A stretch of 64,000 bases of DNA from Mobula hypostoma (taxonomy: Eukaryota): the NCBI RefSeq assembly GCF_963921235.1, contig NC_086108.1:46130001-46194000 (forward strand). The letters run 5' to 3'. The notes under the pieces are model-generated. The model was not told where the DNA came from and made no database searches. It saw nothing but the letters and a program-made list of their open reading frames with translations. A program made the position numbers and the translations under genes. Positions 1 to 64,000 of this stretch are shown here, piece by piece (the first letter of the stretch is position 1; each line of letters starts with the position of its first letter).

Positions 1-150
1 AGCCGAGGTTGGTAGGTTTGTCGGGGCATCAAAGGTTGTGGGGAGGAGGCAGAAGAATGGGGTTGAAGGGAATAATAGATCAGCCATGATGGAATAGCAA
101 AGTAGATTTGATGGGCCCAGTGGCCTAATTCTGCTCCTATGTCTTATGGT
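1..150 (+). mobile_element. CR1 LINE 3' end (3' UTR and tail)
   Basis: Ends in gggcccagtggcctaattctgctcctatgtcttatggtc, the same CR1 terminal hairpin/tail seen at 48250-48293 and, reversed, at 28059-28130. Confidence 0.8.
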
Positions 151-529
151 CCTGGCCCATCTCCGTTATGTACCCAATAGCTGAACACACCAATTCCCTT
201 CCTGACCCCCACATTAGCTGACGTTGCTGCTGTTTCACTCATCTCAGGTGCTTCTGATTTCCTTCAGATTTGCCACCATCTCCCTCTTTTTCAAAAAAAC
301 CAACACCCTTGACCATGCTTGATTGGTCATCTGCCCTAATACTGCATGATGTGGACAATGTCAGTAAACAAAAATATCCTAAGGAAAGTTAAAGTATAAG
401 TTGCATTCCTTCCACCTGATCCACAGATGTAAACGGGGACTCATTGAACAACGGTGATTTTTTTGTACTGCAGATGGAAACAAACAGCTGCCTTGCAAAG
501 TGACAGATGATTAAACAAAGAACAGTATG

Positions 530-810
530 AACTACTTAACCTACTCTACAATCAATCTAACCTTTCCCTCCTACATAACCCAAAACACTCCTCTCTTTCG
601 TCCATGGGTCTATCCAAGAATCTCTTAAATATCAGGCGCTACGACAACACAGGCAGTGCACCCCAGGCATCCACCACTCTGAGTAAAAGAAGAGCCTCAC
701 CAATATCTCCCCTAACTTTTGGCCACTCAGCTGAGATGACCTCTGGTATCAGCCACTACCACCCTGGGAAAATGGGACTGGCTGTATCTGTCTGTGCCTC
801 TTATAAATAC
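530..810 (-). mobile_element. Degraded CR1 3' fragment
   Basis: Motifs (caccactctgagtaaaa, ccctgggaaaa, tccatgggtctatccaag) align by eye with the younger minus-strand CR1s at 51903-52250 and 59124-59450. Confidence 0.65.
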
Positions 811-1264
811 TGGCCATGTAATGGAAGGAGAAAGATGGAGTGCAAGGTGATTGTCAGTCACCACTTCATGCGATGACTGATGGGGTATTCTGTCACGAAG
901 AACGTGCGGTTACCACTTTGGTTGCAAAACCAGCGTATGACTTAAACTGTGTGAGATGACTAACTCTGCAAAATCTGAGTGAACTTAACTAAGCAGAGAA
1001 AGATAGCTGGAGTAGTGAGCAATTAGGAAGGCAAATAAATTGTCATAAAGGGAATGGAGCCTGTAGCTTTGTTACCACTGAACACAAGTCTTGAGAAAGC
1101 ATTGATAGCATTTAGTGTACAGTTTTGATTTTCTGATTTTGCAAGCAGCCACCACTTGCCTTGGAAGGTGTTTCTGCAAAAGTTCGTTAAATAGATTCTT
1201 GGGAAAAGATTCTTGGATATCCTTTTGAAGAACTAGAGTAGAATGAATAATTTCAGTGGTTTAA

Positions 1265-1600
1265 AAGAATGAGAGGTGATCACACTAAATCATGAGAAAC
1301 CAAAAGGATGTGACAGAGTGGATGGCATACCCCCTGGTGGCAGATGTCTAGAAGAAATGGAGGATCATGAATCTTTGGAATTCTTCACTTCCATGGAAGA
1401 TTATGATTTAACTATAAAATTATATTACAACTATAGCTATATATGAACTAATATATTATATTCTAACTATAAAAGGACCTGCAGTGCTATGACGCAAGTG
1501 CTGGAAGGTGAGATTAGATTAAGTGGCTGCTGTTTTGACCAGGATGAATGTGATAGATGAAGTAATCCTTTCAGCGTTGTACCTTTCCATTAGATTCCAC
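1265..1600 (+). mobile_element. Highly degraded CR1 3' fragment
   Basis: gaatgagaggtgatc...gacagagtggatg...gaatctttggaattc resembles the RMRGDLIE..DRVD..NLWNS part of the CR1 ORF2 C-terminus. Confidence 0.5.
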
Positions 1601-2589
1601 AACGTTTAATTCAGTTCTGTTATAACCTTATTGAATGGTGGAGTAAAATCTCAATTTTTATGTCTGTTTGATATTAATTCTGCATTTAAATTGTGTGTCA
1701 AATGGTTGCTTTGATGCATCTAGTGTGGTTGTAGAAGAATTGAGTACTGGATTCAGTTCGCCATTGGTAACATCAAATAGTGGGAAAGGTTTCAGAGATC
1801 AGATGGTCAACCCTGCTCTATTTTATTGTGTTTTATTGTCTCACCATCACTGGTGAAGAGCAGGTCCACCTTCATGTTGAGGTCAGAAAGTAGGCACTTG
1901 TAGCCAAATTCGCAATCAGATTGTTGCATGTAAATGAAAAATCATCCAAATTTCTACCACATCCCTGAATTAAATATGTAATCAAAGCAAGTGCGTGCCA
2001 AGTTAAATACAAGGGCATCCTGCAGATACCAGGCCACTCTCTGAGGGCAGATAACACTAATTTGCAGTGGGGAAGAGATATTGTTTTTCAGCTCTGGTAT
2101 AACCCATTGAAAAGTTTGCCTTCTCTTCATAAACTGTTTTAAATGTAGCCCAGGTTTATAAGATAAAAGTTGACTTTGGAACAAATTTGAATGGACTAAA
2201 TGCAGTTACTAGTTGGAGTGGACCTAATGCACAAAACTCCACCTAATTCGGTAAACTTACTAAGACCACAGGAATGCTATGTGGGAAATTAAACCTTGTT
2301 CCAGAAGGGTGTTTCTCTAAAAATACTTTTAAAATACTGTTAAGGCATGAAGAATCCACAATTCAATCTGAGTGAGATGATTTTATTTTTAACACATGAC
2401 AAAAAAAATCTTGTAGCCATGCTTACAAACAACAAATTATTATTTGTAAGATTTAGCAAATTAGTAATAGCTGAAACTTTGCCCCTAACTGAAGGGCTCA
2501 TTAACCAGGAGTGGATTACACAGTTTTCCAATAATTGGTTTAATATGTTACTGCAACATATTCCTAAGCTTTAAATGTGCAGTTCTGGT

Positions 2590-3415
2590 AATCAGAATCA
2601 GATCTTTCTTGGAATTAAATTACATGGAATTTGTTGTCTTGCAGCTGCAATTCAGTGAAAAGACAAGAATTACACTGAATTGCAAGATGAATAGTGAAAA
2701 GGAAAAGAAATAGTGAGGTAGTGTTCATGGACCATTCAGAAATCTAATGACAGAGGGCAAGAAACTGTTTCTAAGTCGTTGAATGTGGGCCTTCAGGCAT
2801 ATGTACCTCCTTCACAATGAGAAGAGGGAAGGACCCAGAAAGCCAGCACCCTTAATGATGGATACCAACTTCCTGAGGCACTGCCTTGTGAAATGTTCTT
2901 GAAGGCAAGGACGGTTGTGCCCATGATGGAGTTGCAAGAGCTTAAAACACTCTGGAGCTTCTTGCGATCCTGGGCATTGGTGCCTCCATATCAGGCTTTG
3001 AGATTGTCACTGTTACACCACGCAACCAGCCAAAATACCTCATTCTCATAAGCCTCCCTGTCACTTTCTGAGATTTCACCAATAACCGTGGTGAACTTAT
3101 AGATAGTGTTTGAGCTGTGCTGACTAACATAGTCATGAGAAAAGAAGATTGAGCCATGGGCTAAGCACACATTCTTGAGCTGTGTCACGATGTTATTATT
3201 GAATCTCACTAACAATGGTCTCCCAATAAGGAGTTGAACATCCAGTTCAGAGAGACGTACAGAGGCCCAGGTTTTGAAGCTTGCTGATTAATACTGAGGG
3301 GGATGATAGTGTTGAATGCTGACTGTAATTGATAAATAGCAGCCTTACATATGTTTTACTATTGTCTAGATGCTCCAAAGCAGCCTGGAGAGCCAGTAAG
3401 ATTTCATGTGAAACT
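2590..3415 (-). mobile_element. Degraded Rex1/Babar-type LINE (RT to 3' tail)
   Basis: Minus ORF 3247-3468 contains ALEHLDNSKTYVRLLFINYS...LISKLQNLGLCTSL (Rex1 RT). The tail aatcagaatcag is at 2590. Confidence 0.75.
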
Positions 3416-4430
3416 GCATCAATAATAACAGTGCCCGAGAAGAGATGGATGAGTTTCCTCAACGACATTGCAAGGTAGCACTCACATCAACTGTGATGAA
3501 CAGCTTTGACAGGTTGTTCATGACTATAATTAACTGCTGTCTGAGCAAGGCCTAGGACCCGTTGCAATTTGCCTACTGTCACAATAGTCTACAGCCGACA
3601 CAATCTCACTAGCTCTCTACACCGCTCTGGAGAACCTAGAACACAGATATACATGTCAGGCTGCTGTTTATTGATTACTGCATGGCATTCAACAATATCA
3701 TCCCCTCAGAACTAATCAACAAGCTTCAAAACCTGAGCCTCTCTACCTCCCTCTGCAACTTGATCCTTTAACTGGAAGAGCACAGTCAGCACAGATCAAT
3801 AATAGCGTCTCCTCCTCACTGACAATCAACACAGGCATGCCTCCAGGATGCATAATTAGCCCACTGCTCTACTCTCTTTATACTCTTGACTGCATGGCTT
3901 AGATACAACTCAAATACCATCCATCAATTTGCTGATGACCCCACTGCAACTGGTAGAATCCCAGATGGTGACGAGGAGGCTTAAGGAAGGTGAGATAGAT
4001 CAACTGGTTGAGAGGTGTTGCAACAACAACCGTGCACGTTAGCAAGACCAATGAACTGGTTCAGACTTCAAGAAGGGGAATTCAAGAAGACACCCTCCAG
4101 TCCCCATTGAGAGAGTCAGTGGCAGAAAGAGGGAGTGGCTTCAAGCTCCTGGGCATCGACATCTCAGAGGATCTATTCTATTGATGCAATCATGAAGGAG
4201 TCAGACCAGCATCTCTACTTCAGGTCTCTTGCAAATTTCTACCGATGAACAGTGGAAAGCATTCTGACTGATTGCTTCACAGCCTGGCATGGAGGCTTCT
4301 TTGTGCAGGATCACAAGAAGCTGCAGAGGCTGCCAGATCCACCCCAGGCACAATCCTTCTCACGACTGAGAACATCTTCAGGAGGTAGTGTCTCATAAAA
4401 GCCGCATCCATCATTAAGGATTCCCACCAT

Positions 4431-5163
4431 CTGGGACACGCCCCCTTCTCATTACAACCATCCGGGAGACTGGGACACACCCCCTTCTCATTACAACCAT
4501 CAGGGAGACTGGGACACACCCCCTTCTCATTACAACCATCAGGGAGACTGGGACACACCCCCTTCTCATTACAACCATCAGGGAGACTGGGACACACCCC
4601 CTTCTCATTACAACCATCGGGGACACTGGCATACGCCCCCTTCTCATTACAACCATCAGGGAGACAGACACACCCACTTCTCATTGCAACCATCTGGTAG
4701 ACTGGGACATGCCCCCTTCTCATTACAACCATCAGGGAGACTGGGACACACCCCCTTCTCATTACAACCATCAGGGAGACTGGGACACACCCCCTTCTCA
4801 TTACAACCATCGGGGAGACTGGGACACACCCCCTTCTCATTACAACCATCAGGGAGACAGACACACCCACTTCTCATTGCAACCATCTGGTAGACTGGGA
4901 CATGCCCCCTTCTCATTACAACCATCAGGGAGACAGGCACACCCTCTTCTCATTATTACCGCCAGGGAGACTGGGACACACCCCCTTCTCATTACAACCA
5001 TCGGGGACACTGGCATACGCCCCCTTCTCATTACAACCATCAGGGAGACAGGCACACCCTCTTCTCATTACAACCATCAGGGAGACTGGGACACACCCCC
5101 TTCTCATTACAACCATCGGGGACACTGGCATACGCCCCCTTCTCATTACAACCATCAGGGAGA
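4431..5163 (+). repeat. Minisatellite, 19 units (15 x 39 bp + 4 x 37 bp), consensus ctgggacacacccccttctcattacaaccatcagggaga
   Basis: Units parsed directly from the sequence. The array explains the repetitive ORFs at 4277-5188. Confidence 0.97.
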
Positions 5164-5271
5164 AGGTATAGATGCCTGAAAACTCCACTCAAAGACTTAG
5201 GAACAGCTTGTTCCGCTCTGCTATCAAAATTCTGAACAGTCCACGAAAACTACCTCTTAATCCTCTTTTGC

Positions 5272-5340
5272 TTTATTTATTTATCTATTTATTTATTCAT
5301 CTATCTATCTATTTATTTATCTATTTATTTATTTATTCAT
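5272..5340 (+). repeat. (TTTA/TCTA)n microsatellite in the Rex1 3' UTR
   Basis: Directly visible. Confidence 0.9.
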
Positions 5341-5829
5341 TTTTGCAAATTTTAATTTTCCTGCACACTACTGCCAATGCACAACAACAAATTTCACAAC
5401 ATGTCAGTGACGATAAACCTGATACTGATTTATTTTTGGTAATTAACTGCATATCTAACCAATACTTAAGTTCTAGTTTCTTTTTACCTACATTTTTCAC
5501 TTTATGTCGTGGCTTCACTAATTAGATATCAGCCTAAACTGGCTCATTTAAAAGTTTGAATCTACAGATGCACACAAGAGAACATTTCACAGCCATTAAT
5601 GGCTTTCTAACTAACTACTACAAACGGAAAGGGAAATTCTGCCAGTAGTACAAAAAGTTAAGCTCACTCATTTGAGTTTAAAACCCAGTCAGGGAAAGCC
5701 ACTTGCAGTGTCAGATGGAAAATCCACATCACAATTCATTGGGCACTGGGTTTTCTTGGACTCCCCGCAAACCATGCCTGTGGCACAACACATAATACTC
5801 TGAGCTCTCCTCCCATCTTCCACTCTATG

Positions 5830-6100
5830 TGCTAGCCCAGCTACCTGCTGACTATACCTTTACTCACACCATGTTCTGCTCACACCTGAGCCTAAGCCTA
5901 CTGGCCTACACAGACTCCGAGTTTAACAATACTCGGTTTAAAAGTACTGTTCTTGTATTTCAATCCTTCCATGACCTCTGCACTCATTTCCCTCCGTCTC
6001 AACCCTACAAGTCTTCAGTTCTCCTTTTCTGACACTAAATACACCCTGAATTTGAATCATTCTACCACTTTGTGCTGCTTTGATCCTATGCTCTGGTATC
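5830..6100 (+). mobile_element. Ancient L2-like LINE 3' fragment
   Basis: ctactggcct...tttaaaagtactgttcttgtatttcaatccttccatgacctctg...caaccctac resembles the L2 ORF2 end (LHWLP..FKILILVFKSLHGLAP..LQPY). Confidence 0.45.
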
Positions 6101-8104
6101 AGGGCCAAGACTCTGATGCCATCAAACAGCTTACTCACCACAGAGTAAGAATCACCACTTGTCTAAAGTGTAGAGGGCTCCAGATGACATAGATTTAATT
6201 CCAGAATAGTCCTTTTTGCTAAAGAGATTAAACAAAAAGGGAGAGACTGAAAACTTTATATTTAATCAAGATAATTTCGACTGTCGCACTTCATACACTG
6301 AAAGAAAACATGCTTTACCTACGACCCAGATTAATATTTTAAAAAATGCTGTGAAAATTCCTTCTTATTATTGACAGTTGGGTAACTAAGATCGAGTTAA
6401 AATTATGACTTCATACTCATGAACTGATCAATGTTTTGTTTTTTTTGTCATAAACAATCCAACAGATGAAATGGATAAGTGAAAAGTAACACAACAGTTT
6501 GAAAATGACTTTCAGCCTCCCGTCTGTGACTTACAAATGCATTGACATGTCCCACGCATGAGGAGATTTATTTTTACCACTAATTTACATCCAGTATATC
6601 ATTCTGTGAGCTACTTCCATAACAATGTCTCCCTCAATGCAGACATATCATTCCAGTATCTCTGGCAGGGGAATGCACCAAAGAAGATATGGGTGGGGCT
6701 GGGCCTTCCTCCATTCCCAGCTAAATGTTTCCCCAGAGGCCTAATTGTAGGGGTTACATTGGGTGAAAATGCAGGAAGCCATTCTACTTCCATTATAAAT
6801 TAATGCAGTTCCACACTTCGGGACACAGAATGGAGGACATAATCTCCAGAGAAACAAAAATATTTCAACTCACTGCCTTCATAGCCTGAGGGAGGCTGAG
6901 AAATATCCTCTGTAACATTATGATTTAAGCATCTTTTGTTATGAAAATGTTCAAAACAATTTCAATTCTCATTTACTTTAGGAAAGGAATTCATTATACA
7001 AGTGCAGCTGAGCATACATATCTCCCACATAGGCATATGAACTCGCATTTATTTTTTCCTGTGCCAGTCATCAAAACTAAACAGATTTGAATTTTTCATA
7101 TTACATCAAAATCAAGTATCCACAAGTATTTAATCACCACCAGTCTTTGGTTTGCAACAGCCATCCAAAACAACTTAATATTCCTCAGGAAGATATATCC
7201 CACCCATCTGCACATTTCGTACACGACCAAGTGACAAGAGTCACATTCAATAAAATGCCTGCAGCAAGGACTCCACCTCTGATGAAAGACAATGTCATGT
7301 CACAAGCAGGGGAAGTAATGATTTCTTAAATGTTTCAGCTGGAAGCAATTCTTTAAAAATATGGTGTGTTTCCTTCTCTTCTGGCCCCTGTGTATCATTA
7401 TCAACTGATCATATCTTCTGAAAGCCTCTGCAAAATTTCCATTATTATTAACCTCTAAACAAAAATTACAATTTGCACTGAAAAGTATGTGACCAGAGAG
7501 TCAGGTTTGCAATGGCAGTTACAGATGACCTGCAGCCTTCGACAGGTTGGGGAGGCATCTGTTGCAGACTGAAAACAGCAACGGGGATCAAATTGTGTGG
7601 ATGAAGGCCATGGAGTAGCCTTAAGTTTGGGTGTGGCTGGAAGGATCATTGGAGTTGTGGTGAGATGAGTTAGAGAAAAGTGTGGAGAAGGGTGAAAGAC
7701 AAGTAAAGACCAATGTTATAGGGGTCCCTATGTAACACTGCAGCACAAAATCCTCATTGTATCGGGAATGCCCAAAGAGGATTTCATCCAGAATAATGTG
7801 ATCATTGCTCCAAAAACAGGACTGCATTGGGACTAACATCAGCCTGTACATCAGGAACCCCAGCAGGGTTGCAAGAGTGATTAATGCTTCCCGGAAATGT
7901 TTATTCACTTTATGGGATAATGCAAACCACCCCTTCATTATCAGGTTTCATTGTGGGGTGGGAACATCGGTATTTGATAGAAATGCTGAATATAAGTAGC
8001 AATACCAAACCTCGATTCATGCTTTAGCTTGACTAGTTATTGGTAGGAAAAGTAACATCCTGATCATTAAGAAGCTCCACAGTTTTTGTGTACAAGAATC
8101 TAGA

Positions 8105-8330
8105 GGCTTAGAGGAGATCTGAGGAAGATTTTTTTCCCACCCAGAGGATGGCTGGAAACTGGAACACACTGCCTGAAAGGATAGTGGAGCCAGAGACTCT
8201 CAGAACATACAAGTACTTAGGCACAAGACTTGAAATACGAAGGCATGGAAGGCCATAGGTGTGATTGCACATACGATGGCTGGCATTGTCATGATGGATT
8301 GCAAGACCTAGCTCTGTGCTCTATGATACT
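8105..8330 (+). mobile_element. Degraded CR1 3' fragment
   Basis: ggagatctgaggaagatttttt...ggaacacactgcctgaaagg...ctctgtgctctatgatact. Confidence 0.55.
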
Positions 8331-8372
8331 AATCAGTTCTGGAAGCAGCATGAGGCTGTGCTTGACCCCATA

Positions 8373-9515
8373 TGTTGTGTATTTAATATTTCAGTAATAT
8401 TTGAGGAATATTGTAAATATATTGTTTGATTAAGCATTCTCTGTTTAAATAATTCATTATGGTTTATGTGTATGTGAATGGTATATGTCATTATGCCCCC
8501 ATGACACAAGTGTATCTCACTAAAAATAATGAAGCTTACATGTTCTCCTGATCTCCCCAAGCTTTTCATTCAGCAAGTTTAGTGTTTTGGAGATACAAAA
8601 CACAACAGTGCCAATGAGAACGTTTTAAATCAACCCCAGATGACTACCTACCTGTTGAAGCTCAGCAAGAAGTTAGAGCTTTTAGAAAATGCAGGAAGAC
8701 ATTTGAACTTCCCCCCAAAGAAGCTCAGCATGCTTTCTTCACAAGAGAAAATGGTTGAGTTTAAAAAAGGCATAAATGAACAAATTCACAGGTTCATAAA
8801 TGGTGAGTATCAAGTGATAGTAATCATAAATTCAAAAAAGGCAGGAATGGCTGGCGACATCGGAAAGACAGATGTGTTTGACTGCACAATGGATACAGAG
8901 CAAATTGAACAGTATTTTAAAGCAAACGGAATAGCCAATGAGAAGCGAATACCAGTTCTGCTGTGTGCAATAGTTGCAAAAGTTTACAGGAAGTTTGACT
9001 GTTCCCACCAAGCCAGCCAAAACAAGCTTTGCTGAAATCATGAAAGTAATGCAGGAATATTTAGAACCTAAGCCATTGTTGATTGCAGAATTTGGCAGGT
9101 TTCATAAGTGGAACCACAAGGGAGGGGAATTGATTTCAGCTTACATTGCTGGATTGAAGAAGATACTTGGGCATTGTCAGTTCAGCGATGGGCTTAATGA
9201 TACACAGAGAGATCATTTAGTGTGTGGAATCTTTCAAGAAAGCATACAAAAAATGGCTCCTAACCGAAGCAAAACTGCTAGCTAAGAGCTGTTCAAATGG
9301 CTGTATCAATGGAAACAGCACCCAGAGACACAAATGAGTTGCAGTCAGGAATGAAAGTGAGCACGAACAAAACTGCAATGTCTAGACAGAAAGCAGCCTG
9401 ACCAAGCAAATAGTGTTATCGTTGTGCAGGGGCTGACATACATCACAGCAATGCAGGTTTAAAAGCAAAACTTGTAGAAAATGCAATAAAGTAGGACACA
9501 TACAAAGACAAAAAA
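8373..9515 (+). mobile_element. Truncated Gypsy (Mag/K02A2.6-like) LTR retrotransposon: 5' LTR plus frameshifted gag
   Basis: LTR 8373-8607 has terminal inverted repeats TGTTGTGT...ACACAACA and is followed by a decayed PBS-like gtgccaatgag. gag from ATG 8847 reads MAGDIGKTDVFD...EQYFKANGIANEKRIPVLL...EPKPLLIAE...RDHLVCGI, with zinc knuckles CYRC..H..QC and CRKCNKVGH near 9415-9505. No pol or 3' LTR seen. Confidence 0.85.
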
Positions 9516-9879
9516 TAAATGGGCTGTGGGGTGGGGTGGGGGGGGAGGGAGAGGGAGTTTGCAATACCTTTTTGCTATTTTCTGTCAGTTTGACTTTTTA
9601 AATAGATTGAGTAAACACCCTTGCACAAAAGTGCCTAGCTTCTCAAAGTCCAACTTTATGTCCCCATCGTGAGAGGTAGAAATGGGCAAGGCCAGCCGAC
9701 ATGGCTCTGGTGAAGCTGTATAGACCAATCCTCTGTACAGTGGATGCAATGGATTGCAGAAGTGTGGATGAACTCCAACTGTACCATTGACTTCAGAGGA
9801 TGATAGAGACTGGAGGTAATTGGTTGCCTATGCTCTAAGAGCCCAAGTAAGTAAGTTGACTCCAGCCGTCATTTCTTTG

Positions 9880-10330
9880 GTTGTAACCCACCTAATGTAA
9901 TGCATGGTCGCCTCTTGTGTGCTATCAGGCTACCCTCACGGTGAAGGAGCAACGCCTTATATTCTGTATGGGTAGCCTCCATCCTGATGACATGAATATC
10001 CATTTCTCCTTCCGGTAAATAAAAACTTTCCCTTCTCCCCTCCTCTCATCTCCCCATCACCTCCCCTGATGCCTCTCCTCTTTCCCTTTCTTCTCTGGTC
10101 CTCTCTTTTCTCCAGTCAGATTCCTTCTTACCCAGCCCTTTACCTTTCCCACCCACGTGGCTTCACCTAGCACCTTCTAGCTCTTTTCTTTCCTCTCCCT
10201 CCATCTTTTTGTTCTGGAGTCTTTCCCCTTCCTTTCCAGTCCTGAAGAAGGGTCTCAGCCCGAAATTGATGCTCCTGACCTGCTGAATTCCTCCAGCATT
10301 TTGTGTTTGTTGCTCTGAATTTCCAGTGTC
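9880..10330 (+). mobile_element. Penelope-like element (PLE) 3' end: GIY-YIG C-terminus, pyrimidine-rich UTR, pseudo-LTR with damaged hammerhead
   Basis: ATLTVKEQRLIFCMGSLHPDDMNIHFSFR* at ~9929-10018 resembles the PLE endonuclease C-terminus. AGTC-CTGAAGA-AGGGTCTCAGCCC-GAAA at 10238-10265. Confidence 0.8.
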
Positions 10331-10597
10331 TGAATAATTTCTCGAGTTTATGATTTTTGTCACTGAGAGTTGGCAAGAAATAAGCAGTAAGACAATTCAG
10401 AACTATTTTGCTCACCAGGATTTCAAGCATTCAGGCTTGGAGATGCAAGAAATGGCCATGAGTGAAAATGAAACAATTTTACTACTTCAACAAGTTATGA
10501 AGGTATTGACAATCATCTTGAATGTAACGATGAAAGTGAAGATTTGGAGGATGCAATCATCTAAAGTATTGTATGAAGACAGCCCATTAGCTGCACT
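10331..10597 (+). mobile_element. Tigger/pogo-like DNA transposon fragment (probably continues at ~11314-11400)
   Basis: FVTESWQEISSKTIQNYFAHQDF matches the pogo/Tigger DDE C-terminal motif W..VS..TI.NCF..AGF, followed by an acidic tail. Confidence 0.65.
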
Positions 10598-10775
10598 ATA
10601 TCCATTTCTCCTTCCGGTAAATAAAAACTTTCCCTTCTCCTCCCCTCCTCGCATCTGCCCATCACCTCCCCTGATGCCTCTCCTCCTTCCCTTTCTTCTC
10701 TGGTCCTCTCTCTTCTCCAGTCAGATTCCTTCTTCTCCAGCCCTTTACCTTTCCCACCCACGTGGCTTCACCTAG

Positions 10776-11313
10776 CATCTGCCGGACAATGCTGAGGATG
10801 TTCTACGAGTCTGTGGTGGCCAGTGCTATCATGTTTGCTGTTGTGTGCTGGGGCAGCAGGCTGAGGGTAGCAGACACCAACAGAATCAACAAACTCATTC
10901 GTAAGGCCAGTGATGTCATGGGGATGGAACCGGACTCTCACGGTGGTGTCTGAAAAGAGGATGCTGTCTAAGTTGCATGTCATCTTTGTCAATGTCTCCC
11001 ATCCACTACATAATGTACTGGGTGGACACAGGAATACATTCAGCCAGAGACTCATTCCACCGAGATGCAGCACAGAGCATCATAGGAAGTCATTCCTGCC
11101 TGTGGCCATCAAACTTTACAACTCCTCCCTTGGAGGGTCAGACACCCTGAGCCAATAGGCTGGTCCTGGACTTATTTCATAATTTACTGGCATAATTTAC
11201 ATATTACTATTTAACTATTTATGGTTCTATTACTATTTAATATTTATGGTGCAACTGTAATGAAAACCAATTTCCCCCGGGATCAATAAAGTATGACTAT
11301 GACTATGACTATG
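10776..11313 (+). mobile_element. 5'-truncated, fairly young Rex1/Babar LINE with (ACTATG)n tail
   Basis: ICRTMLRMFYESVVASAIMFAVVCWGS...SHPLH...RKSFLPVAIKLYNSS, then aataaa and gtatgactatgactatgactatg. Confidence 0.88.
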
Positions 11314-12840
11314 TGTCTGCACTGATTTTGTTCATTCACAGTCAAACAAAAGCACTCAGCAGATGAGTTCCTTCATTATTCACTATTAGGTATACAGCTT
11401 TATAGTACCGTAGAGGTATTGGTTGGGTGGCAGGGTGGAGATATGTCTCTACCAAAGGAGGTGTAAGGAATTCTTCCCCTTCACTAGCCTATAGGTCTTT
11501 TCTTTCTTTTTAAATCTTTTTATTGAATAAGTATACAGAAAGGTAAGCCATATAGGCACTAATACACTGTTAGAATATAATAAAATTACGGAAGATATTA
11601 ATACAAAAAAAATACAAACAATGTAACTTAAACATAACATACCAAGGTAACATAATAGTATACTAATTTATATATATATATCAATAGAGAAAAGGAAAAA
11701 AAAAACCCCCAAAAAAAACCCACCGTGCAACTAACTAAAAGCAAAGCAAAGCAATGGGCTAACTTGAAACCAAACAGAGTTAAAAAAACTTAAAATCACG
11801 TCCTCAATCACGACCTCCATTAAAAACAGTAAAGAAAAACAAGAAGGGTATATATTACATTAAATGAAAATATTGAAGAAAAGATCTCCAGGTCTGTTCA
11901 AATTTAAATGAGGAGTCATAAAGATTGCTTCTAACTTTCTCCAAATTCAAGCATAATATCGTCTGAGAAAACCAAAAAAAGGTAGTTGGAGCATTAAGCT
12001 CTTTCCAATGTTGTAAGATACATCTATTCGCCATTAAAGTAAGAAATGCAATCATTCTATGGGCTGAAGGGGAGAGATTACTGGAAATTTTAGGTAGTCC
12101 AAAGATAGCAGTAATAGGGTGAGGAGAGATATCTATATTTAATACCTTGGAGATAATATTAAAAATGTCTCTCCAAAAAGTTTCCAGAGTAGGGCAAGAC
12201 CAAAACATATGAGTTAAAGAGGCTATCTGCCCCGGACATCTATCACAAAAAGGATTAATATGAGAATAAAAGCGAGCTAATTTATCTTTGGACATATGTG
12301 CTCTATGAACAACTTTAAATTGAATTAGGGAATGTTTAGCACAGATAGAGGAAGTATTGACTAATTGTAAAATCTGCCCCCAGTCATCCACGGAAATGAT
12401 AAACCCCAATTCCTGTTCCCAATCTACCCTAATCTTATCAAATGGAGCTTTCCTAAATTTCATAATAATATTATAAATCATAGCCGATGCACCTTTCTGA
12501 CATGGATTAAGGTTAATTATCGAATCTAAAATGTATGTAGGAGGAAGCATTGGAAAGGAAGAAAGTATAGTACTTAGGAAATTTCTAACTTGTAGATATC
12601 TAAAAAAATGTATTCTTGATAAATTATATTTATTAGATAATTGTTCAAAAGACGTAAGGGAACCATCTAAAAATAAATCCAAAAACCGTGAAATACCCTT
12701 AGTCTTCCAAATTTGAAAAGCACGATCCATAAAAGAGGGAGGAAAAAATATGTTACCTAAAATAGGAATCGCTAACCCAAATTGATTAAGATCAAAAAAT
12801 TTTCTGAATTGAAACCAAATACGTAAGGTATATTTAACTA

Positions 12841-12959
12841 ACAACAACATACATCAAAGTTGCTGGTGAACGCAGCAGGCCAGGCAGCATCTATAGGAAG
12901 AAGCGCAGTCAACGTTTCAGGCCGAGACCCTTCGTCAGGACTAACTGAAGGAAGAGTGA
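12841..12959 (-). mobile_element. 119-bp Penelope pseudo-LTR-derived insert with 18-bp TSD
   Basis: gtaaggtatatttaacta is present at both 12823-12840 and 12960-12977. The insert is absent from the homologous L1 position (~33500-33520). Confidence 0.92.
12906..12943 (-). ncRNA. Minimal type I hammerhead ribozyme motif (predicted)
   Basis: Minus strand reads AGUC CUGACGA AGG-GUCUCGG-CCU GAAAC GUU GACU: helix I AGUC/GACU, core CUGANGA and GAAA, helix II, and a palindromic AACGUU in place of helix III. Predicted cleavage between 12911 and 12910. Confidence 0.75.
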
Positions 12960-13956
12960 GTAAGGTATATTTAACTATCGGGTTAGACACCTGTTTAAGG
13001 CGTTTCAAATCAAAAGGAAGAGAGGAACCTAAAATAGAGCCAAGTGTATAACCCTGAACAGATTGTAATTCCAATGCTACCCATTTAGGAATGGATAGTA
13101 TATCCTGGTCAAGTAACCAAAATTTCATATGTCGAATATTAATTGCCCAATAATAAAATCTAAAGTTAGGTAATGCTAAGCCTCCATCTCTCTTTGCTTT
13201 CTGTAATTGTATTTTACCCAGTCTCGGGTTTTTATTTTGCCAAATAAATGAAGAAATTTTGGAGTCGACTTTATCAAAAAAAGATTTTGGAACAAAGATT
13301 GGTAATGCCTGAAATATATATAAAAATTTTGGCAAAAAAAACATCTTAACTGCATTAATACGACCAATCAAAGTTAAATATAAAGGAAACCATTTAGATG
13401 AAAGTTGAATAATATGGTCAATTAATGGTAAAAAGTTAATCTTAAATAAATCTTTGTATTTACAAGTAATTTTAATCCCAAGATATGAAAAATAATTATT
13501 AATCAATTTAAATGGAAAGTTATGATATAAGGGAAGTTGTTTATTAATCGGGAAAAGTTCACTCTTACTAAGATTTAATTTATAACCTGAAAAAAGACCA
13601 AATTGTGCTAATAGCTCTAAAACAGCCGGGATGGATTTTTGGGGATTAGAAATATATAAAAGTAAGTCATCAGCATAGAGTGATATTTTATGGGACTTTA
13701 AGCCCCGAATTATCCCAGTAATATTTGGAGATTCTCGAATGGCAATTGCAAGAGGTTCTAATGCAATATCAAATAATAAAGGACTAAGAGGACAACCTTG
13801 TCGAGTACCTCGAAAAAGAGGGAAAAAAGGTGAACTTAAAGAGTTAGTACGGACCGAGGCCACAGGAGAATGATATAACAGTTTAATCCAGGATATAAAT
13901 TTCGAGCTAAAATTAAACATTTCAAGCACCTTAAATAAATAAGGCCATTCTACTCT

Positions 13957-14779
13957 ATGTAGAGAGGATGAAGGGTTGGGCAGAGAAGTGATTGATGGAG
14001 TTCAATCCAGAAAAGCATGCAGTGATACACTTTATAAGATCAAACTTGAAGGCAGAGTGCAAGTCCAATGCCAGGATTCTTGGCATTGTGGGGGACCAGA
14101 GAAATTTTTGAGTCCAAGTCCATAGATCCCATAAAGTTGCAGCACAAGTTGATAAGTGGTTAAGAAGGTGCACAGTGTGCTGGCCTTCATTGGTCTGGGG
14201 ATTGAGCTAGTGAGCCACAAGGTAATGTTGCAGATTTATAAAACTCTGGTTAGACCGCACTGGGAATATTGTGTTCAGTTCTGATCCCCATAAGAATGAG
14301 ACGGAAGTTTTTGAGAGAGTGCAGGAGGAGGCTTACCAGGATGCTTCCTGAATTAGAGAACATGTCTTATGAAGACAGATTGAGCAAGCCAGGGCTTTTC
14401 ACTTTGGAATGACAGAGGATGAGAGGCAACCTGATAGAGATGTGCAAGATTAGGAAAGGCACAAGTAGAGTGGATAACTAGCACCTTTTACCCAGGGCAG
14501 CAATGGCCAATAAAAGAGAACACCCATTTAAGATGACTGGAGGAAAGTTTAGGGGAGATGTGTGATTTTATTTTTACACAAAGTCATTTGTGTCTAGAAC
14601 ACTCTGCTGGGGGTGGTGGTCAAGGCTGATGCAATAGGGACATTTAAAAGGCTCTTAGGCACATGGAAGTAAGAAAAATTGGAGGGCTATGTACTATGTA
14701 AGAGGGAAGGGATAGCTTTGTAGGTTGGTACAACACTGAGGGCCAAAACTGTGCTCTACTGTTTTATGTTCTACATTCT
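13957..14779 (+). mobile_element. Degraded 5'-truncated CR1
   Basis: WAEK..MEFNPEK, LYKTLVRPHWEYCVQF and RMRGNLIE remnants, with a ctgtgctctactgttttatgttct tail. Confidence 0.85.
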
Positions 14780-15992
14780 TTTTTTCCATTTTAGGCCTTG
14801 TCATTTTTTATTGCCCTGTCCTCAAACTTACCAAAATTGATGTACTGATGAAAGGTTGTATTAAATATGGCCATGTGAAACAAAGCAGATTTCATACACT
14901 GTGCCAGGGATTTGGAAACTCAATTAGTTTTCACTACATAATCCCATTTCCTCCCCTCCCTGCTTTCTCCCCATTCTGCCAAGCAATTGTTAATTTTTCT
15001 ATGCCTTTCGAAATGTTCTCTGTGGAACAGTTATGGCCTTTCTAAAAGCAATCAAGAGAAGCACTGGAATAAAACTGCAACAGTATGTAGTGATGATCTA
15101 ATTAGCTGTATGCACGATTTCTTACTAGCGCATGGCACTGCTCAAGGAGTATTATCCTGTAGGAATACTGTTTTCTGCATGAGTATATTTAATCTGGATA
15201 AAAAGGTAATATGCATTGCTTTAATTCACTATAATTGACACTGCTAATAGATGGCAAAGTATTATCATCTCGGTTGAGTTAAATAGACCTAGAAATGTGT
15301 TTGCACAATTCCAAACATGGATTGCGCCATTTCAAATTATGTTAACTCAGTAATTCTACACAGACCTGACAGCGTCTTTGCACCTGGCTGGAAACTTACA
15401 ATATTATTTTTCTGCAAGATTTTCGCTTTTCATGGAACGAAGCTCCCTCAGTGATGTTGCTATGTGCAAAATTCATTTGTAGTGAGACTTTCAACATCAC
15501 ATGCCTTGCAAACAAAATTTCTTATCTGAAGACATGCTTTCTAAACATTCAAAGGTCATTTTGTGCTGGAGATCTGTGACCTCAAATAACTTCAAAAGCA
15601 ACCTCACATTCTGACTGCTTTGCCAGTCACTTTCAGTCTCAGGACCATTCCAGGCTGCTGCTGCTGATTTCTGCCATATTCCACCATTTGCTGCATTCTA
15701 CTCCATTATGGAGCCATCAAAACTCCAAATTCAAGAATCTATACACTTTTCCTTCAGCGCAGAGGAACAGACAGAGCAGAGGTAGATATTTTCTAGCAAA
15801 GCAAGCTTCCTAAACTGCAACTGCACACAAACCGCACTCAAGTATTGTTTATTCCTTACGGAACTCTCCCTCCCCATCTAATGCAAGAAGAGCCTGGCTG
15901 TAGCCTAGAAGGGTCTCTCTGAGCCCCTTGCTCAAGCAATTTGCTGATTGTTGGCACTACTCTTAATCAGCTCGCTCTAGTCCAACTGAACT

Positions 15993-17596
15993 GGATGCAC
16001 TGGAGCTTATGGAAAGCATCAAGTTGGATAAGTCACCGGGACCGGATGAGATAAACACCAGGCTGCTGTGGGGGGCGAGGAAGGAGATTCATGAACCTCT
16101 AGCAATGATCTTTGCACCATCGATGGGGACGGGAGAGGTTTTGGAGGATTGGAGTGTTGCAGATGTTGTTCCCTTATTCAAGTAAAGGAGTAGAGATAGC
16201 CCAGGAAATTATAGACCAGTGAGTCTTACTTCAGTGGTTGGTAGGTTGATGGAAAAGATCCTGAGAGGCAGGATTTATGAACATTTGGAGAGGCATAATA
16301 TGATTAGAAATAGTCAGCATGGCTTTGTCAAAGGCAGGTCGTGCCTTACAAGCCTGACTGAATTTTTTGAGGATGTGACTAAACATACTGATGAAGGTAG
16401 AGCAGTAGATGTAGTGTATATGGATTTCAGTAAGGAATTTGAGAAGGTACCCCATGCAAGGTTTATTGAGAAAGTAGGAGGCATGGGATCCAAGGGGACC
16501 TTGCTTTGTGGATCCAGAACTGGCTTGCCCACAGGAGGCAAAGAGTGGTTGCAGACAGGTCATATTCTGCATGGAAGTTGGTGACCAGTGGTGTGCCTCA
16601 GGGGTATGTCTGGGACCCCTTCTCTTTGTGATTTTTATAAATTACCTGGATGAGGAAGTGGAGGGATGGGTGAGTAAATTTGCTGATGACACACAGGTTG
16701 GAGGTGTTGTGGATAGTGTGGAGGGCTGTCAGAGGTTACAGTGGGAAATCAATAGGATGCAAAACTGGGCTGAGAAGTGGCAGATGGATTTCAACCCAGA
16801 TAAGTGTGAGGTGGTTCATTTTGGTAGGTCAAATACCATGGCAGAATATAGTATTAATGGAAAGACTCTTGGCAGTGTGGAGGATCAGAGGGATCTTGGG
16901 GTCTGAGTCCATAGGACACTCAAAGCTGCTGCGCAAGTTGACTGTGTGGTTTAGAAGGCATACGATGCATTGGCCTTTATCAAGCGTAGGATTGAAATTA
17001 AGAGCTGAGAAGTAATGTTACAGCTATACAGGACCCTGGTCAGACCGCACTTGGAGTATTATGCTCAGTTCTGGTCACCTCACTACAGGAAAGATGTAGA
17101 AACTATAGAAAAGGTGCAGAGGAGATTTACAAGGATGTTGACTGGATTGGGGAGCATGTCTTATGAGAATAGGTTGAGTGAACTTAGCCTTTTCTCCTTG
17201 GAGCAATGGAGGATGAGAGGTGATCTGATAGAGGTGTATAAGATGATGAGAGGCATTGATCGTGTGAATAGTCAAAGGTTTTTTCCCAGGGCTGAAATGG
17301 CTAACACGAGAGGGCACAGTTTTAAGGTGTTTGGAAGTAAGTACTGTACAGAGGAAATGTCAGTTGTTTGTTTGTTTTTATGCAGAGAGTGGCAAGTACG
17401 TGGAATGGGCTGCAGGCAACGGTGGTGGAGGCAGATACGATAGTCTTTTCTAAGAGTCTCCTGGATAGGTACCTGGAGCTCAGAAAAATAGAGGACTATA
17501 GGTAACCCTAGGTAATTTCTAAAGTAAGTACATGTTTGGCACAGCATCGTGGGCCTAAGGGCCTGTATTATGTTGTAAGTTTTCTATGTTTCCATG
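15993..17596 (+). mobile_element. 5'-truncated CR1 (RT and C-terminus, frameshifted)
   Basis: ORFs 16219-17443: SQHGFVKGRSCLT, VDVVYMDFSK, SKFADDT, LVRPHLEYYAQFWSP. Tail tttctatgtttccatg. Confidence 0.95.
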
Positions 17597-20500
17597 AACT
17601 TTGGGGACACTTTACACCCTGTATCATTATGGTATCTATTCAGGAGGTAGAGACACCAATTATAGCTGGAAGTGTGCTTTCCCTTGAGTTACAGCATCTC
17701 CCTACCAGAGCAGCTCCTGAGATCAACCACACTTAGAATCTAAATGATTGCAACCATGAGAACTTGTAGGAGATCAGTGGAATGGTACACGCAGAAAATA
17801 ACAACATGGATGTTGAAGCCATGTGTCTATTTATTGTCTGTATTGTGCATCCTCACTCTGGGTTAAGGTAATTTGTCAAGTGGGTTTGGGTGGCAGTAGA
17901 AATAAATGAATATAGTCACCTGTTCACCCGCATGGGTAGGGGTGAGTAGGAAGCACATACTTTTTATTGACCCCTCGTCTTTCTTCGAATTTGATCCAGT
18001 TATGCTTGTCTCGGTTGTTTTTGTTTTACATGAATTACCGAAGGGTCGAATGATTTTATTGCTGGTTTGTAATAAAGGATTAAACATACTTTTTTTGACT
18101 TGGTATTCAGTGAGTTGGAAGCGCATCGTACAGTGGGATACTTCCTCACTCAGCCTCTCAGCGATTTTTAGTTTGTTTTCAGGTAATCGCTAGAATGGCA
18201 TTACACCACCGCCACAACAGCCACATTTCCATGCATGGACAGTCTCTGTCTTCGCGAGACAGCTGCTGCAATAGGCTGGCACTCAGCACTCCTTTAACGC
18301 CATTAACATAGAGCAAAGGAGTTTCAAGGCAATACAACTGAAATTGTATCCTTTTTAATTTTCTTGTGCAATTTGTGCTGAATCATAAAGAACATTTTTC
18401 TGACAATCTGGATGTTTAATTTATGATCCTATTAACCTCGATAACAACACCATTAACAGTTAGGAAAATATACACTTGAGAAATTCAATTTCTTAACAAC
18501 ATTTTATCTCCTCGTGTTTCCTCTTCATTGGTCATGGCACCACTCTAATGATCAATCCTTAGACAGTGAAACTCAGCAGGCTACCTGCCTGCTGAGCAAA
18601 TCACAGCCAGACCCAATCAAACCTTCATCCAAATTCTCTCCTGGCAAATTACTCTCCCCTTAATTCAGCTGCATTGAAGGTTCTTGAGATTTGCATTCGA
18701 GGTCTTTCTTCTTGAAAAACAAAAGACGAAGTGCTAACTGCTAAAGAATATTTAGCTGTTCGTCAACTGAATGGCACTGATGTATCATGGGATACTACCC
18801 CCAGCTACAGACACAATCACAATTCAGTTAACCGTATCAGCTCACAGAAAAAGATCGAGCTCAAGCATTAGTTATGATAGGCTCTGCGGTACTTTCATGA
18901 AGGTATTTGAAGTTACACATGACAATTCAATTAATAGATGTAATGGTGTTTTTGTTAATGCTCACTGATATTTAAATTTTACATTGCACAGTAGAAATTT
19001 TAAGTACTAAAAATATTAATGCCTTATTTTTTCTCATGTATCATCTTGATGGGAGATGAAATAAGGACAGGAGATATGTGGTTTTTTTTATGGCCACTGC
19101 TGGGTGATAACTGGAAAACCCAAAGTCCTGTCACTGTGTCACCTCTAGGGATACACATTACTGCACAAAATATGGATCATTGTGATATTTTCTGTTACAA
19201 GTTTTTCAAAGCAGCTTCCAATGGAACACAGGCCCCACATTACAAACGTGATGTAGTATCTATTGGGCATAAATGATTAAACACATTCTGTGCATCCCCA
19301 TATTCTATAGAATAAAAAAAAATCCCTCAAAAACATACAAGATAATAATCTGGAGATCCAAACTGACTACTCTTCATAATCTACCAGACAAATTCAACAC
19401 AATTTTAAAATAAAATCACCTATTCAAAATTCACCCACCCTCTCGAATTATCATCATGTGGAATGACGATCTGTTGTGTTACTACAGTTTCTTCTTTATG
19501 ACTACGTTTTAAACTCATTTGATACAAACTTGCTATGAATTGGAATTCAGAAATGAATTATGCTTATGAATCTAACTAACCTTTGCTCCCAACACTTGAT
19601 AGTAAGCTGCAAATGCTGCACATGTATTTTTCACCGCAAAATACATCACTTGTTGCACACAGAGATAAATGAGTACCAGATGTACTGTCAGAAGTCAGCT
19701 ACCTACATTCAGGTTAACCAGACTGATTTTCCTGCTTTACATTCCAACATCAACACTTTTCTATTGTACAGCTCTTTCCAGAATTGTGCCAATGCCCAGG
19801 ACTTGTCTTTAGTATGCGAAATACAGATGCACAGACTCACAAAGTGCAGTTTTGAAGGTGCCAACCACCATTTACTGCCCTGTGCAAGTAAGTATACACA
19901 GGAAGCATCACCCATTTAAAACTTCAAGTTGCTAGGCAAAAAGAACTAATGACGAAAGTGAATCAATTATGCTATTGTGCACTTCAGAGTTTAAGGATGA
20001 ATTACTTAAGTTATTTTAAGAATTCAAAATAAAGAAGCACACATTTCTGACCAATTCAAAGAACTCCCCTGGAGAGAATGTTACTTTGCCACATACAGCA
20101 TTCTTTTTATAAATTGGAGCATGGGAATGTTATAGTTTACTGAAACTGTTTGTCAAAGATCTGGTCCCCAAATTTTACCGGAATTATTTATTATGCATAT
20201 CCAAATTACATAAAATTACTCTGCAATGAAAGTAACTGCGTATCGAACCCTTCATTATTTTACTCAGATTCCTCTCCAACCTGAAGATCCTGGCTGAGAT
20301 TTTTTTTCTCACAACATTGGGGAAAGTGGGACAGTGCAACCGAAAACAGGCTTAACCTGTAGCAAAGCAAAGCTGGATCCATTGTGGGCAGAAAATTCAA
20401 CAACTGATTTTCCATTGGGTTTTTCCATTAACAATATAAACAAGATTCTAACACAAAACTCCTCTAAATGATGTCAATAATACTGTCGAGGCCGGTGGGT

Positions 20501-21100
20501 ATCTTCAATGTGATTTTCAACTTTTCTGAACTCTGTTTATTTACTATAAATTGCAAGTTAATGGACCATAGATGTCACAAAGATCACAGGTGGGTACATG
20601 AAAATTGTTGGAGGTGGCATACAAGGGACTCTCACATAAGACCTACTGCATCCAAAGTTTCTAGGGACACAAGCCCTATAGCTAGATGCGCTTGAGGGCA
20701 ATGCTACCCACCAGGATACTTCTTGTTGGCCTTACAATTGTACAGAACAGAATGAGTCCTCTGCCAGACATCAAGTACTAAACACTTCTCCCAGTACTTC
20801 AGTCTGTAGCCTTCTTTGCCATGACTTTTCAAGTGTTCATCTAAATACTTCTTAAATGTTGTGAGGGTACCAGCTTGCAGTCAAGAAATTTGTTCCACAT
20901 TCCAATCAAAAAAAATCTTCCTCAAATCCACTCAGTTTTTTTTTTACCCTTTACCTTAAGCTGATTCCATATGGTTTAAGACACCTCTGCCAGGGGCAAA
21001 CCTACTCATTACCTACCCTAAGCCCTTTATAATGTGTTTTTTTAAATAAATGCACCCTAGTGTGGTCCTGCTTTACAAAGGAAGCAAACCCAGCCTGTGC

Positions 21101-21187
21101 AACACACACAAAATGCTGGAGGAACTCAGCAAGCCAGGCAGCATCTGTGGAAAAAAGGTACAGTCGACATTTCGGGCGGAAACCTTT
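21101..21187 (-). mobile_element. Short PLE pseudo-LTR insert with partial hammerhead
   Basis: aacacacacaaaatgctggaggaactcagc...cagtcgacatttcgggc. Flanked by an imperfect 11-bp repeat: ccagcctgtgc (21090-21100) and ccagcctatcc (21188-21198). Confidence 0.8.
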
Positions 21188-21831
21188 CCAGCCTATCCAG
21201 TTTTTCCTCACGGTCAGAATGTTCCACCCAGGCAACATCTTGGTTTTGCTCTCTGACAATATTGCTCGCTGTTTCATTTGGCAGATCACCCTACCTTCAC
21301 ACTCCAAGGAGAGGACCTTCACTCCGTAGGAGCAGGGGAGAGGAGACACCACAATTTGCCATTATTGCAATCTTCCCCAAAATGCACCTGTTCAGCAGAC
21401 AATACTGATTCAGATTTTAACTCTTTTCAGAAACCTCCCCGTAACCTGGTGCACGATGATGTGGTACCCGAGCATGTCCCTATGGCCCCCTTAAAGAACA
21501 TGTCTTGCTCTCATTCATGCAGTATATCTGAAATACCAGTAAAAAAATCACTGCTTAGGTGGTGTGTTCCTTTTAAGAGCTGGTTCAACAGCATCATCCA
21601 AGAACGTTTCCTCAGCGGGGTCACAGAGCAAGACTAAAATGGAGCCAGATGCAAGATTTGCCATGGGGCAACACGATAGCATGCACTGAGCCTGACACAA
21701 TGCATCTTTGCATGGAGAAATCCAACAAAGCTGTCCTGAGTAGCTAGTATTAAAGGATTGCATTTCTGATGGGATATGTATAAACAGAGTCAACATTATC
21801 ATAGCTGCACCTATCAAAGAGCAACATTGGA

Positions 21832-21833
<2 letters not shown>

Positions 21834-21868
<35 letters not shown>
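21834..21868 (+). repeat. (TA)n microsatellite
   Basis: Directly visible. Confidence 0.97.
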
Positions 21869-21873
<5 letters not shown>

Positions 21874-22899
21874 AATAACAGATTTCACTATAGGATCTGC
21901 TCCAGGATTACCTTATGATGTCAGCTGTCAGTGACGGCACACTTTGTCCGTTAAAAGAAAAACTTGAAATTATATACTGCTGTTCGTAACCTCATGGAAT
22001 GTTTTACAAAGATTACAGTTTAACTATGATGAGAATGCAGCTGGTTCTCTGATTTTCACTTTGTTAACCTGGCATGGATTCTTTCCTTACCAATCTTTAA
22101 TTGCCCCAATAAAATTTAAATATCTTTTCTTATGTGATTTCTAAGCCACTTCAGAAGGCATTGAGAATCAATCAACCATATAATTGATTGGAGCCACGTA
22201 CAACTTAATCTAAGCTTGTGACCGATTCCCTCCCTTCACAGAAGTTGATTTTTTAAATGAGATCAGCACATTTTTTAATTGAATTTTCTTACCTTGCTGC
22301 AGTAACTTGCCAACGAGCTAGTAGGGACTTCAAGTTCATTTATTGAATATCATATACAAGCACTTTGCATTGTGTGGTTGCTAGTGTTCACTTTTCCAAA
22401 TGGCATACTTTGAAGTCTTGGGAGCTTACCCCTTCTCTGATCTACTTTCATATTCTTCAGCTTCCTTTTTCCCTACCGCCCCAACCCCCATCCTTCCTAA
22501 TACATACACCCCTTTCTCAGCTAAGCTATGAAAATAAAGTGTGCAAAAAAAAATCATCTGCCAAAGGTCTCATGGCAGAATCGTGCAATCAGTTTCCCAC
22601 AGCTATCAGCCGCCCCCCCAATTGTTTAAACAATGGTTTATTCAAACATCTATGAATTTCCTATCTGATAATTAAAGTCTATTTAAGTATGAGCTTAGTG
22701 GAAAGTAGTTAAATTCAGCCCAGGAGCCACCATTCAGGCTCACACAAATCAGAAAAGTATCAAGTTTAGTTCTTTGCCTGCTCCACTTAACTGGTGTCCG
22801 TTGTTGAGACAGCAAGTGAGCTTTGCAATAATTTCAGGACATGGAGAAATAGATAAAATATTAGCTCAGAGTCATGTTCAGTTATCATCCAACATGGCT

Positions 22900-23810
22900 A
22901 GGCTGAATGGAAACTGAAGCAAAAAATATAGATTACCAAGTGATCTGGCAGTGTTTTGTGTATGAGAAAGTATTGATAAACAACATACTAGACCAAGATG
23001 ACACGAAGCAAGCCAGAGGCCTGGGTGAAGAGATGGCAGATGAAACTTAAAGCAACGATGAAGAAAAAAACACATTTTGGTATGAAGAATAAGGCACAAC
23101 ATTACGTTCAAGATGATCAAGTTTCCAGGGTGAAGGATCTCAAATCCTTACAGAAAGTTTGAGAAAGAAAGATCATGGATTTCAAATAATTGAGAAAGAG
23201 ACACGATGGGAAGTTTTGGTTCTGGAACGTTCACTTTTGAGGAAACTCAAAATCAGATTCAATTTTGGAAACAGCATCAAGATCATAGGGAAATAGCCAG
23301 TCTAAAGCAAGGTAAGAATCTACACTTGCCAAAAGAAAGCAGGTACTTGATAGACTGAACGACATCATTCCGTATTGAAATACTTATATCTTTAAGAACT
23401 GGACTGGAAAGTGCAAATGGACAGAGCTAACTCAGCTGCGATGCCAAAGAAGTTGCTTCTCAGATTTTGCACATGGAGAGTCAGCCAGCGGGCAGGGAAT
23501 CAGGAGCTTATTGGTGTTTACGCTCCAATTATCTCTTCTGGACAGGAGGAAGCAAAAACATCTTCTCAAGCTCACACGGAGCCCGAAATTATAGGGCATA
23601 GATTATAGAGGGGAGAAAGATTCAAAGGGCAAGCCTTTCCAATGCAGAGGATGCTGGGTTCACGGAACAAGCTGCCAAAGAAAGCTGTACAGGCAGATGA
23701 AATCAGTGTTTAAAGTTCAAAATGACCGAAAGCAACCAAATGGGTGTAACCTCGGTCACCATGGACGAGTTAGGCCAAAGGGCTCATTTCCATGCTGTTA
23801 TTATGTACAG
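22900..23810 (+). mobile_element. Old CR1 remnants (probably two fragments)
   Basis: WVKRWQMKL..HFG remnant at ~23020-23095, and a 3' end agggcatagatt...ggaacaagctgcca...ggccaaagggc at 23590-23800. Confidence 0.55.
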
Positions 23811-24446
23811 AAAAATAAAAGTTACTCATTCAAAAAATGGCATTTTAGGTTCATCGCACGTATGGAGTCATTGGACTTTCTGCCCAGCTCATAGATATCG
23901 TAACTATCGCCAACAAATCTCATTCTGTGATACCTTGTCTTCAGCCTAGAAATTATACTCACAGTATCCTACTGTAGCAGTGCACAGAAAGATGTGAATT
24001 TATGATGCTAACTTCTGGTTAAATAACGCTTTATTTTTAGGCTCAAGAACAGCATTTTCAGATCAGTCTTATTTGAGATTCAGACAGCCCAGGGGAGGAG
24101 AGTACAGGTGCAACACAAGAAAGCAATCATCCACAGCTCCAAAGCCTAATGACACAATTCTACAAAATTAGAAAACACATGAGCCTAACTGTCAAGAAAA
24201 ACAATGTACACGAGAAAGGCAGATTATTTTCCAAACAACAGTTACACAACTACCAATGCAGTACATTCTCAGGGAGAACCATGCAGTGTTAATGTCATTT
24301 GGTAAATGCAAGGAGTTATGTTGAATATTCAATGCCTTGTTAAATGCACCTGTTGTGGTGAAACTGTACAACAGAGAGAGAGAAAGTGAGAAAGTGAAAA
24401 TATGGGAGCAGGAAGACAGTTAGGATCACCTTTAATATTTGATGTT

Positions 24447-24870
24447 ATTAGATTAGATTAGATTAAATTCAATTAGATTCAACTTTATTGTCATTGTGCC
24501 GAGTACAGATACAAGCCAATGAAATGCATTTAGCATCTGACCAGAAATGCAAAGAATAGTGTTATTTACAAAATAACTGCGAATAAAAAAAGTTCTACAG
24601 CACACAAATATAAAAGTACTGAGACAGTACAATATGGATGCAATACTGCTTAGCGCTGTGATGTGAGGTTCAGCAGGGTCACAGCCTCAGGGAAGAAGCT
24701 CCTCCTGTGCCTGCTGGTGCGGGAGCGGAGGCTCCTGTAGCGCCTACTGGATGGGAGGAGAGTAAAAAGTCCATGGTTAGGGTGAGATGCATCCCTGATA
24801 ATGCTTTTCGCCCTGCCCAGGCAGCATCTATAGTAGATGTTCTCAATAGTGGGCAATTGGGTGCCGATAA
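24447..24870 (-). mobile_element. Rex1/Babar 3' fragment with (TCTAA)n tail
   Basis: ORF 24650-24856: PTIENIY..CLGRAKSIIRDASHPNHGLFTLLPSSRRYRSLRSRTSRHRRSFFPEAVTLLN. Confidence 0.9.
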
Positions 24871-25044
24871 TATTCAGTTATTATTCAGCAAGTCCTGTGA
24901 AAAAGTACATGTCGACACGGGCTGTTAGTGATGCCTAGATTCACCAACCCACCCTAAGGTATGTTAGCGCTCACATGTCACATATATAGCAAATATATTT
25001 GAATGTACTGTAACATGATGCAAGATCCCTAGTTTGGCAGCCGT

Positions 25045-25170
25045 TCATGGATTCTGCTAAAGTTACTATTCTTTAGATTTGTCAAGTATGCCCACAAGAA
25101 AATTAATCTCAGGATTGTACATGATGACGTCGGTGTAATTTGATAATAAAATTTACTTTGGACTTTGGAT
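25045..25170 (+). mobile_element. Rex1-type 3' UTR fragment
   Basis: gtatgcccacaagaaaattaatctcaggattgta...ataaaatttactttgg, also seen at 48515-48590, 58465-58530 and reversed at 63550-63625. Confidence 0.7.
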
Positions 25171-28058
25171 CAAGGTAAAGTAAACAATTTGCAATTGTGG
25201 ACACATCATCTTCAGGAAGTGAAGTGAGCAGAGAAAATGTTAGAGAAAATATAGATACTTTTCTTCAAATAAATTCTGATGACCAATGGACTGATTATTT
25301 ACTTTCAAGCTGTCCGGGCTGTCCATACATACGATCTCTTGTGTTGTGTTTGCTCGCCTATAACTACAGATAAGAATCAAAGCAGGAGATAGGACAAAAT
25401 CAGAACTCAAAATAAGTAAAACATGCAATTACAAAAATCTCAAAACCAATCAGCACATATCAAAGCACAACTATTTAACTGGTTTACCCAAGAACATTTG
25501 AGATGCTGATAGGAACAATGACCAATCAGTGAAAGTCAGCTTAGATTGGTTGTCAGCTGACCAATAGGCATTGGATGTTTCGGCTTGCTGTAACACCTCC
25601 TTCTTGAAGATGACTACCTGTAGCAATTGAACCAGGGGTTGATTTGAATTGGAACAATGGGCTTACACTGGCGATTAGTACCTCTTGGTGGTTGCAGGCC
25701 ATCACTTATCAGTGGTGGTTGTTTTGGATGGGGAAAATTGAACTCTTCCAGGAGGAGATGACGGTCTTGTTCTGTGTTTGAAAATCTGTCCGACAAATTT
25801 GTTGCGTCTTTGGGAGCACTAGGCCACAAGTGGTAGATGTGGTGATGCCTGCGATGTCTATCTATGATAACTTCGTAGGGCATTTGACAATCTGACCTGG
25901 TACCCAGGAATTTTGCCCATTGCAAAACTGTCTGGCCCACAATGCAGCTCCAGGCTTTAATGATTTCACCTCTCGCTGCCTTTGTGCACCTGGCCATCTG
26001 CTGTCTTGGATGTTGGATGTTGGATTGCATCCAGCCCTGTGCACAGTTCTCTTCCCAAAAGTGCTTCAGTTGTAGACTTCCCCTTGAGGCCTGGATGTGG
26101 TGTAATTCAGTTTGTCTGCAGAGATGTATTGAGAGTCTCGACTGATGCTGCTTCCCCTTTTGATTTCAGAAATGACTGTTTGAAGGTATCCACATACCCT
26201 CTCTGCTTGACCATTGGACTGTGGATGATACGGGTGAGCGGATGTGAATAATTCCACTGTTCTGGCAGAATGCAGCAGAGTGCTGTGAACGGAATTAAAC
26301 GACATTGTCTTAAACAATAATTTCTGGCATCCCAAGGCAGCTGTTGAATGGTAGCCTCTGCCATTGTTGAATTCATTGATAATACTTCAGGCCAATTGGA
26401 ATAGGTGTCAACCAGGACAAGGTCGACTGGGCCAGTGAAGTAAAAATGAACTCAATTCCAAGGTCTGGTAGCCTGCGGCTACGGTTGTAGATTGGCTCGA
26501 CTTGGATTCTTTGGTGCTGAGTTCACTGCTTGCATACGGATGCGCCCAGCCAGTGCACAGTTTCTTGTCAGAGTTTTCATTTGTTGACCACAGAGGAATT
26601 ATTTCAGTACTTTTGGTTGAGGTGTTCATAGAATCACTATTTTGTTTCCAAACATTAGGCAGGAGTCCACAGTTGACAGTAATGTATAACTTTGTTCAAA
26701 AGGTTCGACTTCTTCCTCAACCTTGACTAGTCATCCGTCAATGAGGTATCTGGACATACACCGAAGAGGATCTACAACGGTTTCTGCTCTGATCTTGTCA
26801 ACTGTGACAAGGATGAGGTCCAGGCATTGGCATAATTTTGTCTGACCCATGCCTATCACAGTGATACTGTTGAAATAAGCAACAACATCATCAATGCCAC
26901 TCACTGAGTCCATAAGCTGTTGGAAAAATGAAGCAGCCACTTTTACCCCAAGTATTTTGGAAATACTTTAAATATTTTGTCCCTTCTACCTGGAGATAGG
27001 TTTCAGCCAAACCCAACTTTGCAAAGTAGTGACCACCGTTCAATTTTGCAAGTCGATCTGCTGGTACCAGTAATGGGTGTGGCTGTGTCTCCAGAGAGAC
27101 ATTAAGTCCAGTTGGAAAGTCTGCACGCAACCTCACTACTGTTGACTTTCTTGACAATGACTATTGGAGCTGCCCATCGTGAACAGTTGACAGCTTTGCT
27201 GCAGGTGATCTAGCTCTTGCTCCACGACTGGTAAGCCTGCATACAGTGCTAGTCTTTTGGAACAGAAGATTGGCTTTAGGTGTGGATGGAGATGGAGTTC
27301 TGCTTGCACTCCGGTGCAGCAACCTAAACCTTCTTGACACACTGCTGCATAGCACTGGTGCAGATGTATCCACTTACTGATGGTGGTGTGGCATCGACTG
27401 ACATGATTTGAAGGGTGAATGTCTTCATACGGATCTCATCCAGAGATGAAGCTTGTCCATCCGGTCAATACCGAGCCCATTCCGACCTGGCTGGTCCGTT
27501 AGGTAACACACACTATTGACTTGGTTACGGTTCAGCTTCACCATGCAGTGCAGTTTGCCAATCAGCTGGAGTGTTCACCCGATGCACTGTGGGTGGTGTG
27601 AGGAGTTGATCTGACTGGTGGGACCCAAGTGCCCGCCACATCCATTTGGAGATAATGGTAGTGTCTGACGCCATTTGGAGTTGTAGCTGGACCAAAAGAT
27701 TGTTGATAAATCCATTGATGTATCATCTCCTGGGAGCAAAGACAACTTTGAATGTGACCATTAATTCCTTGTAGATTTTGATGGCTTTTGAAACTTCTTG
27801 TCCTTGTGTTTCACTAGCTGAGAAGAGAGTGAAGGATAGCAAAAGCCCTCGTGATCATGCATTGGCATTTCTTGTATTGGCAGTTCCTTGTGTGATGCCA
27901 CATACCACAGTTCTAACAAGCTGTGCCTGGCTGATTGGAGATATGCTGAGTGATGACGGCTGGGCCACTGGAAACTGCATTGACATGGTTCTGTTTGGTC
28001 AGGTTGGAATCATGTTTCAGGTTGATCAAATGCTGACATCCTTCAGTGACAGCTTGTA

Positions 28059-28525
28059 CATAAGAACATAAGAAATAGGAGCAGGAGTAGGCCGTCTGGC
28101 CCATTGAGCCTGCCCCGCCATTCAATAAGATCATGGCTGATCTGTCCGTAAACTCACCTCCATCTACCTGCCTTTTCCCCATAACCCTTAATTCCCTTAC
28201 TATGTAAAAACCTATCTAGCTGTTTCTTAAATATATTTAGTGAAGAAGCCTTAACTGCTTCCCTGAGCAGAGAATTCCACAGATTCACCACTCTCTGGGA
28301 AAAACAGTTTCTCCTCATCTCCGTCCTAATCCTTCTCCCCTGAATCTTGAGGCAATGTCCTCTAGCTCTAGTCTCACCTACCAATGGAAACAACTTTCCT
28401 ACTTCTATCTTATCTATCCCTTTCAAAATTTTGTATGTTTTTATAAGATGCCCTCTCATTCTTCAGAACTCCAGAGAGTAGGTGACTCAATCTCTCCTCA
28501 TAGGTTAACCCCTTCATCCCTGGAG
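28059..28525 (-). mobile_element. CR1 3' fragment nested in Gypsy gag
   Basis: ORF 28154-28459 MRGHLIKTYKILKG...FSQRVVNLWNSL, with an (TTCTTATG)n tail. Confidence 0.92.
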
Positions 28526-29220
28526 TCATATCCAGTCTGGCCAGGAGCCTGAAGTCTACAAATAAACATCAGACATTCGGACTGTGATTCAGTCATGTTA
28601 CCCAGTTTGAACTTTTCATATTCGCGATTGATGACATGGTCATATGTGATGAAGCCATCGGTATTGTGTTTAACAAGTTTTAGGCAATGCTCGCAAACGT
28701 TGAAGAGAGATGACTGCTCTCCAAAATGCCTGTTAGCTGTTGGATAGTTTCGTCAAACGGTAGGCACGCGGTTTTTAAAGGCAGACTGAAGTTGAAATAA
28801 TGCTCATGTTCAGCAGTACCCTACTTTTGCAGCAAACTGTGTTTCCAGGAGTCATGTTTACTGGCGAACTTGACCCAGAATATATCTTCATAATGCTTAA
28901 ATGCTGCTTGCGGAGCTGCATTGAACTGAAAGTTGATCATGGACACAACAACTGACTCACATGAGTTCTGCTCAGTGTTTGCTACCGACGTCATTTGCAC
29001 TCACTGATAACCTGCGGGTCACGAATTGAGCTTGCAGCAAGACTTCCACTGGAGGGCTTCCGGTAGAGCTCATGGAGTGAAGTCGTGTTCTTGACTCGCT
29101 CCATTACCTCTGAGCTTTATCCTATGATCAGCTACATTTAAGCTAACTTTTAAGGCACCGATTCTTACAATACCTTGCAGCGGATTGCTATTATATATTT
29201 GGATGTTTTTAAGGTCCGCT

Positions 29221-30020
29221 ATGTCTAAGAATGGGAAAGATGGCAAACCTCTAGTTAGACTGAAAGCTACCGACCCCCTCCGATTGAACCAGCGGTAACT
29301 ATGCAAGTTATATCGGATCTGATTCATGTGGAAATTTCAACTAAACTGCAGAAAATCATCGATGAAATTGATAAAATGAAAACATCTATCACGGAACATC
29401 AGACTGCTATATCTAATCTCCAAGTATCCACGCAACAGAATGAACTCAAGATGGGGAAAATTGAAGAAACAATTAGTACAATGAAGAAAAAACTTGACTT
29501 TCTTACCTTTAAAAATTCTGATTTAGAATGCAGAATGAGATGTCAAAATATAAGGATTCTTGGTCTTCGTGAAGCTGCCGAATCTGATGACTCTATAAAG
29601 TTTTTCTCTCAACTTTTAAAAGATTCATTTCCCACCTTATTTCCTGATCAACCACCACTATTGGATCAGGCTCACAGAGTCCCATTATATTTGCCTTAGT
29701 CAGATAAACCTCGGCAAGTTATTTTACGATTTCTTTATTTTCAAGACAAGGAGAAGCTGCTTCGCTTTGCTCGACCTAAAGGGTATATTGATTTCTCGGA
29801 TCTCCGTTTTCGATTGGTGGAGGATTTTAGTAAACAGGTTCGTGATCAACGTGTCAGTTACAGATCTGTGATGTCGGAATTCTGCAAGATAGATTTAAAA
29901 CCAGTGTTGCTTTATCCCGCACGTTTAAGGATTCGATTGTCTGATGGGTCTTCCCGTTTTTTCGACTCTCCGTTGGAAGCCCAGAGTTACCTGGATCAAC
30001 ATTTACCTTCAACATCCTAA
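29221..30020 (+). pseudogene. L1 ORF1p (coiled coil, RRM, CTD), disrupted
   Basis: DLECRMRCQNIRILGLRE, LDQAHRV and VEDFS...LLYPARLRI..FFDSP..A are L1 ORF1 motifs. A frameshift and a stop are present. Confidence 0.88.
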
Positions 30021-30717
30021 TCACACTATTAAATCATTTCTGTTTGATTGGAGGCTGTTAATCTGTTGGATTTAATTTCTTTCTTTTGCTCTATATGAGG
30101 GCAGAAATGTTTTTTTTTCCGGTTTAATTAATATGGCTGCCAAACTTTTTTTTAACTGCGCCATTCCTTTCTTCTTCCCTGGGGATTCTGGGTGGCCATT
30201 CCCACAGCATCATTTTACGCACATTCCTGGAGGCCTTAAACTTTGTAGTTTTTGTAGTTTTTTTTGGCTAGTCTATGCTGATATTTCATTTTCTTGTTTA
30301 ATTATACGGTCTGTTGTAGGTTAACAGTTTTCTTTATATATACCTGTTTTTTCTTTGTATTATATCATTTTCATTTTAATCGGTGTACTTTTTTTAACTC
30401 TTCTACTGTTTTATAACTTTAGCTGATCTTTTTATATATACAATTTTTTTAATGAGCGTCTATCGGAAGTCATGGGGGTAGATCTAGTGCTCGCTTCTTT
30501 CTGGCTAGTCTATCTTAGATTTAGCTTTGGGGTTACAGGGCGGAGGGTTGGGGGGGCTTCACTTCTTAGTTTTTCTATCTTCTTGGGCTACTTATATTAT
30601 TGAAGTATTTGTCGCGTCCTCTTTCTCGCTATCTCATGTTTATTCTGTTCCCTTTCCAGGTTCGTTGGTCGAACCTATTGTCAATCCTCCTTTATTTGAG
30701 GGTTGACTTTAGGGATT

Positions 30718-33700
30718 ATGGAGTCTACTATTAATTTTGTCTCTTGGAATACTAACAGTCTTCATCATCCAATTAAAAGGAAAAAAATCTTTAAAGTATT
30801 CCGGAGACTTAAAGCAGATATTCTATTTTTACAAGAGACCCATGTGCGGAGGGGAGACAGATTACATTTTTTTAAGTTCTGGAAGGGTCAGCACTTCCAT
30901 TCGAATTCCAACGCCAACATTCGGAGATTTTCTATTTTTGTAGATCCCTCAATCACTCTTGTGCAACACGATATTATCTCTGATCCGAATGATAGATTTC
31001 TATTGGTTAGTGGTTTACTCTTTAATAAAAAGGTAGTTTTGGTTAACGTCTATGCTCCAAACCTGGACTGTCCGGAATTTTATAAATCATTATTTAATTT
31101 GTTCCCGAATTTGAATGAGTTTTCACTAATCTGGGGCAGAGATCTTAATACTTGTTTATCCCATTATTGGACCGTTCGGCTCCTATATGGACTCTACCCA
31201 ATAAATCAGCAACCTTGATTAATTCATTTCTCTCAGATTCCGGGTCGACGGACATTTGGCGATTTTTGCATCCCCAGGAAAAAGACTTCTCTTTTTTTCA
31301 CATGTTCATCATTCCTATTCAAGAATTGATTATTTTTTATTGACTCTCATCTTATTTCTTCAGTGGTTAAATGACTCTATAGCCATTTCGGATCGTGCTC
31401 CACTTAAGCTTTCTATTAAAATATTGGCCAATACACAAAATAATAGACAATGGCGTTTTAATTCGCTATTACTTCAGGACTTGGATTTTGTTAACTTTAT
31501 GAATGAACAGATTGATCTCTTTTTTACAATCAACTGTACAAAGGATATATCCATGAACACCCTTTGGGATACTTTTAAAGCTTATATTCGTGGCCAGATC
31601 ATCTCGTACTCTACTGTTTTGAGAAGAAGATTGAAGGAGGAGGAGCTGGTTCTTGTGGACAAGATTAAGGAAATTGATAAGAAATATGCTACAGCTCCCT
31701 CTGAGAAGTTGTATAAACAAAGAACTGAACTTCAAATAGAACACAGTTTATTACTTCCGTCCTCTATTGCAAATCAGTTAATGAAAACAAGAAGCAAATT
31801 TTATATACATAGCGACAAAGTTGGTAAACTGTTGGCTAATCAGTTGAAGGCTAACTCTACTAAATTTCAAATTAATCAGATTTATAATCAAAAAGATCAA
31901 CTGACATTTGATCAAGCTGAGATTAATCAATCCTTTTTTGACTTTTATTCCTCTTTATATCAATCAGGGTCTCCACGAGATTCTAAACATATGTGTGACT
32001 TTTTAGATAACCCAGATTTCCCCAAAATTTCACACGATATATGTTCTATGTTAGACACTTCCTTTACCACTGATGAGATTAAGAATGTTATTTTTTCTAT
32101 GAACCCGGGGAAAGCTCCTGGTCCTGATGGGTTTACCATGGAATTTAAAAAATTTTTTGCATCCTCATTAATCCCTTGGCTATTCAGGGTTCTGGAGGCC
32201 TCATTAAAACTTAGTAAACTACCCGAATCCTTTTATAGCGCATCGATCTCTTTAATATTAAAGAAGGATAAAGACCCCGCTCAATGTGCATCTTATAGAC
32301 CAATATCCTTGTTAAATGTTGACGCTAAAATTTTTTCTAAATTATTAGCAAACAGACTAGAAAAAGCACTTCCTTATATTATCTCGGAAGACCAAATGGG
32401 TTTTATTAAAAATCGTTATTCTTTTTATAATATTCGTACACTTTTAAACATTATTTATACCCCGTCACAAAATGATCCTGAATGCATCATTTCCCTAGAC
32501 GCTGAAAAAGCCTTTGACAGGGTCGAATGGCCTTACTTATTTAAGGTGCTTGAAATGTTTAACTTCAGCCCGAAATTTATATCCTGGATCAGATTGTTAT
32601 ATCATTCTCCTATGGCCTCAGTTCGTACTAACTCTTTAAATTCACCCTTTTTTCCTCTTTTTCGAGCTACCAGACAAGGTTGTCCTCTTAGTCCTTTATT
32701 ATTTGATATAGCATTAGAACCTCTTGCAATTGCTATTCAAGAATCTCCTAACATTATTGGTATAACTCGTGGTTTAAAGTCTCATAAAGTATCACTTTAT
32801 GCTGATGACTTACTTTTATATATTTCTAATCCTCAAAAATCTATTCCTGCAGCTTTAGATTTATTAGCACAATTTAGTCTTTTTTCAGGTTATAAGTTAA
32901 ATCTCAATAAGAATGAATTTTTCCCAGTTAATAAGCAAGTTCCCTTATATCAGAACCTGCCGTTTAAATTGGCTAATAATCATTTTTCATATCTTGGGAT
33001 TAAAATTACCTGCAAAAACATAAGGATTTATTTAAGCCTAATTTCCTACCCTTAATTGACCACATTACACAACTTTCATTTAAATGGTCTCCATTTTATC
33101 TAACTTTGATTGGTCATATTAATGCTGTTAAGATGTTTATTCTGCCAAAATTTTTATATATATTTTAGGCATTACCGATTTTTGTTCCAAAATCCTTTTT
33201 TGACAAAGTTGACTCTAAAATTTCTTCATTTATTTGACAAAATAAAAACCCAAGACTGGGTAGAATACATCTACAGAAAGCTAAGAGAGATGGAGGTTTG
33301 GCATTACCTAATTTTAGATTCTATTATTGGGCAATTAATATTCGACACATGAAACTTTGGTTACTTGACCAAGATACACTATCCATTCCTAAATGGGTAC
33401 TATTGGAATTACAATCTGCTCAAGGTTATGCACTTGACTCCATTTTAGGTTCTTCTCTTCCTTTCGATTTGAAACGCCATAAACAGGTTTGTAATCCGAT
33501 AGTTAAACATACCTTACGCATTTGGTTTCAATTCCGAAAATTTTTCGATCTAAATCAATTTGGACTAGCGATTCCTATTTTAAGCAACATATGCTTTCCC
33601 CCCTCTTCTACGGACCGTGCCTTTTAAATTTTGAAGACCATTGGTATATCATGGTTTTTGGATTTATTTTCAGATGGCTCCCTTACGTCTTTTGAACAAT

Positions 33701-34442
33701 TATCTAACAAATATAACTTATCAAGAATACATTTCTTTAGATATCTCCAAGTTAGAAATTTCCTAAGTACCATACTTTCTTCCTTTCCGGCGTTACCCCC
33801 TACATATATTTTAGATACCAGAATTAACCTTAACCCGTGTCAGAAAGGTGTAACGGCTATTATTTATAATACTATCATGAAATTTAGGACAGCTCCATTC
33901 GATAAGATTAGGTCCGAATGGGAAAAGGAATTGGGCTTCACTATTTTGGCGGATGACTGGGCGTATATTTTACAACTAGTCAATACTTCCTCTATCTGTT
34001 CCCAACATTCCCTAATTCAATTTAAAGTTGTTCATAGAGCACGTATGTCTAAAGATAAATTAGCTCGTTTTTATTCTCATATTAACCCTCTTTGTGATAG
34101 ATGTCATGGGGAGATAGCTACCTTAACTCATATGTTTTGGTCCTGTCCTACTCTGGAAACTTTTTGGAAAGAAATTTTTAATATTATCTCAAAGGTATTG
34201 AATACAGATATTTCTCCCCATCCTATTACTGCTATCTTTGGATTACCTAAAACTTCCAGTAATCTTTCCCCTTCAGCCCGTAGAATGATTGCATTTCTTA
34301 CTATAATGGCGAAAAGATGTATTTTACAACATTGGAAGGAGATTAATGCCCCAACTACCTTTTTTTGGTTTTCTCAAACGATACTATGTTTAAATTTGAA
34401 CAGACCTGGAGATCTTTAATTCAACATTTTCATTTAATGTAA
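30718..34442 (+). pseudogene. L1 ORF2p (APE endonuclease, RT, CCHC), several frameshifts and stops
   Basis: SWNTNSL, ADILFLQETH, NVYAPN, SRIDYF, KAPGPDGF, SLDAEKAFDRVEW, RQGCPLSP, YADD, CDRC..HMFWSC. Confidence 0.95.
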
Positions 34443-35116
34443 CTTTTTTTTTCTCTTTGACCATATTTACATTCCCTTCTTGGTTTTTAACTGTTATTAA
34501 TGGAGGTCGGGTTTAAGGACGTGATTGTTTAAGTTGTTTATGTCTACTTGGCACCTAGTTAGCCCATTGCTTTGTTTTGCTTTTTAGGTTAGTTGCACGG
34601 TGGGTTTTTAAAAATTTTTTTTGGGGGGTTTTTTCTTCTCTTTATTGATATATATGGAAAATTAGTATACTACTATATTACCTCATTATTTTATAACTAA
34701 ACTGCACTGTTTGTACTTTTTTTATGTATTAATATCTCTTGTAAATTTATATCGCAACAGTGTATTAGTTTCTATATGTTTTACCTTTTGTGTACTAATT
34801 CAATAAAAAGATTTAAAAAGAAAGAAAGAAAGACTTCCGCTGAAATTAGCATGTTGGTATAATACAGCATCCTATAGCTAATTTCTTGTGTTCGCTCGCC
34901 TATAACTACTGATGACACCCGAAACCAGCAGATAGGATAAAGCTGAAATACAAAATAACCCTTTATTCAGAAACACCACACAACTACAAAAATTGCAAAA
35001 CTAAGCAGTACATCCCAAAGCACGACAATTTAAATGGTTTACTCAAGAATATTCGAAGTGTTGATCGGAACAATGATCAAACAACCTGGGATTGGTTGTC
35101 ATGATCAATAGGCATT

Positions 35117-35810
35117 GATTAGATTAGATTATGAGAACACTCAGTCCTCTTTTATTGTCATTTAGAAATGCATAAATGCATTAAGAAATGATACAATGTT
35201 TCTCCAGAGTGATATCACAGAAAACAAGACAGACCAAAGACTAACACTGGCAGAACCACATAATTATAACAGATAGTTACAGCAGTACAAAGCAATACCA
35301 TACTTTGATGAAGAACAAACCATGGACATGGTAAAAATAGTCTCAAAGTCCCGAGTCGATTAACTCCCAAGTCCCTGATAGCAGGCGGCAAAAGGGAGAA
35401 ACTCCCTGCCATGAACCTCCAGGCACCGTCAACTTGCCGATACCTTGGAAGCAGCCGACCACAGCCGACACTGAGTCCATCCGTCCGAAAATTCGAGCTT
35501 CCGACCAGCCTTTCCGATACAGCCTCCCAAACGCCATCCTCTGCCGAGCGCCTTCGACCTCTCCCCGGCCACTGAAACAAGCAAAGCCGAGGATTCGGGG
35601 CCTTCTGCTCCGGAGATTCCGGTTACCACACAGTAGCAGCGGCAGCGAAGCGGGTATTTCAGAAGTTTTCCAGATGTTCCTCCGTACTCTCACGTCCATC
35701 TCCATCAAATCAGAATTGTGCACGGTCCCCTACTTGACAGATAACAGATATTCATCACCGAAGTGGCCGCGCGCGCTGCCGTCGCACCGCCATCTTCTCC
35801 CCCCTCCCGG
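35117..35810 (-). mobile_element. CpG-rich non-autonomous SINE-like element with a Rex1-type tail, nested in the Gypsy 5' LTR
   Basis: 5' end on minus is GGGAGGGGGGAGAAGATGGCGG (YY1-like). The 3' end shares aatgacaataaa and (TCTAA)n with the Rex1 at 24447-24500. No RT motifs. LTR homology resumes on both sides. Confidence 0.7.
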
Positions 35811-35989
35811 GGAGATGCCTTGCTGTAACATCTTTTTAATTTATAACATATAAAATATTTACGGCCTGTTCATTTATGGTGGTGGCCTTTTTTCCCAGCT
35901 GGGTTGCATCTTAACACAGATTACAGACCGGAATAAAGACTACCGTGCTTTGAGTGGTGAATAAAATCTGACTTAATCCTGTTTCTTTA

Positions 35990-36295
35990 AGGTCAAAGTT
36001 GAGTTGATTGAATTGTCGTAGATACAAAAACACCTATGCAAAAGAGCAATGAAGAACTTACTTGCAGCAGCATAACAGACACATTGTATCAGATACACAG
36101 CATTCAAAGAAAAACATAAACATATATCTTACACTATTTTTACAAGAAAGAACACAATTAGAACAAAAGAAAGTCCATTATAGTGCAAAGTGATCAGAGA
36201 GGTCACAGGGTTGCAGTACTGAGTTAATGGTTAGAGTTGTGTACATTGGTTCGAGGACTGAATGGTTGAAGGGAAGTTGCTATTCTTGAAACTTC
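35990..36295 (-). mobile_element. Rex1-type 3' fragment
   Basis: gaatggttgaagggaagttgctattcttgaa encodes FKNSNFPSTI on minus, followed by the UTR and a caactttgac tail. Confidence 0.65.
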
Positions 36296-36951
36296 TTCTT
36301 ATCCAAGAGTTGTGATTTAAAGTTCAGAACATTCAGTTGTGACTGAGATGGTAGCATCCCCACCTCAAGCCTTAAGGCTTATGTCCTGCTCCAGAGGCTC
36401 GAGGAGATATAGACGGCAACTCCACTGCAAGACGGATAAAAAGTGATGATCAGATTGAAATAGGATAGTGCAGGGAACAGTGAATATCCAAAGATAGGTC
36501 AGGAGATGATGAATAATTATCTAAAATTACCAGTAGAAAAGAAGAAACAAGAACTGTGAATGGTTAAAACGTGAGATACAAAGGCTGGAATTGCTGAAAA
36601 TCATGTTGAGTCCAGAAGAACAATATAGCTGAGATATTTATGTACAGTTTTGTTGGAGAAGTACAGAAGATTGTCTGGAATTAAAGTGACTGGAGACTAC
36701 GGTTCCACTGGCAGGCAAAGGGAAATGAGGAGAAAACAGTCATGCTGTTCTGTATTTAGTTTCTGCACATGGAAGAAACCTACTGTGAGCCCTGAGTGCC
36801 TTACACCTGCGAAACATTGCCGAGTATAATGATAATTGCTAGAGATTATTCTTCAGTTATGAAATTATGAAGAGCAGATATTAATAAAAATAAGGACACA
36901 AGTGACTTCTGCCCTTTCTGCCTGGAGGGGGAGGAGCACAAGCTGATAGGT

Positions 36952-37175
36952 CATAAGACATAGAAGCAGAATTAGGCCATTTAGCCCATTGAGTCTGCTC
37001 CGCCATTCAATGGTGGCTGATCCTTTTTTCCCCTCTTCAGCCCACTCTCCGACCTACTCCCCACAAGCTTTGATGCCGTGTCCAATCAAGAACCTGTCAA
37101 GCTCTGCCTTAAATACACCCAATGACCTGGCCCCCACAGCTGCCTCTGGCAATAAATTCTACAAATTAACCACTA
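36952..37175 (-). mobile_element. CR1 3' end, among degraded PLE/SINE relics (36330-37210)
   Basis: cataagacatagaagcagaattaggccatttagccc is the reverse of the CR1 tail. Confidence 0.85.
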
Positions 37176-37502
37176 CAGGCGAGTCCAAGTGAGGGGAAGG
37201 ATAGGTGGGTGGGCATCTACGAAATAGTACAGACCCATTAATTGCAATCTCATTTCTGAAACCCGGATTTCTTTGAGAATCTAGTTTCTGGCTGTAGCCG
37301 AGGAAAGATGCATTGCACGACCTTTGATGTCATCGGCAGTACAAAAGATGCCCAACTAACGCCAGCCGTGTGAAAGTGAATTGTGCTAGGAGAAGGTATG
37401 TCAATGCCCAGATGGCTGCTACCCGATGCCAGGGGAAAAAAAATCACTCATACGATCTGACAGGCATAGCATGGGCTCCTATGAGAAAAAATGTGCAAAA
37501 TA

Positions 37503-37815
37503 TGGGGTGTTGTAGTAGTACAGCTCAAGACACTGTAATTAAGAGTTCAGTCCCAGCATCATCTGTAAGGAGTTTCTGTACATCGTCCTTGTGGAATCTG
37601 TGGGTTTTCTCTGGATCCTCGAGTTTCCTCCTACCCTCCAAGACATGGCAGGTAGGTTAATTGTTCATTGTAAATTGTCCTGTGATTAGGTTCAAAATAC
37701 ATTTATTATCAAAGTACGTGTAAACTTAGGGTTAAATTGGGGTTGTTGAAGGTTGCTGGATGGTGTGGCTCGAAGGGATGGAAGGGAGTTTTCTGCCCTG
37801 TACCTCTAAATAACA
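37503..37815 (+). mobile_element. HE1-like V-SINE with CR1-type tail
   Basis: ctgtaaggagttt...gtgggttttctctggatcctcgagtttcctcctaccctccaagac...gtaggttaattg...taaattgtcc matches the V-domain pattern of elasmobranch HE1 SINEs. Confidence 0.75.
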
Positions 37816-38369
37816 ATAGGTTCAGTTTCTACTGAGCAATCATGATTTAACAGGGTTGTAATGGAACAGAACGGCTGTAACACAGACTGACCACCTGGCA
37901 GCTAGGCCGGTTCTGTGATGATGTTACACCATTTGTGACCCCTGCAGATTCTGAGTGGAAACCGGGAAACTTGGGGTCGACTACAGGCCAGTGCGAGGAG
38001 TTACAATTTTTAAGCACAGGACTTTGAAAATAAAGCAACCATTTCAGTGCTGAAAGTGAAGTGGCTAGGGATGAACATACTCTCAACATTCTGACACTCT
38101 GAATCAATTCTGCAAATGTGCACTAAAACACAGAATTGTCACATTTAAACCCATCAGCCAACTACCTGCTCATCCATCTTCTATATGCCCATGTCCTTTT
38201 GATATTGAAGCCATAAATGAGACAACCATTCTGCTTAATGAGCTATAACCACCACTGAAACTACAACTAATGAGAAACTAACTTTGAATCCAATTTAGAT
38301 CCACGGTTGAATACCTGACTTCACATCAAACATTTCATAGCTAAATGTGCTTCTTATAATTAGCTCTGT

Positions 38370-39457
38370 GTACTTAGAAGCTTCAGGAGCACAAGCTGAT
38401 CATTCTCCCTAGACCTGCACAGAAAAGCTTTGCTGGGAGCGTACCCAGGGTTGCCCTCATCATGATAACAAACTTCATGTATGATTGTATCAGATGGTGT
38501 GTAATTCCAAAGTATGTGGCCACCAAGTGTCACTATATGCTGGGGTTCTACCTGTTCGTGTTGTAGTGGAAAACAGGCCTGGCCCCTCTGAAGTGCACCA
38601 CCCCAGTCAGCTGCATGTTGCCACACTATTCTGTGGAAGAGTACTTCCAAGTAAATGTCTTCGACCACAAGTCCATCAGGCAGTGGACAGTGCAGAACAT
38701 ACGGCAGGACAGGGTTACCATGGATTCTGTAGGTTAGTTCCCTGGTCAATACCATCTGGCAGATAACCTCATCGCCCGCTTTGACCAACAAGCACTGAGG
38801 TCTCACTTGGCTGGCAGTGAGAGATGTCCCTAACAGTCAAAGCTTTTCTCAACAGAGAATATATTACTCCCAAAGGACTTTGCCCTCGGGACAGCAGTGG
38901 TAGGGAGGAAACAGTCAAACAATTCTTTGTAGATAGTAGATCTTACGAGAAAATGTGGAGACGGATACAAGAGATTGTGTCCTAGTTCAGCTACATAACA
39001 GTCCAAATGTCTCAGTGTGTCCAATACACACCGAGACGGACATCAAGTGATGCTGGAGGGTCATCAACTCACTGAAGGACACCCTCTGCTGTACCCAGTC
39101 CTTGACGGTATTCCAACACAGTGAGCTATCTGTAAAGGAATACAACCAACTAGCGCATTCTCGACACCAGGAGTATGTGTCGACGTATGCATTGAAGCTT
39201 GGTGCAGCCAATGCAATGTCTCTGTGGGGAAGGACCACAGTTTAGGGTCCTTGCACTACCACACAGAGGGCAGAGTTGGGTGGTGAAACCCTCTCGAACA
39301 AAGAAAGGAAGAGCACCTCAGGGAGCCATGTGAGAGGCAATGGTGGTGCTCGTTATTTTATTTTTAAAAAGGGTTTACACTGAATGTTACAACCATATTT
39401 TTTCTTTTCCCAGTTTCTTTGTATGTATTTCAATCATGAATTTTTTTTGAAATAATA
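38370..39457 (+). mobile_element. Degraded Tx1-like (L1 clade) ORF2 C-terminus and 3' UTR
   Basis: Remnants GSVPRVALI, TKCHYMLGFYL and FDHKSIRQWTVQNI, with an AT-rich end aataataa. Confidence 0.65.
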
Positions 39458-40029
39458 AGAGCTTTGCTGGCTGGCAGCAATCTGCAGCACCTCAGGAAGG
39501 TTACACCGTGAATCAAACACTCTTTGGCAAACTACAGGCGCTCCCACAAACAGAATGAGATTAGGAGACAGTGTAAGCTGTCTCAGTCAGAAAACTGGGA
39601 ATGGACAAAGGAGGAAGAATGTGTGGAACAGTGTTTTAGAAGCTTCACTAAATTGAGGAAGTAGAATTCAGACAAGCAACAACCGATGTCGAATTAATAA
39701 AATACAGAAAGTAGAAAACATCTAATAGTGTTTGGGAGCTATTGTAGGTCTGAGAGTGTTTTTATTTTTGTCTTGTACAGAATTATAGCAGTGTCAACCA
39801 CACAACAGTTTCTAATGTAACCCAGATGAAGATATTCCCATCTGTATATTTAAATACTCTAATCAAATAATTAATTTGCATTAGTTTTTACAGCTGAGGA
39901 TATGCAAATCTACCTGATATCCCCTGGAAATTGGTAACAATTCAAAGAATAGAATTCAGGAGCTAATGTAAGCAAGGAAAGATAACACTTGACAACAATT
40001 TTTTTCAGAAGTGTTGCTTCCTCAGAATT

Positions 40030-40405
40030 GTTTTTGTTTATGATAGAGTGCTTGAAGCTGAACACAAGTATAATTTCAGCCTACTTGTATCATGTAAGAA
40101 TTTAACTTTATTTGAATAAAATGCATTTAATTGCAAAACAGTGCTGATGCTTTGCAATAGTTCAACTAAGCTAAAAATGTTTTGTTGACGATTTTCATTT
40201 GTATTCAGTGTCTGAGGCAGCTCGCGAAGCGTCCAACAATAACCTGCCAGCCAGCATTGATGGATTCCAGTTGCCTTGAAACCGTTTTTCCATGACCACA
40301 ATGTCCTGGTGAAACCTTTCATCATGCTCGTCACTGGCAACTTCAAGATCTGCAGGGAAGAAATCTAAATGGGAACGCAGAAGATGTATCTTTAGTGACA
40401 TGGAA
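40030..40405 (-). mobile_element. DNA transposase C-terminal fragment, probably Chapaev3 (CMC superfamily)
   Basis: MSLKIHLLRSHLDFFPADLEVASDEHDERFHQDIVVMEKRFQGNWNPSMLA, then after a frameshift YCWTL. The family assignment is from memory of this motif. Confidence 0.7.
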
Positions 40406-40409
40406 AAGA

Positions 40410-43400
40410 GTTTTGACCAGCGGCCAATCTGGACATCGGAGCTTTGAGAGGAGGGGACCACCGCCCAAGGATAAAAGGTAGCAGCGGATCAGGACAGCGA
40501 AAAAGATTTGATTAGCAAGAGTAAATTAAAGAAAGGCAGGGACAGGGGCAGCAGCCATCGTCATAGTGGCCAGAGTTGTTGTAGTCAAGACGGCGATCTT
40601 GAGGCTTTAGCTCTTTGAGGCCTCAGTGAAGAAAGCCTTCAGTCAGAGAGAGCAAAGCTCAAGTTTTTTTTCATTCTCTTTTTTATATCCGCTCAGCTAG
40701 GACATTCGAGATTCCTGACAGGGTGGTTGAATGCTCCTCTGGGAAGGCAGGGGGACCTCCAGTGTCCCTGGCGACTACAACTCTGAGAAGTGCATCCAGC
40801 TGCAGCTTCTAACAAACCGCATTACCGAGTTGGAGTTGGAGCTGGATAAACTCCGGATCATTCGGGAGACTGGGTGGGGGTGGGGGTGATAGATAGGACA
40901 AATAGAGAGAGGTAGTTACACCCAAGGTGCAGGACGCAGGAAACTGGGTGACAGTCAGGAAGGCGAGGGGTTAAATGCAGAGTATCCTTGTGGCCACCCC
41001 CCCCTCAACAACAGGTATATCACTTTGGATATGCTCGGGGAGGGGACTACCTAATAGTGGAAAGTCACAGTGGTCAAGTCTCTCGCACTGGGTCTGCCTC
41101 TGTGATGCAGAAGGGAAGGGGGAAGGAAAACCACACTGTGTTGATAAGGAATTCATTAGGGGAATGGACAGGAGGTTCTGTGAGTGACAACGGGATTCCC
41201 GGATGGTATGTTTCCTCCTGGGTGCCAGGGTCCGGGATGAGTCCGCGGCATTCTTAACTGGGAGGGTGAACAGCCAGAAGTCGTGGGCCATGTAGCTACC
41301 AATGACATGGGTAGGATGAGTGACAGGGTTCTACACAGGGAATTCAGAAAGTTAGGTGCTAAGTTAAAGGGCAGGACCTCCAGGGTTGTAATCTCAGGAT
41401 TGCCACCCGTGCCACATGCTAGTAAGGCCAGAACGAGGAAGATTACAGAGTTTAATATGTGGCTAAACAGTTGGTGTATGAGGGAGGGCATAAGATTGTT
41501 GAATCATTGGGCTCTCTTCCAGAGAAGGTGGGATCTGCACAAAGGGACAGCTTACACCTAACTGGAGGGGGACTAATATTTTAGAGGGAAGGTTTCTTAA
41601 TGCTGCATGGTGGAGTTGAAGGAGGATGGGAACCAGAGTGGCAGAACAGTTAGTGGAGAGGTTGTGGTGGCAGATGTTGGTAAGATCTCAGACAAAGTTA
41701 GGAATCAAAAACTTGAGAATGCACGACTGGTATCCCGCACTGCATATATTTCAATGCAAGTAGTATCGCAGGAAAGGCGGACGATAGTGCTGAAGATGAG
41801 CTAGCTGGTTTACAAACAGAGGCAATATGTAGTGAGGAGAGGCTGTTGATAGGGCAAAATTGCAGTCAATGGGATGAGTTGCAACGTAAGAGGCGGACAA
41901 AATTGAAGGTGGTGAATACAGGACTGAAGGTGTTGTATTTGAATGTGCGCAGTATACGGGAGAAGGTAGTTGATGCAGTTTCAGGTCGACAGGCGTGATG
42001 TTGTAGGCATTGCTGAATCATGGCTGAGAAAAGATTATAGCTGGAAGCTTAATATCCAAGGATAAACATTGTATCAAAAGAGCAGGCAAGAAGGCAGAGG
42101 GGACGGCATTGCTCTGTTGATAAAAAAACAAAATCAAATCATTAGAAAGAGGTGACATAGGGTCAGAAGGTATTGAATCATTGTGAATAGAGCTAAGGAT
42201 CTGCAAGGGTCAAAAAAACCCTGGTGGGAGTTGTATACAGACCCCCAAACAGTATTAAGGATGTGGCCTACAAATTAGAGCGGGAGATAGAAAATTCAAG
42301 ACAAGACGACAATGTTACAACGGTCATGGGGGACTTCCACATGCAGGTAGATTGGGAAAAGGAGGTTGGTGCTGAGTTTCAGGAGGGGGAATTTCTAGAG
42401 AGCCTATGACATGGCTTTGTAGAGCAGCTCGTGGTTGAGCTCACTATTCTGGACTGGGTGTTGTGCGATGAACAAGAATTGATTAGAGACCTCAAGGTAA
42501 AAGAACCCTAAAGGGGAAAGTGATCATAATATGATCAAATTCATCATGTATATTTGAGAAAGTGAAGCTAAAGTCAGATGTATCAGTATTGCAGTGGAGT
42601 AAAGGGAATTACAGAGGCAAGAGAGAGAAATTGGCTAGAGTTGATTGGAAAATGACTCGGGCAGGGATGACGGCAGAGCAGCAATGGATGGAATTTCTGG
42701 AAGCAATTCAGAAGGCACAGGATATATACATCCCAAAAAAAGAAATATTCTAAAAGAAAGATGGCACAAATGTGGCTAACAAGAGAAGTCAAAGCCAACA
42801 TAAAAGCCAAAGAGAGGGCATATAATAGAGCAAAAAATAGTAGGAAGTTAGAGGATTGGGAAACTTTTAAAAACCAACAGAAGGCAACTAAAAAAATCAT
42901 TAAGGTAAAGATGGAATATGAAAGTAAGCTAGCTAATAATATTAAAAACGATACCAAAAGTTTCTGCAGATACACAAAATGTAAAAGGGTGGCGAGATTG
43001 GGTATCGGATTGTTAGAAAATGATGCTAGAGAGGTAGCAATAGGGGACAACAAAATGATGGAGAAAGTGAATCAGCATTTTGCGCCAGTCTTCACTATGG
43101 AAGACACTAACAGTATGCTAGGTGTTAGGGGCCATGAAGTGTGTGAAGTTACCGTGACTAGAGAGAAGGTATTTGGGAAATTGAAAGGTCTGAAGGTAGA
43201 TAAATCATCTGAACCAGTTGGTGTGTACCTTGGACTTCTGAAAGAGGTGGCTGAAGAGATTGTGGAGACATTACTAATGATCTTTCAAGAACCACTAATT
43301 CTGGAATGGTTCTGGAAGACTGGAAAATTACAAATGTCACTCCACTCTTCAAGAAGGGAGGGATGCAGAAGAAAGGAAACTATAGGCCGGTTAGTCTGAC

Positions 43401-44050
43401 CTCAGTGGTTGAGAAGATGTTGGAGTCAATTATTAAGGATGAGGTCTTAGGATACTTAGAGGCACAAGTTAAATTAGGCCATAGTCAGCATGGTTTCCTC
43501 AAGGGAAAATCTTGCCTGACAAATCTGTTCTTTGAAGAAATATCAGGCAGGGTAGACAAAGGAGAGTGGTTTGATGTTGTATACTTGGATTTTCAGAAGG
43601 CCTTTGACAAGGTGACATACATGAGGCTGCTTAACAAGCTACAAGCCCACGATATTACAAGAAATATTCTAGCATGGATGAAGCAGTGGCTGATTGGCAG
43701 GAGGCAAAGAGTGGGAATAAACTGAGCCTTTTCTGGCTGGCTGCCAGTGACTAGTGATGTTCCACAGTGGTCTGTGTTGGGACCAATTCTTTTTATGCTA
43801 CGTATATGTCAATGACTGGATGATGGAATTGATAGCTTTGTTGCAAAGTTTGCAGACAATATGAAGATAGGTGGAAGGGAAGATAGTTTTGAGGAAGGGA
43901 AAGGCTACTGAAGGAGTTAGACAGATCAGGAGAATGAGCAAAGAAATGGCAGATGGAATATAGTGTTAGGAAGTGTATGGTCATGCACTTTGATAAAAGA
44001 AATGAAAGGGTTGACTATTTTTTTAAATGGAGAGAAAAATTTGAAAAAAA
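40410..44050 (+). mobile_element. Long CR1 with 5' UTR, ORF1 (zinc finger + SGNH esterase) and ORF2 lacking its 3' end; probably chimeric
   Basis: EKCIQLQLLTNRITELELELD, HVATNDMG...SRVVISGLPPVP, GVVYRPPNS, VMGDFH, GNYRPVSLTSVV, VVYLDFQKAFDKV, KFADN. Confidence 0.92.
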
Positions 44051-44079
44051 AATGGATGCTCTCTCCTTCCTGTACTCCA

Positions 44080-44640
44080 ATTCATCTTTATTTGAGATAC
44101 TAATTGAGTGGAGTTGGAGGCCAGAGTGCACCCCTGGAGCATAGTTGTGGGGGAGGTATTGTTGCCATCCTTACTGATTGCAGTCTGTGGGTCAGGATGT
44201 TAAATATCTAGTTACAGAGGGAGGTATCAACTGCTAATCTCTGAGTTTAGTGATGAGGTTGCTTCGAATTATAGTAGTGCAGATGGCACTATAGTCAATA
44301 AAACAGCAACCTAACAGAGGGTAGGTTTCAACTGTTCAGATGCTCCTGCAATGAATGTAGAGCCAAGGAGATGGCATCTACTGTAGACCTGTTTCAGTGG
44401 TAGGTGAATTGCAGTGAGTCAAGGTTGTCTGGGAAGCTGGAGTCAATGTGTGCCATGACTAGCCTCAAGCATTTCATGATACTCGGTGTCAAAGCTACAG
44501 GGCAGTAATCATAAAGACATGTTACCTTGTATTTTCTTAGGTCGTAGGTTGAAATTGGATTCTGAAAGCATGTGGGAACCCTAGGCAGAAGCAGGGAGAC
44601 ATGAAAAATGTTTGCAAATACCCTTCCTAGCTGATTTGGA
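44080..44640 (-). mobile_element. Degraded Rex1/Babar RT fragment
   Basis: ORF 44394-44726: QLGRVFANIF...VPTCF...DYCPVALTPSIMKCL...LDSLQFTY. Confidence 0.8.
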
Positions 44641-45961
44641 CAGAATCTTCTGCTTGTATTACAAAATATTAATAGGATTAGTTTAATGGTTTTTAGGATA
44701 ATGACAAGAGTTGATAGGAGACCCAAGGAGAAATTCTTGTGGGAAATGTCTAATCAAAGGGATATTGGATGTAGACTACAGAGAAGTTAGCAAACTTCTC
44801 TACATACGTAGTGTTAAAAGTGTGGAACAACCTTTATTGGATACATGTATTAACAGCTATAGAATTATGATGGGTAGATATGAACAATAATTGTATGCCA
44901 AAACTGGCTCAAAGACTGAATGATCTACTGATATTCCTGTGCTGTTTGTGCTGATATCACAGCAGAACGGCCAAGAGTTCTGCAACTTTACAAACATCTT
45001 CTGAATGGATTCAGTACCGGGAACCTTAAAACATATTGCCATGACTAATTAATAAATTTACTTTTTAAAAACCACACCAATAAAAACCTTGTAAAAGAAC
45101 TGTTTTTTTTAAAATAAGATTCATCTTCTGAAGTGCTTCCTTGAAGGTGCCATCTTTCTGGTGCATTCCAGGTATGAAGACTACTGGACTGGAAGACATC
45201 AAACCTAGTCCCAGTCAGCATCCAAAAGGACCACTGATAAACAAAACCTGCCCACAGGCACCAGGGTCCACACGGTGAAGCTAACTGAAGATCGGTGCCT
45301 TGGCTTTGACCAGCAGGGATTGAAGAAAGGGGAACTGTGTACTCTTTTCAGCACACCTTTTAAGTTTCACATGTCTTACATCCTACAACACAGGCAGGTC
45401 GCTTGCTACAGAAGCACAGTAAATCCATGGAAAATCCGAGATTGGAAAAGGGCAGGACTGTGCTGGAGAAGATCTAAGACAGAGGAAGAGGAGCTCAGAG
45501 GAAGAATACCTCAGCCTCCTGAACTCAAAAGGAGGTACGAAAAGTTTGAAACGTAGCATTCCTGGCATTGAATTGACCTGGAGGGAAGCTCTTTGCCAAT
45601 AGTTCAACAATAGGAATGTCGAACAAATATGAGCAGACAACTGCCTCAACGCCATTAGAACCCAATGTGCTGGACAGGAGCCTGCCAGCTTCAGGCATAG
45701 CTGTGTCAGCTGCTTATTAAAGCATGTAAAAGATCAAGGAGAATTTGACCTTCCATCTACTTAACTTCAATGTGGATCAGAGCTCATGGAATATGAAATA
45801 ATATACAGTACAATCCACCATTATGTATTGACTGATTGTCCTCCTAACACAGGTTAAGAGCAAAGTAGAAAAGACACATGCATTTCAACTATTTGAAAAT
45901 TGTCACTTAATTATATAGATGTATAATGGAATTTATAAATCAAAGCAGTAGAATAGTCACA

Positions 45962-46106
45962 AGCACAAGAGATTCTGCAAATGCTGAAATCTCGAGCAAC
46001 ACTCACAAAATGCTGGAGGAACTCAGCAGTTAAGGCAGCGTCTATGGAGGGAAATAAACAGACAACATTTCAGGCCAAGATCCTTCATCAGGACTGGAAA
46101 GGAAGC
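45962..46106 (-). mobile_element. PLE pseudo-LTR fragment with decayed hammerhead
   Basis: Minus strand AGTC CTGATGA AGGATCTTGGCCT GAAATGTT GTCT at 46060-46095, followed by the same gctgagttcctccagcattttgtg segment as other copies. Confidence 0.85.
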
Positions 46107-47115
46107 AGACTAACACTCCACATCCTCCTTTAGAGCAGTCCTTTTTGTAGTGTGATGGTAAAAATAAAAGTCAACCGGTTTTGCAAGCCCAGCAAAATGT
46201 AAGAGGTTTCATTCCCTTCTTACCTCCCTCTCCATTGCAGAACTGCTCAGCTCTGAACCATTTTTGGCAGTTTGCCAAAAGACACATTCGCATTCTCTTA
46301 AAAAATGTATTCTACTGTCAAACTATCTTTGCTGCAGTCAGGTGGAACGGAAGATAAAAAAAAGGAGAATCGAACAGGAATGTCATAATCTAAATCCTGC
46401 TGACTATTATTCCACAAGGCATTTTCTACTCTGCCCCTCTGGATTTCTGCTAACCAGTAGGGAATCTAAACCATCTGTCTCCAAAGTCAAAGATTAAGAT
46501 ATACCACAGAAGAAATGCCATGTCTTCAGCACACTTTCCTTTAACCGCAATGGATTCTTCTTTGAAGCTGCTTGTAATTCAAAACAAAACTCTCATTACA
46601 TTGCTGTTTGCAATTGAACAGCTTCTTTTGAAGAAATTTAAAGGCACTTTGAAATGCAAGTTACTTATCGCAGTTAAATGGTACAATGTTTTCCACAAAG
46701 TTTCTCATCCTAAACAGCGCCACACCCAAAATCTAAATCCCTATTCCCTTTCTGATGCTCAAAGATATTTCCACTGGTGTTTGCATGTTCATTTGTGTGG
46801 GGTCATGCCAGCCCTTATCTTCAAAGTGTGACACTTTGCAGTAGGAAAAATCAAAGCCATTGTAAAACAAAATCTTTGAGTAGAAGTTTAATATTATTTA
46901 ATGTATCATTCCCTTGATTTTGCATTGACCTGCTGAGAATCATTGAGTTTACTGAAGAACATTATGAAATGGGGGCCCTGGAGTTACCAGCTTCTATGTA
47001 ATCATCAAGAGTACAATGTGGAGCATCCATACAGGAAGTCACAAAGGAAACCTGGTACCCACGACCTTGACTTGTTCATTTGGATTGAAAGTAGTTTCCC
47101 ATGGACATAAGGAGT

Positions 47116-47380
47116 AGAATCAGAATCAGGTTTGTTATCACTGGCATATGTCATGAAATTTGTTTTTGCTACAGCAGCACACAGCAAGACATAAAAAATG
47201 ACTATGTTAAAATAAGAATAAAATAAATGGTGCAAAAGATGAACAGCGGGTAGTGTTCATCGACCATTCATTAATCTGATGGCAGAGAGGAAGAAGCTGT
47301 TCCAAAGCATTGAGTGTGTGCCTTCAGGATCCTGCACATCCTTGATGATGGTAATAATGAGATGAAGGCGTGAAAACAGT
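47116..47380 (-). mobile_element. Rex1 3' fragment with (GATTCT)n tail
   Basis: agaatcagaatcaggtttgttatcac tail and SLLPSSRMCRILKAHTQCF. Confidence 0.8.
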
Positions 47381-47390
47381 AATACTTTAC

Positions 47391-48293
47391 AGGGGTAGGT
47401 AGTGCTGAGGAAGCAATGTGATTGCAGCAGGACTTAGACAAATTGGAAGAATGAGCAAAAAAGTGGCAGATGGAATACACTGTTGGGAAATGTACGATAA
47501 TTCATTTCGGTAAGAGAATGATAGTGCAGACTATTAGGTAAATGGGGAGAAGGTTCAAACATCAGAGGTGAAGAGGGACTTGAGAGTCCTCATGAAAAAC
47601 TTCCAGAAGGTTAATTTACAGGTTGAGTCTGTGGTAAAGGCAGCAAATGCAATGTTTGCATTCATTTCAAGGAAAATAGCAAGGAGATAATGCTAAGCCT
47701 TTATAAGACACTAGTCAAGCCACATTTGGAGTATTATCAACAGTTCTGGGCCCCAGATCTCAGAAAGGATGTGTTGTCACTGGAGACCATCCAGAGGAGG
47801 CTCACAAGTATGATTCTGGGAATGAAGGGGATAACAAACAAGGTACGTTTAGCAGTTTTGGGCCTGCACTCATTGGAATTTAGAAGAATGCGGCGGGGGG
47901 GCAGGGTGGAATTCTCATTGAATCCTACCGGATATTGAAAGGACTAGCTAGGGTGGATGTGGAGAGGATGTTTCCTATAGTGGGGATATCCAGAACTAGA
48001 GGGCACAGCCTCAAAATTGAGGGGTGATCTTTTAGGTCAGAGGTAAGGAGGAATTTTTTTAGTCAGAGAGTAGTAAATCTGTGGTATGATCTGTCACAGG
48101 CTGTGGTGGAGGCCAGGTCCGTGGGTATATTTAAGGTGGAAGTTGATCGTTTTCTGATCGGTCAGGGCATCAAAGGATATGACGAGAGGTGTATGAGGTC
48201 GAGTGGGATCTGGGATCAGCCATAATGAAATGCTGGAGCAGATTCAATGGGCTGGATGGCTGGATGGCCTAATTCTGCTCCTATGTCTTATGG
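47391..48293 (+). mobile_element. 5'-truncated CR1
   Basis: LYKTLVKPHLEYYQQFWAPDLRKD, with the tail ggcctaattctgctcctatgtcttatgg. Confidence 0.92.
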
Positions 48294-49921
48294 AAATGTA
48301 GTCAGTAATTTGCTTTTGTCTTTCTTTCCCTCCCATCTCTCCCAAAGCAGTCGATTGCTCAGGTACACTTTCACAGGTGCTTCCAGATGGGCATTCTTTA
48401 CATCCTGACTGGTCTGTGAACATTGGTATGTCACTGTAGATGCTACCCATTCCGTGGCTTCAAAACTGAAAATCTCAGCAACAGTTGATGGAAAACGACC
48501 TTCCTTTATTTACTGAGTATGCCCACAAGAAAATGAATCTCAGGATTGTATATGCTGACAACTGCACTTTGATAATAAATTTACTTTGAACTCAACAACT
48601 TTTTAGCCTTTCTTATCTGATTGTTGGCCCACCCTCATTTACACACTTTAACAAGGCACAGATAAGATACTGAAACTGAAATTATTTTAATTATTCATGA
48701 CTTCTTATGCTGTGAATTAATAAATCTTGTACTGTTAGCTTCTAATCATGTTGTATCAAGGGTTAAACTGGACTCCACTCTTGCCTTGACATTAATCTTC
48801 AAGCCAATAGATGGCTCAGTTTCTGGGCTGTGGTTCAACAAAAAGATGGGGAAATGTAAATCAGCCGAGCTCCAGGGAGATTACAGCTGTTCCTATCTGC
48901 ATTTTACAAAGACTTCGTATTGTATTGTATGATGGCAATACTGTATTCAATTTAGCGTGATATGAGAAACGATTTCATCTTTATTACTTTGAAATGCAAT
49001 CCCAAGATTTAAGAGGGATCTGGAGCTAAAAAGTGGATGTTTTGTTTTGCCGGTGGTAGGGATCCCTCTGGGAGGGACAACCCAGAGTTATCACATTGAA
49101 GTTGGAAAGAGGTCAACTGTTGCATAACACCCCTCTCGACAGCAGAAGCAGATGTGGAAGATTAAGGAAATTGTCTGAATAAAGTACAAAGCAATTTATC
49201 ACTTCAATTTATCAGATTCTTTTTCTCTGAAGATCTTCCCTATTTTCAAATGTTGATCTCTGGTAATTGTTGAAAAGCAGAACGATATCCCTTTTTAATG
49301 TGCATGCATTCAAGACAGCAAGATACAGATGAAATTATTGGCTTTTATGTTTGCTTCAATGTATTAATTTCAGGAAAAAAAAACATGTAGATAAATGTAG
49401 CTGACAACACTGATCCTGTTTTCTATCATGTGTTCACTGCACAAAGCACTGGAGATCTGGAACTCCCACTCAAGTCATTGTAGAGGCTTGGTTAAAAGAA
49501 TGTTCAAAACACAGACTGGTAGATCACTATTGTATAAATGCATGAAGGAATATGCATCAAAGTTGGGTAAAAAGAATTGAAGGACGTTAAGTATAGGCCC
49601 TTCAAACCATTAAATAACAACACAGCTGATCTCTTTGGTCTTAACTACATTTTCCTGTCAATTTCCACCATTCTGGATTCCAAAACCATATTACTTAGTT
49701 ACAGTCACTCGGCATCTACGGTCCTCTGGGCTGTAGCATTTATGACATGCTGCTCTGTACTCTGAAGTTCTCATCTGTTTGACGCCCACTTTGAACTCCC
49801 CCTGAATCTGTGCACTGATCCTTCTCTCAAAAATTCCCTGGCCATGGATTCCTGAAATTCTGTGCAGTAACTCGCTGGAAGAACATGCTGATCCTCACCA
49901 TTCGTTGGAATCATTCCTTGG

Positions 49922-50707
49922 TAAAATGGTGAAACGTTCAGATGCAGCAGCCTCTCTGGGTCCAACCAAAGGTGCTACTGTCTCTTTTTAAAGTCTATTT
50001 ATTTTTTACAATCAAGGCACTTTTGAACATTAAGAACATCAGGAACTGCGGGTCTACCCCATCAGCGGGGTGCGTGTTAGCGGGGGAGCTGCACGGTGTG
50101 GACTGTGTTATTGCCTGCTACAGAAAGGCAACACGGTTGGTTTACGAAGGTGGTGTACCATCTAACAGCAAGTGATTGTCTTGGACTTTCTTCTTGTGAT
50201 CTGAAGACCCCGTTGGGCATTGGTAATGCAGAATACTGCAAGTACTGTTCGCTGATTATTAGTGAGACTGACGGTGAGGAAGCTGCGTGGCCTTGGTTGG
50301 AGCACGGACCATGCCTCGTGCCTCAGTGTCACCTGTTGCAGTTGCCCAGAGGTGGTTTGAGCGGTGTCCATGCTGGATTGAGGTCTGGTTCCTCCCACCA
50401 GTGCTTCCCTCCAGAGTTCGCTCAGAGGAAGTCAAACTGGGTTGCGTTCATCTGCAGGCTGCTACGTGCTTGTTCTTGCTGACAACATCCATGAACCATC
50501 AATCTACATGATGGCACTCAGGGACTTGGGTTATATTATATATATTTTTGTGTGGCTGTACCTTTACTGCTATCTTATATGTGTGATATGTTCTTTGTGC
50601 TGTGTATGACTGTTGGTACTGTGTTTTGCACATTGGTTCCAAAGGAATCCTGTTTCATTTGGTTGTACTCAGACTGTATGGTTGAATGACAAGCTTGAAC
50701 TTGAACC
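49922..50707 (+). mobile_element. Older non-autonomous SINE-like element with (TTGAAC)n tail
   Basis: GC-rich non-coding body, TG-rich 3' part, end gaatgacaagcttgaacttgaac. Starts near a decayed aaaatggtg motif. Confidence 0.5.
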
Positions 50708-51004
50708 TGGCCATAGATACTGATCCCAGATATTTACTATGGAATCATTCTCTGATCTTTGAAACTGAATCCTGACTTTCTTTCTGGAGATGTTCCCTGA
50801 AGTTGTAAACCAATGGACGGCTGATACTTTATCTCTCAGTGTTGTGGCTTAAACCTGCTGATGTCGGTCCTCCAGTAGTTTGCACCAAGTTTGAGGATCA
50901 GCTTGGAGGACATTTTGCTGATCTGAGCCCATTTATAAAAAGTGATCCAAAACAAAGGTCCAGGATAGATCCAATCCCAGGTGCAGACTGGAGTCAAGCA
51001 AACA

Positions 51005-53266
51005 GCACCAACCCTCTTGTCAATCTACTATACTGCAATCCTGAACTTCAGCTCCCCCAAGCTTGCATGTGGAGCGAAGTCACTCGATAAGATGAACAGG
51101 AACTGTTCACCCTTTATCATCTGCACTCGAAAACCAAGATCACTCCATCCTCAGTCATTGAACTAGAATACGCAGGTGATGGTTGTGTATTTATACAGAG
51201 GGCAAACTTCAAGATGTTGTAAATTCCTCTACCAAAGCACCTGACAGGATGGGCCTTACAATAAGCACACGAGACACAATGCAAAACAGCATCCCTACAA
51301 TCGAGCTCCATAACCAAACCCTGAAGAATGTGGATCACTTCCCACTTTTCAGGAAGTGCTGCTCAGTGACGGCAAACATCAATAACTAATAAGCTTCATC
51401 ATTACTTCCTACTGACCAAGGAAAAGTATTTAAATAGCATGATCACAAACCTAACCTCAAGCTCATGGAGAAAGGAGAGCAGTGATCTCCCTCTTCCCAG
51501 GTACTCTGTGAAGATGGAAAGCCTACAGTAGAAAGTAGAAGTACCAATAATGCTACCATCACAAAATCAAAATCAATTGTCAGGATAGGTGAACCAACTT
51601 TAGCGCTCTTTCCCAGACCAGCATCCTGACATTTGAGGCCTTGGTCACATCTCACAGCTTTGGTGGATGTGCAGATTACTCACATGCCTATCAGCAGAGT
51701 CCCCCAAAGAAGTTTCATTTGTTGGAGCCTCACAGGACGAGGTCTCCAGGATGACAAAAACTACTTCAAATGTTCTCAAAGATTCTGTAAAATGAAAAAG
51801 TTACATCCGCACGAATTCACAAAAAATCCCAACATTCAAAATTGAGGTACATGCAGGAAGGTACAGAGCACCCTGCGTCACTACAATGGGAACATATTGA
51901 CTAGAACATAGAATACTACAGCATGTCCGGGCCTTTCGGCCCATGATGTTATGCTGACCTTATAACCTATTCTAAGATCAATCTATCCTTCCCCCTCCCA
52001 CATAGTCCTCCATTTTCTAACATCCATGTGCCTATTTAAATTTCCTTGATGTATCTGCCTCTACAAACAGCCCTTCGGCATGTTCCAAACACTCACCACT
52101 CCGTGTGAAAAACCTACCTCTGACATCACCCTATACTTTCCTCCAATCACCTTAAAATTATGCCTGCTCGTATTAGCCTTTACACCCTGGGGTTAAAAAA
52201 ACCCTGGCTGTCTACTTGATCTATGCCTCTTACCATCTTGTACACCTCTACCAAGTCACTTCTGATCCTCTATCATTCCAAAGAGAAAGCCTAGTTCACT
52301 CAACCTTTCTTCATAAGACATGCTCTCAAATACAGGCAGCATCCTGGTGCGCATTTCATCTGTCGCATCTCTAAAGCTTCCACATCCTTCCTACAATGAG
52401 ATGAACAAATCTGCACACCATACTCCAAGTGTGATGTAACCAGAGTTTAATAGAGCTGTAAAATTATCTTGATCTCAATCCCCTGACTAATGACAGCCAA
52501 CACACCATACGCCTTCTTAACTACCCTATCAACTTGTGTAGCAACTTTGAGAAAGTTACTGGCATGGATCCTAATATTCCTCCATTCCTTCACACTCCTA
52601 AGAACCCTACATTAACCCTGTACTCTGTGTTCAAGTTATGATTTTCCAAAGTGTATCACTTCACACTTCTCCAACTTGAAATCCATCTGCCACTTCTCAG
52701 CTCAGCTCTGCATCCAGTCAGTGTCGTGTTGTAACTTGTGACAACCTTCTACACTATCCACAACACTACCAACCTTCATGTCACCTGCAAACTTACCAAC
52801 CCATCCTTCCACTCATCCAAGTCAGTTATATATTAAATAAGAACACAGAAAGCAGGAGTCCCTGAACAGTTCCCTGCAGAACACCACCAGTCACCAAACT
52901 CCAGGCAGAATATGTTCCATCTACAACCACCCTCTGCCTTCTATGGGCAAGCCAATTCTAAATCCACACAGCCAAGTTTCCTTGGATCCTAAATCTCTGG
53001 ACTTCTGACTGAAATCCATATACACCACATCCACCACCCTACCTTCATCAATTTGTTTTGTCACTTCCTCAAAGATTGCAATCAGGCTTGTGAGGCAGGA
53101 CCTGCCCTTCACGAAGTCATGCTGAGCAAAGGGAACAAGCCATTCACCTGCCAGCCAGGCCAGCATTCAAACGCCTTGTGGCAGAGTCTGCAAACCAGTG
53201 TGGGACTCATCAGTCACCACAAATCTGGAGTGGAAGCAAACCACCTTAACCGAGGACTGTCTAAGA
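51005..53266 (+). mobile_element. Degraded RTE (BovB-like) LINE split by a CR1 (RTE parts ~51005-51900 and 53126-53266)
   Basis: SKTKITPSSVIELEYAGD, RMGLTIS and LKNVDHFP. After the CR1: CGRVCK..VGLISH..GVEA, the RTE C-terminus. Confidence 0.7.
51902..53125 (-). mobile_element. 5'-truncated CR1 nested in RTE
   Basis: QHDFVKGRSCLTSL...VDVVYMDFS, with tail tagaacatagaa on plus. Confidence 0.9.
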
Positions 53267-55769
53267 TTTCCAGCATCTTGTTTTTTCATCCATCACATTA
53301 AATCACTTTAAAAGCAAGACTCTTGTCCTAATTTATGGGCAACATTATGTTGCTCTTTTGAAACAAAGTCCATCATCAGTTTGTAGAGTTCATACTTTAA
53401 ACTAGAGAACAAGTACCAGATTCACATTGTCAGAATCCAAACTTAAAATCTTACCTTTGTTATGGTGAAGTTTGTACAAACAAATATTCACATGGACAGT
53501 GATACAGACACCATGCGAGATGTAGTGCGAGTCTTACAATGCTGGAATTTGTATTGAAGTGCAGTATTTAACTACATGTCAACACTAATTGTTGAAAGTA
53601 ATTTACATTCAGCCAAACAACACAAAATATACCATTTGTATCTAATGCAGACTGACTTAATTGTCTGGTTACTCTCATTTCACTATGTACTAGTGGTGCA
53701 TATTTAGGCTTGATCCAAAACAACCATGGAATTAGTTGCCTACTATTCAAAAAATATCCCCCATAGGTACATCTCTTTGCAGGGTTGCTTCATGTAACTG
53801 TGAACAAATTCTGCTTCAAGACAACTGGATTGGTCATTAATTCGACTTCAGAGTCACTGGCCTCTGCTTCAAACAGGCAAATTGTGAGAATTTGTTTAAA
53901 CAACTTATTCATAAGTTGCAGTAACAATTACATGGGCTAATATTATTTACTAACTGTTACTGCAATGTTCAGTACCATATTTTACTCATGTATGAAATAC
54001 TTAAAGAAATCTATCCTTTCTCAACGGTTGAAAAGCATTAAGTGCATCACCCAAGCTGCAGACATGTTTCAAGTTTCGACAATAAGCTTGACCAAAATCA
54101 CTACTATTTAAATGTGATGAATAATTTAAAGACCCCCACACCCATACGAAGCAGCAAGTTGCCTTACCTTCAAAAGTTCCAGTATTTATTTCCTACACTA
54201 GAGAAGTCAGTTATGTGAAAACTCAAGTAAAATGTTCTTAATCTAAACAGTATAGTTTCAATTATTCTACTGATGCAATCAGGAGGTTGGATGCCTCTCC
54301 ATAAGGGTCTGTTCATGTACGCCAAAGTCAACAGGATAAGTCTGGTTAGTTTGCAGCTATTTGTCCATGAAAAAAATGTCTTAAGAACACACCCCCAGTG
54401 AACACAGACACTGCTTGCCAGTTTTAGCATTCATCACAGATCATTTACTCCTTAACTATTACGATACCAGGCATTGTTCAATGATATTGATTAACAGCAC
54501 ACTCTTCCTTCAGCTCTTTACCAAAGAATCAAGTTAGATTTAACTTCTTGCAATGCACTTGCATTTAACTTACTAACTGTAAAATGAAACAGCATTCCTT
54601 GAGGGTTTGTCTACACATTATGAAAACCAAATGTGGGTTTAAGACCTAAAGGAACGAGTGCTGTTTCAAAGACAAGTTCAAGTATTCTTCGCTGTTCAAA
54701 ACAAGTTCACCAAATCGAAGCCAAGTTTAGCTTTATTGTACAAAGTGGAAAGCTTTGAACTCAACTGGTTACATTGACCTTGACAGCGCTCCTAGGGTAA
54801 ATAAAAGATAAAATTTAATAATGAGCATTAGCAAGTAATGATATTAAACATAAAGTGATTATCATAATCCAACAGTGCTTGGAATCATGCCAACTGTATT
54901 CTGACTAGTGATTAATTGTTTGATTTATGGACAGAGCAAGAAGATTTGTTTTGATTCAGTGCTTTTCACGTGCCTTTCAGCATGCCCTGTGGCTCTTTGT
55001 TTTCAATGGAGTGTCTCTAAAATTGTGTCAAAGTTATGATGTGACAAATGTGATGAGCTATTTGCAGATAGTAAGCTCCCATAAACAACATTTTATAGAA
55101 TAGGACACCCAGTTGAGTTTCTACATGGGCACAATTCTTGTTCATAAGTCTTTCTATTTTCACAATATTGAACATGCTCTTTTGTCAACAATTTTCAGCT
55201 TAACTTCTGTTGCAGTTACTTCCCACACAACTTTCTTTTACTAGCTGTCACTTTGTCGTTGCACATTATGGCTGATTTTTCTGACTCTTATCAACCAAGG
55301 AACTTCAGTTCAAGGCATTTCGCAATAACACCTTTGAAAACTCTTATCTCAAACTTTATTTCCCATTCTTTCCAGAAAAATGCTAATTTGGCTGAGATAC
55401 GATTCATATTACCTACTGCACTCTACAGCGAAGACAAGCTACCAATGCACACAGCAAAAATGAGACAAGGTAGTTTCCCTGCCCATGTGTTTCACATTCT
55501 CCCGTGGCTGTTTCTTTATTAATGCAACAGTAAGGGAAACATTCAAGTTTCAGAAGACATTTGTGGACAGAAACTTCTCAATACGGAAGAATGGTGTTGT
55601 CCTGGGATGAGGCATTGAAGGAAACTTCCAAGTAGTTCCAGACTCCAATCTGCTTTAGTTGGCATATCATTAATGAGGTGGCCTAATTGAATTGCTGCCT
55701 TATAGTGATCCCATGATATTAAATCAGTAATGATAATAGGAAGTGGTCAGAATCTCTGCTGTATTGAAG

Positions 55770-55935
55770 TAGTTGGTCACCATCTGGCATTTGGGTGGCA
55801 GGAATGTTGTCGGACAGTTACCAGCCCCTGCCTGGATGTAGTCTTGGTCCTACAGCATGCTCACTTTCTGAGCAGTTATCAGCTGAGCATTCTGCAATCA
55901 TTAGTGATCATCCCCACTTTTGACCTTCTAATAGA
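55770..55935 (-). mobile_element. Ancient CR1-clade RT fragment
   Basis: tgcaatcattagtgatcatccccacttttgaccttcta reads IRRSKVGMITNDC on minus, a decayed IRSEVGMFADDC. Confidence 0.5.
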
Positions 55936-58039
55936 ATAAGAACAGGACTGAAATTAAGGAAAGCTTTTAAACATACGGCAGGACATAATTAACCGAGGCT
56001 CACTGAGGCAGAGTGATTAAGTAATTGTGATTGTTATAGGAGACTTGAAAGACAAGCTTGTATCCTGAAATTAACACGTATCTGAAGTCACTGGAACCCT
56101 TGCAAAACACAGAAGGAAAAGCAACGGTGAAAGCTGCAATAGTACTGTCAGCTTAATTGCATGATTATGTGAGCAGTCCTCTTTGTCTTAAAGATGTTCA
56201 GACAATGACAAGGAAAGCACCCAGTAACAATATATATTAAATTGATAATTATTCCTGTTGTTACTACCATGGAAATCAAACTGAAGTGAAGCTAAAGAAG
56301 GAACAGGAGGCGGTTCAGGCATTAAAGCCTACAGCCTGGCAATAAGGAATTTAAATTAACAATCAGGTTTGATGCTTCAATATTAGTGGAAAACATGTTT
56401 GACAAAATGGAAGATATTAACACCTCCCTCACAGTATGGTAAAAACCAAAAAAAACGTAGGAGTCGTTCAGAAGGTCGTTGAAGGGTTATTGGCCTGAAA
56501 TACGACTCTGGTTTTCTCTCCATAAATGCTGAGCATTCCCAGGATTTTCTGATTTTACCAGATTTCGAGCAGCTGGAGGATTTTGTTTACTTTAATTTGC
56601 ATGTAATTGCTGATTTGGTACAAGGCCATAACAAAGGGATCAATGAGGAGCCAAATAGCAGCACTATCTGAGAGGAAGCTCAACTCACTCAAGAAGCTTG
56701 AGCAAACCACCTACTTTGGGGAAGCAGCCTCGTAAGTGTTACCCTGACTATAACGGCGCCATTGTGTGTGTGAAATGCATATGGATTAGCACAATGTGAT
56801 GCAGTTTTAACAAACTGGAACAAAACGTATTAAAGAGCAAGGAGTGTTGGCCGACCATGCCTACTTTCACCTGTTTTATTTTTCACATACAACTTCAGTT
56901 CATTCGGATGAGATTATATTCTCCTGTCTCAATGTGGGTTTCTGGTGCCAACAAGAAGCATGCATTTTGGAGGCACTTTGGTCAACAATTAAGCAGCTGT
57001 TTCCTGCATCTGGCCCCTTCAGAGGGCAGGCAACCAGGAGTGCATCCAGACCAGGCAACAGGCATATAACAGAGAAACTGAATATATCTATTCACCTAAG
57101 AAAAATCTATACAGTACCTATCATGACTTTAGAATGATTCAAAACACTTTACAGCTAATGAAGTTATTAATGTAAGAAACTTTGAAGCCACTTTGCAAAC
57201 AGACCTTGATGAAGATCGAGTAATCTTGAGGCACTGTACTCACATATTCACAGAGCTTTCAGGTGTTCAGGCATTTACCCAAATAGTAAAATCTATCCTC
57301 ATCAGAAGGAAGTTAGCTAGCACTGAACATGGGCATGTGTAAGATTAACCCACATCTGCTCAACGTTTTGCAGGCTACATGTTAATTTAGTGTTCCCCGC
57401 TGTTTTAAATGGAAGCTATGCGCAGCCAACCATAGCCACAGAGTTCATTGGTTGCAGGCAGATCAGCAGGGGCCAAAAATCACAGATGACTGGTGTTACT
57501 TAAAGGTAGCCTGCACTTCTTAAAGGCAAGGTGTTTTTATCCTCGATAAAAAGAGGCGAGATATTTTTTCCTAGACTTTTGAGATTTAGCTGACAATGCA
57601 GTTAGTCTTAGACACAGAAGAAAAGAAATTCTAGTCTTCCTGACTTGTGGACAGCAGACAGAGATAAAGTTGCATTCGAGGTTAGTGTTGGGGCCATCAC
57701 CTAGACATAACATCTCCCATTTTTTTTCAGGAGATGGTGACACACTCTAGGAGGCAGCATGTAAGAACTGAAGAAGGATATTTGCAGGTTTAACCATGAG
57801 GCAGGTGAAAGTATTGCCCTCATGGAGAAGTGTGCTGCCGACAGGGAGGAGACATTGATATGGATTTCTACATTTCCTTCCCTTTTTCATCATGCTTCTC
57901 TCTCACCTTACAAGATACAGTTGGCCAGTTGGTCCAAGCGCATATTTCTCAACTTTATCCATCAACTCCAGTTTTGTCACTTTTGAACTGCAACTTTGTC
58001 AAAGGGGGAAGAAGAGGAAGTTGACAGCAGAGGCTTTAA

Positions 58040-58531
58040 CCAATCATACACATCCATCACAGGTCAAGCTCTTCCACTACTGAGCACATTTACAAGAAGC
58101 GCTGTCAAGGGAAACCAGCATCCATCATCAAGGACCCCTGTCATCGAGGCCACGCTCTCTTCTCACTGCTGCCATCAGGAGTTAAGTACAGGAGCCTCAA
58201 GTCCCACACCACCAGGTTCAGGAACAGTTATTACCCCTCAACCATCAGGTTCTTGAAATAGAGGGGTTAACATCAATCACCTCAACAAATGGAGTTACTA
58301 TTAAGGACTCTACAACTCATTTCATGACATTTATTGCTTATTTGGTTATTGTTTTCCTTGCCTTTTTATATTTGCACCATTTGTTATTGTTTTCTACATT
58401 GGTTGCTTGCTGTCACAGTCATGTGCAGTTGTTGATTGATTCTATTATGTTTTTCTTATTTACCGTGTATGCCTGCAAGAAGATGAATCTCAGGGTAGTA
58501 TATGGTGACATATGTGTACGTTTACTTTTGA
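58040..58531 (+). mobile_element. Rex1 3' fragment
   Basis: ASIIKDPCHRGHALFSLLPSGVKYRSLKSHTTRFRNSYYPSTIRFL plus UTR. Confidence 0.88.
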
Positions 58532-59123
58532 GCTCAGAGGTGGGTGATGCTATCCTTTAGAGGTTAGGATGTTGGGGAGGCCCACACCTGATGAGATACC
58601 AGGGAGAGGTACAGGGTCCAGCTCGTGGGGAGAACTTAGCTCCCAGGCAGGTGAGGTCTCAATAATTCTACAGCAGGAACAGCAGGTCAAAGAAAGCTGC
58701 AAAAGAGTATGCATTGCCTGGGATGGTGGTGGAGGCAAATATTAGAAGGGCAGTCAAGATGCTCGTATATAGGCACATGAATATGCAGGAAATGGAAAGC
58801 TGTAGACTTTGTGTAGGCAGAAGGACATTTCGTTACTAATTTAATTAGTTCTGCACATTGTAGACCAAAGGGCCTGTTCCTGTTCTATGTTCTGTTATTA
58901 ATAGCACAAATTGTTCATGCTCCATGAACTGAGTTTCCAACAAACACTGACATTTACCATTAAGTGCATCTTTTAAAGTAGTCACCAAGATCTTTGATAT
59001 TTTTATATAATTCAAGTCTAAAGCTACTGATATTTCAAACACCATTTCCCTATGACAGTTCAAAAATATTGTGAATATTGTGCAACTGGTAAATGTACAG
59101 GCTGGCTTAGATCAGGAATCCTC

Positions 59124-60630
59124 TATAACCATATAACCATTACAGCACGGAAACAGGCCATATCGGCCCTTCTAGTCCATGCTGAACTCTTACTCTCACA
59201 TAGTCCCACTGACCTGCACTCAGCTCATAACCCTCCATTCCTTTCCTGTCCATATAGCTGTCCAATTTAACTTTAAATGACAACATCGAACCTGCCTCAA
59301 CCTCTTCTGCTGGAAGCTCATTCCACACAGCTACCACTCTCTGAGTAAAGAAGTTCCCCCTCATGTTACCCCTAAACTTTTGCCCCTTAACTCTCAACTC
59401 ATGCCCTCTTGTTTGAATCTCCCCCACTCTCAATGGAAAAAGCCTATCCACGTCAACTCTATCTATCCCCCTCATAATTTTAAACACCTCTATCAAGTCC
59501 CCCCTCAACCTTCTACACTCCAAAGAATAAAGACCCAACTTGTTCAACCTTTCTCTGTAACTCAGGTGATGAAACCCAGGTAACATTTTAGTAAATCTTC
59601 TCTGTACTCTGTCTATTTTGTTGACATCTTTCCTATAATTCGGTGAGCAAAACTGTACACAATACTCTAAATTTGGCCTCACCAATGCCTTGTACAATTT
59701 CAGCATTACATCCCAACTCCTATACTCAATTGTCTGATTTATAAAGGCCAGCATACTGAAAACTTTCTTCACCACCCTATCCACATGAGGTTCCACCTTC
59801 AGGGAACTATGCACCATTATTCCTAGATCCCTCTGTTCTACTGCATTCTTCAATGCCCTACCATTTACCATGTATGTCCTATTTTGATTAATCCTACCAA
59901 AATGTAGCACCTCACATTTATTAGCATTAAACTCCATCTGCCATCTTTCAGCCCACTCTTCTAACTCGCCTAAATCTCTCTGCAAGCTTTGAAACCTACT
60001 TCATTATCCACAATTCCACCTATCTTGGTATCATCTGCATACTTCCTCATCCAATTTACCACCCCATCATCCAGATCATTAATGTATATGACAAACAACA
60101 TTGGACCCAGCACAGATCCCTGAGGCACACCACTAGTCGCCGGCCTCCAATCTGACAAAAAGTTATCCACCACCACTCTCTGGTTCTCCTATCCAGCTAC
60201 TGCTGAATCCATTTTACTACTTCAATATTAATACCTAACGATTGAACCTTCTGAACCAACCTTCCATGTGGGACCTTATCAAAGGCCTTACTGAAGTCCA
60301 CATAGACAACATCCACCACTTTACCCTCGTCAACTTTCCTAGTAACCTCTTCAAAACATTCAATAAGATCTGTCAAACATGACCTTCCACGCACAAATCC
60401 ATGTTGACTGTTCCTAATCAGACCCTGTCTATCCAGATAATTATATATACCATCTCTAAGAATACTTTCCATTAATTTACCCACAACTGACGTCAAACTC
60501 ACAGGCTGATAATTGCTAGGTTTACTCTTTGAACCCTTTTTAAACAATGGAACCACATGAGCAATACGCCAATCCTCCAGCACCATCCCTGTTTCTAATG
60601 ACATTTGAAATATTTCTGTCAGAGCCCCTG
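59124..60630 (-). mobile_element. Relatively young 5'-truncated CR1
   Basis: ORFs 60197-60604, 59970-60176 and 59140-59985: DFSKAFDKVPH, GVPQGSVLGP, KYADDT, VRPNLEYCVQF. (ATATGGTT)n tail. Confidence 0.96.
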
Positions 60631-61944
60631 TGCACCACTATGATTGGTGAGTTTAGCTATGTTTTTGTCTAAAATTTGCACACAGGATTTGGCTGGTGCT
60701 GACAAGACCAGTATGGTCAGGGGGCTCCACTCCTAAACTGCTGAGGCCCGAGTGGTGCAGGTACCCGTAGGACTGATGGATAGGGCGTCCTAGGAATTCG
60801 ATGCAAAGACAAATAAAGAGCAATATATTTTAAGTCTATTCAATAAAGAGATCTTGATCAGTCAGTAGGAACAGTCACCTAGTTTCAGCATGTTCCTAAG
60901 AGTTTGTGATGTATAAAGAAGGACTCTTGAAGGTCCCCTGGGTGATGCTATGATGGGGCAGTGTGCTAGTGGAGAGGGAGTAAATCTTGCCTTATTTTCC
61001 ACTTTTGATCATTATTGATGGCAGAACTAAAGAAAAGAATATATGAGGCCAAGAACTTTCATTGTAGAGTGAAAATACGCAACAGTAATCTGTAGTCCTT
61101 CCATAAATGTATCTTCAAATTAACTTAAATAATTTTGGTTGTGATCGTAAGACAAGAAATGACTTAGTGATGAATTTTTAAGGGCACTCACTAATGCTGT
61201 TAGTTCCAGGAACAGAGACAGAACACATTTCACAAATTTCAGATGCACTGAAAGGCATTTCTGATGAAGTCACCCTGACAAGGTGCTACAGATCAGGCTG
61301 TGCAGTGTACATCTCCTCACAGAACCACCAAAATGCATTTGACTGCTTTTGAACCAGTTTGGATCCAGAGATAGTCATCCGGCTTTGAAAAAAATATGCT
61401 ACATTCTGAAAAAAACAGCAAGTTTTCTTTCGAACAACAAAGCTCATCTATAATTGATAGGCGGATTCATGAAAACTTGATCTGATGTGGCTAAACATAG
61501 AACGAAAGACTTCCTATCTGAATTTGATGACTCCATATGGGTTCCATTGACTGGCCTGGACTTTCCTTACGTTAGTAAGAACCTGCCCATCAGAATTAGA
61601 GTCAGGTTTATTGTCACTGGCATGTGTTGTGAAATTTGACCACCACTGACCTGCTTCCTCCTGGGGGTTTTGTGGGTGGATTAGAAGGAGCAGTATTATT
61701 GTCTGTGAGCTGTCAGCAAAGGAGAAACAAAAAAACACAGGCTCTTAAATATGAGACATATTGCAGAGAACAGAACATTTCTGAAGGACCTGCAAGAAGA
61801 TTCCCAGATATAGGTATACAAAACTGAGGGGTATAGATAGGGGAAATGCAAGCAGGCTTTTTCCACTGACATTGGGTGAGACAAGAACCAGTTGAACGAG
61901 CGGCCAGCCAAAGTGCAATTTCAATGTCAGCTTTTACAAGACCA

Positions 61945-62420
61945 AGGGGAGATCTGAAAGAGGATTATAGGATTATGGGAGGCATAGATAGAGTAGACAG
62001 ACAGTATCTTTTACCCCAGTGTTGAAATGTATACTACCTGAGTGCATGCATTTAAGGTGAGAGGGGCAAGTTTTTACTCAGAGAGTGGGGGGGTGGGTGC
62101 CTGAAATGTGTTGCCTGGGGTAGTGGCAGAGGCAGACATTTAGATAGGCATTTGAATATGAAGAAAATGGAAGGATATGGACATTGTGTAGGCAGAAGAG
62201 ATTAGTTTAGTTGGCCATTTGATTATTAATGGTTCAGCACAGTATTGCGGGCCAAAGGGCCTGTTTCTGTGCTGAACTGTTCTATGTTTTAAATTTGGAT
62301 AGGTACATGGATGGGAGGAGTTTGGAGACTATGGTCTGGGACTAGGTAGAATAATAGTTCAGCATGGACTAGATGGGCCAAAGGGCCTGTTTCTGTGCTG
62401 TAGTGTTCTATGACTCTATT
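61945..62420 (+). mobile_element. Two tandem CR1 3' ends
   Basis: gggccaaagggcctgtttctgtgctg..tgttctatg occurs twice, near 62250-62290 and 62375-62415. Confidence 0.8.
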
Positions 62421-62639
62421 TAGACATATTGCTGAAGGTTATATAGAAATAAAGACACAAGTTAAAATAAAACATAGTCTACAAATCATGTTTATATGGA
62501 TGGTGTATTGCTTTGCTTTGTTACAGTAAAGTTTCATGGAAATGAGTTGTAACGCTGGGCATGCAGGTGGTGACAGAATGGGAATGTGAACAAGAACTAA
62601 TATGAGAGGCAATGGGAAACTCAGGTCTCTCCATAGACT

Positions 62640-63045
62640 GATGCAGGATCAGCCCTTCATTCTCCATTTGGACACATTGAAGCCTACTGAACTAAATAAC
62701 AAAGGCCACAATTTCTGATAATTCACTTTCCCTGTCAACAGGCCATTCCTGCTGCAAGTCATTCCGACCTGCTACTTGCAACACTTCACACTGCTTTGGC
62801 ACCCCCGAACAGCTCCATTAACACTCATCCCACAGCATTCTTGCCTCAACCATCTGCAGATATTCATCCCTCCCCCTCAACCATCACCGATCACCTTCTT
62901 TACAACTTAAAATTCAGTTGTTTTTCTCTCCATCCCAGTTCTGATTGACCAGTCCTCTTTCCAAAGATGCTGTTTGACTTGCTGAGTGTTTCCAGCAGTT
63001 TCTAGTTTTGTTTCAGATTTCCAGCATCTGCAGTATTTTAGTTTT
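62640..63045 (+). mobile_element. Old PLE 3' end and pseudo-LTR
   Basis: DQPFILHLDTLKPTELN (decayed EQHLIFRLGTLQP.GLN), then gatgctgtttgacttgctgagtgtttccagc...agatttccagcatctgcag. The hammerhead core is mostly deleted. Confidence 0.65.
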
Positions 63046-63545
63046 CATATCCTTACTTCCCCCATTTACTAGCTGCGGCACCAGGAAACCAAGATTCAGA
63101 GCAAGACGCAGATATCCAAAACTAGAGAATAAAACTAATTAAGCACCCCAAAGCAGCTTAATTGTGTCCACTATTATTTGTAGAATTTGGGTGCAGTGCT
63201 CTTTGTGTTCTTGCTGAAGATCTGCTCACACTGTGTTCCTAGTGACACATTACGCTCTTGTATTCAGACTAATTGAGAAATATTATTCTAGTGCTGGGAG
63301 TACAGCACGACCATTAGTGGATAATCCCAGAGTTATTGCAGGGCCAAGAAGTTTTGGTGTCACTCATTTTTCCAACTCATTGTTTTGGACTCCAGCAGGT
63401 AAAGTCAAAGCAACATATCCCCTTTGGTTGCTTGAATAATAGTCGAGGCACTTGTATGCTATGAAGAAAACTACATACAAATACAATAAATATTACTGAC
63501 ATAGCATGATATATCATTAATAAGTTACCACGAAAAGACAATGTT

Positions 63546-64000
63546 CGAAGTTCAAAGTGAATTTATTATCAGAGTACATACATGTTGCCACATATAACCC
63601 TGAGATTCTTTTCCTGCAGGCACCCTCAGCAAATCTATAAATTAGTAACTATAACTGGATCAATGGAAGCTCAAGTAGTGCCTAGAAGACTACAAATATA
63701 AATAGATATAAATAATTAACAAGAGCATGAAATAACAAGATAAAATGTCCTTCAAATGAGATCATTGGTGGTGGGAACACCTCAATAGATGAATGTAGTT
63801 ATCCTCTTTGTTCAAGACCCTGAAAGCTGAGGGGTAGTAACTGTTCCTAAACCTGGTGTTGTGAGTCCTGAGGCTTGTGTACCTTCTACCTGATGGCAGC
63901 AGTGAGAAAAGAGCATGGCCTGGGTGGTGAGGGTCTTTGATGGTTGACGCTGCTTTTCTACAGCAACGTTTCATGTAGATGTACACAATGGTTGGGAGGG
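63546..64000 (-). mobile_element. Rex1 3' fragment (runs off the window)
   Basis: CCRKAASTIKDPHHPGHALFSLLPSGRRYTSLRTHNTRFRNSYYPSAFRVLN. Confidence 0.92.

What the first reader, a model, noticed from the sequence alone, without database searches (positions are those of the whole stretch)
12823..12977. 119-bp hammerhead-ribozyme mini-retroelement with a perfect 18-bp TSD knocks out an otherwise open L1 ORF2
Seen: a non-coding 119-bp insert between identical 18-bp repeats. Removing it and one repeat restores ...NPIVKYTLRIWFQF..., matching the other L1 in this window. The minus strand reads AGUC CUGACGA AGG(GUCUCGG)CCU GAAAC GUU GACU and ends in (GUU)n. Established: Penelope-like elements carry minimal type I hammerheads in their pseudo-LTRs, and those lacking helix III are thought to cleave as dimers through a palindrome. 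Inference: the perfect TSD and retained CpGs mean a recent insertion, and the core plus AACGUU palindrome could still be active. The unit may move as a tiny ribozyme-bearing RNA or may be an extreme 5' truncation of a PLE.
Basis: partly seen in the sequence, partly recalled or inferred. Interest (0 to 1): 0.7.

Follow-up and report, generated by a model that had tools for sequence, protein, structure and literature searches.

The report
Truncated Penelope end inside dead L1
This 119-base insertion is real, but it is the cut-short tail end of a very abundant Penelope-like jumping gene, carrying that element's known small hammerhead motif (predicted, not shown, to cut RNA), and it landed in an L1 copy that lacks the first half of its gene, so it is ordinary.

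Summary
Real insertion, ordinary origin. The 18-bp repeat, 119-bp spacer and restored L1 frame are confirmed; 11 of 11 sister L1 copies show the empty site. The insert is the 5'-truncated 3' end (pseudo-LTR) of a young Penelope-like element: 25 of 29 close copies continue upstream towards an RT/GIY-YIG ORF, the same stretch precedes the ORF in 11 of 30 longer copies, and a 26-mer from it occurs 47,818 times. Corrections: the host L1 is 5'-truncated (starts near human ORF2p residue 604), so no functional ORF2 was knocked out; six bases of the 'TSD' are microhomology (family TSDs 9-15 bp); (GUU)n is not a family tail (0 of 98); family ends are bimodal, the known PLE 'tail'. The cleavage triplet GUU is a likely CpG-decay variant of GUC; no two-sided covariation. 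One family oddity: 5' ends crowd at the hammerhead's upstream edge, not at its cleavage site. This scan found the same thing before on other DNA of this and other genomes.

The parts
12823..12840 (.). Target-site duplication, copy at the element's 3' end (the original L1 target)
   Evidence: single copy in sister L1s
12960..12977 (.). Target-site duplication, copy at the element's 5' end; 12960-12965 also match the element's upstream sequence (6-nt microhomology)
12845..12959 (-). 3' end (+1..+115) of a Penelope-like element's pseudo-LTR, tail-less 3' class, 98-100% identical to the closest family copies
12841..12844 (-). Four extra bases (TTGT) between the element end and the TSD; likely a slipped repeat of the terminal TTG, not a family tail
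12906..12943 (-). Minimal type I hammerhead motif: stem I (U)AGUC/GACU(G), CUGACGA, bulged A, stem II GGGU/GCCU with CUCG loop, GAAA-CG-U-U17, no helix III loop; predicted cleavage 12911/12910
12928..12957 (-). Predicted alternative hairpin (+3..+32, about -9 to -10 kcal/mol) that sequesters CUGA and the stem II 5' arm
12978..13958 (-). Host L1, 5' part of a 5'-truncated copy (starts at RVEWPYLF in the RT domain)
11499..12822 (-). Host L1, 3' part (rest of ORF2 with zf-RVT, stop at 11855-11857, 3' UTR)

Best explanation
The insert is a 5'-truncated, tail-less 3'-end copy of a young Neptune-type Penelope-like retrotransposon, likely made by that element's own RT/GIY-YIG protein and inserted into an L1 copy that lacks its 5' half. 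Shown: identity to the family's pseudo-LTR, the ladder of longer copies running into the ORF, the two classes of 3' end, the empty site in sister L1s, the 6-nt microhomology, the host's missing 5' half. Inferred (by analogy with the Anolis Poseidon element, PMC11167929): the endonuclease nicked the AT-rich L1 target; reverse transcription began inside the element RNA at the upstream of two start sites (+115, before the 35-nt tail), with a small slip that added TTGT; synthesis stopped just past the hammerhead; the cDNA end paired with 6 matching target bases, which lengthened the duplication from the family's usual 9-15 bp to 18. The hammerhead is a passenger. As a lone copy with U17, a G-U closing pair of stem II and folds that bury the core, it is predicted not to cleave in cis.
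For: 25 of 29 closest copies continue 47 to >=1,500 bases upstream towards an ORF of 852-871 codons stop-to-stop with YIDD, CX4CxxC and VIYC...LYIG (Pfam RVT_1 E 4e-5 and GIY-YIG E 9e-4, both below the curated cut-offs). The same 115 bases lie in sense directly before the ORF's 5' part in 11 of 30 loci and inverted in 7: pLTR-ORF-pLTR layout. 3' ends of 98 position-sampled copies: 43 at +106..+125, 46 at >=+144, 3 between, 6 shorter, the 30-40-bp tail of PMC8557442 and PMC11167929. 47,818 exact matches of a 26-mer, reversed control 0. TSDs 9-15 bp in 27 rows, 11 of 27 solo copies, and 6 of 6 short solo copies. Host L1 aligns to human ORF2p residues 604-897, E 2e-64. Predicted folds bury the core, z about 0. 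A single min-HHR showed no cleavage (PMC4209133); the PAc HHR cleaved only with protein and was not needed for insertion in vitro (PMC11167929).
Against: 5' ends are not evenly spread: 22 of 95 fall in -30..+12, 4.6 times the upstream rate, and 17 of 30 copies picked downstream of the cleavage site start at +14..+31, so short copies are a favoured product rather than only random truncation. An 18-bp duplication is longer than any other measured here. No activity or RNA data. Neptune placement rests on the linker motif, not on a tree. The order of events (L1 truncated before the insertion) is inferred.
Confidence: 0.87

Rival explanations
1. The copy belongs to a discrete short class: cDNA primed at the tail sites near the 5' end of a pLTR-initiated or processed RNA runs off, or stalls, at a fixed place just upstream of the hammerhead, so the element makes 90-150-bp hammerhead-bearing insertions as a distinct product.
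For: 5'-end crowding at -30..+31; solo copies starting at +18..+26 all have TSDs (6 of 6); none of 30 starts at the cleavage site +50; one of the most stable local hairpins spans +3..+32; a pyrimidine tract ending in CAG/TTAG abuts stem I, as the intron end does in D. virilis Penelope (PMC4209133).
Against: Ends spread over about 60 nt, not one base; 15 of the 22 crowded ends are arms of inverted insertions, which are not independent; this copy starts at -5..+1, upstream of the +14..+31 peak; six solo copies show no shared upstream exon; one search scored only 40 of 838 candidates; no RNA data.
Confidence: 0.09
2. The 119-bp unit is a SINE-like or retrozyme-like RNA that is transcribed, self-cleaves as a dimer and is mobilised as such.
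For: Short TSD-flanked hammerhead copies are common; vertebrate non-LTR retrozymes are proposed to derive from PLE pLTRs (bioRxiv 10.64898/2026.07.22.740005).
Against: No fixed 5' or 3' boundary shared with other copies; no (GUU)n tail (0 of 98); not in a tandem array; ends do not coincide with the cleavage site; only two other places match the 76-nt core at 100%, both long PLE copies; no two-sided covariation.
Confidence: 0.03
3. Assembly artefact, or a chance repeat without insertion.
For: The locus is one repeat inside another; the junction contig is short of the tool's bridging rule and may come from the assembly's source sample.
Against: Exact duplication of a site that is single in sister L1s; identical 52-nt junction contig in two runs at depth about 20; five base-shuffles of the window give no 18-mer repeat at this range.
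Confidence: 0.01

Closest known systems
5'-truncated insertions of EN+ Penelope-like elements, Neptune type (PMC8557442, passages read; PMC3846280, passages read)
   Same: Single ORF with RT and C-terminal GIY-YIG, CX2-5CxxC linker, pLTR at both ends of the ORF, inverted 5' arms, optional 30-40-bp tail, heavy 5' truncation, short TSDs, microhomology at 5' junctions, insertion into other retroelements.
   Different: This copy keeps only 115-121 bases and has an 18-bp apparent duplication; the family is very abundant (47,818 exact 26-mer matches); clade not tested by a tree.
Minimal hammerheads (min-HHR) of metazoan PLE pLTRs (PMC4209133, parts 1-2 of 4 read)
   Same: Type I, short stem I, no loop 3, palindromic 15.2/16.2 (C/G), unpaired base between positions 9 and 10.1, mostly single dispersed copies.
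   Different: Stem II is only 4 bp; 10.1-11.1 is G-U here (G-C in 23 of 98 sampled copies) and position 17 is U (C in 89 of 98).
Poseidon element PAc of Anolis (PMC11167929, parts 1-2 of 4 read)
   Same: HHR just upstream of two internal RT start regions that define the tail; AT-rich target.
   Different: Poseidon clade; its ORF starts in stem II, whereas here the long frame opens only at about +110; nothing tested in vitro here.
Non-LTR retrozymes (bioRxiv 10.64898/2026.07.22.740005, abstract and most of Results read)
   Same: Short non-coding HHR unit related to a PLE pLTR; monomers dispersed.
   Different: No tandem array, no unit-length boundaries, direct continuity with the autonomous PLE.

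Membership tests
EN+ Penelope-like element (parent family) | Single ORF with RT and C-terminal GIY-YIG endonuclease | tested here: met
   (motifs clear; Pfam scores below the curated cut-offs)
EN+ Penelope-like element (parent family) | pLTR repeated before and after the ORF; inverted 5' arms | tested here: met
   (11 sense, 7 inverted of 30)
EN+ Penelope-like element (parent family) | Optional 30-40-bp 3' tail | tested here: met
   (43 short, 46 long of 98)
Neptune clade | CX2-5CxxC motif between RT and EN | tested here: met
   CKRNKCYTC; definition from PMC8557442 (shared with Nematis)
Neptune clade | RT phylogeny | not tested
   no reference PLE proteins were at hand
min-HHR of PLEs | Core CUGANGA / GAAA-N-N-UH, stems I and II, bulge before 10.1, palindromic 15.2/16.2 | tested here: met
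min-HHR of PLEs | G10.1-C11.1 pair | tested here: not met
   G-U in this copy and in 73 of 98 sampled copies
min-HHR of PLEs | Covariation in stems I/II | tested here: inconclusive
   0 two-sided changes in 37 variants at 94% mean identity
min-HHR of PLEs | Self-cleavage as dimer or with protein | not testable with these tools
   needs an in vitro assay
Non-LTR retrozyme / independent SINE-like unit | Unit-length copies with shared ends, tandem arrays | tested here: not met
Non-LTR retrozyme / independent SINE-like unit | Circular or unit-length RNA | not tested
Intact L1 ORF2 (host) | APE endonuclease plus complete RT | tested here: not met
   starts near human ORF2p residue 604

The most novel reading that the evidence does not exclude
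This PLE family makes, as a favoured product, 90-150-bp TSD-flanked insertions whose 5' ends are set by a feature at the hammerhead's upstream edge (a transcript 5' end, a splice-acceptor-like site or an RT-blocking hairpin) and not by ribozyme cleavage. Such copies would be the raw material of retrozyme- or SINE-like hammerhead units, and tens of thousands of them would map the RNA boundary of PLE reverse transcription in vivo.
Probability: 0.12. Interest if true: 0.45.

Novelty: new member of a known kind. Interest (0 to 1): 0.12.

Why it matters
As a single locus it matters little: one of tens of thousands of PLE end fragments, in an L1 that could not encode a working ORF2. It is a clean example of a nested young insertion with an empty-site control and a 5' microhomology inflating the TSD. 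The only wider value is at family level: the bimodal 3' ends repeat in vivo the internal RT start sites shown for PAc, and the crowding of 5' ends upstream of (not at) the cleavage site suggests that self-cleavage does not define inserted copies.

Tried and rejected
Rfam scan: no hammerhead model matched at E<=10, only four chance-level hits; taken as the models not covering the minimal form, not as absence. Fixed 5' end at about -4 (my early idea, note): rejected, ends spread from -30 to +31. 5' ends at the cleavage site: 0 of 30; among 17 further pieces lacking the 26-mer none began at +50, and three began at +59, next to subfamily-variable columns, possibly alignment breaks. A spliced upstream exon joined at +16/+20: no shared upstream sequence in six solo copies. 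(GUU)n tail: seen only in the search biased by this copy's end, 0 of 98 in the position-sampled set. A TSD of the host L1: none of 8 bases or more found. Genotyping: empty-site joints in organisms C and D can come from sister L1 copies and say nothing about this locus; no junction piece was listed for organism B, which proves nothing. For one search, 12 of 49 motif rows were dropped (9 cut by their own 5' junction, 3 non-family rows, two of other length) and one row was replaced by the window's identical sequence. Lunse et al. (PMC5785218) is not held; I saw only its title in a reference list. Searches listed no paper on this family or on 5'-end crowding at PLE hammerheads; I read listings and the passages named only, and no supplements, which may list this family.

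Full report
Observation. The window has an identical 18-nt direct repeat at 12823-12840 and 12960-12977 with 119 bases between. Two minus-strand frames of 387 and 332 codons meet here; dropping the insert and one repeat in memory gives one 669-codon frame reading NPIVKYTLRIWFQF, of which about 654 codons are L1. With the insert, the frame gains 40 foreign residues and stops. Eleven other L1 copies (12 of 40 hits fetched, one being this locus), 95-99% identical, all lack the insert, and 7 carry the exact 18-mer once. A 52-nt contig identical to the left junction stands in two runs of one sample at depth about 20; it may be the assembly's source and has fewer than 31 letters on each side. The insertion is real.

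The host L1 lacks its 5' half. Homology to the window's other L1 and to the sister copies ends at about 13958; the product aligns to human L1 ORF2p residues 604-897 (E 2e-64), so the endonuclease and the N-terminal part of the RT are missing, and a 425-residue query from the other L1's N-terminal half found only its own place and one weak 26% hit in the window. 'Knocks out an otherwise open ORF2' is therefore wrong in substance: the fragment is open because it is young, not because it was functional. That the truncation came before the insertion is inferred from how L1 copies arise.

What the insert is. In the own genome (3.48 Gb) the insert has many 98-100% matches (42 rows from 40 of 1,354 candidates scored). 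In 25 of the 29 other loci fetched the match continues 47 to at least 1,500 bases upstream towards an ORF; longer fetches gave 852 and 871 codons stop-to-stop with YIDD, a CKRNKCYTC linker and VIYCVRC...LYIGET. Pfam gives RVT_1 (E 4e-5) and GIY-YIG (E 9e-4), both under their curated cut-offs. In 11 of 30 loci chosen by the ORF's 5' part the same 115 bases lie in sense before the ORF, and in 7 they lie inverted. This is the pLTR-ORF-pLTR layout of an EN+ Penelope-like element; the CX2-5CxxC linker points to Neptune or Nematis (PMC8557442, passages). A 26-mer of the insert has 47,818 exact matches, reversed control 0. Earlier scan notes call the host a ray; no call of mine names it.

Ends. I sampled by position 98 of the first 100 listed matches on contig C1. 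3' ends are bimodal: 43 at +106..+125, 46 at +144 or beyond, 3 between, 6 shorter. This is the optional 30-40-bp tail, which in the Anolis PAc element lies between two internal RT start sites (PMC11167929, parts 1-2). The window's copy is tail-less and has four extra bases; 0 of 98 end in GTTGTTGT, so (GUU)n is not a family tail. TSDs of other copies are 9-15 bp (27 rows; 11 of 27 solo copies, the other 16 giving none of 7 bp or more). The six repeat bases next to the insert's 5' end are also the element's next six upstream bases: the insert is 119-125 bp, the unambiguous duplication 12 bp, and microhomology explains the long 'TSD'. A microhomology junction of a PLE inside a non-LTR element is described in PMC3846280 (passages).

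The hammerhead. The motif (12906-12943, minus strand) fits the min-HHR of PMC4209133 (parts 1-2 of 4): core, short stem I, unpaired base before 10.1, palindromic C/G at 15.2/16.2, no loop 3. Its stem II register is off by one: A-U is broken in 15 of 37 variants, while G-U/G-C holds in 34 of 37. No pair shows a two-sided change, in variants 94% alike on average, so covariation neither supports nor refutes. This copy has U17 where 89 of 98 have C; T at that place (8 of 98) is about as common as changes at the neighbouring CpG positions (5, 10 and 8 of 98), so it is likely CpG decay, here or in the source copy. Five CpGs remain and one long copy is identical over 114 bases: young. Predicted folds pair the core into inactive hairpins and are no more stable than shuffles (z 0.13 and 0.05). 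Rfam has no match. A single min-HHR did not cleave and dimers cleaved weakly (PMC4209133); the PAc ribozyme needed the protein and was dispensable for insertion in vitro (PMC11167929). That GUU cleaves worse than GUC and that G-C is preferred at 10.1-11.1 for activity is recalled, not from a call. No second family hammerhead lies nearby; the next relatives in the window are decayed, 2.6 kb or more away. Activity in cis is unlikely.

Result against the simplest reading. 5' ends are not evenly spread: 22 of 95 resolved ends lie in -30..+12, 4.6 times the upstream rate (binomial p 2e-7, inflated because 15 of the 22 are arms of inverted insertions). Of 30 copies picked by sequence downstream of the cleavage site (40 of 838 candidates scored), 17 start at +14..+31, 13 further upstream and none at the cleavage site; six of the 17 are solo and all six have 10-15-bp TSDs. 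Candidate causes are an RNA 5' end, a pyrimidine tract ending CAG/TTAG at stem I (the D. virilis intron ends there, PMC4209133; its start site lies 46 bp before the intron, PMC2377424 passages), or an RT stall in the +3..+32 hairpin. None is tested; the window's copy starts on the upstream shoulder (-5..+1). I had noted clustering near -4 before the look-up; earlier scan notes report the same crowding.

Mechanism (inferred steps marked). Element RNA binds its RT-EN protein; EN nicks the AT-rich L1 target (inferred); RT starts at the upstream internal site and slips by a few bases (inferred from the end at +115 plus TTGT); it stops just past the hammerhead; the cDNA end pairs with six matching target bases and repair completes an 18-bp duplication (microhomology shown, its use inferred). 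The product is a passenger in a defective L1.

Verdict. A new member of a known kind: a truncated PLE pLTR copy with a published type of minimal hammerhead. The scan found the same kind before (8 findings in at least 3 genomes; 1 nearby). Interest 0.12; the family-level 5'-end crowding is the only open point.

Noticed in passing
window 46011-46096, 21100-21188, 10238-10265: Older, decayed pLTR/hammerhead remnants of related PLE families (76-89% identity to the insert); 46059-46096 still fits the motif loosely.
   Followed up: partly
window 30700-34830 (+): A second, longer L1 with APE and RT domains, broken by stops and frameshifts; 83-88% identical to the host L1.
   Followed up: partly
window 4431-5163: 39-bp minisatellite, 19 copies, which accounts for the GC-rich ORFs listed there.
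   Followed up: no
window 13966-14692, 16142-17343, 52000-53125, 59461-60579: Mutually similar repeats (66-70%) that look like CR1-type LINE fragments (label recalled); the host L1's truncated 5' end abuts the first.
   Followed up: no
PLE family, +3..+20 (window 12940-12957): A pyrimidine tract ending in CAG and TTAG abuts stem I of the hammerhead, like a splice acceptor; in D. virilis Penelope the intron ends at helix I. No spliced copy was seen in six solo loci.
   Followed up: partly
L002, L011, L070/L071, L143, L162/L163, L168/L169, L170/L171, L180/L181: Many insertions are short head-to-head palindromes whose centres lie in or just upstream of the hammerhead.
   Followed up: partly
L019 and L020 (G000:C96): Two loci 82 kb apart are 99.9% identical over 3.1 kb including flanks: a recent duplication or an assembly duplicate.
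   Followed up: no
L003, about 580-720: A small rearranged pLTR piece with a tandem duplication of tail sequence inside another repeat.
   Followed up: no
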